Source of the DNA: an uncultured Clostridia bacterium
Lineage (GTDB): Bacteria; Bacillota; Clostridia; TANB77; CAG-508
Reading direction: 5' to 3'
Assembly (NCBI GenBank): GCA_947623285.1
Contig: CANQGP010000001.1
Coordinates: 99,384-163,383 of the forward strand
DNA length: 64,000 nucleotides
Every line of letters starts with the position of its first letter. The stretch's first letter is position 1. This document shows, piece by piece, positions 1 through 64,000 of this stretch. The translations under genes were made by a program, and so were the position numbers. Under the pieces are notes generated by a model that did no database searches, had not been told where the DNA came from, and worked only from the letters and a program-made list of their open reading frames with translations.

Positions 1-598
1 TTTCTTTTCTCTCGTATTCAAAAGGTGTTTGCTTATATCCAACCCAACTGAACAAACCTCTCAAAAATTTATTGTGTTCAGGCATTGCATTTACTGTATC
101 TACTACTTTTCTATCTACTAATCTAAAATCTCCTGTATCTTTTGGTATTTCTACATCTGATAATGCATTTAATGTTTTGTAAAACATTTTTGCAGTTAAT
201 AATTTAAATATTGATTCTCCTTCTCTTGATTTTCTTTTTCCGTAAATAACTTCATTACCATCTTCCCACAATTTTAGCATATCTGCTATTAACTCTGGTG
301 GATCTTGCATATCTGCATCCATAATTATTATAGCATCACCTGTTACGTATTTTAATCCAGCTGTTACTGCGGCTTGATGTCCAAAATTTCTGGAGAATGA
401 TATCACTTTTACACTTTTATCTTTATTTGCTATACCTTCTAATATTTCTAAAGTTTTATCTTTACTTCCGTCATTTACAAATATTATTTCATGTTCGTAA
501 TTTTTTATCTCTTGTAAACATTTTTTTACTCTATTGTAACATTCGTCTGCCACTTTTTCTTCATAGTACATTGGTATTACAACTGATATTTTTTTCAT
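1..598 (-). CDS. Glycosyltransferase family 2 (DPM1/GtrB-like polyprenyl-phosphate sugar transferase), 3' part cut by window edge
   Basis: Minus-strand frame is open to the left edge, so it has no stop and is absent from the ORF track. The ATG at 596-598 gives MKKISVVIPMYYEEKVADE. In-frame IIFVNDGSKD and GDAIIIMDADMQDP (DxD) motifs were read directly. Confidence 0.75.
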   Translation of the reverse strand, partial: MKKISVVIPMYYEEKVADECYNRVKKCLQEIKNYEHEIIFVNDGSKDKTLEILEGIANKDKSVKVISFSRNFGHQAAVTAGLKYVTGDAIIIMDADMQDPPELIADMLKLWEDGNEVIYGKRKSREGESIFKLLTAKMFYKTLNALSDVEIPKDTGDFRLVDRKVVDTVNAMPEHNKFLRGLFSWVGYKQTPFEYERKE

Positions 599-704
599 AT
601 ATTAATATACACCTCTCTTTGCTATCTTAATCCTCTTCTCTAAATTCATCTGTATATTTTATCATTTCTCAATATTTTAGACGTTTATATCATAACATTT
701 ATAA

Positions 705-731
705 CAAAAAAGTACAAGAGTTAACTTGTAC
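705..731 (-). terminator. Intrinsic terminator after the 806..3676 autolysin gene
   Basis: GTACAAG/CTTGTAC stem (712-718 / 725-731) followed on the minus strand by a T-run (plus-strand A-run 705-711). Confidence 0.6.
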
Positions 732-805
732 TTTTTATATTGTTATAAATAACAAAATTTTTATATACCTACAAACTAGGTTTTTATTTAATCTTCAATT
801 TTTCT

Positions 806-3676
806 TTATGTTGATGGTCTTGCACAAGGTGATGATGGCATATTTTCATAAACTGGAATTACAAAAGTAAAGTGACTTTCTAATAATCCATTATCTCTAA
901 AAGTTTTATACATTGAATATCCTTCATCATTTGCTGCTCTGATGTTTTGCATATATTGATGACTATAATTTTTATTTACTACATTATATTTTTGGAAATA
1001 CAATGTTGATTGTCCTACTGCTATATAATTTGTCTTTAAGAAAGATGCTCCACCTATTATTGATGCTTCAGGTGTAAACCAACCTCTATCATAAGCATAT
1101 TGTGCTCCTCTTACTAATCCACTACCATCATTTCCACTAACATTTATATTATATAGATTATATACTTTTGTTCCATTGTATGTATATCCATACATTGAAC
1201 CTCCGCCTTTTCCACATTCTTGCATTATCCTTGAAGCTATATGGAATGGACTAATACCATTTTGCTGCGCTGCTTGTAATATTGCATTTATACAACTTGG
1301 ATTATTTAAATATGAATATCCACTAACCATTTTTTGTATGTCACTATATGTACCAGATGATGAAGCTAAATCTTGGAATTGGAATATGTATCCATCAAAA
1401 CTATTACGTGGATCCATCATATATGCAATTGCTGCTCTTGTTGCTAAATACCAACTCTTTGATACATCATAACCTACATTACTCTTTCTCCAATTTCCTG
1501 TTGCTTGTGTTAAACTTCTCGTTCCTACTTCTTGTGCATCTAATGCTTCATCCCAAGTTATTCCAGTATAATATATTCTTATATTCCAATTTGGATGTGC
1601 ATTTTTTACTTGTTGTAATCCTGATTTGAATCCAGAATATCTTGCATCATCTAACATTGAAAAACTTTGGCTATCATTATATGATTTCTCAGTTTCTACG
1701 AACTTAAATAACTGTGCTTTTGTTCCATTTCCTTCCCATGTTTGCATTGGTGTTCCATTACTGATTTCTCCATTATAGATATCTAAATATAGTCCTCCAC
1801 ATTCTGAAACTATGTTATATGTTCCATCTTCCAAGTCTTTTATTTTCCATTTTTGTGCTTCATTACCATATTGTTCATATTGTTGTACTGGAGTTCCGTT
1901 TTCAGTTCCATAATCTTTAACATCCAATGCTTGTCCTGAGTGTACAGGGCTTATTGTATATGTTTTATCACTATTATATTTTACATTAAACTTTTGGCTA
2001 TTACTACTTATTCTATCTTGTACTTGTAATCTAGCTCCTAATTCTGTACTTTCATTAGCAATACCTAAAATTTCATCACTTGATGTTGTAGTTTGTATTT
2101 CATACATTCCATCATCAATTTCTTGATATTCAGTTTTTTCAAATGTAAATTTTTGTGCATCAGTTCCATTCAATTCCCACATTTGTATATTAGTACCATT
2201 TTCAGTTTTTCCATCATATATATCTAAACAAAGATTATTACATTTTGATATTATATTATATTGCTTAGTATTTCCTATTTCATGTATTATCCATTCTTGG
2301 GCATCGTTATTATCACGATATTCATACTGCTTTACATTTGTTCCTTTTACAGTTCCTCCATTATCAACATCTAATGACTTCTTAGAATGTACAGCTTTTA
2401 TTGAATAATATCCATCACCTAAATCTCTTATATGGAATTTTTGATTCTTCTTTTCACAATCTTCCCAAATCTGTACATTTTTTCCATCTTCCTTGCCTCC
2501 TTCTGAGACATCTATCACCATGTTATTTTTTGCAACTGATTTTATTTTATATGTTCCATCATCTATTGTATGCTGTGGTTTTATTTCTTCTGTATTAACA
2601 CTTGGCTCTGTTGATGGTTTAACACTCGGTTCTGTTGATGGTTCAGCACTTGGTTTTGTTATTTCCTCAAATTCAAATTTTTGTGCATCACTTTCATTAT
2701 CTTTGTACATTTGTACATTAGTTCCATTTGCACTTTCTCCTCCGTAAACATCCAAAGATAGTCCATTACATTTTGAAATTATTTTATATTTATTTGTTCC
2801 TGCTATCTTTTCTATTTTCCACTCTTGTGCATCTCCTCCTGTATCTAAATATTGCTTGACATTTGTTCCATTTTCTTTTCCTGCATTATTAACATCTAAT
2901 GAACAACCTGAATGTACCGCTAATATTTTATAATAACCATCTTTTAATTTCGTAACTTTAAACTGTTGTTGCTCTACATCACTATTTTGCCATATTTGTA
3001 CATTTGCTCCTGGCTCTTTAGATCCTTGATCAATATCTAAATACATATTTGAGCCAACTCCTACTTTTATTTTATATGTTCCATCTAAATCATCTTTATT
3101 AGGATCAGTACTTGGTTTTACTGATGGCTCTTTTGGTTGTTCTTGTCCTACTTTTTCAAGTACAAATTTTTGTGCCATATTACCGTCATTTTCATATACT
3201 TGTACGTTTGTACCATTATTTGATTCGGCATTTTGAACATCCAAATATTTTCCGCTTAATTTTGATACTATGTTACAATATCCGTTTTTTGCATCATCTT
3301 CTTTTATTAACCACTGCTGTGCATCTGTTCCATTGTTTTCATATTGCCATACATTTGCATTATTTTCTTTATCTGCGTTTTCTACATCTATAACTTTTCC
3401 TGAGTTTTTACTTTCTATTTTATAATATTGTTCATCTATTTTAGTAATTATAAATTCTTGTTGTGCTACATTACTTTTTTCCCAAATTTGTAAATTCGCA
3501 CCATTTTCCTTAGACCCAGCATCTATATCTAAATACATATTTGAGCCTACAGCTGCTCTTATTTTATATACCCCGCTAAAATCTTTTTTGACAGTGGTTG
3601 CTGTTGCCATTGGGATAAACATTCCTATTATTAATATGATTAGAATAAAAATACTAAAATATCTTTTGTTTTTCAT
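806..3676 (-). CDS. Secreted cell-wall hydrolase: multiple ricin-B (CBM13-like) lectin repeats plus C-terminal glucosaminidase/GH73-like domain
   Basis: 956-aa ORF with an N-terminal signal peptide (MKNKRYFSIFILIILIIGMFIPMATA). Repeated G-x-YLDV...NVQ.W....AQ(Q/E/K)(W/F) ricin QxW-type modules. The C-terminus has ISPFHIASRIMQECGKGG, typical of the LytD/Atl glucosaminidase fold. Confidence 0.75.
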   Translation of the reverse strand: MKNKRYFSIFILIILIIGMFIPMATATTVKKDFSGVYKIRAAVGSNMYLDIDAGSKENGANLQIWEKSNVAQQEFIITKIDEQYYKIESKNSGKVIDVENADKENNANVWQYENNGTDAQQWLIKEDDAKNGYCNIVSKLSGKYLDVQNAESNNGTNVQVYENDGNMAQKFVLEKVGQEQPKEPSVKPSTDPNKDDLDGTYKIKVGVGSNMYLDIDQGSKEPGANVQIWQNSDVEQQQFKVTKLKDGYYKILAVHSGCSLDVNNAGKENGTNVKQYLDTGGDAQEWKIEKIAGTNKYKIISKCNGLSLDVYGGESANGTNVQMYKDNESDAQKFEFEEITKPSAEPSTEPSVKPSTEPSVNTEEIKPQHTIDDGTYKIKSVAKNNMVIDVSEGGKEDGKNVQIWEDCEKKNQKFHIRDLGDGYYSIKAVHSKKSLDVDNGGTVKGTNVKQYEYRDNNDAQEWIIHEIGNTKQYNIISKCNNLCLDIYDGKTENGTNIQMWELNGTDAQKFTFEKTEYQEIDDGMYEIQTTTSSDEILGIANESTELGARLQVQDRISSNSQKFNVKYNSDKTYTISPVHSGQALDVKDYGTENGTPVQQYEQYGNEAQKWKIKDLEDGTYNIVSECGGLYLDIYNGEISNGTPMQTWEGNGTKAQLFKFVETEKSYNDSQSFSMLDDARYSGFKSGLQQVKNAHPNWNIRIYYTGITWDEALDAQEVGTRSLTQATGNWRKSNVGYDVSKSWYLATRAAIAYMMDPRNSFDGYIFQFQDLASSSGTYSDIQKMVSGYSYLNNPSCINAILQAAQQNGISPFHIASRIMQECGKGGGSMYGYTYNGTKVYNLYNINVSGNDGSGLVRGAQYAYDRGWFTPEASIIGGASFLKTNYIAVGQSTLYFQKYNVVNKNYSHQYMQNIRAANDEGYSMYKTFRDNGLLESHFTFVIPVYENMPSSPCARPST

Positions 3677-3700
3677 TTTTCTTCACTCCATTTATATATT

Positions 3701-6624
3701 TTACCACATTCTTTTATAAGCTATATCAATATCAACATCACCTATGACTCCATCTATTGAACCTCTAGATGAAACTTGCCATATATCATGATTTCCTAAG
3801 TATTTAAACATACTTTCTGGAACATTACCATTATTTCCTCCTAGCCATTCGTAATATCCGTATGATGCTACCCAAATAGAAACATCTGATGGAATTTGGT
3901 CTATATAAATTCCTACACCATCTTTATTCATTATCCAGTTTTTACTAGAGTATATTCCTGGTTTATAACCATAATTTCTCATTATATCGCAATATGTATT
4001 ACACATATCTGTTCTCATTTGAGTTGATAGTCCTCGTTGATTTGCATCTTCTATATCAAAAAATATTGGTAATTTAAAGTTATAATTTTTTGTTTTTAAA
4101 TAATCGACTAATGCTGATGTTTGTGTTCGAACTTCTTGAATAGTATCTGCATATGTATATACATATCCTCCTAGTGGAATACCTTGTTTCATTATATTTT
4201 CATAATAATTTTCAAATCTATTATCTATAATTAAATTTTCTTTTTCAGTTGTATATCCAATTCTTGTTATTGCAAAATCTGCTCTTCCTGATTCTTTTAA
4301 TGCTACATAATTTATGTCTCCATTCCATTGTGATATATCTATTCCAAAATATATTTCTTCAAATTTGAATTTTTCTGCTTTACTTCCATCCATTCCATAT
4401 AGCCATATATTAGTACCATTATTTGCATCACCATTATAAACATTCATATATAATCCATTTAATTTAGATTTTATATAATAATATCCATCTCCTGCATCTT
4501 CTATTATCCATTTTTGTGCATCTGATTCATTTTTATCATTTTGCCATACATTAGTTCTTGGTTCCATTCCACTATTTTCTACTTCTAAATTCATATGTGA
4601 ATGTACCACTTCAATATTATAGCAATTATCTTCAAGATGTATTAATTTAAATTTTTGTTGTAATACATTTGTACTGCTCCAAAGTTGTAAATTAGCTTTT
4701 GCAGCCTTAGAACCTCCATCTATATCAAAAGCTTTACAATCTATATTTTCTAAAGCTGATGTAATTCTATATGTTCCGTCAAATATTATTGGTTCTTGAT
4801 TCTCAACATATGGAATAAATTTAAACATCTGTCTAGATGGATTTTCGTTGTTTTTTTCATACATTTGAATGTTTGCACCTTCATTTGCTTTTCCATCTGC
4901 TACATCTAAATAAATTTTATTACATTTTGATATTATGTAATAGTAATCTTTTTCTTCTGATTCCTTTATAATCCATTTTTGTGCATCCCCATTGTTTTTT
5001 TTGTCTTGTTTTACATTTGTTCCATTTTCTTTTCCTGCATTATGTACGTCTAATGACTTTCCTGAATATGGTATTTCAATTGTATAATATCCATCTCCTA
5101 TATAATAAACTGAAAATACTTGTTGTTTTACATTTTGATTTCCCCACAAATGTACATTAGTGCTATCTGCGGTAGAACCTGCATCAACATCTAATACCAT
5201 ATTTTCATTAAGTGCTGATGCTATTTTATATTTTCCATTAGAAATTGTATAAATTGCCTCTACATCTTCAACTGGGTCAAACTCAAATTCTTGTGCTGCA
5301 GTGCCATTATATTCATATGTTTGTACATTGGTTCCATTAGAACTATATGCACCATACACGTCTAAACATAAATTATTACATTTTGATATTATATTATACT
5401 TCTTTACCTCTTGCCCGTTTTGTACTTTCAACTTCTTGTATTATCCATTGTTGTGCATCATTATTGTCACGATATTCATACTGTTTTACATTTGTTCCAT
5501 TTTCTTTTCCTGCATTATTCACATCTAATGATTTTCCTGAATGTAATGCTATTATTTTATAATAACCATTTTCTAAATATGTAACTTGAAACTTTTGTTG
5601 ATTTACATTATTAGATTCCCAAATTTGAGCATTGGCACCATCTGTCTTTTTTCCTCCGTCTATATCTAAGCACATATTTCTTCCTACATTGGCTCTTATT
5701 TTATATATTCCATCTGTAAGTGTTTTTTCTGCTTTCCATTCTTTTACTTCTTCAAAAACAAATTGTTGAGCAACAGTTCCGTTCCCTTGATACATTTGCA
5801 CATTAGTTCCATTTGAACTATATGCACCATACACGTCTAAACATAAATTATTACATTTTGATATTATATTATACTTCTTTACCTCTTGCCCGTTTTGTAC
5901 TTTCAACTTCTTGTATTATCCATTGTTGTGCTTCTGTATCATTGTTTTTATATTGCCATACATTTGCTCCATTATTTTTTCCTGCATCACAAACATCCAA
6001 CACTTTTCCTGAATGTAATGCTGTTATTGTATAATATCCCTGCTCATTATATGTAACTTGAAATTTTTGTTGCTCTACATTACTTTTCTGCCAAATCTGC
6101 AAATTTGCTCCATCATTTTTCTTTCCCCCATCTATATCAAGATACATATTTGAATTTATATTTGACCTTATTTTATATATACCATCACGAATAGTTCGTT
6201 CACCTTTTATAGAATTTGCTATTTGCTCTGGTTGTTCAATTTTTATATTTTCTGCATTTTCTTTTTCTTCTGTTGTTTCACTTTTTATTTCTTTTTTACC
6301 TTTTGTTTTATCATTTAAATTTGTATCTACTTTATTTTCTATATTGTCTGTTTGTTGACTTTCCTTTTTACTTTCTGTAGTAGTTGTATTAGATTTATTT
6401 TCTTTAATTTCTTGTTCGTTTTTTGATATGTTTGTATTGTTTTCTATTTCTGTTTTATTTTTAATTTCTATTTTGTTATCAATAGCTAAAACTACTGGTT
6501 CAACTAAGTTTATAAAAAAAATTATTAATACAAAAATACTTATATATTTTATCTTTTTCATTTTTTCCCATACTCCTAGTTTTATTTTCATCTTTATTAT
6601 ACATTTTCCAATAATTTTTTTCAA
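3701..6624 (-). pseudogene. Ricin-lectin / GH25 muramidase gene split into three ORFs by two identical +1 frameshifts
   Basis: ORF-track pieces are 5869..6624 (signal peptide, K/E/N-rich linker, ricin repeat), 5394..5906 (ricin repeats) and 3701..5431 (ricin repeats plus GIDISQWNGDINY... GH25 lysozyme domain). Both junctions read ...AQQWIIQEVESTKRARGKEV* in frame 0, while the lectin repeat continues as KVQNGQEVKKYNIISKCNN in the +1 frame. Confidence 0.7.
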
Positions 6625-6644
6625 TAGTTTTTACGTAAATACTT

Positions 6645-8051
6645 TTAGTATATTATCACATTTGTTCCATTTTCATATAAATTTATATAAAACACAAATG
6701 ATAATATAATTAGACCTATTAATAATACATACTTTAATTTACTATTTTTTTTGTCTAATGTTTTGAATAATTTTATGCTTAATATAGAACTAATAAGAAC
6801 TAATATCAAGTCTGTTGTCATAAAAACTCTATTTCCTGATACATAAAGAGTTGGACTAAAGCTCATAACAAGTGCTGAGCATATACTTGCCAAATAAAGT
6901 ATCGCTACTATAATACCTGTTTTTTTTGTTTTGAAAACATAAATAAGTTGACCTGCAATTATTCCTAATACTACACTACTAGAAATTAATTGTTTTAATA
7001 CATCACTACTATATATAGTATTTATACTAAATTTTTCAAAATTGAAAAATATATTATTAATCAATCCGTCTATATCTGCTCCTGAGATTCTTCCTAATAT
7101 TTGATTAAACGGAAATATCTTAATTACAACGTATGCTATTGGTATTAACGCAATAACTTTGTTTATTTTTTTTGTTTTTTTATCTATGATTATAAAGTAA
7201 GATGATATTAATGCTATTATTGAAATTAATATAGTCGAATCATTTATTATATGTTTAGCTGTTTGTATATAACCTTGTATTAATTTATCTGATAATGTAA
7301 GTGTGCTAAAACTAGGATACCATTTTAGCTCTTCTGCATAACTTCTTGCTGAATTTCCTGGCGCTAACAGATTAATTAATGATAATATTACAATAATTAT
7401 ATAATGTGCTATTAGTAGCTTACTAATTTTTCTTTTTTCAACTTTGCACCATAAAATTGTTATAAATCCAAATGCAACTAATATAGCTGCTGTTTGTTCT
7501 GCAAATGCTGCAAATATATTTGCTATAATCGCAAATATATAATATTGTTTTCCTATTTGCTTATTTTTCAATTCACTAATAAATGGAATTATAGCCACTA
7601 ACATCATAGCTACTGGCCAAAAATAATTCATTGCTCCTGCAACCCATAATGCTCCACTATTAATAACTGGAATACTTATAAAAAAGGTAATTGCAAAAAT
7701 TATAGTTAACAATATATTATTATATTCTTTTTTCCATTTATCAAAAAGTAATGTTGTTATTTTATATATTGATAATAATGTAATTATAAACATAATTACA
7801 TTTGATATTTTAAACATTATTGTTGGTAGATTAACAAATACATTTATTAATGCTGTTAAGGTAATTCTTCCACTCCATTGCACATAAAATTCACTTATCC
7901 ACTTTATACATGTTGGAATACTATTAAATGCTTCTTGATATATTTTATCATCCAAAGTTATAAGTCCTTTATTTAATACAAAAAAGCAAATCGCAAATAT
8001 AATTATTAAAAAAGTTGTTGGGTTAATTATTTTTTTTACTGTTTTATTCAC
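6645..8051 (-). CDS. Polytopic membrane protein, candidate GT-C-type glycosyltransferase
   Basis: 468-aa ORF with more than 10 predicted hydrophobic helices. It overlaps the upstream ORF by 8 nt and lies next to a polyprenyl-P sugar GT2 and a small flippase-like gene. Confidence 0.45.
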   Translation of the reverse strand: MNKTVKKIINPTTFLIIIFAICFFVLNKGLITLDDKIYQEAFNSIPTCIKWISEFYVQWSGRITLTALINVFVNLPTIMFKISNVIMFIITLLSIYKITTLLFDKWKKEYNNILLTIIFAITFFISIPVINSGALWVAGAMNYFWPVAMMLVAIIPFISELKNKQIGKQYYIFAIIANIFAAFAEQTAAILVAFGFITILWCKVEKRKISKLLIAHYIIIVILSLINLLAPGNSARSYAEELKWYPSFSTLTLSDKLIQGYIQTAKHIINDSTILISIIALISSYFIIIDKKTKKINKVIALIPIAYVVIKIFPFNQILGRISGADIDGLINNIFFNFEKFSINTIYSSDVLKQLISSSVVLGIIAGQLIYVFKTKKTGIIVAILYLASICSALVMSFSPTLYVSGNRVFMTTDLILVLISSILSIKLFKTLDKKNSKLKYVLLIGLIILSFVFYINLYENGTNVIIY

Positions 8052-8517
8052 TTTGACCTCCTACATACTTATACAATATATGTTCTTCTTCATCATATAA
8101 CATAATTTCACAATTTTCTAATAAATAATTTGTTCTAACAGCTCCTGTTAAAACTATTTTATTATCTACTGTTCCTTGTGACAAAGTTTTTATTCTATAA
8201 TATTTGTCTTCTACTTTCATAATTATACTGCAATTAATTTTTCGTGCAGTTCCTTTTCCTATAATATAATTGTTATATTCCTTTTCTGGAATATATTTTT
8301 CATCTACTTTGCAAGTTATTTGTTTCTTTTTCATATTTATATCTTCTATTTGAAAATTTGATTGTTCAAGTTCTTTTGTTTCATCTATTTGTATATCTAC
8401 TTTTTTAGGAATTGTTGAACTATACTGATAATAAACAAAAAATATAGTTAATATTATAAAAATGCTTATAACTATATGAAATAGTTCTATTTTTCCTACC
8501 ATTTCTTTTATTTTCAT
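8044..8517 (-). CDS. Hypothetical membrane-anchored protein
   Basis: 157-aa ORF with AGGAGG 6 nt upstream of the ATG, a single N-terminal TM helix, and translational overlap with the downstream gene. Confidence 0.5.
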   Translation of the reverse strand: MKIKEMVGKIELFHIVISIFIILTIFFVYYQYSSTIPKKVDIQIDETKELEQSNFQIEDINMKKKQITCKVDEKYIPEKEYNNYIIGKGTARKINCSIIMKVEDKYYRIKTLSQGTVDNKIVLTGAVRTNYLLENCEIMLYDEEEHILYKYVGGQSE

Positions 8518-8538
8518 AATTTCCTCCTAGGTTTTAAA

Positions 8539-8892
8539 TCAAGCATGTTTCCAATTCATAACTATAATTCCTATTATAACTAGGCTTGCTCCTATTATAC
8601 CTTGTGTACTAATATTTTCATTAAATATAACTTTTGATGCAATAAGTGTTAATACTTGTACAATTCCTGTACATAATGGCATTATATAGCTTAAATCAAA
8701 CATTACAACTAATCTTGTAAATAATAGAAAACTACCAAGATAACATATAAAACCTGCTAAGCTTATTAAACTTATTCCAAAATTCATATTTCCGTTTTCA
8801 AAGGCTAAACTTCCTGGATTTCCACCTTTTTTCATTAATATTAATCCTGATAATGTTAATATTAAATAAATTATTACTAATACTATTTGCAT
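8539..8892 (-). CDS. Small 4-TM DMT/SMR-type protein, candidate polyprenyl-phosphate-sugar flippase (ArnE/F- or GtrA-like role)
   Basis: The ORF is 8539..8928. The internal ATG at 8892 has AGGAG about 10 nt upstream, whereas the first ATG sits only 2 nt after its AGGAGG. About 117 aa with four hydrophobic helices, located directly downstream of the GtrB-like GT2. Confidence 0.5.
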   Translation of the reverse strand: MQIVLVIIYLILTLSGLILMKKGGNPGSLAFENGNMNFGISLISLAGFICYLGSFLLFTRLVVMFDLSYIMPLCTGIVQVLTLIASKVIFNENISTQGIIGASLVIIGIIVMNWKHA

Positions 8893-8969
8893 AACTTCTT
8901 TACTCCTTTTTTCCATTTTTGCTATCATTCCCTCCTAGGTTTAAATCTAGTTAAATTTATATATGCTTT

Positions 8970-9911
8970 TTATTTATTAGACTTTTCAGTTTCTTTCACA
9001 ATATATATTGGTCTCTTCTTTACTTCTAAATATGTTTTTGATAAATATTGTCCAATTATTCCTAATGAGAACAACTGTATACCACTAACCATTAAAATAA
9101 TACATACCATTGAAGGCCAACCACTTGTTGGATCTCCTAATACTAATGTTTTTACTATTACCACTATTATTAAAATAAATGCAATTAAACAAATTAATAA
9201 TCCTATTATTGAAGACATTACTAGTGGCGCTGTTGAAAATGCTGTTATTCCTTCTAAAGCATACTTAAATAATTTCCAAAAAGACCATTTAGTCTCTCCT
9301 GCAACTCTTTCTACATTTTCATATTCTATCCACTTTGTTTCAAATCCTACAAAACTTGTTATTCCTTTTGAATACCTGTTATATTCTTTCATAGAAATTA
9401 TTGCATCTACAACTTGTCTTGTTATTAATCTATAATCTCTTGCACCATCTACCATATCTATATCAGACATTTTATTAATTATTTTATAAAACATTCTTGC
9501 AAAGAAACTTCTTAACTTAGGTTCTCCTTTTCTTGTAACTCTTCTTGTTCCCACACAATCATAATTTTCTTTTTTTATAGTATCATACATTTGTCGTAAT
9601 AAAGAAGGTGGGTCTTGCAAGTCAGCATCCATAAGTGTTACATAATTTCCTTCTGCCGCTTCTAATCCTGCAAACATTGCCGCTTCTTTCCCAAAATTTC
9701 TAGAAAAGGATATATAACGTACTTTTTTATCTTTTTTTCTTAATTCTTTTATCTCATCTAATGTTTTATCTTTTGAACCATCATTTACAAAAATATATTC
9801 AAAATCTACGTCTTTAAAATCTTGCTTTCTTACTCTTTCCATCTCTTCATAAAATAATGGTAATGCTTTTTCTTCATTGTAACATGATATTACTACAGAT
9901 ATTTTTTCCAT
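8970..9911 (-). CDS. Polyprenyl-phosphate glycosyltransferase (GT2, GtrB/CsbB/ArnC-like)
   Basis: 313 aa. Contains ISVVISCYNEE, FVNDGSKDKT, MDADLQDPP (DxD) and two C-terminal TM helices, which is the typical GtrB architecture. Confidence 0.85.
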   Translation of the reverse strand: MEKISVVISCYNEEKALPLFYEEMERVRKQDFKDVDFEYIFVNDGSKDKTLDEIKELRKKDKKVRYISFSRNFGKEAAMFAGLEAAEGNYVTLMDADLQDPPSLLRQMYDTIKKENYDCVGTRRVTRKGEPKLRSFFARMFYKIINKMSDIDMVDGARDYRLITRQVVDAIISMKEYNRYSKGITSFVGFETKWIEYENVERVAGETKWSFWKLFKYALEGITAFSTAPLVMSSIIGLLICLIAFILIIVVIVKTLVLGDPTSGWPSMVCIILMVSGIQLFSLGIIGQYLSKTYLEVKKRPIYIVKETEKSNK

Positions 9912-9958
9912 ATTTTTACCCTCTCTAAAATTTATATTTATTTTTCTGTTAGAAATGA

Positions 9959-11653
9959 TTATTTTGATTTTTCATTTATTTCTTCTTTTTCTTGTTTTGT
10001 TTCTAAGAATGGTATTATAAATGACATTGGAATTTCTAACACTAATATGTATACATATCTTAAACTAAATGCAAGTGGTGCTGCAATCATTATTGTTGCC
10101 CACGTTAAAAGCGCTGGTAAATATATTAATAAATTTTTATATTTCTTTTTATATATAGTAATCAAAGCGCTAAATAATGTTATAAATAAAAATACAGCTG
10201 AACTTATATACACTTCTGGTGTGATTATCTTTCTTACAGATTTTCCTGTTACTTTTTTAACATAATCTGTTTGCTCTACAACCTCTCCTTTAAATACTTC
10301 TACACTATCAGCCCAATTCCACATTTGTGGATTTACATATGCATCTTTAGTTGCTTTATTAATATCCCAAAATCCTAATGTATTTAGTAAATATGCCTTT
10401 ACATATGAAGTAGGATTTTGAATTAATCCTTCCAACCACACTTTCATAAACTCTGCCTTATGTTCTTGTAAAAATTCATTATTAAATTCTGGATGCCACT
10501 TTACAGGATCTACTAAGCATGGATTATAACTCTGTTTTATTATATCAATATTTAATATATTGTTTATAAATTCTTTTTGTTCATCTGTCAAATTTCCATC
10601 TTCTTTTGCTGCTACATAACATAATTGTTGAAGTGGAACTCCTAAACTTTCAACTGTTTTACCTGTCAATCCTAAAAGTTTATAAACTGGTCCTTGAATA
10701 ATAAGAATCGCTATCATTACTGCTATTGAAACTATACTAAACATTTTCTTCCTGTAAACTAAAATCATAATTGCCGTAGTTGCTATTATTATATAAGTTC
10801 CATTGTTTCTTAAAAAAGAAACTAATATTATTAATATTGAATGAATTATTAATGCACTCTTTTTGGTTTCCAAATTTCTACCATTTTGATATACACTCTC
10901 TGCTATAAATATGGTATATAAAAACAAAGCTAAACTAAAAGGTGTATCCTTCCAAATAGAAATTGCATACATTGGAATCAATCTACATATTCCATAAAAT
11001 AATGTTACCAATACTAAATATTTTTTTGATATATTTTTCTTATACATCCAATATACAGACCCTGATAGTATTGCATCCATTATTAAAACTTGAAAAACTG
11101 TAAACAATCCTACTCCTGTTGTATAAGAGCTTATTTTAGCACCACAAACTAGAAAAGCTTTTATGCATAATGTATATAATATTGGGTTATTGTTATTTAT
11201 TACTTTATCATGTATAACTTCTCTAATTGTTGTAACTGTATCTCCATATAATCCTCCTGGAAAGTATGACAAAATAGTTGGAAGCCAACAAATTAGTATA
11301 ATCCCAAATATTATAAAAAACACTTTTATATTTTTACTTTTTCTTTCTTTTTTTGTATATATTGTTTTTTCTAATTTATCTATTACATATTCCAATAATG
11401 TTATAATTATATATGTTCCAATTAATACTCCAAAAAATATTAAAACATTTTTTATCTGTATTTTTTGAAAATATGTTGTGTTTATATTTGTATCAATCGT
11501 TCCCGGAAATACTAGTAGGCTATCTAAAGTTATTACAACTGCAAATATAAAAGAAAAGATTATTTTACTAGTAAAATAAATTTTATCATTACATTTCAAT
11601 CTTTCTAAAATCTTATGTGTTTTTAAATTCATTTCTTGCGTTTCTCCTCTCAA
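9959..11653 (-). CDS. Large polytopic membrane protein, candidate GT-C glycosyltransferase
   Basis: 564-aa ORF with many TM helices and a soluble loop near the C-terminus. It is adjacent to the GtrB-like GT2. The start codon is uncertain (M1 or M8). Confidence 0.45.
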   Translation of the reverse strand: MRGETQEMNLKTHKILERLKCNDKIYFTSKIIFSFIFAVVITLDSLLVFPGTIDTNINTTYFQKIQIKNVLIFFGVLIGTYIIITLLEYVIDKLEKTIYTKKERKSKNIKVFFIIFGIILICWLPTILSYFPGGLYGDTVTTIREVIHDKVINNNNPILYTLCIKAFLVCGAKISSYTTGVGLFTVFQVLIMDAILSGSVYWMYKKNISKKYLVLVTLFYGICRLIPMYAISIWKDTPFSLALFLYTIFIAESVYQNGRNLETKKSALIIHSILIILVSFLRNNGTYIIIATTAIMILVYRKKMFSIVSIAVMIAILIIQGPVYKLLGLTGKTVESLGVPLQQLCYVAAKEDGNLTDEQKEFINNILNIDIIKQSYNPCLVDPVKWHPEFNNEFLQEHKAEFMKVWLEGLIQNPTSYVKAYLLNTLGFWDINKATKDAYVNPQMWNWADSVEVFKGEVVEQTDYVKKVTGKSVRKIITPEVYISSAVFLFITLFSALITIYKKKYKNLLIYLPALLTWATIMIAAPLAFSLRYVYILVLEIPMSFIIPFLETKQEKEEINEKSK

Positions 11654-11664
11654 AATATAAATTT

Positions 11665-12705
11665 TTAAAATTTTATATCTTTATTTAACTTGTCTATTAA
11701 AAATCTATATATTCGTATATATACCATTGGCATATTCCATTTGTATAGTAATGAAACTCCCCAAAGTCCTATATGTTTTAATCCTTTTTTTATAGAATAT
11801 CTAAATGTTAAAAATGGATTTTTTCTCCAAGTAGGAAAATTTTCATTTAAATATTTTATAGTTTCTTTTGTCATCTTTTTTATATCTATATTTGGATCAT
11901 ATGAAGCTCTATACATTACCGATGTACCTAAATGTAAAAAAGCCATCATATCTAAAATATATTTCATTTCATCATATTTATTTGACTTAATATAACAATC
12001 TTTTACTTTTAATAAATATTTTCTTAAGTTATTAACATCTTGCTCGTTAACACTATGAATTTGAGAATCATCCCTTAAATAATAATGATACAATACATCT
12101 GGTATAAATGCTATTTTTTCAATTTTTGTATATAACTCTATTAATAACATTGTATCATTAAATCCTCTAAATGGTAAAAAGCGCATATTTTGTATTATTT
12201 CTCTTTTATACACTTTATTCCATGGTGCAGGATTTATAAAGGCTACAAAGTCATCATCAGCTTTTACTTTTTTAACACATCTGCCAAACCCTGTCATATC
12301 TGTTGATGTTACTTTTCCAGTTTTTAGACTTATTCTTTCAAATGCACATACCGCTAAATCTGCATCATTCTCTTTTGCAGCATTGTACAACTTTTCAGCC
12401 CAATCTTTTTCTACATAATCATCTACATCTACAAATGTAACATACTCTCCTACTGCTCTTTCTAGTCCATAATTTCTAGAAGTAAATTCTCCTCCATTTT
12501 CTTTATGAAATGCTTTTATTTTTTCTGGATATTTACTGGCATATTCATCTACTATTTGTGGAGCCGAATCAGTTGAGCCATCATCTACGCATAAAATTTC
12601 AATTTCTTCTAATGTTTGGTTTACTAGTGCATCTAAACATCTTGGCAGGTAATCTTCTAAATTATATATTGCTGCAACTATTGATAACTTATATTTATTT
12701 TCCAT
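11665..12705 (-). CDS. Glycosyltransferase family 2
   Basis: LSIVAAIYNLEDYLPRCLDALVNQT...ILCVDDGSTD...VDVDD motifs. The ATG at 12705 (MENKYK) has GAGGAG upstream. The ORF-track start at 12723 is an alternative. Confidence 0.8.
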   Translation of the reverse strand: MENKYKLSIVAAIYNLEDYLPRCLDALVNQTLEEIEILCVDDGSTDSAPQIVDEYASKYPEKIKAFHKENGGEFTSRNYGLERAVGEYVTFVDVDDYVEKDWAEKLYNAAKENDADLAVCAFERISLKTGKVTSTDMTGFGRCVKKVKADDDFVAFINPAPWNKVYKREIIQNMRFLPFRGFNDTMLLIELYTKIEKIAFIPDVLYHYYLRDDSQIHSVNEQDVNNLRKYLLKVKDCYIKSNKYDEMKYILDMMAFLHLGTSVMYRASYDPNIDIKKMTKETIKYLNENFPTWRKNPFLTFRYSIKKGLKHIGLWGVSLLYKWNMPMVYIRIYRFLIDKLNKDIKF

Positions 12706-13066
12706 TTTTCTCCTCTTTCTCATCTTCTAGCTTTTTTACTCTTTTCTTTAATATAGAAAGTTCTTGAATAATTGCTGTATTTTTTTTATTTTCTTCTGCT
12801 AACTTTATTGTCATATTAAATATTAAATAAAATGCTATAAATATAGTTAAGCAAAATACCATATTAGATGGCGCTATAAATCCTAGTTTATGTGAAACAA
12901 ATTCTACTAAATTTGGTATTGCAAGTGCTACTATTAATATAATTCCACTTACTATCCAAAATACTGAAAATGAAATTTGTAAATTCTTTTTATTAATTGC
13001 TTTTATTAGTATTAATATATATACTAATGTTATAGCAATCAATACGATTCTTAATATAATTGGCAT
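12695..13066 (-). CDS. DUF2304-like small membrane protein (GT2-associated)
   Basis: 123 aa with 3-4 TM helices and a charged coiled C-tail. It lies directly downstream of a ~230-aa GT2, the usual GT2/DUF2304/DUF2142 arrangement. Confidence 0.6.
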   Translation of the reverse strand: MPIILRIVLIAITLVYILILIKAINKKNLQISFSVFWIVSGIILIVALAIPNLVEFVSHKLGFIAPSNMVFCLTIFIAFYLIFNMTIKLAEENKKNTAIIQELSILKKRVKKLEDEKEEKNGK

Positions 13067-13091
13067 TTGTCTTGTTTCCTTTCTTCTCTAA

Positions 13092-13790
13092 TTATACTTT
13101 TTTTATACTATCTATTAAAATAGCTAAAGATACCTTTATCATATAATCTATACTTTTGAATATATTTATAGAAGATTTTCCACCTTCTCTTTCTCTCATG
13201 CTAACAGGTACTTCTACAACTTTATACTTTCTTTTTAGTACATCTACTGTTGATTCTGGTTCTGGATAATCGGTGGGATATTTTTTAGCAAACAACTCTA
13301 TTATCTCTTTATCCACTGCTCTAAATCCAGAAGTTGGATCTGTTATTTTTTTATGGCAACATATCCTTATTATGAAAGAAATTATATTTTTTCCCAATCT
13401 TCTCATAAAAGTAGATTGAAATTCACTTGAGCTTTTGTCCAAATATCTTGTTCCAATACACATATTTGCTTCACCTTTTCGCACTGGCTCAATAATTTTT
13501 TCTACATAACTAACATCATGTTGTCCATCTCCATCATATTGAATAGCAATATCATAATTATTTTCATATGCATATTTATAACCAGTTTGAACCGCTCCAC
13601 CTATTCCTAAATTATGTATTAAATTAATATGATTAATATTATTTTTTTCTAGTATTTCTAATGTTTTATCTTTCGAACCATCATTTATTACCACATAATC
13701 TATATCTGGTCTTTTTTTATCTATTTCCTTGCATACTCTTAATATGTTTTCTTCTTCGTTATATGCTGGAATTATTAGTAGTGTTTTCAT
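13092..13790 (-). CDS. Glycosyltransferase family 2 (DPM1-like, soluble)
   Basis: 232 aa with LLIIPAYNEEENI, VINDGSKDKT and QYDGDGQHD motifs. Confidence 0.8.
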   Translation of the reverse strand: MKTLLIIPAYNEEENILRVCKEIDKKRPDIDYVVINDGSKDKTLEILEKNNINHINLIHNLGIGGAVQTGYKYAYENNYDIAIQYDGDGQHDVSYVEKIIEPVRKGEANMCIGTRYLDKSSSEFQSTFMRRLGKNIISFIIRICCHKKITDPTSGFRAVDKEIIELFAKKYPTDYPEPESTVDVLKRKYKVVEVPVSMREREGGKSSINIFKSIDYMIKVSLAILIDSIKKV

Positions 13791-13842
13791 TTTATTTATT
13801 CCTCCTATTGGTATTATTGTACTTGTAAAAATCTGCTAATTT

Positions 13843-15405
13843 TTATGCAATAAAGAATTTATATACAGCATTTATCGCAAACAAATTCAAAATGCTTAAA
13901 ACAATTGGTATCTTTAGAGTTATATTTTTTATTTTTATATAATTATTTTTCATACACATTGTTAATAGGATTGTAATAATAACAGGTATAAAATATCTTC
14001 CTTGAATTCCGTATATTACAGTACTTCCTGCTCCTGACCATGAAATAAACATGAATGTTTCTATTATTAATATCGTACCTATTCCAATCATTAGTACCCA
14101 TAACTTCTGTTTCTTATTTAATGCCTGTTTATTATCTTCTACAAAAGCTGAAAATAACACTGTAAACATTATCAACATTATTATTCCTCTGTTCACCTCA
14201 ATATTTGTACTACCTAATTTTATTCCTACTAACATTTCCATATAATTGCATCCTTCAGTCTCCCAATCTTTAATTATTACATTTGCAAAACTATCTGGAT
14301 TTTTTATAATATATTTAACTTGCTCTGATGTATTTACGTTAAACTTTTCATTATATCCTGTTATTTCTCCTAAAGATATATATTGCATAGATATTATATA
14401 CATTACAATTGCTACTATTATTCCTACTAATATGGCTGTTGGTATCACTATGACTTTTTCTTTTTTGCTCATATTTTTCTTAAAAGCCAACATTAATATT
14501 AACCCTAGAAAAGGAACATATATTGTTTTTACTATTCCAACTAAGCAACTTAATGCTATCAAACATATTTGTTGCTTTCGCTCTATATGTTTATCTTGAA
14601 AAATTAATTTTAAAATATAAGCTATAAATACAATAAACACTGAATTTGTTATACTGTCTGCTGAAAATGAAACTTGTTGATGTATCACCATTGGCATAAA
14701 CAAATATGCTGCTAACAATATTTTTCCAAATGGTATGGTTTTAATTGCATAATATCCCAAAGCTAAGAATATAATAAAATTAAATATTTTCCCTAAAAAA
14801 ATTCCTATTAAAATACTTACTCCACAAATTCTAGCAATTAAAAATCCTAATGCTGAACCTATATATAACACAAAAGCATAATTTTGAGCCGAAGATATTA
14901 CTTGCACTGTATCATTATAATTTGTTTGTTCAGTAACTTTTCCCCTTAAATCACTATATTTATCTATTTTCGTTTGTTGATATTCATATAAATCTTTTGG
15001 AATATTAGTATGAGAAGTACCGTCCTCTTCTATTGGTGTTATTAATATTCCTTTTGATATTTCATAAGCTTTCCATAAATGTGCACTTTCATCTGGTACT
15101 TGTCCTGGTAAAACAAAAACCAAATACATGGTTCCCACTGGTATCATAAAAGTTAAAAACATCTTTTCTATAACATTTTTATCTTTATAACAACAATATA
15201 TTAAACATGCAATACTTAAAATCATATACATTATTCCAATAATCAAATAAGTTTTATGATAATATCCATCAAGTTGCTTTATTGTAATCACTTTATATAT
15301 CGCGACAATTGATATTAAAAAAAATATAAATTCCAATACATATCTAATCACATATATCTTTTTTTCTGCCCACTTTATTTTTTCTATGATTTTGTCAATT
15401 GACAT
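13843..15405 (-). CDS. DUF2142-like polytopic membrane protein (GT-C candidate)
   Basis: 520 aa with more than 10 TM helices. The first loop has the VPDESAHLWKAYE (PDE..H) motif. It forms a gene trio with the GT2 and the DUF2304-like gene. Confidence 0.55.
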   Translation of the reverse strand: MSIDKIIEKIKWAEKKIYVIRYVLEFIFFLISIVAIYKVITIKQLDGYYHKTYLIIGIMYMILSIACLIYCCYKDKNVIEKMFLTFMIPVGTMYLVFVLPGQVPDESAHLWKAYEISKGILITPIEEDGTSHTNIPKDLYEYQQTKIDKYSDLRGKVTEQTNYNDTVQVISSAQNYAFVLYIGSALGFLIARICGVSILIGIFLGKIFNFIIFLALGYYAIKTIPFGKILLAAYLFMPMVIHQQVSFSADSITNSVFIVFIAYILKLIFQDKHIERKQQICLIALSCLVGIVKTIYVPFLGLILMLAFKKNMSKKEKVIVIPTAILVGIIVAIVMYIISMQYISLGEITGYNEKFNVNTSEQVKYIIKNPDSFANVIIKDWETEGCNYMEMLVGIKLGSTNIEVNRGIIMLIMFTVLFSAFVEDNKQALNKKQKLWVLMIGIGTILIIETFMFISWSGAGSTVIYGIQGRYFIPVIITILLTMCMKNNYIKIKNITLKIPIVLSILNLFAINAVYKFFIA

Positions 15406-15477
15406 TTTACTTTTCTCCCCTTATTTTTTTATAATATATCATACTAGCCATAATTATACAATAAATAAACTTTGTTA

Positions 15478-17609
15478 CTATTTTATGACTTTATATATTA
15501 ATAGACCTTTTTCATTATATTTTTCTTCAAATTTCACTTCTTCATTGCTAAGCTCTTCCAAATTTCTAGTTGTCAAAATATATCCTACATTTAATTCTTT
15601 TACTTTATCTACACTAATATATAATTTAATACTGTCACTATACAAAAGTTCCACTTTATTTTCGTTACTGGTAATTTCAACAGTAATATGTGCATAACGA
15701 TTATAAATTTGTCTATTTTCTACCAATTCACTTTTTTCTTCCAAAACAACATCAAACAATTCCTTGTTTGGATATATATTAGTAGAATTTATAACTTTAG
15801 CTCCACTTGCCAAAATATAATTTGGTATATAGAAGGATGTACTATCTACAAGCCATAAATTATTTTCTTTATCTTCTGTTACAATTTTTTGTACTTCTTT
15901 AGCAACTGGCTTATCCCTCATAACTGATATACCTTTTTGTATTGGATTTACTGTAACTCCTGTTATAATTGAAATTATAATTAAAGTATAAATTAATCCT
16001 TTTTTATGATTTTTTCTGTTTATATTCACTAGTAAATATATTTGTAACAATAAGACAATTCCACAAGCTATTAATCGAATTGGTGTAAGTAGATTTTCAC
16101 TATCAGATATTTTTGCTAAATACATTAATATTATCTCTAATATAATAGTGATAACTATAGCCACTTTTTTTCCAAATAATTTAGTGTTTTTATCTACTTT
16201 AGCTAATAAATAAATTAATAACAATACTTGAGTAAAGCCCAAAGGCACAGCCATTCTTGTCGCTGGAACCATATAAAGTAAAGTAAATCTTGCAAATACT
16301 TTATTAGTTGGTATATGTGACCATACTCCAAATACTACCCCTAATATTAGTAATGGAATTAAAAATACTAAATTTTCTTTTGCCTCTTTTTTATTTCTAA
16401 GAATATATACAACTGAAAGTATCATCGGAATTGGGAAAAGCGAAATCATGCCTGAAAGTTCACTAGGGTTATTCACTCCTATATAAGGGAATAAATAAGA
16501 ATACACATATGAATATACTACTTTTAAAGCATTTCCACCTATCTCAAATCTATCTCCCGGATAATCAGTATTCATTACAGCATTCAGTGCATTTTTTGAC
16601 ATCATATAATATCTTACACCGGATTCCAGCAGCAATTAGAATTACTGAAATGATTATTAACACATCTTTCCAGTTGACTTTATAAACTTTTCTGTTTTTC
16701 CATATTATCCAAATTAATACTGCTAGATAAATGTATCCATATGGTATTTGCCAAGCCGGGTACATTGTAAATACATAAGATATGCCTGATATCAATATTC
16801 CACATGCACATAGGATTTTCGTTTTATATTTTTCACTTAGCATAAATTTATCAATTAATACAAGTGCTAACATTCCCCATATTAATATTCCTGTTGAATT
16901 CCACCATTGCGTTGCTGCAGAAAAAGTTATTAAAAGCATTCCACAAGCTGAAACAAATTTATTTTTATTGGTAATTAACATACAAAACTCAAATGAAATC
17001 AACATAAGTGCTACTAATTTACCATACCAATCAAATGTTAATCCTCTTTCCGAACCAAATAACATATAACCTATTGTAAATGGTTTTCCTAAAACTAATA
17101 TGTCTGCAACTGCTGGACTTATTGCGGAAAACATATCTGTAGATGTACCTCGTAGCAAATCATTATAATATGCATATTTATTTTCATTTTCTTCAGCTGA
17201 TTGTGATAAAAATATTGGCATATTAACACACCATTCATCTGAACGTATACTTCTTGCAGTTCCGAAGTACTGGTGTTTGATATTCTTCCCATGCTTCTGG
17301 TTGAATTACTTGTGCATACATTCCAATTGATGAACCAGAGTAGCCAAATACCATAACATATATCATAAAAACTAAAGCAATCCAATATCTTTTATCACAA
17401 ATGAATCCATACATTTTATTTAATGGAATAATAAAATGTAGTAAGAAAAAGAATACTGCTCCTGCAATAATTATACTTCTATCCCATATAATATAACTTC
17501 TAGTTACAGTTATTATAACTCCTACTAAAATTGATATAATTGCAGATATTATTAATTTTTGAGTTCTATAATTTTCTTTGTTAAATATCTTTTTTAGTTT
17601 TTCTTTCAC
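15478..17609 (-). pseudogene. Large polytopic membrane protein with C-terminal soluble domain, interrupted by two single-nucleotide frameshifts
   Basis: ORFs 17235..17609, 16565..17221 and 15478..16635 are consecutive pieces. At ~17250-17270 the frame changes between ...EEYQTPVL and (F)GTARSIRSDEWCVNMPIF. At ~16615-16635 it changes between ...VILIAAG and SGVRYYMMSKNA. Confidence 0.6.
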
Positions 17610-17623
17610 TTAACTTCCTCCAC

Positions 17624-19861
17624 TTATTTATGCTTTATTTTTCTTTTTACCTTCTTTGCTATTTCCCAAAATTTACTTTTTCTCATTGTTTCATATCTAT
17701 TTATTAAATGAGTATAATTTGCTTTATAAAAGTTGAATTCTAATGCTTCACTTTTATCTTTACATACAAATATTTGATACATATTTGCGTACTCATTTTT
17801 TTGTGAAATTTCATTATACATTTTTTGATAATATTCTTGCATTTCTTCCATTGTTTTAAATTTATATTTTTCAAAATTTGTTTTTATTTCTTTGTACTCT
17901 TCTTCATTTTTAATTATTTCTTCTATTTTTTCTAATATTTTATTAGAATCTTCAAACTTTATTATGTATCCCAATTTATCTTGTTTTACTCTATCTCCTA
18001 CTGCTCCAATATCAAATGTTAGCACTGGAATTTTTGCCATATAACTTTCAGTTAATGTATATGAATATGTTTCTGGCCATGTAGCAAACATACAAACCAA
18101 ATCAATATTATTTTCGTTTAATAATTTTGGTAATTCACCTCTTTTATATGGTCCATGGTTAATATAGTTACTTGTATTTTTTTGAAGTACCTTATCTTCT
18201 GACTTTCCAAATAAGTGTATTTTTATTCTTGGATTCTTGGATTCTTTGATTAATTTTCTTAAAATGTTGCTTCCTTTATGAATTGCCATTGCTCCAACAA
18301 AAGCTATATCAAAAGTATTCTTTTTTTCTTTTTCTTTTTCTTTATCTTTTATTTTTATTATATCTACTCCATGTTCTACTACATCAATATTCAAATTTTT
18401 ATATACTTTCTCAAACTGCTTTCTTGTATTTTCAGATGGCACTATAATTTTATCAAATTTCTTTAAAACTTTTTCACATACTTTTCTCCATGTAAATAAA
18501 GCATTACTATTTAATCCATATCTTGCTTTTAAGCATTTAGCACAATCTTTTTCTTTGTCATAATCACAAAACTTATCTCTATACACCATATTTATTGATG
18601 GACAGCTCATATACAAATCATGAAGTGTTATTATACTATATATATTGTTTTCTTTTGCCACATCTATTGCGTCAAATGTTTGAAATAAAAAATGATGAAC
18701 ATGCAATATGTCAAATTTAAATGTTTTAAATATAGTTTTTAACATTTCTTTATAACTATTATTTGTATAATGTATTTGTCCATATTGAAATATATCTGTT
18801 TTAAAATTTAATATCTCTTTTGCAAAATCTTGTGTATATAAAAACAATTTAAATTTTGATAAATCACCTTTATCTGGTGCTAACACAAAACTTGCTATAT
18901 TTTTAATATTATTTTCTAGTATTAAATCTTTAATATGCAAAGATGTTCCTCCTGTCATTTGCATATTCTCTTCCCATTCATTTACTAAATACAATATTCT
19001 TTTCTTTCCAAATATATTTATATTTATATTTATGTTTTCTTGTATATCTTTTAAAGGATTAATTGCTAAAAATTGGTCTGTCTTTTCTACATATATTGGA
19101 TGTTTTTCTCTAAGCAACCTCATATGATTTTCTATTAATTCTTGCCTCGAACTTGTTAGATTTTCTTTTTTGAAACTTTGAGTTCCTTTATGGTATATAA
19201 AAGTATTGTCACAAAGTACATTTGAATATCCATTATCTAATGCTCTATAACAAAAATCATTTTCTTCGCCATATCCTTTTCCAAAAGTTTTCTCATCAAA
19301 TACTCCTATCTGATTTATAACTTCTCTTTTTATATATAAACAAAAACCGTTACCAGTAGTTAGTTCAGGATATCTGTTTTTAGATATTTTTTCTATCATT
19401 TCTGCATATTCTTCCAATGTCATATTTTTTGGAAGTTCATTATCTATTCCAAAATTAGGAACTGATGCTATTGTTCCATTATTTGTTAAAGGTGTTACTG
19501 TAGCAATGTATTCGTTACTATATGCACATTTTTGTATTTTTTCTAGCCAATCTTTTGTTACTTCTGTATCACTATTTAATAATACAACATCATTTTCTGA
19601 ATATTTCATTCCTTTATTTACAGTTCTTACAAATCCTATATTTTCTTCATTATTTAATACTTCTATGTTTAATTCTTCATTTTCTTTCTTGTATTTTTGT
19701 AACATAGGTAATATTTTTTCATCTGGACTTTTATCATTTATTAGTAATAAACTATTAACTTTTAAATCAGTATTTTTTATTATAGATTTTATACATTCTT
19801 CTGTAAATTCATATGCATTATATATAGGAACGACAATGTCTATTGCTTTCATTTTATTCAC
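17624..19861 (-). CDS. Bifunctional glycosyltransferase (N-terminal GT2, C-terminal GT4/GT-B)
   Basis: 745 aa. The N-terminus has IVVPIYNAYEFTEECIKS...LINDKSPD...LNSD. The C-terminal half has LHVHHF...TLHDLYMSCP and EGYGENxx-like GT-B features. Confidence 0.75.
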   Translation of the reverse strand: MNKMKAIDIVVPIYNAYEFTEECIKSIIKNTDLKVNSLLLINDKSPDEKILPMLQKYKKENEELNIEVLNNEENIGFVRTVNKGMKYSENDVVLLNSDTEVTKDWLEKIQKCAYSNEYIATVTPLTNNGTIASVPNFGIDNELPKNMTLEEYAEMIEKISKNRYPELTTGNGFCLYIKREVINQIGVFDEKTFGKGYGEENDFCYRALDNGYSNVLCDNTFIYHKGTQSFKKENLTSSRQELIENHMRLLREKHPIYVEKTDQFLAINPLKDIQENINININIFGKKRILYLVNEWEENMQMTGGTSLHIKDLILENNIKNIASFVLAPDKGDLSKFKLFLYTQDFAKEILNFKTDIFQYGQIHYTNNSYKEMLKTIFKTFKFDILHVHHFLFQTFDAIDVAKENNIYSIITLHDLYMSCPSINMVYRDKFCDYDKEKDCAKCLKARYGLNSNALFTWRKVCEKVLKKFDKIIVPSENTRKQFEKVYKNLNIDVVEHGVDIIKIKDKEKEKEKKNTFDIAFVGAMAIHKGSNILRKLIKESKNPRIKIHLFGKSEDKVLQKNTSNYINHGPYKRGELPKLLNENNIDLVCMFATWPETYSYTLTESYMAKIPVLTFDIGAVGDRVKQDKLGYIIKFEDSNKILEKIEEIIKNEEEYKEIKTNFEKYKFKTMEEMQEYYQKMYNEISQKNEYANMYQIFVCKDKSEALEFNFYKANYTHLINRYETMRKSKFWEIAKKVKRKIKHK

Positions 19862-19875
19862 CTTCCTTTTTATTT

Positions 19876-21582
19876 TTAATCATCTACTTTTATTGCTATA
19901 TTAGTGTATTTTTTTGACAAATTAGGACTAAAGTATCTATCTCCAATAGAATAATATTTATCCCATTTCTTAATAAATTCATTAACTTGTTCTTCTTCAT
20001 GTTCTGTATCTGAAAGTTTTTTTACACAAAATGAAACAATTGGATTCATAATTACTTGTTTATTTTGATTTAATATTTTAAGACAAATTTCTATACTATT
20101 AAGATCTCCAGAATAATTGATTGGGAATCCTCCACATTCTTCAAACAATTTCTTATCAATCATAGAATATTTATAGTACACACAAGATACATTATGTATA
20201 ATTGACAATCTTTGCATATAAGTACCTGCATCTTTTTCAAGTCCTTTGTATAGAAAATCACCAACTCCATTCATTCCTAAAACAACCCCATTATGTTCTA
20301 CTTCATTATTTTTGTTGTATAATTTTGTGCCTACTATTCCAACTTCTTTATCTTGACATATTCCAACTAAATCCTCTATATATGATGGGATATCTATTTT
20401 AATTAGGTTTTTATCTATTATTATAAAATATTTACCTTCAATTTCTTTTACCGCTTCATTATAGGTTTTGAATATATTGTTTTTTGGTTTTATTATTTTA
20501 TCAACACTTTCTATATTTTTATCTGTAATCACAATTATTTCATAATTCGTATATGTAGTAATTTTTACTTTTTGTACTATCTTTTGTATCTCTTCATTTG
20601 TCAAATCTTTAGCATCTATTATTATACTAACTTTTGGATTATCTTTTACCTTGTATTTTATTTTATAACTTCCCGGTGTTAATCCATCAGTAACTTCAAC
20701 TTCTGTATCTAAGGTTCTTTTTATATGATCTGTTATAACTTTTTTTCCTATTTCAAAAGCATATGGTTTTGAATCTGAATTTTGAGCTGTTGAATTTCTG
20801 TGTGCTCTCCAATGATATAAGACTTTTGGTATATGTACTATGTTTTTTGTACTTTCTATAGCCCTTGCTACAATATCCCAATCTTGACTTCCATCATATC
20901 TACTATCAAATCCCTTTAGCTTATCTATCAATTCTTTTTTGAATATGCTAAAATGACAAATATAATTCGCACTATTTAAAGTATAAGGTGAAAAATCAGG
21001 TTTAAAAAATACTCCATACCTTGGCTTGTCTACCGCTTCTAATTTATCTTCATCTGAATATAAAAATTCCACTTCTGGATTTTCATTTATTGCTTTTACA
21101 ACTTCAAATAATGAAAATATTGGTAGCAAATCATCATGATCTAATAATCCTACAAAATCTCCTGTTGCTAAACTCAAAGCTTCATTTGTATTTCCTGAAA
21201 TCCCTTTGTTTTCTCCAATTGCTTTATACTTTATTCTCTTGTCTCTCTTTGTATATTCCTCTATGTAATTTAATTTCTCAGGACTTCCATCAGCCAAGCA
21301 AAGTTCCCAATTAGAATATGTTTGATTTTCCAAACTTTGTACTAATTCTTCAAAAAATTTTTCTGGTGTATTATATATAGGAACTATAATGCTTATTTTT
21401 GGCTCTATTTCAAATTTGTGATTTCTTTGATTTTCTAATTCTTCTTCATTTGGTTCATTTTGCTTAATCCATTTTAAATATCTTCTTTCTTCTGTAGAAT
21501 TTTTTGCAATATATTTATCATAGATTTTTTTCACAATTACTCGTCTTTTGGAATTCTCTGGCAATATTTTCTCAAATTTCAT
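19876..21582 (-). CDS. Glycosyltransferase family 2, two-domain
   Basis: 568 aa with ISIIVPIYNTPEKFFEELVQSLENQTYSNWELCLADGS and LLDHDD motifs, then a second Rossmann-like GT domain (VSIIIDAKD...). Confidence 0.75.
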   Translation of the reverse strand: MKFEKILPENSKRRVIVKKIYDKYIAKNSTEERRYLKWIKQNEPNEEELENQRNHKFEIEPKISIIVPIYNTPEKFFEELVQSLENQTYSNWELCLADGSPEKLNYIEEYTKRDKRIKYKAIGENKGISGNTNEALSLATGDFVGLLDHDDLLPIFSLFEVVKAINENPEVEFLYSDEDKLEAVDKPRYGVFFKPDFSPYTLNSANYICHFSIFKKELIDKLKGFDSRYDGSQDWDIVARAIESTKNIVHIPKVLYHWRAHRNSTAQNSDSKPYAFEIGKKVITDHIKRTLDTEVEVTDGLTPGSYKIKYKVKDNPKVSIIIDAKDLTNEEIQKIVQKVKITTYTNYEIIVITDKNIESVDKIIKPKNNIFKTYNEAVKEIEGKYFIIIDKNLIKIDIPSYIEDLVGICQDKEVGIVGTKLYNKNNEVEHNGVVLGMNGVGDFLYKGLEKDAGTYMQRLSIIHNVSCVYYKYSMIDKKLFEECGGFPINYSGDLNSIEICLKILNQNKQVIMNPIVSFCVKKLSDTEHEEEQVNEFIKKWDKYYSIGDRYFSPNLSKKYTNIAIKVDD

Positions 21583-21601
21583 TCAAATTTCTCCTTTTAG
21601 T

Positions 21602-23062
21602 CTAAAAAAATCTTCTTTTCTTCTTTTCTAATTTTTCTATATATACTTGTTTATTACGATTATCTTCTTCTAATGCTTTTATATATTCATTTTGCTTTTT
21701 ATCATTTTCTTCAAAATCTTCTAATTTAGTATTAATTATAGAAATATAATTAATATCTCGTAAACATTTTATTGCTTCTTCATTAGTTTTCGTAGCTTCA
21801 ACACTTATAATTTTTCCTTGTATGTATTTTTCTATTTCTTCAAATAGTTCTATATGCTGTAATAAGTCAAATTTTTCAAATATCTCTGTCTTTTTTAAAT
21901 ATTCTTCTATCTCTGAATTATATGAATACATGTTATTGATTGCTCTATATAATAAAAATTCAAGTGGTATTCCTTCTTCATACCATTCTTGATCAAAGAA
22001 TAAAAAATCTCCATTATTATAAAATGTATTTTCAAAAACTAAATCTATATATCCATTTTTTAAAACTGTTAACGATTTTAATTTTTGTGTATCTGCTTTA
22101 ATATTCTTGTTCAATTTAGATTTTCTGTTTTTTATAAGTCTTGCTTTTATGTATTCATACCAATCAGATATCAAATTATAAGCATCTTCTTTGTTGTTTT
22201 CCATAATTTTTGTAATTATTAATTGATCAAAAGTATCTTGATTTATATATTTACTGATAACTTCATTATCTACGATTTCGTCAATTATAGAAAATCCTAA
22301 TTTTTTTAATCCCTCAGTATTTGCTTTTATGTTTTCAATATGTTGTATTGCTTGGTTGTTTATCGCTTTTTTTATCACTTCATCTTTTTTTATAACAGTT
22401 TCAAGTTGATATTCTTCTTTTCTATTATTGTTAAAACTTACAAATTTTACATCTGAATCAATTTTCTCTTCTCCTAATTTCATTTCAATTAAAAATGAAT
22501 TAGCAAAAAAATCGAATAATCCATTGTTAGTTACTTGTTTTAGTGCCTTTAATTCATCAAATACAACTATACTTCCTTTTTCATATGTAATATTATACAT
22601 AAGTTTTGTAGTATTTTTATTTGGCATGTATTCATCTGAAAAAATTGCCATTGGCTTTTTATAATTTGGTAAAGGATAATAAAATTTATAATTTTTTATA
22701 TGTAAATTTTTTAAGATTTTCTGAAGTTCTTTTTTTCCATATAGCTCTTTTGCGTTTTCTGTAATAGTGTTATATACTCTACCATTATAGCTTGCTCCTG
22801 CAAAATAGCTAATTGCAAATCGATTATTAGTAGCTAATAATACTGTTCCTTTTGGTTTTACTAATGTTATTGCCTTTTCTAGCAAGTTTGGTTTATACAA
22901 AATAACGTAGTCATATTTATCTTCTTTATTACTAATATCAATTTCACTCTCATCCATATGCATTATATTTATATCTTCTAACATTTTTTCACTGTCTTTT
23001 GTTATCTCTAAAATAGTGCTGTTTTCTTTAAAAGGATACCAAAAAAACAAATTTTTTTTCAT
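21602..23062 (-). CDS. Degenerate paralogue of the adjacent SAM methyltransferase (GxGxG lost) with long C-terminal coiled-coil region
   Basis: It shares FWYPFK, KFYYPLPNYKKPMAIFSDEYMPNKN and FDFFANSFLIE blocks with ORF 25123..26304. It reads ILEITKDSEKM where the paralogue has VLEIGAGMGAT. Confidence 0.6.
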   Translation of the reverse strand: MKKNLFFWYPFKENSTILEITKDSEKMLEDINIMHMDESEIDISNKEDKYDYVILYKPNLLEKAITLVKPKGTVLLATNNRFAISYFAGASYNGRVYNTITENAKELYGKKELQKILKNLHIKNYKFYYPLPNYKKPMAIFSDEYMPNKNTTKLMYNITYEKGSIVVFDELKALKQVTNNGLFDFFANSFLIEMKLGEEKIDSDVKFVSFNNNRKEEYQLETVIKKDEVIKKAINNQAIQHIENIKANTEGLKKLGFSIIDEIVDNEVISKYINQDTFDQLIITKIMENNKEDAYNLISDWYEYIKARLIKNRKSKLNKNIKADTQKLKSLTVLKNGYIDLVFENTFYNNGDFLFFDQEWYEEGIPLEFLLYRAINNMYSYNSEIEEYLKKTEIFEKFDLLQHIELFEEIEKYIQGKIISVEATKTNEEAIKCLRDINYISIINTKLEDFEENDKKQNEYIKALEEDNRNKQVYIEKLEKKKRRFF

Positions 23063-23084
23063 TATAAACTCTCCTCTATATTAC

Positions 23085-24071
23085 TTATTTTTTTCTGAAT
23101 AATTTTAATATTCCATGTCTTATTTTAAATAATCCTCTACCTATAAAAGGCATATTCATTATTATGAAGTTTTCTATATAATACATAAATGTTTCATTTT
23201 TATACAGTTCATGAAAAACTCCCCAGTTTTTAAAATTAAAATTCTTCTTTCCTTCTAACATTTTAAAATAGTTATAGGCTTTTGTGTTTAATTCTTGTAT
23301 CTTCTCAGGAAATCTATCATTATTTTCTACATATGTTCCAAAAACTCCCAATTTTACTTCCAAAAATAATTTTCTTACCTGGCTTAACTTAGTAAATTTA
23401 TGTGAAATCTTATCTGTTCCGATTTGATTGTTTCCATGTTGTCTATACTTAATATACTTTTCTGGTATGTATGCCATTTTTCCATATAATGAAACTATCA
23501 AGCCCATCCAATGATCATGTGCTACATATTTTGATTTATATGGAACTGGCAATATTTTTTCTATAAATTTCTTTTTTGATAATACTGTACAGCCTGTTAC
23601 ACAATTATATAAATAATTTAGTTCATAACTATCTATTTTATTTTTTATTTTTCTGTTTAGCAACATAAAATCTCCAAAAGACGGATATATAGTTTTTAAA
23701 TTTTTATCTACTATTTCTAAATCTCCAAATACCATATCCGCATTTTTTGATTTTAATACTTCTAAAGATTTTTCTACTTTTTCTTCTAACCATACATCAT
23801 CTTGGTCTGATAACATATATAATTCGTTTTTTACTTGCTTTAATAAAAATTCAAAATTACGTATATATCCTAAATTTTCTTTTTGTAAATGAATTTCTAC
23901 ACGTTTATCATTTTCATATTTTTTTAGAATGTCTCTAGTTTTATCAGTAGAGCAATCATCAGATATTATTAAATGTATATTTTTATATGTTTGATTTAAA
24001 ATACTTTCTATTTGTTCAGCTACATATTTTTCACCATTGTATGTTGCTAACAATATATCTATTGTTTCCAT
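23085..24071 (-). CDS. Glycosyltransferase family 2
   Basis: 328 aa with IDILLATYNGEKYVAEQIESILNQTY...IISDDCSTD...SDQDDVW motifs. Confidence 0.8.
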   Translation of the reverse strand: METIDILLATYNGEKYVAEQIESILNQTYKNIHLIISDDCSTDKTRDILKKYENDKRVEIHLQKENLGYIRNFEFLLKQVKNELYMLSDQDDVWLEEKVEKSLEVLKSKNADMVFGDLEIVDKNLKTIYPSFGDFMLLNRKIKNKIDSYELNYLYNCVTGCTVLSKKKFIEKILPVPYKSKYVAHDHWMGLIVSLYGKMAYIPEKYIKYRQHGNNQIGTDKISHKFTKLSQVRKLFLEVKLGVFGTYVENNDRFPEKIQELNTKAYNYFKMLEGKKNFNFKNWGVFHELYKNETFMYYIENFIIMNMPFIGRGLFKIRHGILKLFRKK

Positions 24072-24136
24072 ATAATATTTCCCTCATATAATAAGTTTAA
24101 TTTCAAATATATTTTTCTATTTAATTGTGTACACTT

Positions 24137-25123
24137 TCAATTCATACGAAATCGTATATATCCTATAATTGGAAAATGAAAAATAACGATTTCTTTTATT
24201 TCCTTTTTTAATAAATTTTTACCAGAAAGAAAATAATAATATTTTGCTAAATGAAAATTTATAATTTTGCTTTTCTTTAAGTTTTTATAATAATCAATTA
24301 ATTTTGATAAATATTTTTTATTTTCTTCTGTTCTGGCATATTGTAAGCACATTTCTGCACCATCTAAATATGCTCTATCTATAACTTTTTCATTTCTATA
24401 CTTTTGATAACTTTTTAATGTATTTCCGTTTTCTTTTTTCCATTTATCAAGATTTTGTGATAAACTTCTTCCTCCAAAAATATTAGTGTTGTGAAGTCTA
24501 TATCCAAATAGTGGCTCTTGGATATAATCTATTCCTTTGCCTTCATTAGCTATAAATGCTGCTAACCAATCATGCGCCATAACTTTATCAGTAAAAGGAA
24601 TCATTTGTTTTTTTACATCTCTTGTTATAATTTGTGAACAAGCAATTCCTATACATCTTGATATTGCTAAACAATTATGACTTCCCTTTAATAATGGCAC
24701 ATTTTTATATTTGAAATAATTTTCTTTTATTATTTCTCCTTTTTCGTCTATTTGGTTTGCATTACAATAAACCATATCAACATTTTCTTTTTTTATTTTT
24801 TCAACACTTTTTTCTACCTTGTTTTCATACCATATATCATCATGATCACTAAACATTATGAATGGCGCTCTTGATTTCCTCAACAAAAATTCATAGTTTT
24901 TAATATATCCAAGATTTTTTTCTTGCAAATATATTTTTACTCTATTATCTTTTTCTTTATACTCTTGCAATGTTTTTATAACTTCTTTTTTTGTTGAAGC
25001 ATCATCGCTTATTAATAAATTTATTTCTTTATATGTTTGATTCAATATACTTTCAATTTGTTCTTTTAAATATGGTATATGTGTGTTATATGTGGTTAAT
25101 AGAATATCTACTTTTTCTTTCAT
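24137..25123 (-). CDS. Glycosyltransferase family 2 (paralogue of 23085..24071)
   Basis: 328 aa with VDILLTTYNTHIPYLKEQIESILNQTY...LISDDAST...SDHDDIW. Same length and motif order as its neighbour. Confidence 0.8.
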   Translation of the reverse strand: MKEKVDILLTTYNTHIPYLKEQIESILNQTYKEINLLISDDASTKKEVIKTLQEYKEKDNRVKIYLQEKNLGYIKNYEFLLRKSRAPFIMFSDHDDIWYENKVEKSVEKIKKENVDMVYCNANQIDEKGEIIKENYFKYKNVPLLKGSHNCLAISRCIGIACSQIITRDVKKQMIPFTDKVMAHDWLAAFIANEGKGIDYIQEPLFGYRLHNTNIFGGRSLSQNLDKWKKENGNTLKSYQKYRNEKVIDRAYLDGAEMCLQYARTEENKKYLSKLIDYYKNLKKSKIINFHLAKYYYFLSGKNLLKKEIKEIVIFHFPIIGYIRFRMN

Positions 25124-26304
25124 TATTCCTTCTTTCTTCCTATTTGAGTTATTTTTCTAAGTGGTTCTGTTATTTTCCATGATTTTGAATTAGCCATAGC
25201 ATTTAATTCTTCTTTTAGTTTTTGATTTTCTTCTATTAGTTTTTTTTCTATTTCTGTTTGTTGTGATTTACCTTGTTTTTGTATTTCTTTTATTTTGAAA
25301 TGTTTATTATAAAACTCTTGTGATACTTCATCTATTCGTATTAAATTTTGATTTTCCAAATCTACTTTAGTTGTAATTTCTTTTTTGGAAGCTTCTATAA
25401 AAAATGAATTCGCAAAAAAATCAAATTTATCATTTTTTATAACTTCTTCATAGACCTTTTTTTCGTCAAATTCAACTTCCATACTTTCTTCTGCTACATA
25501 TGGACTATAAGACTTTAATTTATTTTTATCTGGTTTATATTCATCTGAGAATATTATATTAGGTAATTTATAATCTGGTAAAGGATAATAAAATTTAGTA
25601 TATTTAAAATCCGCTTCTTGTAAAATTTCTTTCAATTGTTCTTTTCCAAAAGTTCTAACTGTTTCTTTATTTTCGTACCCCATAATACCATCATAAATTT
25701 TTCCTGTATGGTCTTCCAATGCTCCACTAAAATATTTCATACCAAATTGATTTTCTATTGCAATTAATAATTTTCCATCTTCTTTAAGTAATGATTTTAT
25801 TTGTACTAAAAAATCATGGAATGGATTTTTTGTATTAGTATATAGTGGTGCATATTCCAGAACTCCTATTAAAGTAATATAATCGAATTTTTTATTTAGT
25901 TTTATATCATTAAAATTACCTACTACTACTTCCAAATTTTCCCTGTTTTTGCATCTAATCTCAATAGCACTTGCACGTTGCTTCGATAATTCAATAGCTG
26001 TAACATTTTTTGCCTTATCGCAAAGAATTCCTGTTGTTGCTCCCATTCCAGCACCTATTTCCAGTACTTCAGCATCTTGTTTAAAAGGATACCAATTTAA
26101 TATATTTTTTCTAATTGGAGTAATATGATAAAAAATTGGCCATCTAACATCTTTTTTAAATATCTCTTTGTAATTTTCTTCTCCGTATTCTGTCAAATAT
26201 TTTATTATATCTTTTTCGATATCCCCATCACTGTATTCGTCTGTCCCTTTGTAAAAATCATAATTAACTTTCATATTTTTTAGCTTATATTGGCTCTTTA
26301 CCAA
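25123..26304 (-). CDS. Class I SAM-dependent methyltransferase with C-terminal coiled coil (candidate glycan chain-terminating enzyme)
   Basis: 393 aa with VLEIGAGMGATTG (motif I), acidic motif II and a coiled-coil tail (KKLIEENQKLKEELN). It lies directly upstream of GT genes and downstream of wzt/wzm. Confidence 0.7.
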   Translation of the reverse strand: MVKSQYKLKNMKVNYDFYKGTDEYSDGDIEKDIIKYLTEYGEENYKEIFKKDVRWPIFYHITPIRKNILNWYPFKQDAEVLEIGAGMGATTGILCDKAKNVTAIELSKQRASAIEIRCKNRENLEVVVGNFNDIKLNKKFDYITLIGVLEYAPLYTNTKNPFHDFLVQIKSLLKEDGKLLIAIENQFGMKYFSGALEDHTGKIYDGIMGYENKETVRTFGKEQLKEILQEADFKYTKFYYPLPDYKLPNIIFSDEYKPDKNKLKSYSPYVAEESMEVEFDEKKVYEEVIKNDKFDFFANSFFIEASKKEITTKVDLENQNLIRIDEVSQEFYNKHFKIKEIQKQGKSQQTEIEKKLIEENQKLKEELNAMANSKSWKITEPLRKITQIGRKKE

Positions 26305-26343
26305 TTTCTCCTTTCTGGTTTATTATAGATAATATTTCTTACT

Positions 26344-27651
26344 TTACTCATTTTTTTCAATATTAATTTTTGTCTTTAAATCTATAACTCCTAAGCAATC
26401 TCTATATGACATTATTTCTAAAAAAAGTGCATCATATTTTCTATCATATACTTCTAATTCACCATTTGGTTTAAAATGTGTACATCCAAATGAAATTGTA
26501 TATTTTTCTGGTGCTAATGGGAATGTTTGTCTGTACTCTACTGTTACTACATCTCCCTTTTTAAAAGTTCCTGTAATAGTTTTGTATGCCTTTGTATTTA
26601 CTCCTGCTAGTTCTAATCCTTTTATATCTTTTATTGAAAATGCAAATATTGGTTCATCTATCATTTTGTTAAATTTTATTTTTGCCTTAATTATATACTC
26701 TTCCTCATTATTTATTGTAGATTGAAAATCTCCATTCAAATCAAATATTCCATAATCTATAATTTCTGCGTCTCCATTTCCATATGTTAACATTTCTGAA
26801 TTTTGTATGAAATGCTCTTTCCATTTTTTATTATCATTTTTATGAATGTCCACTTTTTGAGTATCTGTTAATTCTTCTTGTTCTTTTGAATTTTCTGTTT
26901 CTTCATCATCTTCGATTCCTACTATCATTTTTTTGTATTTATCAACACCTGTTTTTACATCTCCGTCAAATACTTTATTTCCTTCTGCAATAATTATTGC
27001 TCTATTACAATTTCTAATAACATCTGCAACATTATGTGTTACAAAAAGAATTGTTTTTCCTTCTTTTTTAAATTCTTCAAACTTTTTAAAACATTTTAAT
27101 TGAAATGCAATATCTCCAACTGATAAAACTTCATCTACAATCAAAATATCTGGATTTACATTAATAGCACATGCAAATGCTAAACGTGCAAACATACCTG
27201 AAGAATATGTTTTTATTGGTTGACTTAAATGTTCACCTATATCAGCAAACTCTATTATTTCAGGTTTTTTCTTTTCAATCTCTTCTTTGGTCAATCCCAT
27301 GACTTGTCCATGTTGATATATATTTTCTTCTCCTGTTAATTCCATATTAAAAGCTGTTCCAAGCTCTAACAAGGAACTAATCTTTCCATTCACTTCAATA
27401 TTACCAGAAGAAGGGGTTACTACTCCTGTTACCATTTTCAATAAAGTAGATTTACCAGCACCATTTTTACCTAGTATACCCAGAACTTCTCCTTTTTTTA
27501 TTTCTATATTCAAATCTCTTATTGCACTAAATTCTCCATGTTTTTGATACATAGGAAATATGCTTTCAAATAGTCTATCTTTTTTTCTGGCAAACATTTT
27601 ATAATTTTTGTAAAGATGTTCTATTTTAATTGCTACATCATTATTCTCCAT
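26344..27651 (-). CDS. ABC transporter ATP-binding protein, Wzt/TagH type, with C-terminal glycan-binding-like beta domain
   Basis: 435 aa with Walker A GKNGAGKST, signature YSSGM and Walker B ILIVDE. A ~170-aa extra C-terminal domain is arranged like Wzt_C. Confidence 0.8.
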   Translation of the reverse strand: MENNDVAIKIEHLYKNYKMFARKKDRLFESIFPMYQKHGEFSAIRDLNIEIKKGEVLGILGKNGAGKSTLLKMVTGVVTPSSGNIEVNGKISSLLELGTAFNMELTGEENIYQHGQVMGLTKEEIEKKKPEIIEFADIGEHLSQPIKTYSSGMFARLAFACAINVNPDILIVDEVLSVGDIAFQLKCFKKFEEFKKEGKTILFVTHNVADVIRNCNRAIIIAEGNKVFDGDVKTGVDKYKKMIVGIEDDEETENSKEQEELTDTQKVDIHKNDNKKWKEHFIQNSEMLTYGNGDAEIIDYGIFDLNGDFQSTINNEEEYIIKAKIKFNKMIDEPIFAFSIKDIKGLELAGVNTKAYKTITGTFKKGDVVTVEYRQTFPLAPEKYTISFGCTHFKPNGELEVYDRKYDALFLEIMSYRDCLGVIDLKTKINIEKNE

Positions 27652-27748
27652 TATGTATTTCCTCCTCTATATTTAAGCATTTTGTAGTTTTATTTTTAGC
27701 GACATACTTTCACCATCTAAAAGCTGGACAGTTTTCTTTCTAAATAGA

Positions 27749-28540
27749 TTAAAGCACATCTGCAAAATCTTTCTTATTTCTATTAAATATTGCATTTCCC
27801 CATAAGAAAATTAAAAATGTTACTATCCAGAAAGCTATTGTATACAGAAAATTATCTTGTGTTACAATATTTCCTCCAACAAAAACATCTCTTATTCCTG
27901 TTACTATATAAGTAAATGGTGTACATTCTACTATTTTTAGTATTACTGGATGGTTTGAAAGCATAGTTAAATTCCATATTATTGGTGTGAACCAGAAAAA
28001 TAATTGCATTAATATAGCAAGTAAATTTGAAAAATCTGGTACTAATGTTGTAACTGCTGATGTAAATCTTGTAAATGCTATTAAGAAACAGCATGCTGCA
28101 AATATCATATAAATTAACATCAAAATATTAGGTAGAAATCCATATATAGCACATACTGCAACTGCTATTATTATTAAAAATATTGATACAAAGCTACATG
28201 ATATTATTGAAATTATTGGAATTGTATCAATAGGGAATACTACCTTTTTTACCAAGTAACTATAGTTCCTTATTGAATTACTAGCATTCATAATGCTATC
28301 ATTTAAAGCTAACCATATACATATTCCTGGTATAAACCATACTGCATATGGGTAATCTCCTGGTGCTGGTGTTTTCAAAATAAATTGAAATACAATTACA
28401 TAAGTTATGATAAATACAAATGGTTGTAAAAATCCCCATATACTACCAAGACTTGTACTAGCAAATTTATTCTTAAAATCACTTTTCCCAAGTCCCCATA
28501 TAATTTTTCTGTTTTTCCAGATTGTTTTTATAAATTCCAT
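27749..28540 (-). CDS. ABC-2 type polysaccharide/teichoic-acid export permease (Wzm/TagG type)
   Basis: 263 aa with six TM helices. It pairs with the downstream ATPase. Confidence 0.8.
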   Translation of the reverse strand: MEFIKTIWKNRKIIWGLGKSDFKNKFASTSLGSIWGFLQPFVFIITYVIVFQFILKTPAPGDYPYAVWFIPGICIWLALNDSIMNASNSIRNYSYLVKKVVFPIDTIPIISIISCSFVSIFLIIIAVAVCAIYGFLPNILMLIYMIFAACCFLIAFTRFTSAVTTLVPDFSNLLAILMQLFFWFTPIIWNLTMLSNHPVILKIVECTPFTYIVTGIRDVFVGGNIVTQDNFLYTIAFWIVTFLIFLWGNAIFNRNKKDFADVL

Positions 28541-28652
28541 TATTTTCTCCTTGATTTTGTTAATATTTTTACCCTTTTATCATTATCTATTTTATTCCTA
28601 GTTACTATATCATGAAATCTTAAATTTATCAATAAAATTCTGCTTTATACGC

Positions 28653-28688
28653 AAAAAAAAGTGAAGTTTTTATCTCAAAATTTCACTT
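28653..28688 (-). terminator. Intrinsic terminator after rpmA
   Basis: The minus strand reads AGTGAA...TTCACT stem followed by T8. Confidence 0.6.
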
Positions 28689-28718
28689 TTTCTTTTTGCA
28701 TTCTATTTTATATTATTT

Positions 28719-28982
28719 TTAGGCCTCTGTTTTAGGATATACACTAACTTGTTTTTTATCTCTACCTTTTCTTTCAAATTTAACTGTTCCATCTATTAAG
28801 GCATATAGTGTATCATCGCTACCTTTACCAACATTGTTACCTGGATGGATTTTTGTTCCTCTTTGTCTCATTAATATATTTCCTGCAAGTACAAATTGTC
28901 CATCAGCTCTTTTAACACCAAGACGTTTAGACTCACTGTCTCTACCGTTCTTAACATTACCTTGTCCTTTTTTATGTGCCAT
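28719..28982 (-). CDS. rpmA: 50S ribosomal protein L27
   Basis: [29 protein letters not shown]... is the canonical L27 sequence, beginning directly with MAHKKG. Confidence 0.95.
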
Positions 28983-29020
28983 GATTACTCACTTCCTTCT
29001 TCTTTATTTTATATACTTTA

Positions 29021-29575
29021 TTATTTTGTTTCTTTTTTAGTTGTTCCTGCTTTTGCAGTTGTCTTTTTAGTTGTTGTTGTCTTTTTTGCTTCAGTCTTTG
29101 TTGCTGTTGTTTTTTTGGCTGTAGTTTTTTTAGTTGTTGTAGTTTTAGTTTCTGTAGCTTTTTTTGTAGTTGTAGATTTTTTAGTTGCTGTTGCTTTTTT
29201 TGCTTCTTCAGCTTTAGTAGTTGCTTTTGCTGTTGAATCAGCTTTTGTTTTTGAACTATTTGCACCTGTAGATATAGCTGTTATTTCAACTTTAGTGTAT
29301 GGTTGTCTATGTCCTTGTTTTCTTCTATAATTCTTTTTAGGTTTCATTTTGAAAACAATTATTTTCTTTCCTTTACCATGTGCTACTACTTTACCTTCTA
29401 CTTTTACACCTTTTACATAAGGATTTCCTACTTGAATTTTTCCATTGTCAGATACTAAAACAACATTATCAAATGTTACCTTTTTACCTTCCTCTGCATT
29501 TAATTTTTCAAAAAATACTACTTCTCCTTTTTCTACTTTGTATTGTCTACCACAGCTTTCGATTATTGCGTACAT
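29021..29575 (-). CDS. rplU: 50S ribosomal protein L21 with ~80-aa K/T/A-rich C-terminal extension
   Basis: [20 protein letters not shown]...[18 protein letters not shown] is a canonical L21 core of ~103 aa, followed by a low-complexity TTKK/ATKK tail. Confidence 0.9.
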
Positions 29576-29708
29576 TTAAAATGCACCTCCCTTATTTGTA
29601 TACTCGCTAATCCTTTGATTCAGGTAATGAAATTTAATTCATCTTTTATTTAAACACTTATCTGATTCTCAGCTAGTGCCTAAAAAACCTTGACTAAGCG
29701 GATTACAG
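29576..29708 (-). promoter_or_regulatory. ~130-nt 5' leader of rplU-rpmA (possible L21-leader type autoregulatory RNA)
   Basis: Long untranslated region between the predicted TSS and the AGGGAGG RBS. Firmicutes are known to carry an L21 leader at this position. The structure was not verified here. Confidence 0.3.
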
Positions 29709-29714
29709 TTATCT

Positions 29715-29743
29715 ATTTTAGCATAATTTATGTTGGTTGTCAA
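29715..29743 (-). promoter_or_regulatory. SigA-type promoter of rplU operon
   Basis: The minus strand reads TTGACA (29738-29743), a 17-nt spacer, then TGC-TAAAAT (extended -10 with hexamer at 29715-29720; the TG dinucleotide lies at 29722-29723). Confidence 0.65.
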
Positions 29744-29838
29744 GAATTTTTCAACCTTTAATTTCCAGTCTTGTGACTAGTACGTGAAAATGTCCCAATT
29801 TTTAAGTTGATTTGTAAATGAAAATGTTCTAAAAAATG

Positions 29839-29867
29839 TTTACTTTTGTAGTATTTTGTTATATAAT
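29839..29867 (+). promoter_or_regulatory. Candidate promoter of Nudix gene
   Basis: TTTACT, a 17-nt spacer, then TATAAT. Confidence 0.45.
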
Positions 29868-29923
29868 TGTAGTTGCGTAATTTTATATTCGCAAAATTTA
29901 ATTGTAATTGGAGGTTTTTTTTT

Positions 29924-30346
29924 ATGGATAAGTTTAAAGAAATAAGACCAATAGTTTTAGGAGTTGCAATTAAGGATGGCAAAATACTTGTAAGTGAAGG
30001 ATATGACAGAATAAAAAAACAAACATTTTACAGATGCTTAGGTGGAGGAATTGAATTTAAAGAAAAAAGTGAAAATGCTTTAAAAAGAGAATTCAAAGAA
30101 GAAATTGATGCAGATGTAAAAGTAGGGAACTTCTTAGGTATTTCAGAAAATATATTTACATTTAATGGTAAAAAAGGACACGAACTAGTTTTATTCTACA
30201 ATGTAGAAATCAACAAAGACGATTACAAAAAAGAATATAAAATTCTTGATGAAGAATGTCATGCTCCAGTTAAATGGATTGACATAAATGAATTTAAAAA
30301 CAACGAAAAAATCATATATCCTGAAGAGGTAAAGCAATATATTTAA
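29924..30346 (+). CDS. Nudix hydrolase
   Basis: The ATG at 29924 follows GGAGG. Nudix box GGGIEFKEKSENALKREFKEEIDA. Confidence 0.8.
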   Translation: MDKFKEIRPIVLGVAIKDGKILVSEGYDRIKKQTFYRCLGGGIEFKEKSENALKREFKEEIDADVKVGNFLGISENIFTFNGKKGHELVLFYNVEINKDDYKKEYKILDEECHAPVKWIDINEFKNNEKIIYPEEVKQYI

Positions 30347-30437
30347 GAAAAATATCATTTAATTAATGAACATAACATAAACTTATATCTTTTTTATTCA
30401 TATACTATATTAGGTATGAATAAGGAGGTTCACTTGA

Positions 30438-30674
30438 ATGAAAAACAGTATTCCTCTAAGTGATTTAGAAATAAATAAGAAAGCGAAAGTAATAGATTTA
30501 CGTTGTAATGGAAATGAAAAAAGAAGATTTTTAGATTTAGGTATAGTTAAAGATACTGTTTTAACTCCTATTTTTAAAAGCCCTTTTGGAACACCTACAG
30601 CATATGAAATACGTAAGACTGTAATTGCTATTCGTGAAGAAAATGCTAAAAAAATTGAGGTAGTAGAAATTTAA
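30438..30674 (+). CDS. feoA: Ferrous iron transport protein A
   Basis: 78-aa SH3-like FeoA (LSDLEINKKAKVIDL...GIVKDTVL) upstream of feoB. Confidence 0.85.
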   Translation: MKNSIPLSDLEINKKAKVIDLRCNGNEKRRFLDLGIVKDTVLTPIFKSPFGTPTAYEIRKTVIAIREENAKKIEVVEI

Positions 30675-30690
30675 TTCTACTACTTTTTTT
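30660..30690 (+). terminator. Intrinsic terminator/attenuator overlapping the feoA stop codon
   Basis: GTAGTAGAA (30660-30668) pairs with TTCTACTAC (30675-30683), followed by T7. The feoA TAA lies in the loop. Confidence 0.6.
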
Positions 30691-30703
30691 ATTGAAATAA
30701 CAA

Positions 30704-30770
30704 GGCTAAGTTTCATATATTCATGCGGTTGCGGAGCAACCTGTACATGTGGTGAAGTCACTTTTTTTAA
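30704..30770 (+). repeat. ~65-nt structured intergenic element, copy 1
   Basis: AAGTTTCATATATTCATGCGGTTGCGGAGCAACCTGTACATGTGGTGAAGTCAC-T7. It is near-identical to the reverse complement of 48130..48194. Confidence 0.6.
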
Positions 30771-30837
30771 TGCACAATTTTCTTATGTATAGAATAGGAT
30801 ACTAATAATTATATAAAGTATAAGGAGGAATTACATA

Positions 30838-32781
30838 ATGGGACTAACGGCAAAATCTACAGGAAGTAATTTAATAGATGAAAACGATTTACTTAATTCT
30901 ATTAACTGCGATTTTACTATTGGTTTAGCTGGCAATCCAAATGTCGGTAAATCTACAGTTTTCAACGGCCTCACAGGAATGCATCAACACACTGGGAATT
31001 GGCCCGGGAAAACTGTTGGAAATGCAGTTGGTGAATACAAATGTCATGATAAAACCTTTCTTTTAGTTGACATCCCTGGTACATATTCTTTAATGTCAAA
31101 TTCTGAAGAAGAAGAAATTGCAAGAGATTATATTTGCTCTGGAAATAGTGATGTTACAGTAGTTGTACTTGATGCAACATCACTTGAAAGAAATTTAAAT
31201 TTAGCAATACAAATTATGAATATAACAGACAATGTTATCATTTGTGTTAATTTATTAGACCAAGCCAAGAAAAAAGGAATTCACATAGACTTTGATTTAT
31301 TTTCAAAATTGTTAGGAGTTCCTGTAGTTGGAATAACAGCTAGAAAACCAAAAACACTTAAACATTTAACTAATACTATTTATGATGTATGTACTGGAAA
31401 GGTTTCTCCTTGTCCTAAAACTTTTAAATTTAATTGTAAAACTGATAGTGATTTTAATAATGACAATAACAGCGAAATTGTTAGCAAAATATTAAAGGAA
31501 GCCGAGGAAATTTGTAGTAAAGTTTGCACATATGATAAACAAGACTACAATGAAAGAGATAGGAAAATTGATAAAATTTTAACTTCTAAAATTTTTGGAA
31601 TCCCTATCATGTTACTTTTTCTTGGTATAATTTTTTGGCTTACGATAGAAGGTGCAAATTATCCCTCTCAATTATTATCAAAATTATTTGCCGCTATTCA
31701 AGGTCAATTATATAAATTTTTCGAGTGGATTCATGCACCTAGTTTTGTTACAGGACTATTAGTTGATGGAATGTATCAAACTTTAGCTTGGGTTGTTAGT
31801 GTTATGCTCCCACCAATGGCTATATTTTTTCCATTATTCACTTTCTTAGAAGATTTAGGTTATTTGCCTCGAATTGCTTTTAACCTAGATAATTGTTTTA
31901 AAAAATGTTGTGCCTCTGGTAAGCAAGCATTAACTATGTGTATGGGGTTCGGGTGTAATGCAGCAGGAGTTGTAGGATGCAGAATAATAAATTCTACTAG
32001 AGAAAAATTAATTGCAATATTAACGAATGCATTTGTCCCATGTAATGGAAGATTTCCCTTGTTAATTACGATTGCCACAATATTTATAGGTGGATTGGGT
32101 ATTGGCTTTGGAGCATCTATTTTATCTACACTAACTGTTTTATTAGTTATTCTACTTGGTATTTTTATGACTTTCATCATTTCAAAAATACTTTCTAAAA
32201 CAGTTTTGAAAGGTATGCCATCTAGCTTCACTCTTGAATTGCCACCATATAGGAAACCTCAAATAGGTAAAATTATAATCCGCTCCATTTTCGACAGAGC
32301 CCTATTTGTACTGGGTAGAGCTATTTCTGTTGCAGCTCCAACCGGCTTAGTTATCTGGCTATTTGCCAATATTGGTATTAATAACATTTCCTTATTAGAA
32401 TATATAGCTAACTTTTTCGAACCTTTTGCAAGACTTATGGGATTTGATGGCTACATATTAACCGCATTTATTTTGGGAATTCCAGCAAATGAAATTGTTT
32501 TGCCTATATTGCTTATGAGCTATTTAAAGACTAATGCTTTAGTAAGCTTGGAAGATACTATGCAGATTGGTACAATTCTTGTGCAAAATGGATGGACCAT
32601 TTTAACTGCGATTAACGTTATGATTTTTACTTTACTTCATTTTCCTTGTGCTACAACTTTACTTACAATAAAAAAGGAAACTGGTAGTAAAAAATGGACT
32701 TTGCTAGCATTTGCTCTTCCTACTGTTTGTGGTGTTGTACTTTGTATGTTTACAACTTTGATATATAATGTAATTTTTTAG
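30838..32781 (+). CDS. feoB: Ferrous iron transporter B
   Basis: 647 aa with an N-terminal G domain (GNPNVGKST, DIPG, NLLD) and a polytopic permease domain. Confidence 0.9.
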   Translation: MGLTAKSTGSNLIDENDLLNSINCDFTIGLAGNPNVGKSTVFNGLTGMHQHTGNWPGKTVGNAVGEYKCHDKTFLLVDIPGTYSLMSNSEEEEIARDYICSGNSDVTVVVLDATSLERNLNLAIQIMNITDNVIICVNLLDQAKKKGIHIDFDLFSKLLGVPVVGITARKPKTLKHLTNTIYDVCTGKVSPCPKTFKFNCKTDSDFNNDNNSEIVSKILKEAEEICSKVCTYDKQDYNERDRKIDKILTSKIFGIPIMLLFLGIIFWLTIEGANYPSQLLSKLFAAIQGQLYKFFEWIHAPSFVTGLLVDGMYQTLAWVVSVMLPPMAIFFPLFTFLEDLGYLPRIAFNLDNCFKKCCASGKQALTMCMGFGCNAAGVVGCRIINSTREKLIAILTNAFVPCNGRFPLLITIATIFIGGLGIGFGASILSTLTVLLVILLGIFMTFIISKILSKTVLKGMPSSFTLELPPYRKPQIGKIIIRSIFDRALFVLGRAISVAAPTGLVIWLFANIGINNISLLEYIANFFEPFARLMGFDGYILTAFILGIPANEIVLPILLMSYLKTNALVSLEDTMQIGTILVQNGWTILTAINVMIFTLLHFPCATTLLTIKKETGSKKWTLLAFALPTVCGVVLCMFTTLIYNVIF

Positions 32782-32795
32782 AGGCTACTGAAAAT

Positions 32796-32842
32796 AAACC
32801 CAAATTTTTAGACAAAAGTTTTAACAATTTGGGTTTATTTTT
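32796..32842. terminator. Bidirectional terminator between feoB and the convergent 32857..33306 gene
   Basis: AAACCCAAATT (32796-32806) pairs with AATTTGGGTTT (32826-32836), followed by a T-run on the plus strand. Confidence 0.6.
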
Positions 32843-32856
32843 ACATTATAATTTTA

Positions 32857-33306
32857 TTATTCCATTTCTCCTGTATTATATTCTTTTAGAAACTTTTCTA
32901 ATTCGACTTCATCAGTAAATATTTTTTCAAAAATATTATAAAGACTATCTGTTGCTTCATATTCTCCTATTGCATAACACTTTTTTCCTAGTCCGTATGC
33001 AACTCCTGATTCAATATGTGCAGCTTTACCTGCTGGCAAAACTAACAGTAAGTTCTTAGAACTTTTTTCAGCTTCCATATCTTGTTTAAATATATTCAAT
33101 ACAATATCACTTTTTAAATTTAACTTTTCAAATTCTTGTTGCCTTTCTTCTGGTGTTTGATTATTATTGCCAAATCCCCAATTATCTTGTTGTTTTATAA
33201 AGCAATAATACGAAACTTTGTATTTGTCAAATAAGTCACATATTTTTAAAATATTTTCTTTATTCCTTGATCTTCCCGCTATAAAAAATTCATATTTATT
33301 TTTCAT
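32857..33306 (-). CDS. Nucleoside 2-deoxyribosyltransferase / DNPH1(Rcl)-like superfamily protein
   Basis: 149 aa. FFIAGRSRNKEN at the N-terminus and LLLVLPAGKAAHIESGVAYGLGKKCYAIGE resemble the family pattern (G..R near the N-terminus, E-x-G-x-A-x-G-x-GK). Confidence 0.45.
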   Translation of the reverse strand: MKNKYEFFIAGRSRNKENILKICDLFDKYKVSYYCFIKQQDNWGFGNNNQTPEERQQEFEKLNLKSDIVLNIFKQDMEAEKSSKNLLLVLPAGKAAHIESGVAYGLGKKCYAIGEYEATDSLYNIFEKIFTDEVELEKFLKEYNTGEME

Positions 33307-33350
33307 TCTTAATTTTCCTCCTATTATATGTATATTCCATGAACTCCTCC

Positions 33351-34304
33351 TTAAATATCATTTTCTAATAAATTTAATATTGCTTTTTTATAAATATTCT
33401 TAGCTGTTAGATATTCATTAGGATTTAATTTAATATAATTTTCTAGCATTACCCCACTATTAACCTCCAACACTAGTAAATCATTATTACTAGTTTGTAT
33501 TATATCAATGCTACCAAAATGTAAATTAATTTCTTGCCCAACTTGCTTTGCAATTTTTATCAATTTATCTTCTAATACTTTATCGTTTATTTTTTTTGCT
33601 ATTGCTCCTTGCGATAAATTGAACTTCCAATTATATTTGAATGTCTCTTTATCATCAAGTATTTTATCATATTTTGAATCTTGCAATTTGTCTTTAAAAT
33701 AATCATAGTTAAAATCAAATAACAATTGCCTTATAGTTTTATTTCCATCTCCTACAACAACTGGTAAGTATTTTGCATATAATAATTCACTTTTCCCTTC
33801 TAATATAATCACTCTATATTCATGTTTAATATTATAAAATGGACATATGCTAATTGAATAATTGTTAATAAATATTTTGTCTAAGATGTTATCAATTTCA
33901 TTTATCTTAGTTACATCAAATACATTGTGCCCACAAGTCCCTTCATTAGGCTTTATAACAATATGATTATTATTTTTAAAAAAGTATTCTTTTACATATT
34001 CATATGTATTACAATCATTAGCATAATCTGACTTATTTGTTTTATTATAAACGATTTTGTGTTCAACTATAGGAATGTTTTTCTCCTTCAACACTTCATA
34101 CAAAGCATATTTATCATCTGCAACAAGCCCTAATCCATGTGAATTTAAATCAAATTTATATCCTGAAACAAACCTAGTTTTTCCATTCTTTTCCAACATT
34201 ATAATCCAATCTTTTGACAACAATTTATATTTCACATCATTTTCATTACAAATTTCTTTTATTATTTTATTAAAATTATTCATTATAATTTCTATCCTTT
34301 TCAA
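33351..34304 (-). CDS. ATP-grasp domain protein
   Basis: 317 aa with IVIKPNEGTCGHNVF, EYRVIILEGK, VVGDGNKTIRQL, NLSQGA and SIDIIQT...LVLEVNSGV, the typical ATP-grasp ligase layout. Confidence 0.65.
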   Translation of the reverse strand: MKRIEIIMNNFNKIIKEICNENDVKYKLLSKDWIIMLEKNGKTRFVSGYKFDLNSHGLGLVADDKYALYEVLKEKNIPIVEHKIVYNKTNKSDYANDCNTYEYVKEYFFKNNNHIVIKPNEGTCGHNVFDVTKINEIDNILDKIFINNYSISICPFYNIKHEYRVIILEGKSELLYAKYLPVVVGDGNKTIRQLLFDFNYDYFKDKLQDSKYDKILDDKETFKYNWKFNLSQGAIAKKINDKVLEDKLIKIAKQVGQEINLHFGSIDIIQTSNNDLLVLEVNSGVMLENYIKLNPNEYLTAKNIYKKAILNLLENDI

Positions 34305-34600
34305 AACTTTTTATTTTTCTCTATTATTTAACCATTCCATAAGATTTTCAAATTCTTCATAATGATTTTTGAAAAACATACCTTTTTTATTTAATTCTAC
34401 TATTTCTTCTTTGACTTCTGTTAATATTCCTTGTATGCTACTCCTTGTAAAATATATTTTTTGTTTAATATTTAGTATCTATATTTTACAAATTCTTGTT
34501 TGTGTTGTCAACACTGTTTTATTAATTTATTACATTATAAATAAAGAAAAGACTGATGTCAGTCCAGCAACCAACATCAGCCAATCCAATACAACTGTTT

Positions 34601-34632
34601 GAGTAGAAGCCGTTTGGCTTTTACTCTTTTTT
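34601..34632 (+). terminator. Strong orphan intrinsic terminator
   Basis: GAGTAGAAGCC-GTTT-GGCTTTTACTC (11-bp stem with one G-U pair) followed by T6. There is no annotated plus-strand gene upstream. Confidence 0.55.
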
Positions 34633-34705
34633 GTTATTTAATATATTAATATTACATTTATTCGTTTTTGTCAATATTTATTACAAAAATGTATTAAAAT
34701 ACACC

Positions 34706-35317
34706 TCATATTTTTATTCTAACACCTTTACCTGTATATGTTACATTTTTATCTAACAACAATTTAAGTACATATTTATTATGATCTAAAGACAAAAATT
34801 CATTTAATTTACTTTTGTCTATCCATTTTACAGTATGTTTTGAATTTTCCTTTTCTGAGATTCCAATATTTTTTTCTGAATTCAATTTTCCAAAAACAAT
34901 ATATAAAGTAGACAACCTATTGAAATCTCCTTTGTATCCTGCATAAAAATGATTGATAATTTTTACTGGACTTTTATAATCAATACTTACATCAACATAT
35001 CCTGTTTCTTCTTTTATTTCTCTAATAGCCGCTTCTTCAGCAGTTTCGTTTTCTTCTATTCCTCCCATTACAAATGATTTGCATAGATGTTTTTTACTAT
35101 CTACACATAAATACTTATCTTCTTTATTATGCTTAATTATCGCTATTACACTATATCTTCTATATGTTGGTATACCTGTTTTTACCGTTTCTGTTCCTTT
35201 GCCTACAAAATATGGAAAAACTTTTTGATTTTTTTCAATATTCGTCCAATTTTTTAATTCTATTATTTCTAGTTCTATATCTTGACTATCTAAATTTATT
35301 TTTAATTTTTGATTCAT
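34706..35317 (-). CDS. Nudix hydrolase
   Basis: Nudix box GGIEENETAEEAAIREIKEETGY. The ATG at 35317 (MNQKLK) has AAGGGG upstream. The ORF-track start at 35359 is an alternative. Confidence 0.75.
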   Translation of the reverse strand: MNQKLKINLDSQDIELEIIELKNWTNIEKNQKVFPYFVGKGTETVKTGIPTYRRYSVIAIIKHNKEDKYLCVDSKKHLCKSFVMGGIEENETAEEAAIREIKEETGYVDVSIDYKSPVKIINHFYAGYKGDFNRLSTLYIVFGKLNSEKNIGISEKENSKHTVKWIDKSKLNEFLSLDHNKYVLKLLLDKNVTYTGKGVRIKI

Positions 35318-35339
35318 ATTTATTCCCCTTTTTACTTGA

Positions 35340-35558
35340 CTACAGTAAAATATCTCCATCAGTTACTTCTCCATTTTTTATTTGCTCTTCTCCTCTTTTT
35401 AATCTTGATACAAAGTTTTTTTCAATTACTCTTTTATAATCTTCTAATTTCATTATTATAACATCAGACTTATTTGGTCTTTTTACAAGAATTGTATCAT
35501 CAATAGTATCTTTATTTAAAGTATTTTCAACTTCTTCAACTGTAATTTCTCTTTGCAT
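35340..35558 (-). CDS. Phd/YefM-like antitoxin-fold protein
   Basis: 72 aa. The pattern TILVKRPNKSDVIIMKLEDYKRVIE resembles the Phd/YefM N-terminal domain. No canonical toxin gene follows. Confidence 0.4.
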   Translation of the reverse strand: MQREITVEEVENTLNKDTIDDTILVKRPNKSDVIIMKLEDYKRVIEKNFVSRLKRGEEQIKNGEVTDGDILL

Positions 35559-35710
35559 TATAATAACCTCCTCTACAAATTCTTCTATTACTATTATACC
35601 ATGTTTTTTGAAAAAGTCTACATTTTGTTTCTAGTAAATTTATATCTAGCAATAATAACCTTTTTCTTTCACATTTCATATTATATAAAAATATTATAAG
35701 GAGATTGTCT

Positions 35711-36664
35711 ATGAATGAAAAAATTGTATTAGAAAAAGCTGCGTATGAAGTAGCAAAAAAAATGTCTGTCCCACCTTTTATCTTTCAAATGCCAATAAAT
35801 AAAGGTCGAAAAGATTTTGAAGAAGCTCAAAGTAGTCCTATAAAAATGTATCCTACCAAAATTTTAATGAATTCTGTAAATACTAATGAACATGGATGTA
35901 TAAAAGTGTACATAGTTATTCCTCCTCACAATACTCCTCCAAAAAATATAATGTTTTATATTCATGGAGCAGGTTGGATCTTTGGAAGTTTTAATACTCA
36001 TAAAAAATTAGTTAGAGAGCTTTCCTATAGAACAAACTCCATTGTTGTATTTCCTGAATACACTCGTTCTCCTGAGGTCAAATTTCCAATTGCAATTGAA
36101 CAATGTTATTCTATTTTAAATCAAATTCCAAATATTCTAAAACACAACAATATAAAATCTCCTACAGATTCGTTCATATTAGCAGGTGATGGAACTGGTG
36201 GTAACATGGCAATTTCTATGGTGTTTCTTGCTAAGTATAAACATGGACCTAAAATTCACAAGCTTTTACTTTATTATCCTGTAACAAATGATAATTTTAA
36301 TACTAATTCGTACATAAAATTTGCAACTAATTATTATTTATATCGAAATGGAATGAAATGGTTTTGGTATAATTATGAACCTAATAGAAGACGTAGAAAT
36401 AATATTTTAGCAACTCCTTTAAAAGCTTGTTTGAAACAGCTTGAAGATTTTCCTGATACTTTGATTTTAAATGGAGAAGCTGATGTACTAATAGATGAAG
36501 GAAAAGCTTTTGCGAGCAGATTACGTTTAGCAGGAAATAGTGTTACTCAAGTAACTTTTCAAGGAATGATTCATGATTTTGTTATGCTAAATAGTTTAGA
36601 TAACACAAATGCGTGTCGAGCTGCAATGAACATTTCTACAAAATGGGTTAATCGAAGAATTTAA
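35711..36664 (+). CDS. Alpha/beta hydrolase, hormone-sensitive-lipase (family IV esterase)-like, with altered nucleophile motif
   Basis: HGAGW (HGGG-box position), GDGTGGN where GDSAGGN is expected, and DVLIDEG and HDF (Asp/His positions). The ATG at 35711 lies 8 nt after AGGAG. Confidence 0.65.
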   Translation: MNEKIVLEKAAYEVAKKMSVPPFIFQMPINKGRKDFEEAQSSPIKMYPTKILMNSVNTNEHGCIKVYIVIPPHNTPPKNIMFYIHGAGWIFGSFNTHKKLVRELSYRTNSIVVFPEYTRSPEVKFPIAIEQCYSILNQIPNILKHNNIKSPTDSFILAGDGTGGNMAISMVFLAKYKHGPKIHKLLLYYPVTNDNFNTNSYIKFATNYYLYRNGMKWFWYNYEPNRRRRNNILATPLKACLKQLEDFPDTLILNGEADVLIDEGKAFASRLRLAGNSVTQVTFQGMIHDFVMLNSLDNTNACRAAMNISTKWVNRRI

Positions 36665-36745
36665 AATTTTTTCTTCTATTTTTATTGTCGCTGTAAGTGT
36701 TTAAAATGTTACGAACAAAATTTTTGATTTTTTTCAAAAAAAGTA

Positions 36746-36774
36746 TTGACAAAAAATAAAATCGGATATAAAAT
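36746..36774 (+). promoter_or_regulatory. SigA-type promoter
   Basis: TTGACA (36746-36751), a 17-nt spacer, then TAAAAT (36769-36774). Confidence 0.55.
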
Positions 36775-36834
36775 AATCACAGTTCAAACGAACATTGTTT
36801 TGTAGAACGTATTTTTGAATAAGGAGTGATAGAT

Positions 36835-37473
36835 ATGAAAAATTTAAGAACAGAAAACAAAGTTATAACATATACAATAAGCAAGGTTGCAGATAGTAAA
36901 GACATGTATATATCAGTACAAAATGGCGAAGTGGAAATTATCGCTCCGTATAATTATTCAAACAAACATATACAAAAAATAATAGAAGAAAAAAGAGATT
37001 GGATTTTAAAAAAAATTGAAGAATATAATTTTAAAAATCCAGAAGAATTTAATGGAATTGAAAGAAATCCTGTTAAAATTTTAGGAAGAGAATATAGAAT
37101 AAAAATTAACTATAAAAATATTAATGTTGCAGAATTAAATGTTGAAGAAAATGATATAAAAATAACTTTATCTAATACATATAAAAGAAAAGACAATAAA
37201 AAAGTTTTAACATTGGCTATAGATAAATTATATGAGAGCATTGCTCCGGCTGAAATTGAAAGAGCTATGGAAAAAACAAGAATTTTATTAGGATATGCAC
37301 CAGAAGATTACAAAATTGCAAAAATAAAAAATGCTTATGCTAAATGCACAAAAAATATTATAACTATAAATCCTGAAATAGTAAAATTCAATAGAAAAAC
37401 AATAGATAAAATTATATTAGAACAATTCTTAAAAATAAGAAAATCATGCATAAAAAAAAGAGTAAATCTGTAA
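36835..37473 (+). CDS. YgjP/DUF45 (M48-like) family protein lacking the HExxH motif
   Basis: The N-terminal pattern (ITYTISKV...YISVQNGEVEIIAPYNYSNKHIQKIIEEKRDWILKK) is typical of DUF45. The position of the HExxH zinc site reads ILEQF, and the protein contains only one His. Confidence 0.5.
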   Translation: MKNLRTENKVITYTISKVADSKDMYISVQNGEVEIIAPYNYSNKHIQKIIEEKRDWILKKIEEYNFKNPEEFNGIERNPVKILGREYRIKINYKNINVAELNVEENDIKITLSNTYKRKDNKKVLTLAIDKLYESIAPAEIERAMEKTRILLGYAPEDYKIAKIKNAYAKCTKNIITINPEIVKFNRKTIDKIILEQFLKIRKSCIKKRVNL

Positions 37474-37834
37474 GCCGGGTTCTGTCATTTAAAATAGTCA
37501 TTTATCTAGAGTATATATCACTATATACTTCAAGCCACACATGTAAGAAGCGCCGAGCAAGCGTATCTTCTAATTTAGGTGTTGCTCCAGATGGGGTTTA
37601 CATTGACCTGCTATGTCACCATAGCAGCGGTGAGCTCTTACCTCACCTTTTCACCCTTACCACGTGTTTCTCAAATTTCTAAGAATTTTGAGAAATATGT
37701 GGCGGTTATTTTCTGTTGCACTTTCCTTAAGGTTGCCCTCACTAGACGTTATCTAGCATCTTTGCTCTATGGAGCCCGGACTTTCCTCTCGTAATTCCTT
37801 TCGGAAATTTACCAGCGACTATTCAATTTACTCT
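37459..37834 (-). ncRNA. rnpB: RNase P RNA, bacterial class A
   Basis: The minus strand contains GAGGAAAGTCCGGGCTCCATAG, GTGCAACAGAAA, GGTAAGGGTGAAA, GGTAAGAGCTCACC, CTAGATAAATGACT and ACAGAACCCGGCTTA. The P1 helix pairs AGAGTAAAT (5') with ATTTACTCT (3'). An extended -10 TGATATAAT (37843-37851) lies just upstream, and a T-run follows the 3' end. Confidence 0.9.
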
Positions 37835-37848
37835 ATTTATTTATTATA

Positions 37849-38802
37849 TCACATACTGCTCATTTCTTCCAGTAAATTCTTGTATTTTATAAAAAAAACA
37901 TCCTTATCTTGCTTATTTGAAGCATTTTTTATTTCATTCAATATAACATAAGATTTATTAATATTTACTTGTTTTTCATTATTTACATTAGTATTTGTAA
38001 GTAAAGTTGAAAAGTTATCTATTGCAATTTGCATATTTTTATTAACCTCATCCCAATTTTCTGTATTTACCACACTATATGCTTTCAAAACATTTAACTT
38101 AGTTTTTATCATAGTTTTATATAACTCATCTTGAGATACACTATCTGTAAATTTTGAAATATCATAATACATATTGCATAATTGTGCTAATGTTCCACTT
38201 ACATCTTCCCTTTTAGTTGCATTTGCTAAATCATCCAAATAACCATTAAAATTTAAAATATCTTCTTGATTAATATTTGTTTGATACAAATCTAAAGTTA
38301 TTGTAGGCATCACTGTATAAATTTGTTCAATTTCTTTTTGAATTTCATCCCAATTAATTTCTGTTTCCTTATCTTTAGATAATTCATTTATTCTTTCCAT
38401 ATTATATTCTTCATATTCATTACTATCCGATTGTGAATTTCCACTGCTATTTGATTGGGAACTTCCGCTACTATCAGCCTGAGAATTTTCATTGCTATCT
38501 GATTGGGAGTTTTCACTACTATTTGATTGGGAATTTTCGCTACCTGTTTTGTTTTCCTCATTTTTATTACTAGATTCTCCCTCAACTTTCTTTGTTGTTA
38601 CTTTATAATTTTGAGTAGTAATATTATTAATTCTATTAGCCATATTTACAACTTTTTCCTCTATATATTTAACTTCTGTTAATACTTTTTCACTAAGCAT
38701 TTCTTCTTCACTTTTAGATGTTTTTGAATAAACTATATATCCTAAAGCTATCACAACTACAAAGAATATTATAAAAGATAAAATTTTCATTTTTTTATCC
38801 AT
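37849..38802 (-). CDS. Hypothetical membrane-anchored protein with Ser/Asn/Gln-rich 8-aa tandem repeats
   Basis: 317 aa with an N-terminal TM helix. Five 24-nt repeats at ~38421-38540 encode SENSQS(N/D)S-like units. Confidence 0.5.
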   Translation of the reverse strand: MDKKMKILSFIIFFVVVIALGYIVYSKTSKSEEEMLSEKVLTEVKYIEEKVVNMANRINNITTQNYKVTTKKVEGESSNKNEENKTGSENSQSNSSENSQSDSNENSQADSSGSSQSNSSGNSQSDSNEYEEYNMERINELSKDKETEINWDEIQKEIEQIYTVMPTITLDLYQTNINQEDILNFNGYLDDLANATKREDVSGTLAQLCNMYYDISKFTDSVSQDELYKTMIKTKLNVLKAYSVVNTENWDEVNKNMQIAIDNFSTLLTNTNVNNEKQVNINKSYVILNEIKNASNKQDKDVFFIKYKNLLEEMSSM

Positions 38803-38923
38803 TTAAAAAACCTCTTTCATTGCTATATTTCTCTATAATTTACAACTATATATTTTTTTATTTGACATCACTTGTAAATTATAATATTTTTCTTAGTATT
38901 TCCATTTTTTTTATCTTTATTCT

Positions 38924-39244
38924 TTGCATATTTTTTCAATATTGTTTTATACTAATCTTATTATGATAACTTTTGTAAATTTATTTAGTAATAAAAAAGG
39001 AGAAATCGATAGATTTCTCAGTAAATTTTATAATACAAATATAGAATTACAAGATAATTTAAGATGGGAAAAAGAATATAAAAATCCTGTTGAAATTAGC
39101 GAGCTTATTGGTGTTTTTATTGACAACATAGATGATTTTGAAATCAATATGTTTGTCTCGCTTGACAGAAATATTTATATTAATATAACTGAAAAGAATG
39201 GAAATAGTATTATACAATATTTATACGAAAGATTCCCTTATTAG
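38924..39244 (+). CDS. Hypothetical protein
   Basis: ORF only. The start is uncertain (possibly the internal MITFVN...) and no motif was recognised. Confidence 0.3.
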   Translation: MHIFSILFYTNLIMITFVNLFSNKKGEIDRFLSKFYNTNIELQDNLRWEKEYKNPVEISELIGVFIDNIDDFEINMFVSLDRNIYINITEKNGNSIIQYLYERFPY

Positions 39245-39332
39245 ATAATTTCAAATTCTTATAAAAACATCCTTACTTGCAAAATTTAAATTATTGTATA
39301 TTCAATTTTTAATTGTATGAATAGTTCAAATT

Positions 39333-39770
39333 CTATTTTTCTATAACTATTGTAACTGGCCCATCATTTAATAAACTAACTTTCATATCTGCACCAAAAA
39401 TTCCTTTTTCAACATGTATATCATATTCTTCGCATTTTTTACAAAAATACTCATATAATTTTTCAGCCATATCAGGTTTTGCAGCATCTGTAAAACTTGG
39501 TCTGTTTCCTTCTGCGCAATTAGCATATAAGGTAAATTGTGATACAATTAACAATTCACCATCCACATCTTTTAAAGCTAGATTTATTTTTTCGTTTTCA
39601 TCTTCAAAAACTCTCATCTTGCATAATTTTTTTGCTAAGTAATCAGCTTCTTTTTCAGTATCATTATGTGTTACTCCCACTAATACTAAAAAACCTTTTT
39701 CTATTTTTCCTACTACTTTTTTATCAACTTCTACTTCTGCATGTTTTACTCTTTGTATTACTAATTTCAT
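39333..39770 (-). CDS. dtd: D-aminoacyl-tRNA deacylase
   Basis: 145 aa with MKLVIQRV...GFLVLVGV...[10 protein letters not shown]...RPSF...[15 protein letters not shown], the canonical Dtd sequence. Confidence 0.9.
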
Positions 39771-40315
39771 TAATTATTTTCCTCTTTTTTATTACTTTCT
39801 TTAACATTTGATTCAATTTCAACTGTTTTTTCTAACTCTTTTTTAGCTTTATTAGTTTCACTTTTTTCTTCTTGTTTAGCTTTATTCTCTTCATCTTTTT
39901 CGTCTTGTTTATTTTTATTCTCTTCACCATTTTCTTCATGATTACATTTCTCTAATTTTTCTCCGCAATTAGGACAAAAATTCGACTCTTCTTGTATTTC
40001 TTTATTACAATTTGGACATTTTATTTTACTTTTTAAACGTAAACATTCTTCATTAAGTTTTGATATTTCTTCACTTACTTCTTCTAACTTTTTAATTTCA
40101 TCTGCTAAATCTGTTTCAAAACTAACTTTCTTTTTCCCTAATTCATGTTTTTCGTAAACTTTTTTACCTATTTCTTCATATAAATCTGTGACATCTGATT
40201 TCAACTCGCTTATTTTTAATTTTATTTTCGTCTCTTTAGCAAATTTACTCGTTTTTTCAGTTGCACCTTTATATGTTTCACTTGCCTTTTTTCCTAATTT
40301 ATCAAAAAAATCCAT
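39770..40315 (-). CDS. Zinc-ribbon / coiled-coil protein
   Basis: 181 aa with [22 protein letters not shown] and an acidic/lysine-rich tail. There is a 1-nt overlap with the dtd start. Confidence 0.6.
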
Positions 40316-40343
40316 TTACTTACCTCCGCTTATTTAATTGATT

Positions 40344-40389
40344 AGTTTTTCATAACCTATTTTTTCATAGATTACTTTACACTATCCAT
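40344..40389 (-). repeat. Conserved ~45-nt leader motif with 8-bp hairpin, copy 1 (upstream of zinc-ribbon gene)
   Basis: The plus strand reads AGTTTTTCATAACCTATTTTTTCATAGATTACTTTACACTATCCAT. Compare with 41576..41620. Confidence 0.5.
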
Positions 40390-40541
40390 TTAATTTTTTT
40401 GATTTACTTTTTACATCTACTTTATATTATATCTCATTATATCAATTATATTCATATTTATAAGAACCTTCACTTTGTTGCATATGTAAATTCTTATACA
40501 ATGATAAAAGCAATTTTGAAAACAATTTCACAAGTCAAAAT

Positions 40542-41525
40542 TTATTCTTTTCGTTTTGCTCTTGTCATTAATTTTTCAACAGCATCTTTTGGTTCTAAAC
40601 CTTTGTATATTACACTATATACTGTGTCTATTATTGGAACTTCTATTCCATGAATATTTGCAAGTTCATAAGCTACTTCTATATTATCAATACTTTCTAT
40701 TACCATTCCAACTTCTTTTTTTGTTTCTTCCAGACTTTTACCTTGTCCTATTAATATTCCGGCTTTTCTATTTCTACTATGTTCACTTAAACAAGTTACT
40801 ACTAAATCTCCTAAACCACTTAAACCATAAAAAGTTTCTTTATTTCCTCCTAGTTCAACTCCAAGTCTTGTTATTTCAGATAATCCTCTTGTTATTAAGG
40901 CTGCAAAAGTATTGTCTCCTAAATTTAAAGCTGCAGCAGCTCCAGCACAAAAAGCTATAATATTTTTTAATGCTGCTCCTAACTCTACTCCTTTAATATC
41001 ACTTGTTGTATATATTCTCATTTTGTCACACATAAATGTATTTTGAATTAATCTTAAAACATTTTGATTTTTAGATGCTATTACGAGTAATGTTGGTATT
41101 CCTATTGATACCTCTTCAGCATGACTTGGTCCTGATAATACACCAATTTGCGCATCAGGTTTTTCGCTTAATATAACCTCATCAAGTGTGCTCAAACTTT
41201 CTTTTTCAAATCCTTTTGAACATATTATAACTGGTTTGTTTCCTACATAATCTTTGTATTTTACAAATGTCTCTCTTGTAAATTTTGATGGTGTTACATG
41301 TAATATAAATTCTGCATCTTCTACTACATATTTTATATCTGTTGAACATTCAATTCCTTCTGGTAATTTTAATTCTGGTAAAAACATACATCTTTTTTCA
41401 TTATTTATTATGTCCCTTTCTTCTTCTGAAAATGACCATACCTTTATTTCATTTCCTAATCTTGCTAGGTGTGCTGCTAGTGCAATTCCCCAACTTCCAC
41501 TTCCTATTACTGCTATCTTTTTCAT
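40542..41525 (-). CDS. gpsA: NAD(P)H-dependent glycerol-3-phosphate dehydrogenase
   Basis: 327 aa with MKKIAVIGSGSWGIALA and conserved GpsA blocks (GLGDL, NRK.G). Confidence 0.9.
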   Translation of the reverse strand: MKKIAVIGSGSWGIALAAHLARLGNEIKVWSFSEEERDIINNEKRCMFLPELKLPEGIECSTDIKYVVEDAEFILHVTPSKFTRETFVKYKDYVGNKPVIICSKGFEKESLSTLDEVILSEKPDAQIGVLSGPSHAEEVSIGIPTLLVIASKNQNVLRLIQNTFMCDKMRIYTTSDIKGVELGAALKNIIAFCAGAAAALNLGDNTFAALITRGLSEITRLGVELGGNKETFYGLSGLGDLVVTCLSEHSRNRKAGILIGQGKSLEETKKEVGMVIESIDNIEVAYELANIHGIEVPIIDTVYSVIYKGLEPKDAVEKLMTRAKRKE

Positions 41526-41575
41526 TATTAATACCTTCCTTTACCTTTTCAATGCGCTTCTTACTAATTCTTTTT

Positions 41576-41620
41576 AGTTTTTCATAATCTATTTTTCATA
41601 GATTACCTTACACTATCTAT
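41576..41620 (-). repeat. Conserved ~45-nt leader motif with 8-bp hairpin, copy 2 (upstream of gpsA)
   Basis: The plus strand reads AGTTTTTCATAATCTATTTTTCATAGATTACCTTACACTATCTAT, containing TAATCTAT/ATAGATTA inverted repeats. Confidence 0.5.
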
Positions 41621-41687
41621 CTTTTTTAAGCGCAGAAAACTCAACTGATACCTTTCGATATCAATTAAATTTTTCTAATTTTTTATA

Positions 41688-42311
41688 TTATTTAAAACTT
41701 AACTTATTTTCTGTTCCTGATAAAATTCTTTTTAAATTGCTTCTATGATTAAATATTACAATAGCAGCCATTATAATTCCAAATACAAAATATGTACCAG
41801 GTACTATGTAATTTTCATGTATAAATATTGTTAGTACAGGATAAAGCACTGCTGCTGAAATTGATCCTAGTGAAACCATTCTTGTAAGTGCCATAATTGC
41901 AATTGCAAACACAAAACATATTAATCCTATTTGCCAGTTTGTAATTAATAAGACACCAAAAGATGTTGCAACTCCTTTTCCACCTTTAAATTGGAAAAAT
42001 ATTGGGAATGTATGTCCTATAACAACTGCTGCACTAGATAATTGTACCAATAATGCTTTGTCTATATCTCCTCCTATAACATTTCCAACTAAAATAGCAA
42101 TCAACGTTGGAACTACTCCTTTTAAAATATCACAAATTAAAGTTAGTGCTGCTGCTTTTTTCCCTACTGAACGCAACATATTTGTACTTCCTGCATTACC
42201 ACTACCTTTTTCTCTTACGTCAAATCCTGCCATTTTTTTGCTAAAAATTACAGAAAAGTTAATGCTTCCTATTAAATAAGCAATAATTATCATAATTACA
42301 TATACTGCCAT
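41688..42311 (-). CDS. plsY: Glycerol-3-phosphate acyltransferase PlsY
   Basis: 207 aa, polytopic, with GSGNAGSTN and FKGGKGVAT motifs. Confidence 0.9.
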   Translation of the reverse strand: MAVYVIMIIIAYLIGSINFSVIFSKKMAGFDVREKGSGNAGSTNMLRSVGKKAAALTLICDILKGVVPTLIAILVGNVIGGDIDKALLVQLSSAAVVIGHTFPIFFQFKGGKGVATSFGVLLITNWQIGLICFVFAIAIMALTRMVSLGSISAAVLYPVLTIFIHENYIVPGTYFVFGIIMAAIVIFNHRSNLKRILSGTENKLSFK

Positions 42312-42421
42312 ATTTTACACCTCTTTCCTTTTTATTATACATAAAATTCTTACCCCAAAGATTAATTTTTAATTTTTTTTTATGCAACAAGGTTCCTAGG
42401 AACCCACCCACAATAGATGAG

Positions 42422-43747
42422 TTAGACATCCTTTTCATTTTTTTCTCTAACAATTATTCTAATAGGTGTTCCTTCTAATCCAAATTCTTTTCTAATTTGA
42501 TTAACAATATATCTTTGGTATGAAAAATGAAATAATTGTTTATTATTTACAAATATCACAAATGTTGGTGGCTTTGTAGAAGCTTGAGTTCCATAAAAAA
42601 TTCTCAATCTTTTACCTTTATCTGTTGGTGGCTGTACTAAAGCAATAGCTTCATTAATTACTTGATTCAAAACAGAAGTTGCTATTCGCCTTGCATTTTG
42701 CTCAGCTACATTATTTATCATTTCAAAAATTTTATCTACACGTTTTCCGGTTTTTGCAGAAATAAATATAATTGGTGCATATGATAAATATGATAATTTG
42801 GAATAAACTTGTTTTTTATACTTTTCTAATGTTCCTGTTTCTTTCTCATATTCATCCCATTTATTTACTACAATAATTACACCTTTTCCTGCTTCATGTG
42901 CTTCACCTGCTATTTTTGCATCTTGTTCTGTAACTCCCTCTAATGCATCAATAAGCATTAAACATACATCTGCTCTTTCGATTGCAAGTAGAGTCCTCAT
43001 TATACTAAACTTTTCAATTGATTCTTTAACTTTACTTTTTCTTCTAACCCCTGCTGTATCTATAAAAATATATTTACCATGTTCATTTTCAAACTTAGAA
43101 TCAACTGCATCTCTAGTTGTTCCTGCTATATCGCTTACTATTGCTCTATTTTCTCCAAAAATTTTATTAATTAAAGAAGACTTGCCAACATTTGGCTTTC
43201 CTATAACAGCAACTTTTATTTCATCACTTTCATCCTCATTTTCTCCTTCTGGAAAATGATTGAAAATTTCATCTAGCACATCTCCAATACCTATTCCATT
43301 TGTTGAAGATATTGGAAATGGTTCTCCAATACCTAGATTATAAAATTCATAAGCAGAATCTTTATCTACATCAATATTATCTGCTTTATTACACACTAAC
43401 ACAATTGGCTTATTTGACTTTTTTAGCATTAAAGCAATTTCACTATCAACAGCAGTTAAACCTTGTCTTATATCAGTAACAAAAACAATTACATCAGCCA
43501 TTGTAACAGCTAAATCTGCCTGTTCCCTCATTTGCGATAAAATCACATCTTCAGATTCAGGCTCAATTCCGCCGGTGTCAATTATTGTAAAATCTCTTCC
43601 TCTCCAATTAGTTTCAGCATAAACTCTATCTCTTGTAACACCTGGTGTATTTTCAACTATAGATATTCTGCTACCTGCTAAATAATTGAAGAAAGTAGAT
43701 TTTCCTACATTTGGTTTTCCAATTATTGCTACTATAGGTTTTGCCAT
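42422..43747 (-). CDS. der: Ribosome-associated GTPase Der (EngA)
   Basis: 441 aa with two tandem G domains (GKPNVGKST twice) and a KH-like C-terminus. Confidence 0.9.
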   Translation of the reverse strand: MAKPIVAIIGKPNVGKSTFFNYLAGSRISIVENTPGVTRDRVYAETNWRGRDFTIIDTGGIEPESEDVILSQMREQADLAVTMADVIVFVTDIRQGLTAVDSEIALMLKKSNKPIVLVCNKADNIDVDKDSAYEFYNLGIGEPFPISSTNGIGIGDVLDEIFNHFPEGENEDESDEIKVAVIGKPNVGKSSLINKIFGENRAIVSDIAGTTRDAVDSKFENEHGKYIFIDTAGVRRKSKVKESIEKFSIMRTLLAIERADVCLMLIDALEGVTEQDAKIAGEAHEAGKGVIIVVNKWDEYEKETGTLEKYKKQVYSKLSYLSYAPIIFISAKTGKRVDKIFEMINNVAEQNARRIATSVLNQVINEAIALVQPPTDKGKRLRIFYGTQASTKPPTFVIFVNNKQLFHFSYQRYIVNQIRKEFGLEGTPIRIIVREKNEKDV

Positions 43748-43772
43748 TGTTATTTCCCTTTCTTCTTTTATT

Positions 43773-43856
43773 AATATCTTTTTTATTATCTAAAAGGTTA
43801 AATCTTCCTTTACCAATATCTTTTTTACTATCTAAAAAGTTAAATCTTCTTTCCTT
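43773..43856. repeat. Tandem 42-nt direct repeat (2 copies) in the pyk-der intergenic region
   Basis: AATATCTTTTTTATTATCTAAAAGGTTAAATCTTCCTTTACC is followed by AATATCTTTTTTACTATCTAAAAAGTTAAATCTTCTTTCCTT. Confidence 0.7.
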
Positions 43857-43890
43857 AACTCTCGCTACTTTAATATGTGAGAGACATAAA

Positions 43891-45336
43891 TTAAATACGT
43901 AAAAATCCTCCAACGACTTTATTTTCCTCACCAGTTGGTAAAATTTTAGAACCTCCAGCTAAAACAACTAAATCTCCTTGTTCTAAGATTTTGTCCTTTT
44001 TAAGAATTTTGATTCCTTCTTGAATCTTTTGCTCAATAGTCATACCTTCACCTTTTACTAATACTGGTATTACATTACATGTAAGTGATAATTGATAATA
44101 TGTTGACTCTTCATCAGCTATTGCAAAAACAGGACAACCTACACCTAATCCTGATATTTTACGTATCGAATCACCTTTATGAGTGTAAGCAACAATAGCA
44201 TTAGCTCTTAAGTGGTTAGCTGTAATACCTGCTATATATGCAATATTACCTTCTAAGTCTTTTGGATTTATATTAAAATGTCTTCTATTAAATCTTTTCC
44301 AATAATTTATTGATTTTTCTGTAGCTATTGCAATTCTATTCATTACTCTTATACATTCTACAGGATTTTTACCTAAAGCACATTCTCCAGATAACATTAT
44401 TGCACCTGTTCTATCATATACTGCATTAGCAACATCGCTAACTTCTGCTCTTGTAGGTCTTGGATTAGTAATCATTGATTCTAACATCTGTGTTGCAGTA
44501 ATTGATGGTTTACCATTGTTATTACATCCTTTTATAAATTTCTTTTGAACAAAAGGAACTTCTTCCATCAATATTTCTACACCCATATCACCACGAGCAA
44601 CCATTATACCGTCAGATACCTCTAATATTTCTTCAAAATTATCAATACCTTGTTGATTCTCAATTTTGGCAATTACTTTTACCTTTTCTCCATTGATTTT
44701 TTTCAATAAATTTTTGATTTCAATAACATCTGATGCTTTTCTTACAAATGATGCAGCTATAAAATCCATTCCTGCTGCAACACCTTTTGTTATATCTTCT
44801 ACATCTTTGTCCGTTAAAGCAGGTAAATCCAAATTCATGCCTGGAACATTCATTGTTTTTCTGCTTCCTAACTCACCTGTATTTAAAGCTTTACAAACAA
44901 TATCTTTTCCTTCAATTGCCATTATTTGAAACTCTAAAGCTCCATCATCAACTAATAACTTTGAACCTACTTGTACGTCTTTATATAGTTCTTTATATGT
45001 TATACTAGTTCTTTGGCTATTTCCTATTATTTTTTCATTTACAAAAGTAAATTTCTGTCCTTGATTAATTCTAACTTTTCCATCTCCTGTTTCTAATACA
45101 CCTGTTCTAATTTCTGGTCCTTTTGTATCTAAAAGAAGTGCTACTGGTTTATTTAGTTTAGTTCTAACCTTTTTTATCATTTCGATTTTTTCTTTATTTT
45201 CTTTATATCCTCCATGTGAAAAGTTAATTCTTGCCACATTTAATCCTGCTTCTACTAATTTTGTAAATGTTTCTTCATCATCAGTTGCAGGCCCTATTGT
45301 TCCTACTATTTTTGTTTTTCTTATATTTCCTATCAT
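43891..45336 (-). CDS. pyk: Pyruvate kinase
   Basis: IRKTKIVGTIGPA..., MVARGDMGVE and related motifs. The ATG at 45336 has GGGGG 8 nt upstream. The ORF-track ATG at 45351 lacks an RBS. Confidence 0.9.
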   Translation of the reverse strand: MIGNIRKTKIVGTIGPATDDEETFTKLVEAGLNVARINFSHGGYKENKEKIEMIKKVRTKLNKPVALLLDTKGPEIRTGVLETGDGKVRINQGQKFTFVNEKIIGNSQRTSITYKELYKDVQVGSKLLVDDGALEFQIMAIEGKDIVCKALNTGELGSRKTMNVPGMNLDLPALTDKDVEDITKGVAAGMDFIAASFVRKASDVIEIKNLLKKINGEKVKVIAKIENQQGIDNFEEILEVSDGIMVARGDMGVEILMEEVPFVQKKFIKGCNNNGKPSITATQMLESMITNPRPTRAEVSDVANAVYDRTGAIMLSGECALGKNPVECIRVMNRIAIATEKSINYWKRFNRRHFNINPKDLEGNIAYIAGITANHLRANAIVAYTHKGDSIRKISGLGVGCPVFAIADEESTYYQLSLTCNVIPVLVKGEGMTIEQKIQEGIKILKKDKILEQGDLVVLAGGSKILPTGEENKVVGGFLRI

Positions 45337-45453
45337 TTCTTTAACCCCCATATTTATATTTTATTTTACAAATTTAATAACATTATCTTACAATTGCACC
45401 CACCTATATAATCGTGTGGTGTCCCAGAATCTTTTGTTTTTGACAATAGAATT

Positions 45454-46758
45454 TTAATATCCTGGTTTTTCTAATAATTTAAACATATTCTTTTTATATT
45501 CTTCAACTCCTGGTTGATTAAATGGATTAATCCCCAATATCAAACCAGACATTGCACATGATTTTTCAAAGAAATATAGTAATTCCCCAATATTTTCTTC
45601 ATCTAATTTATCTATTGTTATACTAATATTAGGAACATCTCCTGAAACATGTGCTTTAACTGTTCCTTCCATAGCTTTTTTATTTACATAGTCTAAACCT
45701 TTTCCTGCTAAATAATTTAAGCCATCTAAATCATCTTCATCTTGATTAATTACAATATCTGATTTTGGTGTTTTTACATTTACAACAGTTTCAAACAAAT
45801 TTCTTCTTCCATCTTGAATATATTGTCCCATCGAATGTAAATCAGTTGTATTATCAACACCTAAAGGTAAAATTCCTTTTTTATCTTTTCCTTCACTTTC
45901 ACCATATAGTTGTTTCCACCACTCAGTCAAAGTATGCATTTTAGGTTCGTAGTTAACTAATATCTCTTCATTTTTATTTTCATCATATAAAATATTTCTT
46001 GCTACCGCATATTGATAACAATCATTATATTTTACAGAAGGGTCATTATAATCTTCTTGTGCTTTTTGTGCACCTAACATTAATTTATCAATATCAATTC
46101 CTGCTGTTGCTATTGGTAGTAATCCAACTGCAGTTAATACAGAATATCTACCACCAACATTATCAGGAATAACAAACATCTCATAACCTTCATTTTTAGC
46201 AAGTTGGTTTAAAGCACCTCTTTCTTTATCTGTTGTAGCATAAATTCTACTTCTTGCTTCATCAATTCCATATTTATTTTCTAATATTTCTCTGAAAACT
46301 CTAAATGCAATTGCAGGTTCAGTTGTAGTTCCTGATTTTGAAATTACATTAACTGAGAAATCTCTATCACCTATATATTCTATTAATTCATTTAAATAAT
46401 TTGAACTTAAATTATTTCCTGCAAATAATATTTGTGGATATTTTCTTTGTTCATCACTTTTCATGTTATTAAAAGAACTTGTTAAGGCTTCAATTACAGC
46501 TCTTGCACCTAAATAAGATCCACCTATTCCTATTACAATCAAAACATCAGATTCTTTTTTTATCTTTTTAGCTGCTTTTTTAATTCTTTCAAATTCTTTC
46601 TTGTCATAATTTGTTGGCAATTCTAACCAACCTACAAAATCTTTTATATCTTTTGACCTTTTCTTTAGTTCTTTATGAATAAGTTCTACTCTAGCTTTGT
46701 ACCCAAATATATCCTTTTGACTTACTCCACTATTTTCTAAATTTAAACTTACTGCCAT
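45454..46758 (-). CDS. pgi: Glucose-6-phosphate isomerase
   Basis: [31 protein letters not shown] and ESEGKD motifs. The start at MAVSLNL (46758) has AGAAGGG upstream and fits the length of Firmicute Pgi. Confidence 0.9.
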
Positions 46759-46860
46759 ACACAACCCTTCTTTCTTATTCTTAATTAATGAATCCATAAA
46801 TTCACACACGTATTATATAAAAAAAAATACTATTATTCAAGGTTTTTACAAAAAAACTCT

Positions 46861-46888
46861 TTGATTTTACATTATTTTATGATATACT
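46861..46888 (+). promoter_or_regulatory. Candidate promoter for 46931..47209
   Basis: TTGATT, a 16-nt spacer, then TATACT. Confidence 0.4.
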
Positions 46889-46930
46889 ACAATAAATTGT
46901 CAAAAGATAAAACTTAGGAGGAATAATAAA

Positions 46931-47209
46931 ATGAATTTTAAAAAATGCAGTAGATGCGGTAATTTTTATTTATCAAAAGGCGATGTTTGCCCAAAATGTA
47001 GCTCAAAAGATTCTTTTGAATTAACAACTTTTAAAACATATATTGAACAAAATGGCACTGAAAACTCTATTGAAATAATCTCTCAAGAACTTGGAATTCA
47101 AGTAAAACATTTAAATAGATTTTTAGGCTATGAAGAATTTAAAAATTACGTAAATGATTTCGAACTTAGTAAACCTCAAAGTAAAAATAATAAAAAGGTA
47201 GAACTTTAG
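46931..47209 (+). CDS. Small zinc-ribbon protein (YvyF-like pattern)
   Basis: 92 aa with CSRCGNFY...CPKC at the N-terminus followed by a helical region. AGGAGG RBS. Confidence 0.5.
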   Translation: MNFKKCSRCGNFYLSKGDVCPKCSSKDSFELTTFKTYIEQNGTENSIEIISQELGIQVKHLNRFLGYEEFKNYVNDFELSKPQSKNNKKVEL

Positions 47210-47237
47210 ATACATCTTATAAAAAGTGAGATTAATA

Positions 47238-48110
47238 ATGAAATATACAAGACAAAAATCTAAAAAAATCCCATCACAAAAATATAAAAATTATTCATAT
47301 AAAAAAAGAAAACGACGCGCACAATTGCGTTTACTTTCTTTGTTGATTTTGATGGCATGTATTATACTCATTATTTCAACTATATTCATTAATGTAAAAA
47401 AATCAGTTTCAACAAATGCTGATTTAAATAATAATATAGACAATACCACTGTAGACTACACTTTTAATGAAACACAAAATGAAAATGATAACAATAATAT
47501 CATCCAAGTTTTTTTAGGAAATGAAGACAGTGAGGCTTCTGAGCAATCTACTGCTTCACCTATACCTTCTCCACCTCAAATAATTGGAGATATAACTAAA
47601 GACACTTTTTATGTAAAAGTTAATACTATAGCAAATGTAGTAAATGTATATATTAAAGATGAAGCTGGTAATTATACTACTCCATATAAAGTAATGGTCT
47701 GTTCAACAGGTCGTTCAACTCCAAAAACTGGAAAATATGAACTTTCTGATAAATTAAGGTGGCATGCTTTATTTGGAAATGTATATGGACAATACTGTTC
47801 TAGAATAACAGGTAACATTTTATTTCATTCTGTTCCATACACTAAACAAAGTCCTGATTCTTTAGAATATGAAGAATATGACAAATTAGGCACTTCAGCT
47901 TCTTCTGGTTGTGTAAGGTTAACTGTAGAAGATACAAAATGGATTTATGACAATTGTCCAAAAGGAACATATATTGAGTTTTATGGTGATGAAAATCCAG
48001 GGCCTCTTGGAAAACCAACTATTAGCCCAATTTCTTCTAATAAAGAATATAGAAATTGGGACCCAACAGACATATGGTCAGAGGGAAATCCGTGGAATGC
48101 GAGCCAATAA
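47238..48110 (+). CDS. L,D-transpeptidase (YkuD domain), membrane-anchored
   Basis: Basic N-terminus plus a TM helix. The catalytic region reads ILFHSVPY...SSGCVRL (His / Ser-x-Gly-Cys-x-Arg). Confidence 0.8.
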   Translation: MKYTRQKSKKIPSQKYKNYSYKKRKRRAQLRLLSLLILMACIILIISTIFINVKKSVSTNADLNNNIDNTTVDYTFNETQNENDNNNIIQVFLGNEDSEASEQSTASPIPSPPQIIGDITKDTFYVKVNTIANVVNVYIKDEAGNYTTPYKVMVCSTGRSTPKTGKYELSDKLRWHALFGNVYGQYCSRITGNILFHSVPYTKQSPDSLEYEEYDKLGTSASSGCVRLTVEDTKWIYDNCPKGTYIEFYGDENPGPLGKPTISPISSNKEYRNWDPTDIWSEGNPWNASQ

Positions 48111-48129
48111 AATCTGCCCACTTATTTAT

Positions 48130-48194
48130 AAGAAAAGTGGCTTTGCCACATGTGCAGGTTGCTCTGCAACCGCACAAATATATGAAACTTAACC
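48130..48194 (-). repeat. ~65-nt structured intergenic element, copy 2
   Basis: The minus strand reads AAGTTTCATATATTTGTGCGGTTGCAGAGCAACCTGCACATGTGGCAAAGCCAC-TTTT, matching 30704..30770. Confidence 0.6.
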
Positions 48195-48324
48195 TTGTTG
48201 TATACGTAAAAATCTGACGATTTTTCCTATACAATAAAAAATAGAAGCTTAAGCAAAAATCTTAAACTTCTATTTTTTGTTCTTATCTTCTATTTAACCA
48301 ACTTACAATCTAATTACATAAATT

Positions 48325-51186
48325 CTATTCTACATTATTTTCAGTAGTAGTTTCTTCTGTAGGTTCTGTTGTTTCCGTTGCTTTAATTTCTTCTTTTTTC
48401 TTATCTTCCTCTTCTTTAACTTTTTCTAGGTTGTCTATCAACTCTTGTAATCTCTTAACATCTTTTCCCATCATTTCCCAATCATTATTTCCATTTGATT
48501 GAGTTAAATCTTTATTTGCTTTTATAATTGCATCCATTAATCCATTAATATCTTGTGTGTCTTCAACATCAATATCAACAGCATATTGAGAAAGCAAGTT
48601 TTGAAGTGCAGTACTTAAATTATCTCCAATAGCAACTTTGTTACCTGAAGCAACTATAACTTTTTTAAGTACAGGAACTTCTGATTCATTTAGCATAGTT
48701 TGATATATTGGTTCAACATAAAGTAGTGTATTATTAATCGGAACAATCAATATCTGTTTTGTAATTTTCGTTCCATTTGTTTTTACTGTTTCTAATTCTG
48801 AAGATATGGCTTCATCTTCTGCAATCTGTTTATCAAGTTGTATTGGACCTACAATACTACTATCTTCTGAAAATCTATATAATTTTAATTTATTTGTCAT
48901 TCCATCTGTTTTACCTACTAAGTATGAAATTAAACTTTGTTTTTCAGCAGGTGTATAAATTTGTACAAGTCCTAATTCTTCTTGTTCATTATTAGTTTTT
49001 ACCATAGTATAATATGGAGCCATAGTTGTACCTTTTGATTTTTCAGATGCTGTTGTGTTTGTCTTTGCTATTTCCCACAAATCATCACCTCTATATAATA
49101 CATCTGGTTTTACATTATGATAAACACTAAGCATATTTGATTGAATATTATATAAATATTCTGGATAAACAATATGACTTGCAATATCTTGCGGAATTTG
49201 TTCATCTTTATTTTTAAATAAATCTTTATATGTTTTCCAGTATGCCATAATTATTGGGTCTGTTCTATCAGTTATGTAATAACTCATTGTTCCATCATAT
49301 GCATCTATTATTACTTTTACTGAATTACGTATATAGTTTACTTTTTCCTTCATATTATTATGTTCAATACTTGTATATTGTGAATAAGGATAATTGTTTG
49401 ATACAGTGTAAGCATCTAATACCCATACAATTCTACCGTCACTTGTAACAACTGTATATGGATTTTCATCGTAAATCAAATTTGGTAATGCTTTTTTAGC
49501 TCTTTGAATTACATTTCTATTAATTAAAATTTTGCTTTCATCTGTCATTTCTCCTGAAAAAGCTAAATTTAAATCACCTTTTGTTATTCCTAAAATTAAT
49601 CTATCAATAAAGTTTAATTTTAATCCTGCATTTCCTTCATAAGTAGAAGTAAAATCATTTCCAGATTCATCTGTATAGTCATATTCTTTTTTATTCTTTG
49701 TATTTGTTGCAACTGAAGAATTTGTTTCTAAACCAAAATACATTCTAGGTTGTTCAACTTTTATTACTTCATCATCACCAGACACGTCTTTTTGTATATA
49801 ATTTATAGTTCCATTTTCTGTAGCTGATGTAGCTGAAGCAAGAATTAATCCCATTCCATGAGTATTTTCATAAGTTTTATTATTATAAGTTCTTCCTGAA
49901 CTTACCATTTCTCTTGGAGCTACATATACTAACTGTTTTTTATCATTTATTGTATATGGTTCAATTGTAGCATTCTCATAAGAATAATAACCTCTTCCTG
50001 TTTGAGAGTCTTCTAAAGTTTTTAATAAAGTATCTTTATTTACAATAGAAATATTATTTATTGTATTTTGATTTTGAGCAATTTCTTGTTCTGTTATTGT
50101 TCCAGAATCTTCAATGTTTTCTTCTTCAATATTTATATTATATGCATTTTTTGTACTTTCAATATTATATTGTAAATATTGTTTTTCTTTATCTAATTCA
50201 TTAGTTTTTACAAATATTAAATCATATCCTACCATGACGATAAATAGTACTACCAAGTATGCTGGTATTACAATTAATTTTTTTATCGTATCTTTTAAAG
50301 TTCCATTTGAAAAAGCTTTAACTGCTTTAATTATAGATATAGCAATAACAAAAGCAAATATTAAATATCCCCATAGCTTAATTGTTGCCTCTGTTACTCC
50401 TGCACCTGTTATTCCAATGTCACCTTCTATTTTAGTAATTTCACCAAATAAGATATTTTGTACTCCAATAATAGTAAGTGCTGCAATGGCTATTGCTATT
50501 AATATAATATTGCGCTTAACCTTTTTTAACAAATTACTTTGTTTTAACATTTTTCCATCAATTCCATCAAAAAATTGATTGAATACAATTATGTAATATA
50601 TTGCCATATATGCTGAAAGTCCTACTAAAAATGCTATAACATAAATTATAAACATTTCAATAACTGGTTTTTGCAACATATAATAAGAAATATCTATGTT
50701 AAATATTTGGTCTTTAACCCCAAATTCAGAATTACTTAAAAACAAAACAATTTTATCTGTAAATACAATTCCAACTATAACACTAACAATCGCTGCAATT
50801 ACTAATGATAATGATTTGTTAGGTAATTTTGGCATCTTCTTATTTTCCTTATCAAAGAATACCTTTAAACCTTTTTTTATACCTCTATTTGACAAATATA
50901 AAATAAAATAAAGTATAATAAAGTTTACTCCCATGATAACTGCTTTATAAGTTAAATTTGTATAAAAAACAGAAACAAAATTTTCTCCCAATTCTTTATA
51001 TTCCAAATAACTTCCTCTTAGTGAAATATACATCATCACTGCAAAAACAGCTATGAATAATAACACTAATATCATTCTTAACTTACCATGTTTTTTAGGT
51101 GTTTTTTCTTGAACGTCATTATTTTCAGTAACTTCTTCTTTAGTTTTTTCTTGTGATTTTAACTCTTCATTTTTGTTTTCTTCCAC
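48325..51186 (-). CDS. UPF0182 family large membrane protein
   Basis: 953 aa with an N-terminal ~7-TM region, a large extracytoplasmic domain, and PRMYFG and LYVEPIYQ blocks characteristic of UPF0182. Confidence 0.7.
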   Translation of the reverse strand: MEENKNEELKSQEKTKEEVTENNDVQEKTPKKHGKLRMILVLLFIAVFAVMMYISLRGSYLEYKELGENFVSVFYTNLTYKAVIMGVNFIILYFILYLSNRGIKKGLKVFFDKENKKMPKLPNKSLSLVIAAIVSVIVGIVFTDKIVLFLSNSEFGVKDQIFNIDISYYMLQKPVIEMFIIYVIAFLVGLSAYMAIYYIIVFNQFFDGIDGKMLKQSNLLKKVKRNIILIAIAIAALTIIGVQNILFGEITKIEGDIGITGAGVTEATIKLWGYLIFAFVIAISIIKAVKAFSNGTLKDTIKKLIVIPAYLVVLFIVMVGYDLIFVKTNELDKEKQYLQYNIESTKNAYNINIEEENIEDSGTITEQEIAQNQNTINNISIVNKDTLLKTLEDSQTGRGYYSYENATIEPYTINDKKQLVYVAPREMVSSGRTYNNKTYENTHGMGLILASATSATENGTINYIQKDVSGDDEVIKVEQPRMYFGLETNSSVATNTKNKKEYDYTDESGNDFTSTYEGNAGLKLNFIDRLILGITKGDLNLAFSGEMTDESKILINRNVIQRAKKALPNLIYDENPYTVVTSDGRIVWVLDAYTVSNNYPYSQYTSIEHNNMKEKVNYIRNSVKVIIDAYDGTMSYYITDRTDPIIMAYWKTYKDLFKNKDEQIPQDIASHIVYPEYLYNIQSNMLSVYHNVKPDVLYRGDDLWEIAKTNTTASEKSKGTTMAPYYTMVKTNNEQEELGLVQIYTPAEKQSLISYLVGKTDGMTNKLKLYRFSEDSSIVGPIQLDKQIAEDEAISSELETVKTNGTKITKQILIVPINNTLLYVEPIYQTMLNESEVPVLKKVIVASGNKVAIGDNLSTALQNLLSQYAVDIDVEDTQDINGLMDAIIKANKDLTQSNGNNDWEMMGKDVKRLQELIDNLEKVKEEEDKKKEEIKATETTEPTEETTTENNVE

Positions 51187-51282
51187 TTTTCTACACTCCT
51201 CCTTCTCATATTAAGGCTTTCATCTACATCCTATTTATTAATATTTATGGCATATGTAAAGCCATTTTCTTATCAATATATT

Positions 51283-52188
51283 TTAAATTATTGCCTTTAC
51301 AAAATCGTCTGCATTAAATATTTCCATGTCATCAATTTGTTCTCCAACTCCTATAAATTTAACAGGAATATTATTTTCTTCTACAATACCAATTACAACT
51401 CCACCTTTTGCAGTACCATCCAATTTAGTTAAAACTAAACCAGTTATATCAGCCTCCTCTTTAAAAGCTTTAACTTGTGAAATTGCATTTTGACCTGTTG
51501 CTCCATCTATAACTAATAACACTTCTTCACTTGATTCTGGCATTTCTTTATTTATAACCTTATTGATTTTTTTCAATTCATCCATTAAATATTTTTTATT
51601 ATGCAATCTACCTGCTGTATCTACAATTAATACATCTGCTCCAATTTCATTCGTCCTTTTCATCGCCTCATAAACTACAGATGCAGGATCCACTCCTTCT
51701 TCTCTTTTTACAATTTCAGCACCTGCTCTATTAGCCCAAATTTCCAATTGTTCAACAGCAGCAGCTCTAAAAGTATCAGCTGCAGCAACAACAACCTTCT
51801 TGCCATCTTTGGCAAGTCTATTAGCAATTTTTCCAATAGAAGTTGTTTTTCCAACTCCATTAACACCTATCACTAATATAACAGAAGGTTTTGTATTTAA
51901 ATTCAAACTAACATCAGCCACATCTAAAATCTTTTTCATCTCATCTCTTAAGGCTTGCTTCACTTCTTCTTCATCTTTTATATTTTCTTTTTTTAGTCTT
52001 ATTCTCAAATTATTTATAATCTTAACTGAAGTATCTAAACCTATATCTGACATAATTAAGATTTCTTCTAGCTCGTCTAAAAACTCTTCATCAACTTTTC
52101 TAAAACTACTAAAAACATTATTAATCTTTTGATCAAAAGACTCCTTAGTTTTATTCATTCCATTTTTTAGTTTTTCAAAAAATCCCAT
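51283..52188 (-). CDS. ftsY: Signal recognition particle receptor FtsY
   Basis: 301 aa with an NG domain: GVNGVGKTT, DTAGR, TKLDGTAKGG. Confidence 0.9.
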   Translation of the reverse strand: MGFFEKLKNGMNKTKESFDQKINNVFSSFRKVDEEFLDELEEILIMSDIGLDTSVKIINNLRIRLKKENIKDEEEVKQALRDEMKKILDVADVSLNLNTKPSVILVIGVNGVGKTTSIGKIANRLAKDGKKVVVAAADTFRAAAVEQLEIWANRAGAEIVKREEGVDPASVVYEAMKRTNEIGADVLIVDTAGRLHNKKYLMDELKKINKVINKEMPESSEEVLLVIDGATGQNAISQVKAFKEEADITGLVLTKLDGTAKGGVVIGIVEENNIPVKFIGVGEQIDDMEIFNADDFVKAII

Positions 52189-52439
52189 TTATATCTTATA
52201 TGATAATAATTTATCATATGCTCCTTCCCAATTTTTTATTTTTTTGCAAAAAAGCAAAAATATTAAACCTTATACTATAGTATACCATAATTTGAAAATT
52301 TTTCAACTTTTCGTATCATATTTTTGCTGTTTCGTAAAAAAAATTAACACAAACTAAAAAAATCTGTTAAAGTAATATTGTAGAAAAAAAATGAACTATG
52401 TCATTTTTTGTATAAACTTATCATACGGAGGTAATTAAA

Positions 52440-52841
52440 TTGAGTAAACTATATGAAGCATATACACAACTGAAAAAAACAGATTCGAAAACAATATACT
52501 TATTTAAAAGTGGCATATTTTTTATCGCATTAAACGAAGATGCCGAATTGCTCTCAAATCTGTTCGATTTAAAAATAAATAATTTAACAACAACAGTAGT
52601 AAAGGCAGGCTTTCCCTGTAACAGCTATGAAAAATATTGCAAACTTTTTAAATCTCATAACTTAACTGTTAAAATTGTTGATATGGAAAGCTTTACAAAA
52701 AGAAACTTCAAAGAATATTCACAAAGCCAGTCACTTGTTGAAATAATAGATAAACTTAATAAAGTAGACCCTAACAATTTGTCAATTACAGAAGCTTACA
52801 AATTTATTGAAGATTTAAAAGAAAAGGTAATAAAAATATGA
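52440..52841 (+). CDS. MutS-domain-I-like DGR accessory protein (MSL type), copy 1
   Basis: 133 aa. IYLFKSGIFFIALNEDAELL...KAGFP aligns to the MutS mismatch-binding domain (LLFYRMGDFYELFYDDA...MAGIP). TTG start 8 nt after GGAGG. The stop overlaps the RT start (ATGA). Confidence 0.6.
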   Translation: MSKLYEAYTQLKKTDSKTIYLFKSGIFFIALNEDAELLSNLFDLKINNLTTTVVKAGFPCNSYEKYCKLFKSHNLTVKIVDMESFTKRNFKEYSQSQSLVEIIDKLNKVDPNNLSITEAYKFIEDLKEKVIKI

Positions 52842-53818
52842 AAAGAAAAGGAAATTTATACCCAGAAATATGCAAATTCGAAAACATATTAGCAGCATAT
52901 AACGAGGTATGTAGAAACACCAGGAACAAAAGAAGAGTAGAAAATTTAAAAGAATATAAATCCGTATATATTTCCAGAGTATATGACACATTAATAAATA
53001 AAAAATACAAGGTAGGCTCTTATAATAAATTCATAATATATGAACCTAAAAAAAGATTGATAGTTAGTCAAAACTCACATGATAAAATAATAAACCACCT
53101 AGTAGCAAGATTCATTTTATATCCGGCGATATTACCATGTCTGCTTGACGTTAATGTAGCAAGTAGAAAAGATATGGGAACCAAAAGAGGTATAGAACTA
53201 GCAAAGGAATTTCATAGAAAATGCAAAGTAAAATATGGAACTTATTACATTTTAAAAGCAGATATAAGCAAATTCTTTGCAAGCATAGACCATGAAAGAT
53301 TAAAAGCAAAATTGGAAAGAAGAATAAAAGATAAAGATGCCTTAAAAATAACTTTTGACATAATAGATAGCAACTCACCTGGGTTATTTATAGGCTCAAT
53401 GACAAACCAAGTATTAGCAATATTTTACCTAAATGATATGGATCACTTTATAAAAGAAAAACTAAAAATAAAATATTACGTTAGATATCAAGATGACTTT
53501 TTATTATTCCACCCTGACAAACAATATTTAAAATACTGCTTAAAAGAAATAGAAAAATTTGTAGAAATGGAAAAATTAAAATTAAATGCTAAAACCAGAA
53601 TTTACAAAAACACAAACAACTTTCTATTCCTTGGTAGAAACCCTAAAGGCAAATACTGCAGATATAGAAATGTAAAAAGAAAACTTAAAGCACGAGCACA
53701 TTTATATGAAGCTGGCCAATTGACATTGGACAGCCTTGCCTCAAGTATTATTTGCTACAAGGGATTATGTGCTCAAAACAAAAACTCTATTGATAAGCTT
53801 TTTAAGAATAGAATTTAA
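52838..53818 (+). CDS. DGR-type reverse transcriptase
   Basis: 326 aa with RT motifs including FIGSMTNQVLAIFYLN (DGR-typical xGxxxSQ-like motif 4) and YVRYQDDFLLF (YxDD). No maturase or endonuclease domains. Confidence 0.85.
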   Translation: MKRKGNLYPEICKFENILAAYNEVCRNTRNKRRVENLKEYKSVYISRVYDTLINKKYKVGSYNKFIIYEPKKRLIVSQNSHDKIINHLVARFILYPAILPCLLDVNVASRKDMGTKRGIELAKEFHRKCKVKYGTYYILKADISKFFASIDHERLKAKLERRIKDKDALKITFDIIDSNSPGLFIGSMTNQVLAIFYLNDMDHFIKEKLKIKYYVRYQDDFLLFHPDKQYLKYCLKEIEKFVEMEKLKLNAKTRIYKNTNNFLFLGRNPKGKYCRYRNVKRKLKARAHLYEAGQLTLDSLASSIICYKGLCAQNKNSIDKLFKNRI

Positions 53819-53829
53819 TTTAGAATGCA

Positions 53830-53872
53830 AGCAACTCAATTGCGACAACATTGTTGTCACAATTGAGTTGCT
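53830..53872. other. Long near-perfect inverted repeat (~21-bp arms) between the RT gene and the Rpn gene fragment
   Basis: AGCAACTCAATTGCGACAACA pairs with TTGTTGTCACAATTGAGTTGCT, with one mismatch (a G-U pair on the minus-strand RNA). No T-run on either side. Confidence 0.6.
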
Positions 53873-53876
53873 CTCA

Positions 53877-54173
53877 TTAGCTAACTTTTTTTGTTATCTC
53901 TTTTTCTGATAATCCTGTAATATCTGCTATTTCTTCAATTGTCATCCCTCTATCAAGCATCTTCTTGGCAATTTCCATTTTACCCTCTATTCTGCCTTTT
54001 TTCTCGCCTTTCTTTTCTCCTTTTAAGTAAGCTCCTCTTTTATTCATCATTTCATCAAATCTAGCTTTTTCTTTTAACCATAACATTCTCTTAGCTTGTT
54101 CATTTGCTACTGCTTCTTCACGTAACTTTTCTGCTCTTGCTATTTTTTCATTTTCTTTTACAGCCATTTCCAA
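53877..54173 (-). pseudogene. 3' fragment of an Rpn/YhgA-like gene
   Basis: The 98-aa ORF is almost identical to the C-terminus of ORF 57120..57950 (MAVKENEKIARAEKLREEAVANEQ...), with an 8-aa EKKGRIEG insertion. The N-terminal nuclease domain is absent. Confidence 0.7.
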
Positions 54174-54430
54174 TTCCCCCTTATCTCTTTGGCTTATAAA
54201 ACTTCTTTATCTTTCTTATCAATTTTATTGCTGATTTGTTTCAGAGCCTTCAAATATTCTTTTTCCACGGGACTTATAGTCTTAACTTGATATTTCTTAT
54301 ATTCTGCCTTTGCTTTTTCTATTTCCTTCTTTTTGAACCTGTCGAAAATTCTGACAAGTTGATTTTTTATCAAGTTCCTCTTCTAAATAAAAAAATGTCA
54401 GATTTTACGGAGAATATAGGAAAATATTGA

Positions 54431-55288
54431 TTACAATTTTTCTATTTCCTCTTTTGTTAGTTCTGTTAACTCTTCAATTTCCTTAACAGACATACCTTTT
54501 GCTTTCATTTTTTTTGCTATTTGCTTTTGTTTGTTTTTTTCACCTTCAGCACGTCCTTCTTCAGTTGCTATTTCTAAATCCATCTCTCGGTCAAATCTTA
54601 TTCTATCTTTTATTCGCAAAATTTCTCTTGTTTCTGGGTCTGCTAATGCTTCTTTCAATAATTTTTCTGCTTTTGCTACTTTATCATTTTCTTCAATCGC
54701 CATTTCAAGTTCCTCCTTATTTTCTTGGCTTATGAAATATAACCATTGAGATAGTTTTTTCTTGTCTTTTTTATTTTGTTTTAAAAATTTTGGTAGTTGT
54801 ATAAAATACATTTGTATTTTATCTGACATTACTGTTTTATCACTGTCCCATCTAAATCTTGCACTATCTATGTAATTATTTCTTCCAGCTATATTGTATG
54901 ATAATATACTAACTATTATTACTTCTTTGTTGTTTTTATACCCCTCGCCTTCTTTCATTTCTTCTGTATATAAATTCGAAGCATAATATATATCTCTATC
55001 CTCCATGTCTTTTTTGTCTACTATTTGCATTTCAACATCTACTATTTTGTGTTCATCTATTGTTACTTTTAAGTCTATTCTTCCACCTTTTGTATCATTA
55101 TACATTTTTTCTAATGTATACTCATTTGTAATATTTATATTATTAATTTTTATATTTAATATTTCTTCTAGCATTTCTTGTAGCATATCTTCATTTCCCT
55201 TAGATGCAAAGATTTTTTGAAATAAAAAATCATTTTGTGGGGTCATTGATTTATCTACCTTATTTTTTTCTAATTGGTTATTGTTCAT
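54431..55288 (-). CDS. Rpn/YhgA-like PD-(D/E)XK recombination-promoting nuclease (putative transposase family), copy 1
   Basis: PQNDFLFQKIFASKGNEDMLQEMLEEIL... plus a C-terminal helical HTH-like tail. The ATG at 55288 lies 7 nt after AGGAGG. Confidence 0.7.
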   Translation of the reverse strand: MNNNQLEKNKVDKSMTPQNDFLFQKIFASKGNEDMLQEMLEEILNIKINNINITNEYTLEKMYNDTKGGRIDLKVTIDEHKIVDVEMQIVDKKDMEDRDIYYASNLYTEEMKEGEGYKNNKEVIIVSILSYNIAGRNNYIDSARFRWDSDKTVMSDKIQMYFIQLPKFLKQNKKDKKKLSQWLYFISQENKEELEMAIEENDKVAKAEKLLKEALADPETREILRIKDRIRFDREMDLEIATEEGRAEGEKNKQKQIAKKMKAKGMSVKEIEELTELTKEEIEKL

Positions 55289-55488
55289 TAAATTCCTCCT
55301 TATTTTAACACTTTTCGTTTTTTTACGCAAGTGTTTAATTTTACTTTGTATGTTTATTAGCACAATTTTCTTACAATTAAATTTTAAAATTTTCTTTGGA
55401 TTTTGTTTCTGAAACGAAACTAATAGATTTTGAATTTTGAAAAAAATAAATCATTTATAATTTTGTCCATTACTTTAAAAGCATTTCC

Positions 55489-55516
55489 ATTATATAACTT
55501 TTTAAATTAATGTCAA
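55489..55516 (-). promoter_or_regulatory. Promoter of Rpn copy 1
   Basis: The minus strand reads TTGACA (55511-55516), a 16-nt spacer, then TATAAT (55489-55494). This is a mirror image of 56920..56947. Confidence 0.55.
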
Positions 55517-55898
55517 TACTTACAATGCAAGAATTCATCGCAAATATTGACATTTTTCGACAAATAAAAAATAGCACTAATTTGTGCTATAAAAACAGTT
55601 ATAAATTAAATTAAGAATAAAATTTAGTTTTGAACCGTCAAGAAATCCTTGACAGTTGAAATTTCTTCTAATTCTTCCTCGTCAAAAATATTTTTTATAT
55701 GTAAGCTAATATTTTGCTTTGTTGTATTAAATAATTCAATCTTTTTTTGAAAAGTGCTAAATAAATATACTCCTGATTAGTAGGAATTATTTTACTAATA
55801 TTGCCTAAAATGTTATAAGCAGAATCTTCTAGGCTCATAGTTGTTACATTTTTATAAGTAATAAAAAATGAATATTATTAATAAGAGAAATAAAATGT

Positions 55899-56310
55899 TT
55901 GCAAAAATTGGTAAAAAATGGTATAAATATTGTGGGTATGATTGACACTGTTTGCAATGGCTTCTGGTTAGCTTCTCCTTCAGCCAACAACACTAACAAT
56001 GTTATGCTTGTGAACTATAACGGCAATGTCAGCAATAACAACTATAACAATAACAATTATAGCTTGCGCCCCGTAGCTTCCAAAAAACTGTGGTTGCATT
56101 GAACTAAGGTAATGCAAGAGAAGTTTTGGAGGAAACAAATCATATCCATTAATGGATTTATAAGATAAAAATACAAAAAATTATTGACAATTTTTATAAG
56201 TCTAATTATAAAATAAAAATAGATAATCAAGCTTGTTAGTAAAATTAATATTTGAAAGGAAGTTTAATTTAGGACTGTTTTTAATAGTACTTGGGATAGT
56301 GCTATTTTTT
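55899..56310 (+). repeat. DGR TR-like cassette A1 (promoter, 124-nt TR at 55953..56076, conserved spacer, terminator)
   Basis: TTGCAA-17-TATAAA promoter (55899-55927). The 124-nt segment is colinear with the VR and rich in AAC/AAT codons. Hairpin TTGCATT/AATGCAA at 56094-56117. Terminal hairpin plus T-run at ~56284-56310. Confidence 0.75.
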
Positions 56311-56460
56311 ATTGTATGGAAGAAAAATAGCTAGATTTTTAAATATACAACAATGTTATTTTTTCTATATTTATGCGATTATAAAGCAACTTATACATGT
56401 ATCCAAGTAAATTTTATAAATAATAAAAAATGAATGTTATTAATAAGTGGAATAAATTGT

Positions 56461-56872
56461 TTGCAAATATTGGTAAAAAATGGTATAAATATTGTGGGTA
56501 TGATTGACACTGTTTGCAATGGCTTCTGGTTAGCTTCTCCTTCTGCCAACAACACCGACAATGTTATGCGTGTGAACTATAACGGCAATGTCAACAATAA
56601 CAACTATAACAATACCAACTATAGCTTGCGCCCCGTAGCTTCCAAAAAACTGTGGTTGCATTGAACCAAGGTAATGCAAGAGAAGTTTTGGAGGAAACAA
56701 ATCATATCCGTTAATGGATTTGTAAGATAAAAATACAAAGAATTTTATTGATGATTCTTACAAGTCTAATTATAAAATAAAAATAGATAATCAAGCTTGT
56801 TAGTAAAATTAATATTTGAAAGGAAGTTTGATTTACAACTGTTTTTATAGCACAAATTAGTGCTATTTTTAT
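56461..56872 (+). repeat. DGR TR-like cassette A2 (TR at 56515..56638), best match to the VR
   Basis: Same architecture as A1. By-eye alignment to the VR gives 16 differences, 13 of them at TR adenines. Terminator ATAGCAC..GTGCTAT-T5 at ~56847-56870. Confidence 0.75.
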
Positions 56873-56919
56873 TTGTCAAAAAATGTCAATATTTGCGATG
56901 AATTATTGCATTGTAAGTA

Positions 56920-56947
56920 TTGACATTAATTTAAAAAGTTATATAAT
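56920..56947 (+). promoter_or_regulatory. Promoter of Rpn copy 2
   Basis: TTGACA, a 16-nt spacer, then TATAAT, followed by a ~165-nt leader. Confidence 0.55.
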
Positions 56948-57119
56948 GGAATTGCTTTTAGAGTTAATAGACAAAATTAAAATGATTTATTTTTTTCAAA
57001 ATTCAAAAGTTCCGAATCAGGAACGAATATCCAAAAAAATTAATAATTTTACGAAAGTTTTTATTTATTTAGCACTTGAAAGATAAGCTAAAAATATGTT
57101 AAAATAAAGGAGATATATA

Positions 57120-57950
57120 TTGGAAAAATATAACATACATGAGACACCACAAGATGATTATCTATTTCAAAGAATATTTGCATCAAAGGGAAATGAAGAT
57201 ATGCTAGCGGAAATATTAGAAGATTTGCTAGACATAAAAATAAATAATATAGAAATAAAAAATGAATTTACACTAGAAAAAATTTATCAAGAAGAAAAAA
57301 GTTCAAGAATAGATATAAAAGTGGTGGCAGATAATAGAATAATAGATATAGAAATGCAGATAAAGAATGAATATAATATGAAGGATAGGAGCTTATATTA
57401 TGGAGCTGCATTATATCATGAAGCATTAGAAGAAGGAATAGATTATAAAGATAGCAAAGAGGTTATAGTAATAAGTATATTATCATTTAACTTATTTAAA
57501 AATGGAAACTACCTGGTTAGAGGGAGAATAATGCGAGATGATATAAAAGATGAAGTAATAACAGATAAACTAAGTTTTTATTACATACAATTACCAAAAT
57601 TTCTAAAACAAAAAGATAAAAAAAGAAAGAAATTGGCTCAATGGTTATATTTTATAAGCCAAAGAGATAAGGGGGAATTGGAAATGGCTGTAAAAGAAAA
57701 TGAAAAGATAGCAAGGGCAGAAAAATTACGTGAAGAAGCAGTAGCAAATGAACAAGCTAAGAGAATGTTATGGTTAAAAGAAAAGGCTAGATTTGATGAA
57801 ATGATGAATAAAAGAGGAGCTTACTTAAAAGGAGAAAAGAAAGGTAAAATGGAAATTGCCAAGAAGATGCTTGATAGAGGGATGACAATTGAAGAAATAG
57901 CAGATATTACAGGATTATCAAAAAAAGAGATAACAAAAAAAGTCAGCTAA
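57120..57950 (+). CDS. Rpn/YhgA-like PD-(D/E)XK recombination-promoting nuclease, copy 2
   Basis: 276 aa with PQDDYLFQRIFASKGNEDMLAEILEDLL.... TTG start 6 nt after AAGGAG. Paralogue of 54431..55288. Confidence 0.7.
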   Translation: MEKYNIHETPQDDYLFQRIFASKGNEDMLAEILEDLLDIKINNIEIKNEFTLEKIYQEEKSSRIDIKVVADNRIIDIEMQIKNEYNMKDRSLYYGAALYHEALEEGIDYKDSKEVIVISILSFNLFKNGNYLVRGRIMRDDIKDEVITDKLSFYYIQLPKFLKQKDKKRKKLAQWLYFISQRDKGELEMAVKENEKIARAEKLREEAVANEQAKRMLWLKEKARFDEMMNKRGAYLKGEKKGKMEIAKKMLDRGMTIEEIADITGLSKKEITKKVS

Positions 57951-57982
57951 GATAAGTTTAATTTAAAACTGAATAGTGTAAA

Positions 57983-58030
57983 ATAAAGTGTGTAAGTTAT
58001 CAGTAACAAAACTTATGCACTTTATTTATA
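57983..58030 (+). terminator. Terminator after Rpn copy 2
   Basis: 16-bp stem ATAAAGTGTGTAAGTT / AACTTATGCACTTTAT (two G-U pairs), followed by a T-rich tail. Confidence 0.5.
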
Positions 58031-58096
58031 CTACTAACTTAATAAAAAAGTGAGTAACTTTACACAAACTTTCCGATATTTTCACATTTTCTATAC

Positions 58097-58505
58097 AATA
58101 AAAAATAGTACTCATTTCAAGTACTATTAAAAACAGTTGTAAATCAAACTTCCCTTCAAATATTAATTTTACTAACAAGCTTGATTATCTATTTTCATTT
58201 TATAATTAGACTTATAATAACTATCAGTAAAAATATTTGTATTTTATCTTAAATAATTTTTTATAAATCCAATTAAAGGACATAATTTGTTTCCTCCAAA
58301 ACTTCTCTTGCATTACCTTAGTTCAATGCAACCACAGTTTTTTGGAAGCTACGGGGCGCAAGCTAAGGTTGTTATTGTTATAGTTGTTACGGTTGATATT
58401 GCCGTTATAGTTCACATTCATAACCCAGTCAGTGTTATCAGCGGAAGGAGAAGCTAACCAGAAGCCAACGCAAACAGTGTCAATTATGCCCTTATTATTT
58501 TTATA
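58097..58505 (-). repeat. DGR TR-like cassette B1 (TR at 58349..58472)
   Basis: Reverse complement of the A-type unit: TR, conserved spacer, and a terminal hairpin at 58104-58128. It keeps the TATAAA -10 (58500-58505) but has no clear -35. Confidence 0.7.
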
Positions 58506-58511
58506 TTAAAA

Positions 58512-58910
58512 TTTTAAAAATAGCACTGATTAGTGCTATTAAAAACAGTCATAAACCAAACTTCCCTTCAAATATTAATTTTACTAACAAACTTGATTAT
58601 CTATTTTTATTTTATAATTAGACTTATAATAACTATCAGTAAAAATCTTTGCATTTTATTTTTATAAATCGAATTAAAGGACATAATTTGTTTCCATCCA
58701 AAACTTCTCTTACATTACCTTAGTTCAATGCAACCACAGTTTTTTGGAAGCTACGGGGCGCAAGCTAATGTTGTTATTGTTATAGTTGTTGTTGCCGACA
58801 TAGCCGTTATAGTTCACATTCATAACATTGTTAGTGCCGTTAGCGGAAGGAGAAGCTAACCAGAAGCCCCAGCAAACAGTTTCAATTATACCCATTTTTT
58901 ATATTATTTT
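58512..58910 (-). repeat. DGR TR-like cassette B2 (TR at 58751..58874)
   Basis: Same unit. The terminator hairpin at 58520-58539 abuts cassette B1. Confidence 0.7.
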
Positions 58911-59004
58911 TCTTTTGTATTCAAAACTAATTAAGTACACTTTATAATATCTATCTCAAATTTTTTTAGTTATTTTGTGAATATAATCTTGTGGTTAATT
59001 TTTA

Positions 59005-59345
59005 TAAATAAAAATAGCACTAGTTTTCGTGCTATAAAAACATTTATAAATCAAATTTCCTTTCAAATATTAATTTTACTAACAAATTTGACTATATGTT
59101 TTTATTTTATAAATAAATTATTTTCAAATTTATTTAAAAGACATGACTTGTTTCCATCCAAAACTTCTCTTGCATTACCTTAGTTCAATGCAACCACAGT
59201 TTTTTGGAAGCTACGGGGCACAAGCTAAGATTGTTATTGTTATAGTTCGTATTGTTGACATTGCCGTTATAGTTCACATACATAACATTGTTAGTGTTGT
59301 TAGCGGAAGGAGAAGCTAACCAGAAGCCATTGCAAGCAATTTCAG
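59005..59345 (-). repeat. DGR TR-like cassette B3 (TR at 59211..59334), in the canonical position just downstream of avd
   Basis: Same unit, but the distal spacer is more diverged. It is the only copy whose 3' GC-rich end reads GCTTGTGCCCCGTAG (T instead of C) rather than the VR sequence. Confidence 0.7.
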
Positions 59346-59474
59346 CCATGCCTTAATTATTTTATTAACAAATGAAATTTATTTGAGTTGTTATCAACCG
59401 GAAGGATTTCCGATTACTTAACATTTTCGATAGTCTCATTTAAAAATATTCCATTTAATTTAAATAATTGCCTT

Positions 59475-59894
59475 TTATCCTTCTACTGTTACTTTATATC
59501 CTGATGTTTTCTTTACCTCAGTAGCATCAAATTGTTTAGTAGATTTCCCTGCTTTTAATTTTTTCATCCAACCAGTTGTATATTTAGTTATATCATCCAA
59601 TCTTTGTGCTAATTTAAAATATTTCTTTTCCGTTATTAATTTTTTATCATAACTTAAATTCACTAAAAAATCTATAACCTTAACTTTTGCTATCATTTTT
59701 AATATTAATTTTACTTTATATTCTCTTTCTTCAGTAGCATTAGCTTCATATGAAGTCTCCAATAAATCAAATGTATTAGTCCTTATTCTATGTTTTATTT
59801 CAATATCTTTTTTAGGATAATTTTCAAGTTCTTTATCTATTACTAAAATAAAATCTCTAATAAATTGAATAACTCTAAACTTATCTTCTCTCAT
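59475..59894 (-). CDS. avd: DGR accessory variability determinant (Avd, four-helix-bundle protein)
   Basis: 139 aa, basic and all-helical (FRVIQFIRDFILVIDKELENYPKKD...KYFKLAQRLDDITKYTTGWMKKL). It lies between the target gene and the TR. Confidence 0.7.
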   Translation of the reverse strand: MREDKFRVIQFIRDFILVIDKELENYPKKDIEIKHRIRTNTFDLLETSYEANATEEREYKVKLILKMIAKVKVIDFLVNLSYDKKLITEKKYFKLAQRLDDITKYTTGWMKKLKAGKSTKQFDATEVKKTSGYKVTVEG

Positions 59895-59900
59895 TTTACT

Positions 59901-60335
59901 TTAACCTTCCTTTATGACTTTTTCAATATTTAATATTTTTTTATTAAAATCTTTTTCATACATGTTTTTCATCAAATATTCATTTATCATATCAATTTTT
60001 CTTTTGCAGTTTACATATCTCCTTGCTTTTTGGTCAAATCTTTCATATCTATTTAAATTTCTATAATTTACTTTATCTTCAACATCATAATTATTTCTTC
60101 TATCAATCGTTATATAATTTATTTTATTATCCTCCAATCGTCTCATCACTTTTGAAATAGCATTAATAGGGAATCCACATTCTACAATATTATCATCTAT
60201 GTTTTTCACTTTATAATCAAAAAAATATGATAAAATATATGCATCTTTTCCAAAAACATGATAAAACCCTCCCATTCTAAACAAACATATATCTTTTGTA
60301 TGAATTTGTTTTATGCTTTTTATCATTTCATTCAT
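59901..60335 (-). CDS. MutS-domain-I-like DGR accessory protein (MSL type), copy 2
   Basis: 144 aa. ICLFRMGGFYHVFGKDAYIL...ECGFP aligns to MutS domain I. It ends 6 nt before the avd start. Confidence 0.6.
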   Translation of the reverse strand: MNEMIKSIKQIHTKDICLFRMGGFYHVFGKDAYILSYFFDYKVKNIDDNIVECGFPINAISKVMRRLEDNKINYITIDRRNNYDVEDKVNYRNLNRYERFDQKARRYVNCKRKIDMINEYLMKNMYEKDFNKKILNIEKVIKEG

Positions 60336-60503
60336 TTCTATATCTTCCTCCTACTTTATATTGTTTTTTATTATATATCTAATTTCTACATTTTTTTATT
60401 TTTATTTACAAAAAGCTACTTTTCGTTTATGAAATTCGAAATTTTATAATTTACGCAAAAAGAATACCCACGAGCAAATGCTCAGGGGTATTCTTTTTGC
60501 TAT

Positions 60504-60541
60504 AAAAAAGCGAGTACCGGACCACCGGCCCGGTGAACTCG
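60504..60541 (-). terminator. GC-rich terminator hairpin after the DGR target gene
   Basis: The minus strand reads GCGAGTTCACCGGGCCGGTGGTCCGGTACTCGC followed by T6. It is strikingly GC-rich for this genome. Confidence 0.6.
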
Positions 60542-60578
60542 CAATATGTAAGTTTTAATTAGTATTTAAATTTAAGTT

Positions 60579-63500
60579 TTAGCTAATATTCCATTTGTTA
60601 TTTGAACCCTTTGTGATTGAAACAGATTCGGGAAGATAAACTACGGGGCGCAAGCTATAGTTGGTATTGTTATAGGTGCTAGTGTTGACACTGCCGCCAT
60701 AGCCCACACGCATAACACTGCTAGCGTAGTTAGCAGAAGGAGAAGCTAACCAGAAGCCATAGCAATTATTCCAAGCGGAATTCGTGCTAGGATGAGGATA
60801 ATAAAGAGTATTCTTCCAACCCGCATATTTCTGTATAACTGAACCATCTATATAAGTTGAAGTTCCTTTATCTGATGTACTTATAAAATATCCGGTGGTC
60901 GTTGGGGTTGCATTGCAATATATCTTCTCTGTTGGATATTTAGCATTCCAACTTGCACACCATAATTCAATCGTCGGACTTCCTATTGCCTGTGCTCCTT
61001 TAGATTTTAGATCTGATGTTACAAATTGATTTGTCCATACACTTGTATCTAATAATTCTGCTACTGCTTTTGTATTATTTTGTGATTGACTCTTTGCTTT
61101 ATCGTAATATGCTCTTGTGAAGAATCTATCCGCTAAGGTTGTAGAAGTAATTACATCCGCTATTGAATTACGTTTCCATCCACTTCCTGACCAATACACA
61201 TTATATGTATTACCTTTCGTCATACTTGTTCCTGATGGAAGATTAGAATTATTCATATAATCTCCTGCTATTAAATATTTGTCTCCTCCATTTGCGTAGA
61301 ATAATTTCCAATCTGTTATTCCTCCGCATGAATAATTTGTATCTCCTCCAAATTCTTCAGGGTCTGAAGGTTTAACCGCAGTTTCCCAAACTGCATACAA
61401 TGTCAAATCTTTTTCTTCTGATACACTAATTTCATCTCCTGCTGAACTCTTTGGATATGTTGGATTTGAACTTTGCCCTGAACTTGTACTCCATCCAAGG
61501 AAGTTAAATCCTTCTTTTGTCGGTTCTGTTGTTGTTAATTTTGGCTTATCGTATTCGATACTTGTGCCACTATAGTTTTTATATGCTGTTCCCTCGGAAT
61601 CAGGAATTGTATTACTAGTTCCATTTTTTCCGTCTTGCAAATCATATTTGATTTTTACTGTTTTCTGATATGTCTGATAGTACTCTGCACTTTCTTTGAC
61701 TTGGCCTATTGAAGCGTTATTGTCATATGATTTTTCGGCTTTTGCAGAAGTTCCATCAGATGCCCAGTATCTATTATTATATCCACTTGGTTTTTGAGTA
61801 TCTCCTGGTTGTCCAAGGTTTACATTTTTTGGATATTGTGGGCTATTTCCTACTGATTTTATTGTGAATGTTAAATCATCCATTGTTGCAGATTGCCATA
61901 CATGTCTTGTTATTTTCTCTGTTTTTGTATGTCTTGCATAATATGTTATATATGGATTTGTTTCACCATTTGCTAAATTAATTTTTGTTTCTTCATATCC
62001 ATCTGATGTTTTTACCCATCCGTCGAATGTCCATGCTCCCGTATCTGAAGGTGTTTTTATTGTGCTTCCAGATGGTGCATTCGTTATTGCTAATCCCTTT
62101 GTTTCTTCATTAGCACGAAGTAATGCTTGTGCATTTACTTTTTGGGTTGAATTGTCTCCAAATGTATATGTTATTTCTACTGGATATGTATAAACCATGT
62201 GATATGTTGTGTCATTAAATAGTTCTTCAGTTGGTTCTCCACCTAATGCTACATCTGGGTCTGCTGTTATAGCAGAGGTGCTCTTTAGCCATCCTTTAGG
62301 TGTTGCTGTTACATTTTTTGAGCTATTTATTGATGCACTTACTGTATCACTTGCACTTCCTCCTAAGTTTGGTTTTACTCCTGTTGCTTCACCTTTGTAG
62401 TTTCCTACAACTGTTGTATTTCCTACCTGACTTTCGGTGTTTTTATATGTTACTTTTGTTATTTTTATATCTTTCTTATATACTGCATAATACGTTGTTC
62501 CTAGTTGTACTGTAGGAGTTACTGGATCTGAACCTGTTTCTACATTTGTTACTCCCACATAAGGTATTCCATCTTTTCCTGTACTATTTGAAACTGCTAG
62601 TGGAACTGTTATTTTTTCATCATCTTCTATTTTTCCTGCATAGTTCATTTTTGCTCCTACAGAAGTTGTTGTTCCTGCGCTAGAAGGTTCTCCATTATAT
62701 CTAAATGTTATTGTTTGTGTTGATTCATATAATGCATAATATTTTGCATCTTCTAATGCTTCTATTTCTTTATCATTTGCTGTAATTGTATCTGGTGTTG
62801 GGTCATCTTTATCTGTTTCTGCAGCCCATCCTCTTGATGTATAATTCGTATTTGCTGTTGGGGCATGTCCTATGCTTTTCTTAAATGCTACTGTCGTATT
62901 ATCATATTTTTTATATGCTGGACCTGTCAATGGTTCCATTGTTGCACTATCTCCATCTTGTGTACCGTTGTAAATGACTCTAGTTACTGTTACTTGCTTA
63001 CTATATAATGCATAGTAATCTATATCAGTTGCTGGAGAAGCTGGTGCTTTATTTGGATGTTGTGCTGAAGGCTCTAAATCTTTTTCTGCCTCTAGTACCC
63101 ATCCTTGGAACTCCCATGTTGCATCTTCTGTATCTGTTGGTGCTTGTAGAGTTGCACCTGTTTGAGTATTTTTATAATCTATCGTTTTATTAGGATTTTC
63201 TACTTGTGTTTTACCTTTATAATGGTATGTTACGGTTATTCCTTTTTGATATACCATATAGTAGTTATAAGCTGCTGCTTCTGCATCTAATTCTATTTCT
63301 GCTTTATTTCCTTTTATTTCAACAAATGCGTCAGTTACAGCTGCATCTGCTTGGTTTGACCAACCTTTTGCTGTAAATCCATCTTCTAATCCTACTGTAG
63401 GTGTTGTATCTCCTGTTTGTAGGTCTACTTTAGGTTTTACTAAACTGTCGTCACTGTAACTTCTATATGCTGTTGCATTTATAACCTCTAATGATTTATT

Positions 63501-64000
63501 TAAGTAAACTGTTCTGTTTACTGTTAAGTCTTTCTTAAATGTTGCTGTTAATGTATCACTTTTATCTGTAACACCTACTGCTGGGTCTACTATTGAGCTT
63601 TCGTCTGTCAAGTCATCTGGGTTTGTTGTCCAACCTCTCCATGACCAACCTTTGCTTTCTAATTCTGGTGGAACTGTAGGGTTTTGAATTGATGGGTCTA
63701 ATCCTCCACCTTGATTATTTCCTTCTGAGTCGGTGTATACATCTTGTTGTTTTTGTTCTGTTTGTCCATCTCCTGTTTGTACTTGTGTTGAAATTGAGTG
63801 TTTATATATTGCATAATAATTTGTATCTTGTAATATTTGTGCATCTCCATTATTTTCAACATCTGGTTTTTGTACATCTGCTCCACTTTGTAAGTTTTTC
63901 AAAAACCAACCAACTGGCTCTGCTGTTTCTCCATCTATTGTTGCATTATCTGCTTTTCCTAAGTTTATTGTTGCTGGCTGTGGCTTATATGTTTGAGATG
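60579..64000 (-). CDS. DGR target: large surface protein with Listeria-Bacteroides (InlB B-repeat / Flg_new) repeats and a C-terminal variable ligand-binding module; 5' end outside the window
   Basis: The frame stays open to the right edge, so the M at 63902 is a TTG artefact. At least 8 repeats end in (G/R)W...D, and the last reads EGFNFLGWSTSSG...DLTLYAVWE. The C-terminus is NCYGFWLASPSANYASSVMRVGYGGSVNTSTYNNTNYSLRPVVYL. Confidence 0.8.
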   Translation of the reverse strand, partial: SQTYKPQPATINLGKADNATIDGETAEPVGWFLKNLQSGADVQKPDVENNGDAQILQDTNYYAIYKHSISTQVQTGDGQTEQKQQDVYTDSEGNNQGGGLDPSIQNPTVPPELESKGWSWRGWTTNPDDLTDESSIVDPAVGVTDKSDTLTATFKKDLTVNRTVYLNKSLEVINATAYRSYSDDSLVKPKVDLQTGDTTPTVGLEDGFTAKGWSNQADAAVTDAFVEIKGNKAEIELDAEAAAYNYYMVYQKGITVTYHYKGKTQVENPNKTIDYKNTQTGATLQAPTDTEDATWEFQGWVLEAEKDLEPSAQHPNKAPASPATDIDYYALYSKQVTVTRVIYNGTQDGDSATMEPLTGPAYKKYDNTTVAFKKSIGHAPTANTNYTSRGWAAETDKDDPTPDTITANDKEIEALEDAKYYALYESTQTITFRYNGEPSSAGTTTSVGAKMNYAGKIEDDEKITVPLAVSNSTGKDGIPYVGVTNVETGSDPVTPTVQLGTTYYAVYKKDIKITKVTYKNTESQVGNTTVVGNYKGEATGVKPNLGGSASDTVSASINSSKNVTATPKGWLKSTSAITADPDVALGGEPTEELFNDTTYHMVYTYPVEITYTFGDNSTQKVNAQALLRANEETKGLAITNAPSGSTIKTPSDTGAWTFDGWVKTSDGYEETKINLANGETNPYITYYARHTKTEKITRHVWQSATMDDLTFTIKSVGNSPQYPKNVNLGQPGDTQKPSGYNNRYWASDGTSAKAEKSYDNNASIGQVKESAEYYQTYQKTVKIKYDLQDGKNGTSNTIPDSEGTAYKNYSGTSIEYDKPKLTTTEPTKEGFNFLGWSTSSGQSSNPTYPKSSAGDEISVSEEKDLTLYAVWETAVKPSDPEEFGGDTNYSCGGITDWKLFYANGGDKYLIAGDYMNNSNLPSGTSMTKGNTYNVYWSGSGWKRNSIADVITSTTLADRFFTRAYYDKAKSQSQNNTKAVAELLDTSVWTNQFVTSDLKSKGAQAIGSPTIELWCASWNAKYPTEKIYCNATPTTTGYFISTSDKGTSTYIDGSVIQKYAGWKNTLYYPHPSTNSAWNNCYGFWLASPSANYASSVMRVGYGGSVNTSTYNNTNYSLRPVVYLPESVSITKGSNNKWNIS
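60641..60764 (-). repeat. DGR variable repeat (VR), 124 nt, ending in the GC-rich IMH-like GCTTGCGCCCCGTAG
   Basis: Colinear with the five TR segments. Homology stops exactly after CCCCGTAG. Most differences from the TRs fall where the TR has A. Confidence 0.8.

Follow-up and report, generated by a model that had tools for sequence, protein, structure and literature searches.

The stretch of DNA analysed here, referred to below as the window, covers 64 kb; the contig it comes from is at least 184 kb long. It very likely carries, on the chromosome of an uncultured gut Clostridia bacterium of low GC content, a diversity-generating retroelement (DGR) in which a single template repeat (TR) has grown into five complete DGR-RNA genes. 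Its gene set consists of a reverse transcriptase (RT), Avd, two MutS-like (MSL) genes, and one surface-protein gene bearing the variable region (VR). The first MSL accessory gene (52440..52841, + strand; Pfam MutS_I, E=3.8e-9) lies immediately 5′ of the RT gene and overlaps its start, and the same gene is found ahead of the RT in related loci. The RT itself (326 aa; 52838..53818, + strand; Pfam RVT_1, E=9e-13) has 2179 homologues at E<=1e-20; its close homologues number in the hundreds, each lying beside a TR/VR pair, phage DGR RTs, those of Bordetella phages included, are distant tblastn matches, and the hallmark motif GxxxSQ reads GSMTNQ in the window as against GSMTSQ in relatives. On the minus strand, the avd accessory gene (59475..59894; Pfam bAvd, E=3.7e-9) scores 37.5 bits, slightly below the 40-bit cutoff, with Avd homologues being annotated as PF22296; its product has 139 aa compared with 113-120 aa in single-TR relatives, and its position upstream of the TR is conserved. 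The second MSL accessory gene (59901..60335, - strand; Pfam MutS_I, E=3.1e-9) lies next to it, and the target gene is represented by its 3′ part (60579..64000, - strand), an ORF running to the window end. The full target protein has 2663 aa in related assemblies and is a surface protein with Listeria-Bacteroides repeats (PF09479), the C-terminal domain of which yielded only a sub-threshold match to Pfam DUF6273 and no PDB relative. The VR (60641..60765, - strand) occupies the 3′ end of this gene, with 62 nt between its end and the stop of the ORF, and folding of its 3′ flank gave no hairpin or cruciform (z +2.1 and +1.4). It is the sole VR in the window: a second one was not found in these 64 kb, nor in the 20-kb loci of this strain and of the sister strain introduced below, and further VRs in remote parts of the genome are not excluded.

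The DNA between the RT and avd genes contains five cassettes of ~350-400 nt on opposed strands (A1 and A2 on the plus strand; B1, B2, and B3 on the minus strand), and a blastn comparison of unit A1 with the other four units gives E values of 1e-97 to 0, far beyond chance. Their anatomy is shown computationally, and follows the order leader, 125-nt TR, covariation-supported spacer, closing helix, further hairpin, and intrinsic terminator. Cassette A1 (55899..56311, + strand; spacer model match 111.7 bits) consists of a promoter-like motif at 55899-55927, leader at 55934-55942, TR at 55952-56076, spacer at 56061-56148, and terminator at 56284-56309, with a closing helix of 11 bp (GTGGGTATGAT/ATCATATCCAT). 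Cassette A2 (56461..56872, + strand; 109.9 bits) has the corresponding parts at 56461-56489 (promoter-like), 56496-56504 (leader), 56514-56638 (TR), 56623-56710 (spacer), and 56847-56870 (terminator). Read on the minus strand, B1 (58097..58505; 111.8 bits) has its leader at 58483-58491, TR at 58349-58473, spacer at 58277-58364, and terminator at 58101-58127, and B2 (58512..58910; 105.9 bits) has them at 58885-58893, 58751-58875, 58678-58766, and 58516-58539, respectively. B3 (59005..59353, - strand; 102.6 bits), the avd-proximal cassette in the canonical TR position, has its leader at 59345-59353, TR at 59211-59335, spacer at 59138-59226, and terminator at 59010-59035. A sixth remnant (55563-55610, - strand), recognised by a tail match and a terminator-like site, retains only a unit tail with its terminator hairpin (55567-55590). 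The mean pairwise identity among the cassettes is 95% in the spacer, 88% in the TR, and 73% in the tail; overall the copies diverge by 5-20%, with unit-specific compensatory pairs and distinct flanks, and identical flanks of 19-23 nt are common to the cassettes and the VR. B3 alone is mutated in the GC-rich 3′ element (C>T), a change absent from every VR. An earlier, sequence-only reading had described five units at essentially these coordinates and orientations, each with a hairpin and T-run terminator and a near-invariant spacer containing the hairpin TTGCATT/AATGCAA. All of this held, with the terminators located in 5/5 units and the spacer being their best-conserved part; its placement of B3 after avd also held, B3 starting ~120 nt past the avd stop codon. 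Its TR length of 124 nt is corrected to 125 nt and its end of B3 from 59345 to 59353.

Three Rpn-family elements accompany the cassettes. The RT is separated from them by an Rpn-family PD-(D/E)XK nuclease/transposase gene (54431..55363, - strand; Pfam PDDEXK_2, E=4e-43), an insertion with no counterpart in the RT-TR interval of single-TR relatives. A second Rpn-family gene, inverted (57120..57950, + strand; Pfam PDDEXK_2, E=6e-45), forms the right arm of an inversion module and has a perfect TTGACA-16-TATAAT promoter at 56920-56947, and the C-terminal HTH part of a further Rpn-family gene (53877..54173, - strand; HTH_Rpn_C in the precomputed annotation) forms an inverted repeat with 57650-57844 (98%). 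The left inverted-repeat arm (55428..55610, - strand), composed of an Rpn promoter region and the cassette-tail remnant, has its inverted repeats at 56827-57008, and window positions 56456-57950 correspond to the reverse of positions 14261-12743 of L001 (93.7%). The two opposed arrays that had been claimed are present as a layout, which we favour reading as a secondary inversion between inverted Rpn-gene modules. A functional opposed orientation of A1 and A2 was considered and rejected: the segment is bracketed by these modules, and the seven cassettes of the sister strain lie on one strand.

The RNA encoded by the cassettes was examined with a covariance model built on the TR 3′ end and the spacer, which scores 102-112 bits on every window unit and matches once per locus in about 75 related loci. 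Covariation is shown: the spacer structure is 91% paired across 83 distinct sequences, with compensatory changes at 14 of its 17 pairs, and none of 500 shuffled controls reached the observed values. The helix between the leader and the post-spacer segment comprises 9-11 bp in 5/5 window units, with compensatory differences between units, and reaches at least 10 contiguous bp in 33/78 units compared with 2.4% of shuffled controls; all helices reappear when A2 is folded by free energy (z=-3.2). No curated family covers the cassette RNA, Rfam at the gathering threshold reporting RNase P alone in the window and nothing at the DGR locus, and a search of the phage collection with cassette DNA gave no match.

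Separate expression of the units, as the sequence-only reading had proposed, is inferred only from conserved promoter-like motifs and terminators, there being no expression data. The motifs themselves were correctly described: A1 and A2 carry the full TTGCAA-17-TATAAA, with a TG a short way 5′ of TATAAA, and TATAAA is kept in both B1 (without a -35 element, as in cassette T2 of the sister strain) and B2 (with TTGAAT at a spacing of 15 nt). The general form TTGnnn-17-TGnTATAAA sits 6-11 nt before the leader in A1, A2, and the sister-strain cassettes T3-T7, and is missing in 47/48 single-TR relatives, in which the leader directly follows the avd stop codon. A generic promoter scan was uninformative in this AT-rich window (58 sites, 58.6 expected), and did not list the A1 and A2 sites because their TATAAA lacks the canonical final T; the terminators called by a scanner were those of A2, B3, and the sixth remnant.

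Which cassettes are in use can be judged from natural variation between samples. The window is colinear with three independent assemblies, from ERZ27249395, ERZ27249389, and ERZ27249386; all five cassettes are base-identical among the four, and variation is shown to be restricted almost wholly to the VR, which holds 32 of the 36 variable columns over 12 kb (within 60658-60735). Donors were assigned by the length of the VR 3′ tract that can be explained by adenine-only change from a given cassette. This tract extends over 81 nt with A2 in the window (any other cassette, <=19 nt), 76 nt with B1 in L009 from ERZ27249395 (<=40 nt), and 86 nt with B2 in L010 (<=18 nt), and all 53 nt available in L011 fit B2, so that B2 is the 3′ donor in both ERZ27249389 and ERZ27249386. 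Within these donor tracts 8-11 discriminating non-A markers are retained and 0 violated, alongside 3-13 adenine changes. Mosaics are also shown: in one VR allele the 5′ 39 nt are best explained by B3, this allele being a B3+B2 mosaic. The 5′ 44 nt common to the window and ERZ27249395 VRs have no perfect cassette, with one non-A mismatch to A1 and one to B3.

A sister strain whose RT protein is identical to that of the window supplies the comparison of cassette number that had been proposed as a check, carrying seven tandem cassettes (the same in three assemblies) instead of five. Over 10.5 kb, all but two of its differences fall within the VR. One of its VR alleles is explained by T4 across all 128 nt (other cassettes, <=21 nt), another by T3 (5′ 60 nt) plus T7 (3′ 94 nt), and a third by T5 (5′ 60 nt) plus T1 (3′ 85 nt). 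The last of these shows that length is transferred as well: it yields a VR of 122 nt, and the sister cassettes are 125, 128, or 131 nt, so that its length matches no single cassette. Shared-marker counts for this strain were set aside, being inflated by register shifts between cassettes of unequal length. Across both strains, the seven VR alleles show tracts of 53-128 nt with 3-21 adenine changes and zero non-adenine changes relative to the assigned cassette, and the spectrum of changes is dominated by A>G (24/34 and 32/43 changes). All VR sequences are metagenome consensus sequences, and mixed populations could blur the exact junctions of the mosaics.

We therefore consider it very likely that the cassettes are alternative, actively used templates for one VR, and not decaying duplicates or an artefact, because VR alleles track different cassettes and the arrays are identical across assemblies. 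The sequence-only reading had likened the units to silent cassettes feeding a DGR, and this is supported by VR alleles with the non-A markers of different cassettes; of the two outcomes it had named as refuting, an assembly artefact failed on the identical arrays in four (five-cassette) and three (seven-cassette) assemblies, and activity of the avd-proximal copy alone failed at the level of use, given the footprints of A2, B1, B2, T3, T4, T5, and T7. DGR function does not depend on an array, because most relatives have one TR: a single TR is present in about 75 related loci, and further arrays were seen in two relatives, L074 (three cassettes) and L112 (five). The nearest RT relatives (P0002 and P0010) proved to be single-TR loci only, a metagenome scan with a 24-nt spacer word returned three single-TR relatives and no new arrays or VR alleles, and a protein look-up with MSL-2 produced no new VR alleles.

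The protein-RNA steps, including cDNA synthesis by RT-Avd, are inferred by analogy with the Bordetella phage DGR. RT-Avd, probably together with the MutS-like proteins, would bind each cassette RNA, and reverse transcription would start at the 3′ end of the TR, nucleotides being misincorporated opposite adenines, here mostly as A>G changes. The cDNA would then replace the VR of the sole target gene, anchored at the common GC-rich 3′ element GCTTGCGCCCCGTAG and with a 5′ crossover point that varies. Since every cassette is a possible donor, a series of such events would generate mosaic VRs with the newest donor at the 3′ end and older donors 5′ of it. The adaptive value of such an array is likewise inferred. 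The cassettes differ at non-adenine positions and so lock different residues, among them Trp codons, which lie beyond the reach of adenine mutagenesis of AAY; since they differ at these positions and, in the sister strain, in length, the array may shift the VR among search sub-spaces and lengths.

Among the rival explanations, the one that survives best is that each TR serves its own target and the extra cassettes act mainly on VRs elsewhere in the genome, which is unlikely as a replacement for the alternative-template reading but could hold alongside it. In its favour, every TR has a VR of its own in published multi-TR cases (PMC12386605, PMC6642488), and only part of the contig was examined; against it, the window and the 20-kb loci of either strain contain no other VR, one and the same VR was written by at least three cassettes in the window strain and five in the sister strain, and all cassettes share flanks with that VR. 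It is very unlikely that B3 alone is the working TR and the others are silent, decaying copies produced by tandem duplication and Rpn-associated rearrangement. Single-TR relatives do place their TR right after avd, in the position of B3, B1 lacks a -35 element, and cassette tails are just 73% identical; however, VR alleles bear the markers of A2, B1, and B2 and, in the sister strain, of T3, T4, T5, and T7, all of them distal, the GC-rich 3′ element mutation unique to B3 is carried by no VR, and the spacer (95% identity) and closing helix are kept in all cassettes via compensatory changes. Also very unlikely is DNA-level gene conversion of the RecA type, as in pilS/pilE or vls, with adenine mutagenesis as a separate and later process. 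Mosaic VRs from several silent donors are its expected outcome, and the 19-23-nt identical flanks would suit it, but tracts differ from their donors at donor adenines only (3-21, none non-A) with a uniform A>G-biased spectrum, later mutagenesis by a different TR would erase the non-A markers of the donor, and plus-strand A2 and minus-strand B1 and B2 donate alike, as a trans-acting RNA predicts. An assembly artefact, in which a short-read assembler expanded or mis-joined one TR, is all but excluded: although every sequence is a metagenome assembly and contigs of relatives frequently break near RT or avd, each array recurs across its assemblies, its copies are 5-20% different with unit-specific compensatory pairs and distinct flanks, and arrays occur in other lineages too (L074, three; L112, five).

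The alternative-template reading places the locus between two families of systems. DGRs are generally described as having a single fixed template that supplies one or more VRs, and because the template is fixed their diversity is confined to adenine positions and to one length. The locus meets the descriptive criteria of a clade RT beside repeats, TR/VR differences at TR adenines, a VR at the 3′ end of the target with variation confined there, and an Avd accessory protein, and departs from the family description in lacking a single, invariant, donor-only TR (five or seven cassettes; T3 derived from T5, as discussed below). It resembles the Bordetella phage BPP-1 DGR (mtd VR, avd, one TR, brt) in the transfer from a non-coding TR to a C-terminal VR by RT and Avd with adenine-specific substitutions, in the GC-rich 3′ element of TR and VR, in partial 3′-anchored replacement, and in the structured spacer RNA after the TR. 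In contrast to the one invariant TR of BPP-1, the window has five (the sister strain seven), each forming its own RNA gene equipped with a terminator and, in some cases, a promoter-like motif; the donors vary in length and at non-adenine positions, TRs can be overwritten, and no hairpin was detected 3′ of the window VR. The MSL DGRs (Architecture D of Wu et al. 2018, PMC5758913; Bacteroides Bfr/Bth/Bun, bioRxiv 10.1101/2024.11.15.621889) likewise combine a small MutS-domain-I-like protein with Avd, whereas two MSL paralogues are present in the window, the first beside the RT gene and the second beside avd; the relevant sections of these two papers report no TR arrays. More than one TR near one RT is known from SKA14 (PMC6642488) and the crAss-like phage Lera (PMC12386605), and VRs matched by two or more TRs were already noted in PMC11661182. 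Such cases were read as one TR per VR, decayed pairs, or a technical nuisance, some being dropped from cassette-architecture analysis, and include neither an array of full RNA genes nor evidence of alternative TRs writing the same VR. The claim that such an array had not been described agrees with the literature searched, in which we found no published description.

Silent-cassette antigenic variation is familiar from Neisseria pilS to pilE, the Borrelia vls cassettes to vlsE, and Treponema tprK. The locus shares with these systems several non-expressed donors (here five or seven) and one expression site, segmental one-way transfer, mosaics, and donors that are stable in the short term. Those systems rely on DNA gene conversion and faithful copying, a point on which the locus departs from them: each copy deviates from its donor solely at adenines, under a single A>G-biased spectrum, which indicates RT-mediated transfer. 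The window locus would instead employ RNA and an error-prone RT, each copy being adenine-randomised, and its donors are inferred to be transcribed non-coding RNAs. Cassette switching and targeted hypermutation, strategies thought to be separate, are thereby combined, and alternative templates can change locked residues, add adenine-unreachable ones, alter VR length, and recombine into mosaics. Donors on either strand and several kb from the RT work, meaning that the gene for a DGR RNA can be autonomous and act in trans. This bears on how gut bacteria vary giant surface proteins, on how extra TRs are counted and filtered in DGR surveys, and on engineered DGR mutagenesis, for which multiplexed template RNAs are already under construction.

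The cassettes have themselves changed. Among the positions at which cassettes differ, adenines are enriched only 3.4-3.5-fold, and ordinary mutation or selection also shapes them, because non-A columns vary too (14 in the window strain and 21 in the sister strain). In its 3′ 94 nt, T3 differs from T5 at 13 sites, all of them T5 adenines (12 A>G, 1 A>T). This signature is shown, and from these 13 adenine-only differences we conclude that T3 is an adenine-mutagenised copy of T5 and that templates can be rewritten; rare overwriting of cassettes by mutagenised cDNA would be the route of their diversification. A bolder reading, for which the evidence does not quite tip the balance, holds that the array is a rewritable template memory whose cassettes are occasionally overwritten in this way. 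If it were true, a working variant could be 'saved' as a partly locked template and the VR later reset and re-randomised around the saved copy, amounting to a heritable search strategy with two tiers within a system of bacterial hypermutation, and breaking with the rule of TR protection from homing. Observations pointing in this direction are the T5-to-T3 signature and, in the L074/L110 lineage, adenine-poor cassette cores, one of which accounts for 38 of the 87 differences between two near-identical assemblies.

The locus is a DGR, and hence not a new kind of system, and is, with high confidence, a multi-cassette, combinatorial DGR, a clear and seemingly undescribed variant in which transcription and cDNA synthesis from each cassette are inferred. 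The DGR occupies 52.4-64 kb of the window (27% G+C) and is flanked by the chromosomal housekeeping genes ftsY, UPF0182, pgi, and pyk. It consists of a MutS-like accessory (MSL) gene coupled to RT (52440-52841, +), RT itself (52838-53818, +), two Rpn-family genes or fragments (-) between RT and A1, the template-RNA cassettes A1 (55899-56310, +) and A2 (56461-56872, +), a third Rpn gene (57120-57950, +), cassettes B1 (58097-58505, -), B2 (58512-58910, -), and B3 (59005-59345, -), avd (59475-59894, -), a second MSL gene coupled to avd (59901-60335, -), and the 3' end of the target gene (60579 onward, -), which encodes 2663 aa in related assemblies. The sequence-only reading had placed the five units at these positions, which held; a sixth remnant comprises a cassette tail and terminator (55563-55610, -), and when one unit is searched by blastn across the full window, the only variable region (VR) returned is that at 60641-60765.

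MSL genes are already known (PMC5758913), and the presence of two MutS-domain-I-like genes in one DGR is shared with the sister-strain locus L001 (other relatives lay outside the comparison). RT residues ~186-191 (53390-53410) read GSMTNQ, compared with GSMTSQ in 15 relatives and the DGR hallmark GxxxSQ, despite which the element is, with high confidence, clearly active. Avd measures 139-148 aa in the array-bearing lineage versus 113-120 aa in single-TR relatives, carrying a C-terminal extension (59475-59894; P0122-P0127). The sister strain's locus lacks an equivalent of a short ORF or gene fragment of ~47 codons (MSLEDSAYNILGN...) that sits between A1 and the left inverted module at ~55620-55839 (-), and the sole Rfam match in the window is a bacterial class A RNase P RNA (37455-37834, -; 295 bits).

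Exact-protein look-ups traced this locus to independently assembled metagenomes with the same strain, ERZ27249395 (L009), ERZ27249389 (L010), and ERZ27249386 (L011), all colinear with the window. An assembly collapse or expansion artefact, which would have refuted the array, was checked for and is ruled out, since the five cassettes are identical in all of them. Over 12 kb, 32 of 36 variable columns fall within 60658-60735, inside the VR, and the DGR is active.

The second alternative, that only the avd-proximal copy works, fails on the VRs themselves. For each cassette we determined the longest 3'-anchored VR tract compatible with it, allowing changes at cassette adenines only. The window VR points to A2 (81 nt compatible; best other cassette 19 nt), that of L009 to B1 (76 nt; 40 nt), that of L010 to B2 (86 nt; 18 nt), and that of L011, of which 53 nt are available, also to B2 (53 nt; 18 nt). 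The donor tracts retain all of their 8-11 discriminating non-adenine markers and have 3-13 adenines changed. Only B3 fits the 5' 39 nt of the L010 VR, and for the 5' 44 nt common to L009 and the window, A1 and B3 each fit once a single additional substitution is allowed. Donors are found on either strand, as far as 4.7 kb from the VR, which is what a trans-acting RNA would predict. The use of several cassettes as templates for one VR is therefore well supported.

Cassette number varies between related strains, a comparison the sequence-only reading had asked for: L001, whose RT protein is the same as the window's (98.5% DNA identity around RT), carries seven tandem cassettes (T1-T7), all on the avd strand, against five in the window, and differs in target C-terminus, avd, and TR family. 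Across its assemblies ERZ27249657, ERZ27249662, and ERZ27249187 the cassettes are identical and all but two differences over 10.5 kb lie within the VR. One VR allele derives from T3 (5' 60 nt) and T7 (3' 94 nt), another from T4 over all 128 nt (others <=21 nt), and a third from T5 (5' 60 nt) and T1 (3' 85 nt). Cassette lengths in this strain are 125, 128, or 131 nt; the T5+T1 allele unites two short forms and so has a VR of 122 nt (protein of 2638 versus 2640 aa), a kind of change that adenine mutagenesis from one TR cannot make. Multi-cassette use thus recurs with a different TR family, and in both strains A>G is the favored change (24/34 and 32/43 changes).

Each unit is a complete DGR RNA gene, and selection acts on the copies as RNAs. 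From units of the window, L001, and relatives we built a covariance model spanning the 3' end of the TR and the spacer; it scores 102-112 bits on all five window units and matches exactly once per locus in about 75 related loci. Pairing in the structure is 91% across 83 distinct sequences, with compensatory changes in 14 of 17 pairs, and 0/500 shuffles matched the observed values. The leader (AGGGYATRRT), which immediately precedes the TR, forms a second, long-range helix with the stretch that directly follows GAAACAAA of the spacer; this helix spans 9-11 bp in 5/5 window units with compensatory differences between them (A1/A2 GTGGGTATGAT/ATCATATCCAT, B1 AAGGGCATAAT/ATTATGTCCTT, B3 AAGGCATGGC/GTCATGTCTT) and reaches at least 10 contiguous bp in 33/78 units versus 2.4% of controls. 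When the 380-nt A2 RNA is folded by free energy (z=-3.2), the leader helix and the hairpins of the spacer reappear, together with one more hairpin and the terminator. Conservation peaks in the spacer, at 95% mean pairwise identity versus 88% for TR and 73% for tail.

Separate expression of the cassettes, also proposed from sequence alone, held only in part: promoter-like motifs are present, without direct evidence of transcription. A TTGnnn-17-TGnTATAAA motif closely precedes the leader (by 6-11 nt in the sequences compared) in A1, A2, and five of seven sister-strain cassettes, and is missing in 47 of 48 single-TR relatives examined. In the latter the leader lies within about 20 nt of the avd stop codon, which would presumably place the TR on the avd transcript. 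B3 and T1 retain this position behind avd (the avd-to-B3-leader gap is ~120 nt), and B1 and T2 show no promoter-like sequence beyond a -10-like element, which immediately follows the preceding terminator. The sequence-only claims of a promoter-like motif with both elements on A1/A2 and of TATAAA on B1 stand. Because the final T of a canonical -10 is missing and a generic promoter scanner passed over the element, separate transcription remains a reasoned inference, not a result. Overall, the earlier observation is confirmed and its silent-cassette-like interpretation supported; direct evidence of transcription and cDNA from each cassette is missing. A further promoter-like TTGACA-17-TATAAA lies inside A1 (56184-56212), downstream of the spacer, with a weaker copy in A2 (56748-56776); the corresponding segment is deleted in T5 and T6, so it is probably not essential.

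The cassettes also appear to be recipients. Among paralogues, majority-A columns vary 3.4-3.5 times more often than others (Fisher p=0.007 and 0.002). Over its 3' 94 nt, T3 departs from T5 at 13 sites, each an adenine in T5 (A>G at 12, A>T at one), a directional pattern found in no other ordered cassette pair, and T3 has 7 AAY codons versus 14-16 in neighboring cassettes. It therefore seems highly probable that T3 was overwritten by a mutagenised copy of T5, conceivably by direct TR-to-TR homing or via a VR allele. Cassettes are stable on the time-scale separating the samples, so such overwriting must be much rarer than VR homing. In L074 (1-1200, 3160-3520), a relative with three cassettes that shares its RT protein with L110, TR cores are adenine-poor (A 0.16-0.21, 0-5 AAY codons, versus 0.30-0.37 and 12-18 in most single-TR relatives); these two assemblies are 98.3% identical over 5.6 kb, with 38/87 mismatches in one cassette core (L074 about 800-999), which could be a template being rewritten. 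Neither contig contains a VR.

Each cassette by itself permits about 10^19-10^22 protein variants, so the benefit of the array does not lie in sheer count. What differs between cassettes is which positions are locked: 2 is V (B1), W (B2), or free; 16 is W (B1); 19 is L (A1), R (A2), C/F/S/Y (B3), or free; and 36 is Y-type (A1/A2), L (B1/B3), or F/I/L/V (B2). They also supply Trp, unobtainable by AAY mutagenesis. A Stenotrophomonas DGR has two TRs and six VRs (PMC6642488), and a crAss-like phage has TR1-3 paired to VR1-3, the extra pairs being read as decayed (PMC12386605). Alternative-template arrays writing one VR, and TR rewriting, were not found in the literature searched, where several TRs receive only passing mention; most subscription journals lay outside it and absence is not proof, and to that extent the claim that the array is undescribed holds.

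Compared with the sister strain, the window carries [Rpn, A2, A1] in the opposite orientation, and this segment is bracketed by inverted modules, each comprising a cassette tail, Rpn promoter region, and Rpn gene (I3, I6, I9, I10, I20). As its orientation is the same in 4/4 assemblies of the window's strain, these give no evidence of ongoing flipping. The inverted arms within the Rpn copies (54007-54201 and 57650-57844) are 98% identical and contain the remaining 4 of the 36 variable columns, the sole non-VR differences between assemblies (54066, 57707, 57716, 57725), which points to continuing gene conversion between the copies. Single-TR relatives lack Rpn genes, as does the array of L112, a relative of L074, so arrays can form without these genes.

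Scanning one genome per species with an RT profile yielded 80 loci, all in uncultured gut Clostridia MAGs (human, rabbit, mouse, goat, chicken), with the usual layout of RT, one TR on the opposite strand, avd, MSL, and VR. Arrays occur only in the window's species (5 or 7 cassettes), L074 (3), and L112 (5). The closest Avd homologues lie on contigs of 0.5-1 kb, and short-read assemblies break at such repeats, so arrays are probably under-counted. In L112 (2140-4150; JGI metagenome 3300010163) five tandem cassettes follow RT directly on the same strand, about 385 nt apart, with adenine-rich TRs differing at a subset of codons; this array is an independent one in another lineage. In L102 (1500-4470), the nearest other RT relative (80% identity) stands in tandem with a second RT of 365 aa that has its own MSL and Avd, forming two DGRs back to back.

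Follow-up and report, generated by a model that had tools for sequence, protein, structure and literature searches.

Several template cassettes of one chromosomal DGR probably supply a single variable repeat in an uncultured Clostridia bacterium

The window, which is the whole stretch of 64,000 nt of DNA that was analysed, contains the genes for a reverse transcriptase (RT), an Avd-like protein and two MutS-domain-I-like accessory proteins (Msl-1 and Msl-2), the 3' part of a target gene with its variable repeat (VR), and a 124-nt segment that is present, apart from the VR, in five copies (A1, A2, B1, B2 and B3; Table 1). No further copies of this segment were found in the window beyond the five cassettes and the VR. 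The best match of the RT among solved structures is the Bordetella phage bRT (8ub7_A, E 9e-30), compared to 1e-7 for retron and group II RTs, and its motif IGSMTNQ aligns to IGSLTSQ of bRT, with N replacing S. None of the NCBIfam models scanned for the RT reached the cutoff. The Avd-like protein matches no families other than Pfam bAvd (37.5 bits, cutoff 40) and NCBIfam DivGenRetAVD (E 2e-10, 40.9 bits, below the cutoff of 80), and its gene occupies the position of genes annotated as bAvd in relatives. One of the two Msl paralogues is found with RT and the other with avd. The end of the Msl-1 gene overlaps the start of the RT gene, and this gene pair is also found in relatives. RT is located 2-5 kb from the template repeat (TR) units, with Rpn genes in between; the Rpn / PD-(D/E)XK_2 gene between the cassette groups is a putative transposase that need not be part of the mechanism. 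The target gene is complete in another assembly (L011), where it encodes a giant Listeria-Bacteroides-repeat surface protein of 2663 aa. Between the VR and the stop codon of the target ORF there are 62 nt. The VR region has a weak match to DUF6273 (E 0.0085, below cutoff), and the single-sequence AF2 model of the variable domain has a pLDDT of 31.

Table 1. Features of the locus, with positions in the window
Feature	Position	Strand	Remarks
Msl-1, MutS-domain-I-like accessory gene, 133 aa	52440..52841	+	Pfam MutS_I E 3.8e-09, above cutoff
DGR reverse transcriptase, 326 aa	52838..53818	+	RVT_1; convergent with target operon
Inverted cassette-terminator end plus ~140 nt	55428..55610	-	left inverted-repeat arm bracketing A1-A2
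A1 leader	55919..55943	+	TGGTATAAAT 55919-55928, extended -10-like; leader box GGGTATGATT 55934-55943
Template repeat A1	55953-56076	+	40 A, 15 AAY codons
A1 3' RNA domain	56077..56312	+	two helices, long hairpin, terminator hairpin
A1 3' domain helix CTTCCAAAA/TTTTGGAGG			inner stem-loop TTGCATT-N10-AATGCAA at 56094-56117
A1 long-range helix, 3' strand	56138-56147	+	AATCATATCC
Template repeat A2	56515-56638	+	assigned 3' donor for the window VR
A2 3' RNA domain	56639..56876	+	terminator 56847-56866
Rpn / PD-(D/E)XK_2 putative transposase	57120..57950	+	PDDEXK_2 E 6e-45; TIGR01784; between cassette groups
Cassette B1	58100..58491	-	leader box 58491-58482, TR 58472-58349, 3' domain and terminator to ~58100
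Cassette B2	58512..58893	-	leader box 58893-58884, TR 58874-58751, 3' domain to ~58512
Cassette B3	59008..59353	-	leader box 59353-59344, TR 59334-59211, 3' domain and terminator to ~59008
Avd-like accessory protein, 139 aa	59475..59894	-	Pfam bAvd, NCBIfam DivGenRetAVD
Msl-2, second MutS-domain-I-like accessory gene, 144 aa	59901..60335	-	Pfam MutS_I E 3.1e-09
Target-gene GC-rich terminator hairpin	60516..60534	-	~100 nt past VR
Target gene, 3' part	60579..64000	-	Flg_new repeats; gene continues past window edge
Variable repeat (VR)	60764-60641	-	last 41 codons ahead of short C-terminal target-protein tail

Each cassette is a complete DGR RNA gene with all the elements that are known to be required in a DGR RNA. 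In order, these are a leader box, the TR, an immediate stem-loop, a strand that pairs with the leader in a closing helix, a further hairpin domain and finally a terminator. The TRs contain 12-15 AAY codons each and are reading-frame-compatible. Covariation assigns the A1 leader box to the long-range helix as its 5' strand, and the A1 leader elements are kept upstream of A1, A2 and most cassettes of a sister strain (L001/L022), the array of which holds seven cassettes (C numbers). In the consensus RNA structure obtained by alignment-based folding, 14 of the 53 pairs show compensatory change. For the long-range helix between leader and 3' domain, 99.2% of cells are paired and 5/10 pairs are compensatory; none of 500 shuffles matched it, and slid controls reached 38-58%. 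The stem-loop after the TR and the duplex of upstream and downstream sequence are present in 12/12 cassettes as well as in the relatives L026 and L010 (by eye in L010). The A2 3' domain is 96-97% identical to that of sister cassette C7. In addition, the inverted arm left of A1 consists of the inverted repeats I7 and I14, which are 90-95% complementary to 56827-57008, and is 98.9% identical to the C7 end in L001. B3 sits directly downstream of avd, and A1 and A2 are inverted relative to avd. A promoter scan gave 31 matches against 36 expected. The cassettes are probably transcribed independently; A2 is inverted relative to avd and yet serves as a donor of the window VR, so that A2 must have its own transcription.

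A GC-rich core, GCGCCCCG, is common to the VR and the cassettes. The 3' core shared by the VR and four of the five cassettes is AGCTTGCGCCCCGTAG, as had been noticed in the preliminary description, and B3 differs, having TGTGCCCC. The identity between VR and cassettes ends right after GTAG and the sequence beyond is unrelated, so that an IMH/IMH*-type distinction may exist. In the Bordetella phage DGR, a (GC)14 element is identical in TR and VR and directionality is determined in the next 21 bp; by the rules for BPP-1, an IMH at the VR is distinguished from an IMH* at the TR, and a DNA hairpin is located close to the VR (PMC3240598). A GC core common to cassettes and VR is therefore not unusual. 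No stable hairpin was found within ~100 nt of the VR, the only one downstream being the terminator of the target gene.

No single cassette accounts for any of the window-type VRs, for which the minimum numbers of non-A mismatches are 3, 6 and 4. Two cassettes together do so almost completely. The window VR corresponds to A1 (1-55) followed by A2 (56-124), with 14/40 template adenines changed and one non-A mismatch, and A2 is the sole cassette that jointly matches its codons 19 (CGT), 34 (ACC), 35 (AAC) and 36 (TAT). The L002 VR corresponds to A1+B1 (18/41 adenines, one non-A mismatch) and the L012 VR to B3+B2 (16/39, none), with B1 and B2, respectively, giving the 3' part and B3 alone being compatible with the 5' part of the latter. 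A1 is a compatible 5' donor for the window and L002 VRs, apart from a single non-A mismatch at codon 11 that it does not explain. In L013, the VR is partial and represents another, distinct B2 product, with B2 as donor of its 3' part. In the sister array, VR_L023 matches C4 over its entire length without mismatches, and VR_L022 (C3+C7) and VR_L024 (C5+C1) leave no residual mismatches. VR_L024 is 6 nt shorter because it inherited the length differences of its donors. Cassette lengths differ within the sister array. Across the six complete VRs of both arrays, 11-21 adenine-site changes (29-53% of the template adenines) and 0-1 non-adenine mismatches relative to the inferred donors were observed in each, and all five mosaics are two-segment and 3'-anchored, without internal patches. 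These signatures point to different cassettes writing the single VR, either as a full copy or as a 5'/3' mosaic. As the VRs are known from metagenome assemblies, a mosaic could in principle be a consensus of coexisting variants; the 3' donor assignments are robust, since the markers lie at most 50 nt from the VR-specific flank.

The cassettes themselves are stable on the time scale covered. All five have exactly the same sequence in three other assemblies, as B3 has in a fourth, while every complete VR differs among these assemblies. Also in the sister-type assemblies, the cassettes are 100% identical and the VRs differ. All sequences come from metagenome assemblies with ENA accession numbers that lie close together, and with the VR left aside these assemblies differ by just 4 substitutions over 13.7 kb. 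The invariance of the cassettes is therefore established only for the time over which VRs turn over. Fixed cassettes beside a VR that alone varies had been named in the preliminary description as the pattern that would speak against mutagenesis of the templates, and this pattern is what the assemblies display. The differences among the cassettes thus appear to be stable and inherited, which would make them fixed design differences and not the outcome of ongoing self-mutation.

A codon table of the five segments gave differences at codons 2, 10, 11, 12-16, 19, 25-29, 34-36 and 39, exactly as listed earlier. In the order A1/A2/B1/B2/B3, codon 19 reads ctt/cgt/aat/aat/tat and codon 36 tat/tat/ctt/att/ctt; codon 13 is ggc in B2, codon 16 is tgg in B1, codon 28 is cgt in B1 and aac in B2, and codon 39 is tgc in B3. 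Of the amino-acid-changing codons, 13/14 are also variable in the VR (Fisher p=5e-5), an overlap that is partly circular as some of the VR variation is inherited from the cassettes. From this pattern, it had been proposed that the template copies were themselves hit by adenine mutagenesis, with most variants being derived from AAT/AAC by changes at A only. Consensus-A columns indeed vary more often than non-A columns (16/40 vs 12/82, odds ratio 3.9, Fisher p=0.003; tied columns left out, 30/124 columns varying in all), and such a difference is absent from the 300 nt downstream of the cassettes (A 30/97 vs non-A 31/129, p=0.29). Within the 16 consensus AAY codons, on the other hand, third positions vary about as often as adenines (6/16 vs 15/32, p=0.76); the signal in the cassettes is that hypervariable codons vary, rather than that adenines vary. 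Four of the seven third-position changes share codon and cassette with an A change (TGG twice, GAT and ACG), which A-mutagenesis cannot produce; replacement of a whole codon, as from AAT to TGG, is likewise beyond it.

A template has been overwritten at least once in the sister array. The 3' 85 nt of C3 differ from C5 at 13 positions, all of which are C5 adenines (13/30 A, 0/55 non-A), in a 3'-anchored tract with a density of 43%, like that of the VRs. The flanks of C3 are closest to C4, unlike its C5-templated tract, indicating that adenine-mutagenised sequence was placed into this template. The invariance of the TR, with flow from TR to VR only, is therefore kept in the short term and was violated at least once historically, in C3.

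The reading of the templates as targets of adenine mutagenesis is thus partly supported, by the A-enrichment and the C3 tract. As the main source of the cassette differences, whether by self-homing or by seeding from mutagenised cDNA or VR sequence and perhaps still ongoing, it is nevertheless unlikely. In its favour are also the share of differences from consensus that fall at adenines in B1 (8/11) and B2 (7/9), the clustering of double changes (both adenines of a codon altered within one cassette on 6 occasions, where 1.6 were expected; permutation p=1e-4) and the GC-rich 3' core that cassettes and VR have in common. It is contradicted by the equal variation of AAY third positions, by non-A changes, to which GTC>ATC and CGC>TGC have to be added, and by the stability of the cassettes during repeated VR turnover, as well as by a possible IMH/IMH*-type distinction past GTAG. 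Furthermore, only 5-20% of the adenines are altered per cassette, compared to 35-44% in the VRs of the window-type array, and these are scattered among intact AAY codons without forming a tract. The share of variable columns is also no higher in the TRs (23%) than in the flanks (27%). Somewhat less doubtful, and still tentative, is the possibility that the array can be evolved by the retroelement, as a library of 5-7 templates in which cassettes occasionally receive adenine-mutagenised cDNA or VR sequence and so archive VR states. If so, VR states that were successful or recent would be turned into new, hard-wired templates, and the array would serve as an inherited memory, updated slowly, above the fast diversification of the VR. 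The non-A codons scattered over B1 and B2 would then go back to old write-backs, trimmed by selection and inter-cassette recombination.

The explanation that is considered probable is that the five segments are complete template-RNA genes of one chromosomal DGR, in which several cassettes serve a single VR. The system would consist of the RT, the Avd-like protein, the two MutS-like accessory proteins and the five template-RNA genes, with the single RT using the cassettes in trans and several of them donating to the VR at the C-terminus of the 2663-aa surface protein. Pairing of the leader box with the downstream strand is predicted to form a helix that encloses the TR, with a presumed priming geometry, and each retrohoming event would overwrite a tract anchored at the VR 3' end. 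Such overwriting, if sequential, would leave the VR either copied in full from one cassette or pieced together from two. A non-A codon of a cassette (Trp, Arg, Leu, Gly, Ile and others) would be hard-wired into every VR written from it, and the array may add a combinatorial level of variation as well as residues, Trp among them, that are out of reach for AAY mutagenesis of a single TR. The cassette differences would result from duplication and a subsequent divergence centred on the hypervariable codons, with constrained scaffold positions and a rare write-back of adenine-mutagenised sequence. Judged from the codon-level clustering, the hypervariable cassette codons may tolerate or favour change.

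Two other explanations dispense with the use of several templates by the RT. Old duplications under neutral drift, with one working TR (e.g., B3) and the others as decaying copies, would fit the overall column variability of the TRs (23%), which resembles that of the flanks (27%), and the presence of one TR in canonical DGRs and close relatives. This is very improbable, as drift is contradicted by the markers of A2, B1 and B2 in VRs, and likewise of C1, C3, C4, C5 and C7 in the sister array, by the conserved scaffold and the AAY codons retained in each cassette, and by the compensatory changes that preserve the RNA helices in every cassette. In Borrelia vlsE/vls and Neisseria pilE/pilS, an array of partial donor copies accompanies one expression site, which receives segmental mosaics. 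Silent-cassette antigenic variation of this type, through RecA-type gene conversion without reverse transcription, resembles the present locus in its partial gene copies beside one expression site and its mosaic products, and is even less credible than drift. Faithful, RT-independent segmental copying was rejected because the transfer changes 29-53% of the donor adenines in every VR and essentially nothing else. Moreover, the locus has a DGR-type RT together with Avd and Msl genes, the cassettes have a conserved RNA structure and terminators, and the mosaics are anchored at the 3' end without internal patches, all of which points to transfer via mutagenic reverse transcription.

The locus agrees with known DGRs in its DGR-clade RT, in TR/VR mismatches that fall almost only at TR adenines, in a VR at the 3' end of the target gene, and in the RNA elements, namely a stem-loop directly after the TR and a duplex across it. 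The canonical layout of one TR per RT, adjoining RT or avd, is contradicted by five TR units here and seven in the sister array. The BPP-1 DGR (avd-TR-brt, target mtd) shares the adenine-specific transfer into the 3' end of the target gene, a homologous RT (8ub7), an Avd-like protein, a GC-rich 3' element in TR and VR, and both RNA elements. Unlike BPP-1, which has one TR between avd and brt, the present locus has five stand-alone TR genes, two of them inverted, a convergent RT separated by Rpn genes, two MutS-like genes, and a VR that is a mosaic of several templates and lacks an adjacent hairpin. The Bordetella phage DGR RNA contains an Avd-binding stem-loop and an avd:Sp 'cPRT Stop' duplex, which have been predicted in 207/278 Avd-containing DGRs (bioRxiv 10.1101/2023.10.23.563531). 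The stem-loop and long-range helix of the cassettes correspond to these elements.

DGRs containing MSL form 'Architecture D' of Wu et al. 2018 (PMC5758913), and Msl has been found in Legionella and Bacteroides DGRs (PMC11601372). These also combine a small MutS-domain-I protein with Avd, RT and TR, but have a single TR as described (PMC5758913, PMC11601372), whereas two Msl paralogues and a TR array are present here. More than one TR per RT has been reported in automated surveys, for example two TRs and six VRs in Stenotrophomonas sp. SKA14 (PMC6642488). In such DGRs, several TRs go with several VRs or targets, the writing of the same VR is not evidenced, and arrays of 5-7 complete RNA genes with mosaic products are not described.

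DGRs have been described as having one invariant template for one or more variable regions, and here several templates would serve one VR. Fixed residues may then differ by template, including Trp, VR length can vary through template choice, and sequential 3'-anchored overwriting would shuffle template segments, which together would enlarge the accessible repertoire. The locus is also a natural experiment on how TR-to-VR directionality is enforced, with one cassette clearly overwritten, and on the minimal self-contained DGR RNA unit, which is delimited by twelve paralogous copies with compensatory changes. A compact TR gene of ~400 nt that stands alone, acts in trans and lends itself to multiplexing would be directly relevant to programmable DGR mutagenesis.

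Single-TR relatives (L026, L016, L019, L015 and L010), with RT or Avd 72-80% identical, share the order target-Msl-Avd-TR followed by a convergent RT, with an RT-proximal Msl in L026. They differ in that the ~400 nt separating avd from RT hold exactly one TR unit. The 3' domain that follows the TRs here also occurs in L026 and L010, in compensatory variants.

The locus appears to be a multi-template diversity-generating retroelement (DGR). An exact-core search and a search allowing three mismatches found six repeat copies in the window, one of which is the variable repeat (VR) at the end of the long target reading frame, while the other five are 124-nt template repeats (TRs), all followed by the same flank. 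Each TR and its flanking RNA elements form a cassette (A1, A2, B1, B2 and B3). Along the minus strand, the target gene is followed by the second MutS-domain-I gene, the Avd-like gene, B3, B2 and B1. Beyond the neighboring Rpn gene lie the inverted A2 and A1, a further Rpn gene and a fragment, and then the convergent reverse transcriptase (RT) gene. The best solved-structure relative of the RT is 8ub7_A (E 9e-30; named by its depositors merely 'Reverse transcriptase'), which we take to be bRT of the Bordetella phage DGR.

Features of the locus and other elements noted in the window
Feature	Position	Strand	Remark
RNase P RNA	37455-37834	-	bacterial class A, 295 bits
MutS-domain-I protein	52440-52841		upstream of RT, overlapping its start
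Reverse transcriptase ORF	52838-53818	+	RVT_1
Rpn / PD-(D/E)XK_2 gene	53877-54173		between RT and templates
Rpn / PD-(D/E)XK_2 gene	54431-55363		between RT and templates
Inverted repeat	55428-55610		brackets A1-A2
Exchanged module	55563-61368		different allele in sister strain
TR A1	55953-56076	+	repeat copy, then CTTCCAAAAAACTG
TR A2	56515-56638	+	repeat copy, then CTTCCAAAAAACTG
Inverted repeat	56827-57008		brackets A1-A2
Rpn / PD-(D/E)XK gene	57120-57950	+	between B1 and A2
TR B1	58472-58349	-	repeat copy, then CTTCCAAAAAACTG
TR B2	58874-58751	-	repeat copy, then CTTCCAAAAAACTG
TR B3	59334-59211	-	repeat copy, then CTTCCAAAAAACTG
Avd-like protein	59475-59894	-	
Second MutS-I protein (Msl-2)	59901-60335	-	
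GC-rich hairpin	60516-60534		about 100 nt past VR
Target gene	60579 to beyond 64000	-	Listeria-Bacteroides repeats; 2663 aa in L011
VR 3' junction	60629-60641		
VR	60764-60641	-	sixth repeat copy

The Rpn genes, annotated as 'recombination-promoting nuclease', separate the RT from the templates, and four tandem copies lie at the corresponding position in the relative L019 (11534-16039). They may be passengers or may contribute to cassette duplication or inversion. Also, two MutS-domain-I paralogues are present in one DGR, one translationally coupled to the RT and the other upstream of avd, and this layout recurs in the single-TR relative L026. A minority of known DGRs have an architecture with MutS-like (MSL) accessory genes (PMC5758913). 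AlphaFold, run on the single sequence, gave no usable model of the target C-terminus (pLDDT 31). The source genome is low in GC. At the gathering threshold, Rfam matches the window with one family, the class A RNase P RNA.

The five window cassettes were aligned with the seven cassettes of a sister strain (C1-C7) and one cassette of a relative. The unit extends beyond the 124-nt repeat to about 400 nt. Two conserved blocks follow the TR, the first (about 90 nt) directly after it and the second (about 115 nt) beyond a variable insert, and a terminator hairpin comes last. Of the 53 pairs in the consensus fold, 14 show compensatory changes. Four variants of a stem-loop directly 3' of the TR were seen: TTGCATT/AATGCAA, TTGTATT/AATACAA (three sister cassettes), TTGCATT/AATGTAA with a G.U pair (B2) and TTGTGTT/AACACAA (L026). 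In addition, a 10-bp long-range helix pairs two strands on either side of the TR: the leader box GGGTATGATT, whose start precedes the TR by 19 nt in the window cassettes, and AATCATATCC, which lies some 60 nt beyond the TR. Across the 13 cassettes, 99.2% of the cells of this helix are paired and five of its ten pairs show compensatory changes, while none of 500 shuffles matched and slid controls reached 38-58% pairing. In the Bordetella phage DGR RNA, cryo-EM revealed an Avd-binding stem-loop just downstream of the TR and an upstream/downstream 'cPRT Stop' duplex, and, among 278 Avd-containing DGRs, 207 are predicted to have both (bioRxiv 10.1101/2023.10.23.563531). The stem-loop and long-range helix of the cassettes correspond to these elements, and each cassette can therefore be regarded as a full template-RNA gene of a DGR. 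By analogy with the Bordetella structure, the helix CTTCCAAAA/TTTTGGAGG, followed by AAAC, would occupy the position of the template:primer duplex with its priming adenosine.

A promoter scan of 55600-60700 was uninformative (31 matches, against 36 expected from shuffles), and promoters are therefore inferred solely from the conserved TGGTATAAAT boxes and the inverted orientation of A2. No Rfam family fits the cassettes, the lone match being a sub-threshold chance hit to Hairpin-meta1 (E 0.26). Small in-frame ORFs through A1, A2, B2 and B3 were rejected as genes, as their 'ATG' inside the leader box is part of a conserved RNA helix strand; it is also out of frame in C7, the sister cassette checked, and reads ATA in B1.

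Further contigs from other samples were obtained by exact-protein look-ups with the RT and Avd; all compared sequences are metagenome assemblies, whose samples may not be independent. The window-type assembly L002/L011 covers the whole locus; of 13,692 positions, 27 differ between it and the window, 23 of them in the VR, four elsewhere and none in the cassettes. All five cassettes are unchanged in L012 and L013, and B3 is unchanged in L014, while the VRs differ among window-type assemblies. The sister contig (L001/L022) carries an RT identical to that of the window but a different allele from the last ~260 target codons through Msl, Avd and the templates, with seven tandem cassettes; identity on either side of the swapped segment is 99.3% and 99.0%. 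The sister assemblies L022, L023 and L024 share these cassettes base for base and have three different VRs.

The donors of each VR were assigned by dynamic programming with a penalty on non-adenine mismatches alone. The window VR is fitted by A1 (1-55) and A2 (56-124) with one residual non-A mismatch (best single donor, three), the L002 VR by A1 (1-54) and B1 (55-124) with one (best single donor, six), and the L012 VR by B3 (1-38) and B2 (39-124) with none (best single donor, four). The L013 sequence, which starts within the VR, is a second, distinct B2-derived product. The diagnostic markers are CGT, ACC and TAT at codons 19, 34 and 36 for A2, ATC, CGT and CTT at codons 26, 28 and 36 for B1, and GGC, xxC and ATT>GTT at codons 27, 28 and 36 for B2. 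The assignments of A2, B1, B2 and B3 are unique; the shared 5' segment could derive from A1 or from B3, which fit it equally, with one mismatch either way. Template adenines are changed at 14/40 sites in the window VR, 18/41 in L002 and 16/39 in L012, and 30 of the 48 changes are A>G. In the sister strain, C4 fits the VR of L023 over its full length without mismatches, and C3 with C7 and C5 with C1 fit those of L022 and L024, respectively, with no residual mismatches. Donor signatures point to every one of the five cassettes in the window and to five of the sister strain's seven. The VR of L024 (9085-9205) measures 121 nt against 127 nt in L022 and L023 (target protein 2638 vs 2640 aa), because it inherits the short 5' part of C5 and the 3-nt deletion of C1. 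This polymorphism follows from length differences among the cassettes, and length variation of this kind is out of reach for a single-template DGR.

Each of the five mosaic VRs has two segments, which is consistent with overwriting anchored at the VR 3' end. For the Bordetella DGR, integration of the cDNA 3' end has been mapped to the GC element, and short homology suffices at the 5' end (PMC3240598). Template switching by the RT between cassette RNAs in one event would give the identical mosaic pattern. The contigs L013, L014 and L025 begin within the VR or precisely at the VR's invariant 3' end. Assemblers break contigs where reads disagree, and these starts hint at VR heterogeneity within samples.

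The preliminary description had noted that the cassettes differ from each other at the AAY codons that vary in the VR, and had suggested that the templates themselves may be hit by adenine mutagenesis. The codon table reproduces all its statements on the five segments. Of the 124 columns, 30 are variable, and variation is enriched at consensus adenines in the TR (16/40 vs 12/82 non-A, OR 3.9, p=0.003) but not in the 300-nt downstream flank (30/97 vs 31/129, p=0.29). The enrichment is real against a uniform null; what is notable is the conservation of the non-A scaffold positions, as the TR is no more variable overall than the flank (23% vs 27%). Within the 16 consensus AAY codons, adenine and third positions vary similarly (15/32 vs 6/16, p=0.76), while AAY codons vary at 21/48 positions and all other codons at 9/75; the contrast is between codon classes rather than between adenines and other bases. 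Double-adenine changes in one codon of one cassette are more frequent than expected (6 vs 1.6, p=1e-4), and four of seven third-position changes share codon and cassette with an A change. Changes cluster by codon, with whole-codon replacements at AAT>TGG (B2 codon 2, B1 codon 16), AAC>GAT and AAC>ACG, and tryptophan is out of reach from AAY via adenine changes. Altered adenines amount to 5-20% per cassette and are dispersed among intact AAY codons. Divergence under relaxed or diversifying constraint at ligand-contact codons fits this pattern better than recent unselected self-homing, although old mutagenised input to the cassettes is possible. Self-mutagenesis is neither needed nor sufficient for the differences in the window, and an ongoing process at a rate near VR turnover is contradicted by cassettes that are unchanged across assemblies while the VRs differ.

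The suggested self-mutagenesis of templates is partly supported, in that it holds as a rare event among the sister cassettes. Over the 3' 85 nt, C3 and C5 disagree at 13 positions, and each of these is an adenine in C5 (13/30 A, 0/55 non-A; A>G 12 times and A>T once), for which the chance probability is about 0.35^13 (1e-6). In that stretch, the remaining cassettes are each separated from C3 by 4-19 non-A differences. The upstream region and 3' domain of C3 are nearest to C4 (82%, 93%, 80%, vs 49%, 84%, 75% for C5), and its 5' 45 nt retain all AAY codons. In this one clear case, a C5-templated, 3'-anchored tract with a VR-like density of adenine changes was thus written into C3; the route may have been retrohoming into that cassette or gene conversion with a C5-derived VR as the source. 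C3 is active as a donor by signature, its AGT AAT being present in the VR of L022. That C3 is a relic VR is ruled out by its cassette-type leader box, 3' domain and terminator.

The exchanged module, which corresponds to 12726-18845 in L001 and has flanks 99.0-99.3% identical, comprises the target C-terminus (~260 aa), Msl-2, Avd (72% identical) and the array (five vs seven cassettes). One of its crossover points lies exactly at the TR 3' end of the last cassette, A2 and C7 being 96-97% identical after the TR and 76% within it. This pair was considered as evidence of TR overwriting, for which the crossover of the allelic module swap is the simpler explanation. The inverted repeats around A1-A2 (~183 nt, 90-95% complementary) consist of a cassette terminator end and downstream sequence. 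The A1-A2-Rpn block is inverted relative to the sister strain; switching by inversion is possible, and a single orientation was observed throughout the window-type assemblies.

A repeat search located one TR/VR pair in each of the RT relatives that are 75-80% identical (L015, L016-18 and L019-21). A single pair is also present in L026 (Avd 72% identical), where avd and the convergent RT lie ~400 nt apart with the TR unit between them, and in the DGRs of a GTDB MAG (L009, L010). Among genome contigs, the conserved post-TR element matched one MAG (uncultured Clostridia iMGMC-826), in which there are two DGRs of the canonical single-TR type; there was no match among metagenome contigs, and the pattern is absent from L015-L021 at up to nine substitutions. 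Surveys mention more than one TR per DGR in passing, an example being Stenotrophomonas SKA14 (two TRs, six VRs; PMC6642488), and T. denticola strains carry differing TR variants (PMC4891356). No account of a stand-alone template array writing a single VR was found in the limited library searched, which leaves its absence unproven.

No BPP-1-type DNA hairpin was found near the VR. A GC-rich hairpin clamped by GCGAGT...ACTCGC (about 9290-9325 in L022) ends both target alleles roughly 100 nt past the VR, in an otherwise highly AT-rich region. It looks like a terminator and, by analogy with the BPP-1 cruciform, might have an additional role in target recognition. At the VR 3' junction (9205-9220 in L022), CCCGTAG is followed by an apparent 5-nt insertion before CT..., giving TTTAT+CTTCC and TTAAG+CTAAAA in the VRs where the cassettes have CTTCCAAAA. 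The CT... part resembles the cassette flank, and the insertion may be due to chance or be a trace of the integration junction.

Follow-up and report, generated by a model that had tools for sequence, protein, structure and literature searches.

We found that the 64,000-nucleotide stretch of DNA analysed here, referred to as the window, very probably carries an active diversity-generating retroelement (DGR) of the class with Avd and a MutS-like protein, in which an array of several templates feeds one variable region (VR) by homing that is anchored at the 3' end and often partial. The canonical DGR architecture has one template (TR) per VR, and this locus departs from it; our literature searches revealed no published description of TR arrays feeding one VR.

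The VR was located through its homology to the TRs and lies at the end of a long target gene.

60579..64000, minus strand: 3' part of the target gene, which continues past the window edge
60641-60765, minus strand: VR, within the last 62 codons of the target ORF, which ends at 60579

The target is a giant surface-protein gene, and the full-length protein has 2663 aa in contigs L008 and L009. Its sole Pfam match was to Listeria-Bacteroides (Flg_new) repeats, which are located upstream of the VR domain. The VR codons specify the residues C-Y-G-F-W-L-A-S-P...S-L-R-P-V, and the stop codon is found 59 nt beyond the VR end. TR and VR have in common the GC-rich IMH-like block GCGCCCCGTAG, and divergence starts at the very next base. 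The last 250 aa of the target were modelled with a pLDDT of 92.6; a Foldseek search of this model against the PDB for the C-type lectin (CLec) fold of Mtd/TvpA gave no match at E <= 0.001, and a phmmer search of the VR domain against PDB sequences likewise gave no match. A GC-rich inverted repeat right after the IMH was not seen by eye in approximately 35 nt past the VR; such a repeat is present downstream of the IMH in only 34% of DGRs (PMC5758913). The sole strong hairpin near the VR is located approximately 105 nt downstream, at about 60510-60540 (scan core 60516-60534), and looks like the terminator of the target gene.

The remaining protein-coding genes and repeats of the locus are arranged as follows.

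52440..52841, plus strand: second MutS domain I-like gene (Pfam MutS_I, E=3.8e-9), whose 3' end overlaps the RT start codon
52838..53818, plus strand: reverse transcriptase (RT) of 326 aa (Pfam RVT_1, E=9e-13), the only RT in the locus, converging on the avd side
53877-54173: C-terminal fragment copy of the Rpn gene
54431..55363, minus strand: Rpn-family PD-(D/E)XK nuclease/putative transposase gene, between RT and cassettes
55428..55610 and 56827-57008: left and right arms of a 183-bp inverted repeat around A1-A2, 90-95% complementary
57120..57950, plus strand: second Rpn-family gene, between cassette groups A and B
59475..59894, minus strand: Avd gene (Pfam bAvd, E=3.7e-9; NCBIfam DivGenRetAVD, E=2e-10)
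59901..60335, minus strand: MutS domain I-like accessory gene (MSL; Pfam MutS_I, E=3.1e-9), beside avd

DGR RTs usually show the motif (I/L/V)GxxxSQ; the motif here is IGSMTNQ. The protein database contains over 2000 relatives of this RT, and related RTs are present in human gut metagenomes. The Avd scores fall under the curated cut-offs (bAvd, 37.5 bits with a cut-off of 40; DivGenRetAVD, 40.9 bits with a cut-off of 80), the gene sits where avd is expected, and precomputed annotation likewise gives bAvd. MSL proteins are a described class of DGR accessory genes (PMC5758913). Each arm of the inverted repeat consists of a cassette tail and an Rpn upstream region. Flipping of A1-A2 between these arms was considered and set aside: the segment had the same orientation in all four contigs of this lineage, so there was no evidence of ongoing inversion.

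The two end motifs named in a preliminary description of this DNA each occurred six times in the window, at five cassettes and the VR, versus 0.00-0.01 occurrences expected by chance.

55899..56312, plus strand: cassette A1 RNA gene; promoter TTGCAA 55899-55904 and TATAAA 55922-55927, leader 55934-55943, TR 55952-56076
56461..56875, plus strand: cassette A2 RNA gene; promoter TTGCAA 56461-56466 and TG-TATAAA 56484-56489, TR 56514-56638, terminator 56847-56866
58095..58500, minus strand: cassette B1 RNA gene; TR 58349-58473; assigned donor of the L008 VR 3' tract
58510..58900, minus strand: cassette B2 RNA gene; TR 58751-58875; assigned donor of the VR 3' tract in L009 and L010
58990..59360, minus strand: cassette B3 RNA gene; TR 59211-59335; adjoins avd, with a weak promoter of its own and a GTGCCCC end

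All five cassettes retain the 5' homology GGCTTCTGGTTAGCTTCTCC and the GC-rich 3' end GCTTGCGCCCCGTAG, from which B3 deviates by one base. The preliminary description of this DNA had singled out B3 as the only copy with an altered IMH-like end, and GTGCCCC was indeed found in B3 alone; the change would convert the conserved Arg of LRPVV to Cys. Each cassette forms a complete structured RNA unit of approximately 400 nt, and all copies keep a structured region of approximately 230 nt located 3' of the TR, together with leader pairing across the TR; in A2, the leader (56496-56505) pairs with 56700-56709. When 14 units were aligned, 96.6% of cells were paired, one helix linked the leader with the region downstream of the TR, and compensatory changes were observed at 26 base pairs; shuffles gave 11.7 +/- 1.8 such pairs, and slid controls no more than 5. 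The promoter TTGnnn-17-TGnTATAAA was present in 7 of 12 cassettes. A scan revealed terminator-like hairpins after A2 and B3, and a terminal hairpin followed by a T run was conserved in all units of the alignment. We infer that each cassette is transcribed. No Rfam family matched the cassette RNA, viral contigs scanned with the conserved spacer motif gave nothing, and a 5' motif scan of the GTDB genome set and JGI metagenomes gave unrelated single matches only. The cassettes also vary at non-adenine codons (Leu/Arg/Asn/Tyr at codon 19, Trp at codon 16, Gly at codon 13 and Leu/Ile/Tyr at codon 36), and in a sister strain in length; therefore, the choice of cassette would add scaffold and loop-length variation that is unreachable by adenine mutagenesis of one TR.

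The window VR was compared with each cassette, without gaps, over 124 nt (60641-60764). The differences equalled those counted by eye in the preliminary description: A2 differed at 16 positions (13 at template adenines and 3 elsewhere), A1 at 19 (15 and 4) and B3 at 22 (14 and 8). B1, with 26 differences (12 non-A), and B2, with 25 (10 non-A), were poorer matches, as had been claimed. The 3' part had been described as differing from A2 only at adenines, and VR positions 45-125 showed no non-A mismatches to A2, versus 3-7 to the other cassettes; CGT at codon 19 and ACC-AAC-TAT at codons 34-36, already cited as A2 markers, were common to the VR and A2 only. The donor proposed earlier, A2, which lies 4 kb away on the opposite strand, was the only cassette compatible with positions 45-125. 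The three non-A mismatches to A2 cluster, as reported, at window positions 60732, 60723 and 60722 (codons 11, 14 and 15); all are transitions, two of them silent third-position substitutions. The proposal that codons 11-15 derive from B3/B2-type sequence held for B3 but failed for B2, because B2 reads GCT AAC GGC ACT AAC in this region; besides B3, A1 also fits, except at codon 11. When A1 or B3 was taken as the donor of positions 1-44, the non-A mismatches fell from 3 to 1, and one non-A mismatch stayed in the 5' tract under any assumed cassette. Judged within the window alone, these counts weakly suggest a mosaic 5' part. Positions 45-125 derive from A2; positions 1-44 are probably older and fit A1 or B3.

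Near-identical contigs from other samples (L008, L009 and L010) contained five cassettes that were identical to those of the window base for base, together with different VRs. The window and L008 were identical at VR positions 1-46, including the adenine substitutions and the three non-A bases. At positions 50-125, the L008 VR showed no non-A mismatches to B1 and 4-6 to the other cassettes; at positions 40-125, the L009 VR showed none to B2 and 4-7 to the others. The L010 VR fragment (53 nt) also had no non-A mismatches to B2 and differs from that of L009; on sequence comparison, the B2-derived 3' parts of L009 and L010 are independent. Successive or partial homing from different templates had been suggested previously, and these contigs provide the decisive support for it: L008 joins the first 46 nt of the window VR to a B1-type 3' part, and L009 and L010 have B2-type parts. 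Variation was concentrated in the VR: 23 of the 27 differences between the window and L008 over 13.9 kb fell inside it, as did all 23 between the window and L009 over 9.9 kb, and the remaining four of the L008 comparison all lay in the Rpn inverted repeat. Adenine substitutions in this lineage were 30 to G, 12 to T and 6 to C.

A sister strain carries an identical RT (100%) and seven cassettes, T1-T7, of 136-142 nt, which were unchanged across three samples. Its three VR alleles matched T3+T7, T5+T1 and T4, and the T5+T1 allele is 133 nt long, a length that no single cassette has. The sister-strain 3' tracts matched their assigned cassette without any non-A mismatch and differed from every other cassette at 6 or more non-A positions. 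All 35 differences over 16.8 kb and 28 of 30 over 27.9 kb were within the VR, and the adenine substitutions were 43 to G, 10 to T and 6 to C. The 3' tracts of seven alleles each had no non-A mismatches and 4-13 adenine substitutions per tract (23 in the single-donor L014), and 0-1 non-A mismatches were left in the 5' tracts. Cassettes with tracts in the one VR numbered at least three in the window lineage (A2, B1 and B2) and five in the sister strain (T1, T3, T4, T5 and T7); A1, B3, T2 and T6 were not seen as 3' donors among about seven alleles. Such VR-restricted variation beside constant cassettes and flanks is evidence of DGR activity.

The VR alleles were obtained by exact look-ups of Avd and of cluster members; an RT look-up gave no additional VR alleles, and a protein search that used the final 250 aa of the target as query returned only relatives of at most 41% identity, its own cluster and VR variants not being among them. 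About seven alleles were available; those other than the window VR come from short-read metagenome assemblies with 6-10x coverage, and the samples may share one study or host. Assembly may have fused co-existing alleles into a chimera at a junction within a VR, which would weaken the case for mosaicism in single molecules but leave the multi-donor result in place. Relatives with 75-79% RT identity had exactly one template unit, between avd and the convergent RT. Loci from six relative lineages were inspected, and in five of these a TR-type unit adjoins the RT; the loci resolved in detail also contain avd and/or MSL and a VR-bearing target.

We propose that one template-RNA gene was multiplied into five diverged copies (A1, A2, B1, B2 and B3), or seven in the sister strain. 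The homing ends, structured region and leader are kept in all copies; therefore, each copy would be a self-sufficient template for the single RT, which would act in trans whatever the orientation of the cassette. A cDNA from any one cassette, mutated at template adenines, would enter the one VR at its 3' end, and each such homing event would presumably depend on the RT. The 5' junction would resolve at a variable internal point of homology, so that 3' segments would be replaced more frequently than 5' ones, turning the VR into a patchwork of cassette tracts. The window VR probably illustrates this, with A2 having supplied positions 45-125 and an older A1- or B3-compatible tract surviving in positions 1-44.

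The same patchwork might arise by homologous recombination, either as gene conversion from cassette DNA or as exchange between VR alleles of co-existing strains, with the RT only adding adenine mutations. The cassettes and VR have identical ends of 20 nt and 15 nt and also agree at many internal positions, the array contains genes for recombination-promoting nucleases of the Rpn family, and the four differences in the Rpn inverted repeat point to ongoing gene conversion nearby. We nevertheless regard this route as improbable: each assigned 3' tract has 4-13 adenine-only substitutions relative to its donor, as one RT-mediated event would give, and the cassettes were unchanged in all samples. 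It is similarly doubtful that the mosaics were made in one step, by an RT that switches among cassette RNAs to yield a full-length chimeric cDNA replacing the whole VR. A role of template switching in 5' integration has been suggested for the Bordetella phage DGR (PMC3240598), and blocks of identity common to all cassettes are available for it; however, the window and L008 have the same 5' tract with different 3' donors, which is better explained by retention of an old 5' tract.

A division of labour, with each cassette serving its own VR elsewhere in the genome and the present VR belonging to A2 only, appears very unlikely. Multi-TR DGRs with TR-specific VRs have been reported (PMC6642488), and our view of this genome covers 64 kb. 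However, the end motifs in the window were confined to the five cassettes and the VR, the homing ends are identical in all cassettes, and markers of B1 and B2 were found in the same VR in other samples. The preliminary description had named one remote VR per cassette as a scenario that would undo its reading; this scenario fails for A2, B1 and B2, because all three write into the same VR. Least tenable of all is a single donor, in which A2 templated the whole VR, the codon 11-15 differences arose later by point mutation or through RT error and the other cassettes are inactive duplicates: the three differences are transitions, two of them synonymous at the third position, and non-A-to-N differences are known in 23% of surveyed DGRs (PMC5758913), but L008 combines the 5' 46 nt of the window VR, including the three bases, with a B1-derived 3' part, L009 and L010 contain B2-derived tracts, and the cassettes retain compensatory base pairs and promoters of their own.

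DGRs are described as one template serving one target or several, their diversity being confined to the adenines of that template; here, several templates serve one target. We lean towards a diversification on two levels, in which a choice among five to seven template-RNA genes sets the scaffold and loop length, adenine mutation follows, and 3'-anchored partial homing stitches the tracts together. The reachable sequence space would be multiplied by differences in the fixed residues, in the sets of codons that vary and, for the sister strain, in loop length. If this arrangement is general, some of the non-canonical non-A substitutions and in-frame indels recorded in DGR surveys could come from hidden extra templates. 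Surveys that match a VR to the nearest TR only would score cassette-derived differences as RT errors or indels. The Rpn nuclease genes may help to build or rearrange the array. The VR can also be read as a record of past homing, in which natural alleles reveal the 3'-to-5' polarity of retrohoming, and the locus would offer a natural precedent for engineering multiplexed in-trans templates on one site.

A mechanistic precedent comes from the Bordetella phage DGR, whose 3' integration site is fixed within the GC-rich IMH; at the 5' end, a homology of 8 nt or more suffices, and cryptic internal sites can serve (PMC3240598). Its cDNA synthesis requires the sequences that flank the TR on either side, with self-priming from the spacer (PMC6182149). 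The BPP-1 DGR (mtd-avd-TR-brt) and the present locus have in common an RT with Avd, a C-terminal VR, adenine-only substitutions, a GC-rich shared 3' end followed by TR/VR divergence, a fixed 3' junction with a flexible, homology-dependent 5' junction, and a template RNA that needs flanks on both sides of the TR. In contrast, BPP-1 has one TR, cotranscribed with avd and brt, while this locus has five separate template-RNA genes (seven in the sister strain), of which two lie on the opposite strand at least 4 kb from the VR; the RT is convergent, with Rpn genes between it and the cassettes, two MutS-like genes are present, and no hairpin lies directly 3' of the VR. A target, a MutS-like gene, avd, a TR unit and a convergent RT, in this order, are common to this locus, the relatives L024, L023 and L026, and the MSL-containing DGRs (Architecture D, Wu et al. 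2018, PMC5758913). These three relatives also have a homologous template RNA, 3' domain included; the sampled relatives have exactly one TR unit, whereas this lineage has five to seven and a second MSL at the RT start. The DGR of Stenotrophomonas sp. SKA14 has two TRs and six VRs (PMC6642488). In multi-TR DGRs of that type, the TRs are described as paired with their own VRs, whereas here several TRs converge on one VR and leave segmental mosaics.

The layout parallels cassette-based antigenic variation and immunoglobulin gene conversion joined to hypermutation. In Neisseria pilE/pilS, Borrelia vlsE and the chicken immunoglobulin pseudo-V genes, a silent donor array lies near one expression site, replacement is patchwork and the donors stay unchanged; the chicken immunoglobulin case couples gene conversion with hypermutation. 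These systems copy DNA to DNA by recombination. Unlike them, the tracts described here bear an adenine-specific signature of reverse transcription, and the donors are RNA genes with predicted promoters of their own. Despite the cassette-like layout, the adenine-only substitutions in every 3' tract point to reverse transcription over DNA-to-DNA copying.

The variable region (VR; 60641-60765, minus strand) lies within the final 62 codons of a large open reading frame that ends at 60579 and starts beyond the window; the full-length target protein, as read in near-identical contigs, has 2663 aa with Listeria-Bacteroides repeats. Each of the two end motifs given in the preliminary description occurred six times in the window, against a chance expectation of 0.00-0.01, and repeat finding revealed five in-register copies (template, or TR, cassettes) besides the VR. 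The genes around the VR and cassettes are the gene set of a diversity-generating retroelement (DGR), listed here with the Rpn-family genes.

Features of the locus (window positions)
52440-52841, plus: another MutS domain I-like copy, whose end overlaps the RT start codon (ATGA)
52838-53818, plus: RT
53877-54173, minus: Rpn-family fragment
54431-55363, minus: Rpn-family PD-(D/E)XK nuclease/putative transposase gene, between RT and cassettes
55952-56076, plus: cassette A1
56514-56638, plus: cassette A2
57120-57950, plus: Rpn-family PD-(D/E)XK nuclease/putative transposase gene
58349-58473, minus: cassette B1
58751-58875, minus: cassette B2
59211-59335, minus: cassette B3
59475-59894, minus: Avd, adjoining the target side
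59901-60335, minus: MutS-like accessory gene (MSL) beside the target

An ungapped comparison over 124 nt exactly reproduced the differences earlier counted by eye for A2, A1 and B3.

Differences between each cassette and the VR
A2: 16 (13 at template A, 3 not)
A1: 19 (15 at template A, 4 not)
B3: 22 (14 at template A, 8 not)
B2: 25 (15 at template A, 10 not)
B1: 26 (14 at template A, 12 not)

The A2 mismatches at bases other than adenine (non-A mismatches) were located at 60732, 60723 and 60722. Over alignment positions 45-125, A2 showed no such mismatch, compared with three for A1, five for B2, six for B1 and seven for B3, and the minimum-cost path over the five cassettes assigned VR 45-125 to A2, which bears out the proposal that A2 best explains the VR. 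For VR 1-44, the path selected A1 or B3, with one residual non-A mismatch in either case. The suggestion that B2-type sequence would fit codons 11-15 was wrong, as codon 13 of B2 is GGC.

Contigs of the same lineage from other samples (L008, L009 and L010) were obtained by exact look-up of the Avd protein. All five cassettes were identical to those of the window; the VRs were different. The best 3' donor was B1 in L008 (tract 50-125; other cassettes, 4-6 non-A mismatches), B2 in L009 (tract 40-125; others, 4-7) and B2 in L010, whose contig begins within the VR (53-nt fragment; others, 1-6), with zero non-A mismatches to the donor in each case. Because the L010 fragment differs from the L009 VR, it represents an independent B2 event. 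The window differed from L008 at 27 positions in 13,874 nt (23 in the VR and 4 in an Rpn inverted repeat) and from L009 at 23 positions in 9,854 nt, all 23 in the VR. These additional alleles are consensus sequences of low-coverage metagenome assemblies, and an apparent junction inside the VR might conceivably be a chimera produced by assembly. The use of several donors would hold even if the junctions were chimeric, while mosaicism within one molecule would be less robust. However, VR positions 1-46 were common to L008 and the window, adenine substitutions included, yet the 3' donors differed, which argues for mosaicism. Two contigs end within the VR, which would be expected of a VR with several variants per sample. 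The initial observation was confirmed, and the interpretation of an A2 donor with a mosaic 5' part was supported.

Clustering at 90% also grouped the target with proteins of 2638-2640 aa whose C-terminal domain is different; these are encoded in a sister strain (L012, L013 and L014). The neighbouring genes were as in the window and the RT was 100% identical; the end of the target, MSL and Avd together formed a different module. The seven cassettes (T1-T7) measured 136-142 nt, shared the strand of avd and were identical across the three samples. The L012 VR consisted of T3 (1-77) and T7 (78-145), and the L013 VR of T5 (1-57) and T1 (58-145), its 133 nt matching no single cassette's length; both 3' tracts had zero non-A mismatches to the donor and at least six to each other cassette. 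The L014 VR followed T4 throughout with one non-A mismatch, versus five for the next-best cassette. Differences between these contigs fell within the VR in 35/35 and 28/30 cases. Comparison of L008 8527-14283 with L012 17203-22164 revealed flanks 98-100% identical on both sides and a divergent module (75-87% nucleotide identity) comprising the last ~260 target codons, MSL, Avd and the template array, which looks like module replacement or old polymorphism.

We aligned 12 cassette units with single units from two relatives. The units had in common a leader ahead of the TR and, after it, ~230 nt of non-coding sequence, both conserved; the latter ends in a hairpin and T run. The consensus fold had eight helices; the leader GGGUAUGAUU pairs with AAUCAUAUCC downstream of the TR, so that this helix encloses the TR. 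Paired cells made up 96.6% of the named structure, and compensatory changes occurred in 26 pairs, compared with 11.7 ± 1.8 in shuffled controls and no more than 5 with partners slid. No Rfam family matched the cassette RNA. A promoter (TTGnnn-17-TGnTATAAA) lay a few bases upstream of the leader in 7 of the 12 cassettes; it was absent from the avd-adjacent cassettes and two others, which may be transcribed by read-through. To make cDNA, the Bordetella phage DGR requires sequence flanking the TR on both sides, with self-priming from the spacer (PMC6182149); by analogy, each cassette would be a complete template module.

The VR-bearing C-terminal domain (60582-61331, minus strand) had no significant PDB match despite a confident structure model (pLDDT 92.6). 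Its relatives, at most 41% identical, were proteins of 350-430 aa, some with DUF6273. A strong GC-rich hairpin with a trailing T run, at ~60510-60540 (minus strand) in AT-rich surroundings and ~105 nt downstream of the VR end, is probably the target gene's terminator; in the Bordetella element a hairpin follows the GC-rich 3' homing end (IMH), whereas this one is too distant to correspond.

Compared with the sister strain (L012 21787-23305), the window carries A1, A2 and one Rpn gene in the opposite orientation, and A1-A2 is bracketed by a 183-bp inverted repeat (90-95%; 55428-55610 and 56827-57008), whose arms each comprise a cassette tail and the Rpn upstream region. Their orientation was the same in all four contigs of the window lineage. 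The sole four non-VR differences from L008 (54066, 57707, 57716 and 57725) fall in a 98% inverted repeat whose arms are the Rpn fragment and the other Rpn gene's 3' end, a pattern that suggests gene conversion between Rpn copies. Each Rpn gene is preceded by a ~46-bp palindrome that contains a perfect TTGACA-16-TATAAT promoter (55489-55516, minus; 56920-56947, plus). In one relative (L026-L028; RT identity 77%), four tandem Rpn genes separate the RT from a lone TR (L026 9534-14039); Rpn genes therefore recur at this position without cassette multiplication, and their association with the array may be functional or may reflect simple insertion there.

Relatives of the RT number more than 2000 in the protein database, and six other lineages (RT identity 75-79%) were examined. 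Those resolved in detail had a compact layout of target, MSL, avd, a single TR unit and, last, a convergent RT. Five of the six carried a single copy of the conserved spacer motif per locus and the sixth (L031/L032) gave no match, compared with five copies in the window and seven in L012. In the single-TR relatives examined, MSL lay beside avd only, versus the additional RT-overlapping copy in the window.

The Bordetella element has a 3' junction held constant within the IMH and a 5' junction for which a short stretch of homology suffices and which can form at internal sites (PMC3240598); a DGR survey found the 5' boundary loose (PMC5758913). With several cassette RNAs sharing the same ends, the 3' tract would come from the latest donor, older tracts would survive toward the 5' end and donors would be usable from either strand; fixed 3' junctions, flexible 5' junctions and common ends thus predict the observed VR pattern. 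Fixed codons and the placement of adenine-containing codons vary from cassette to cassette, as does length in the sister strain, and cassette choice therefore adds diversity out of reach of adenine mutagenesis. B3 has a single C-to-T change in its GC-rich end (59220; TR position 116) that, if copied, would turn the near-invariant Arg of LRPVV into Cys. Among the alleles compared, no VR carried this change and B3 was not seen as a 3' donor, perhaps because of it.

Wu et al. attribute both in-frame indels and the non-A substitutions of 23% of DGRs to RT infidelity (PMC5758913); further templates that went unrecognised are a possible alternative. The full-text literature searched describes the MSL accessory class, DGRs that have two or more TRs and engineered multi-TR use; no description of a TR array converging on one VR with mosaic products was found there. 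By the defining features tested, the element belongs to the DGR family, departing from it only in lacking the one-template architecture. Whereas the TRs of published multi-TR DGRs are described with their own VRs, here several TRs serve one VR, and this multi-template architecture sets the element apart from those DGRs.
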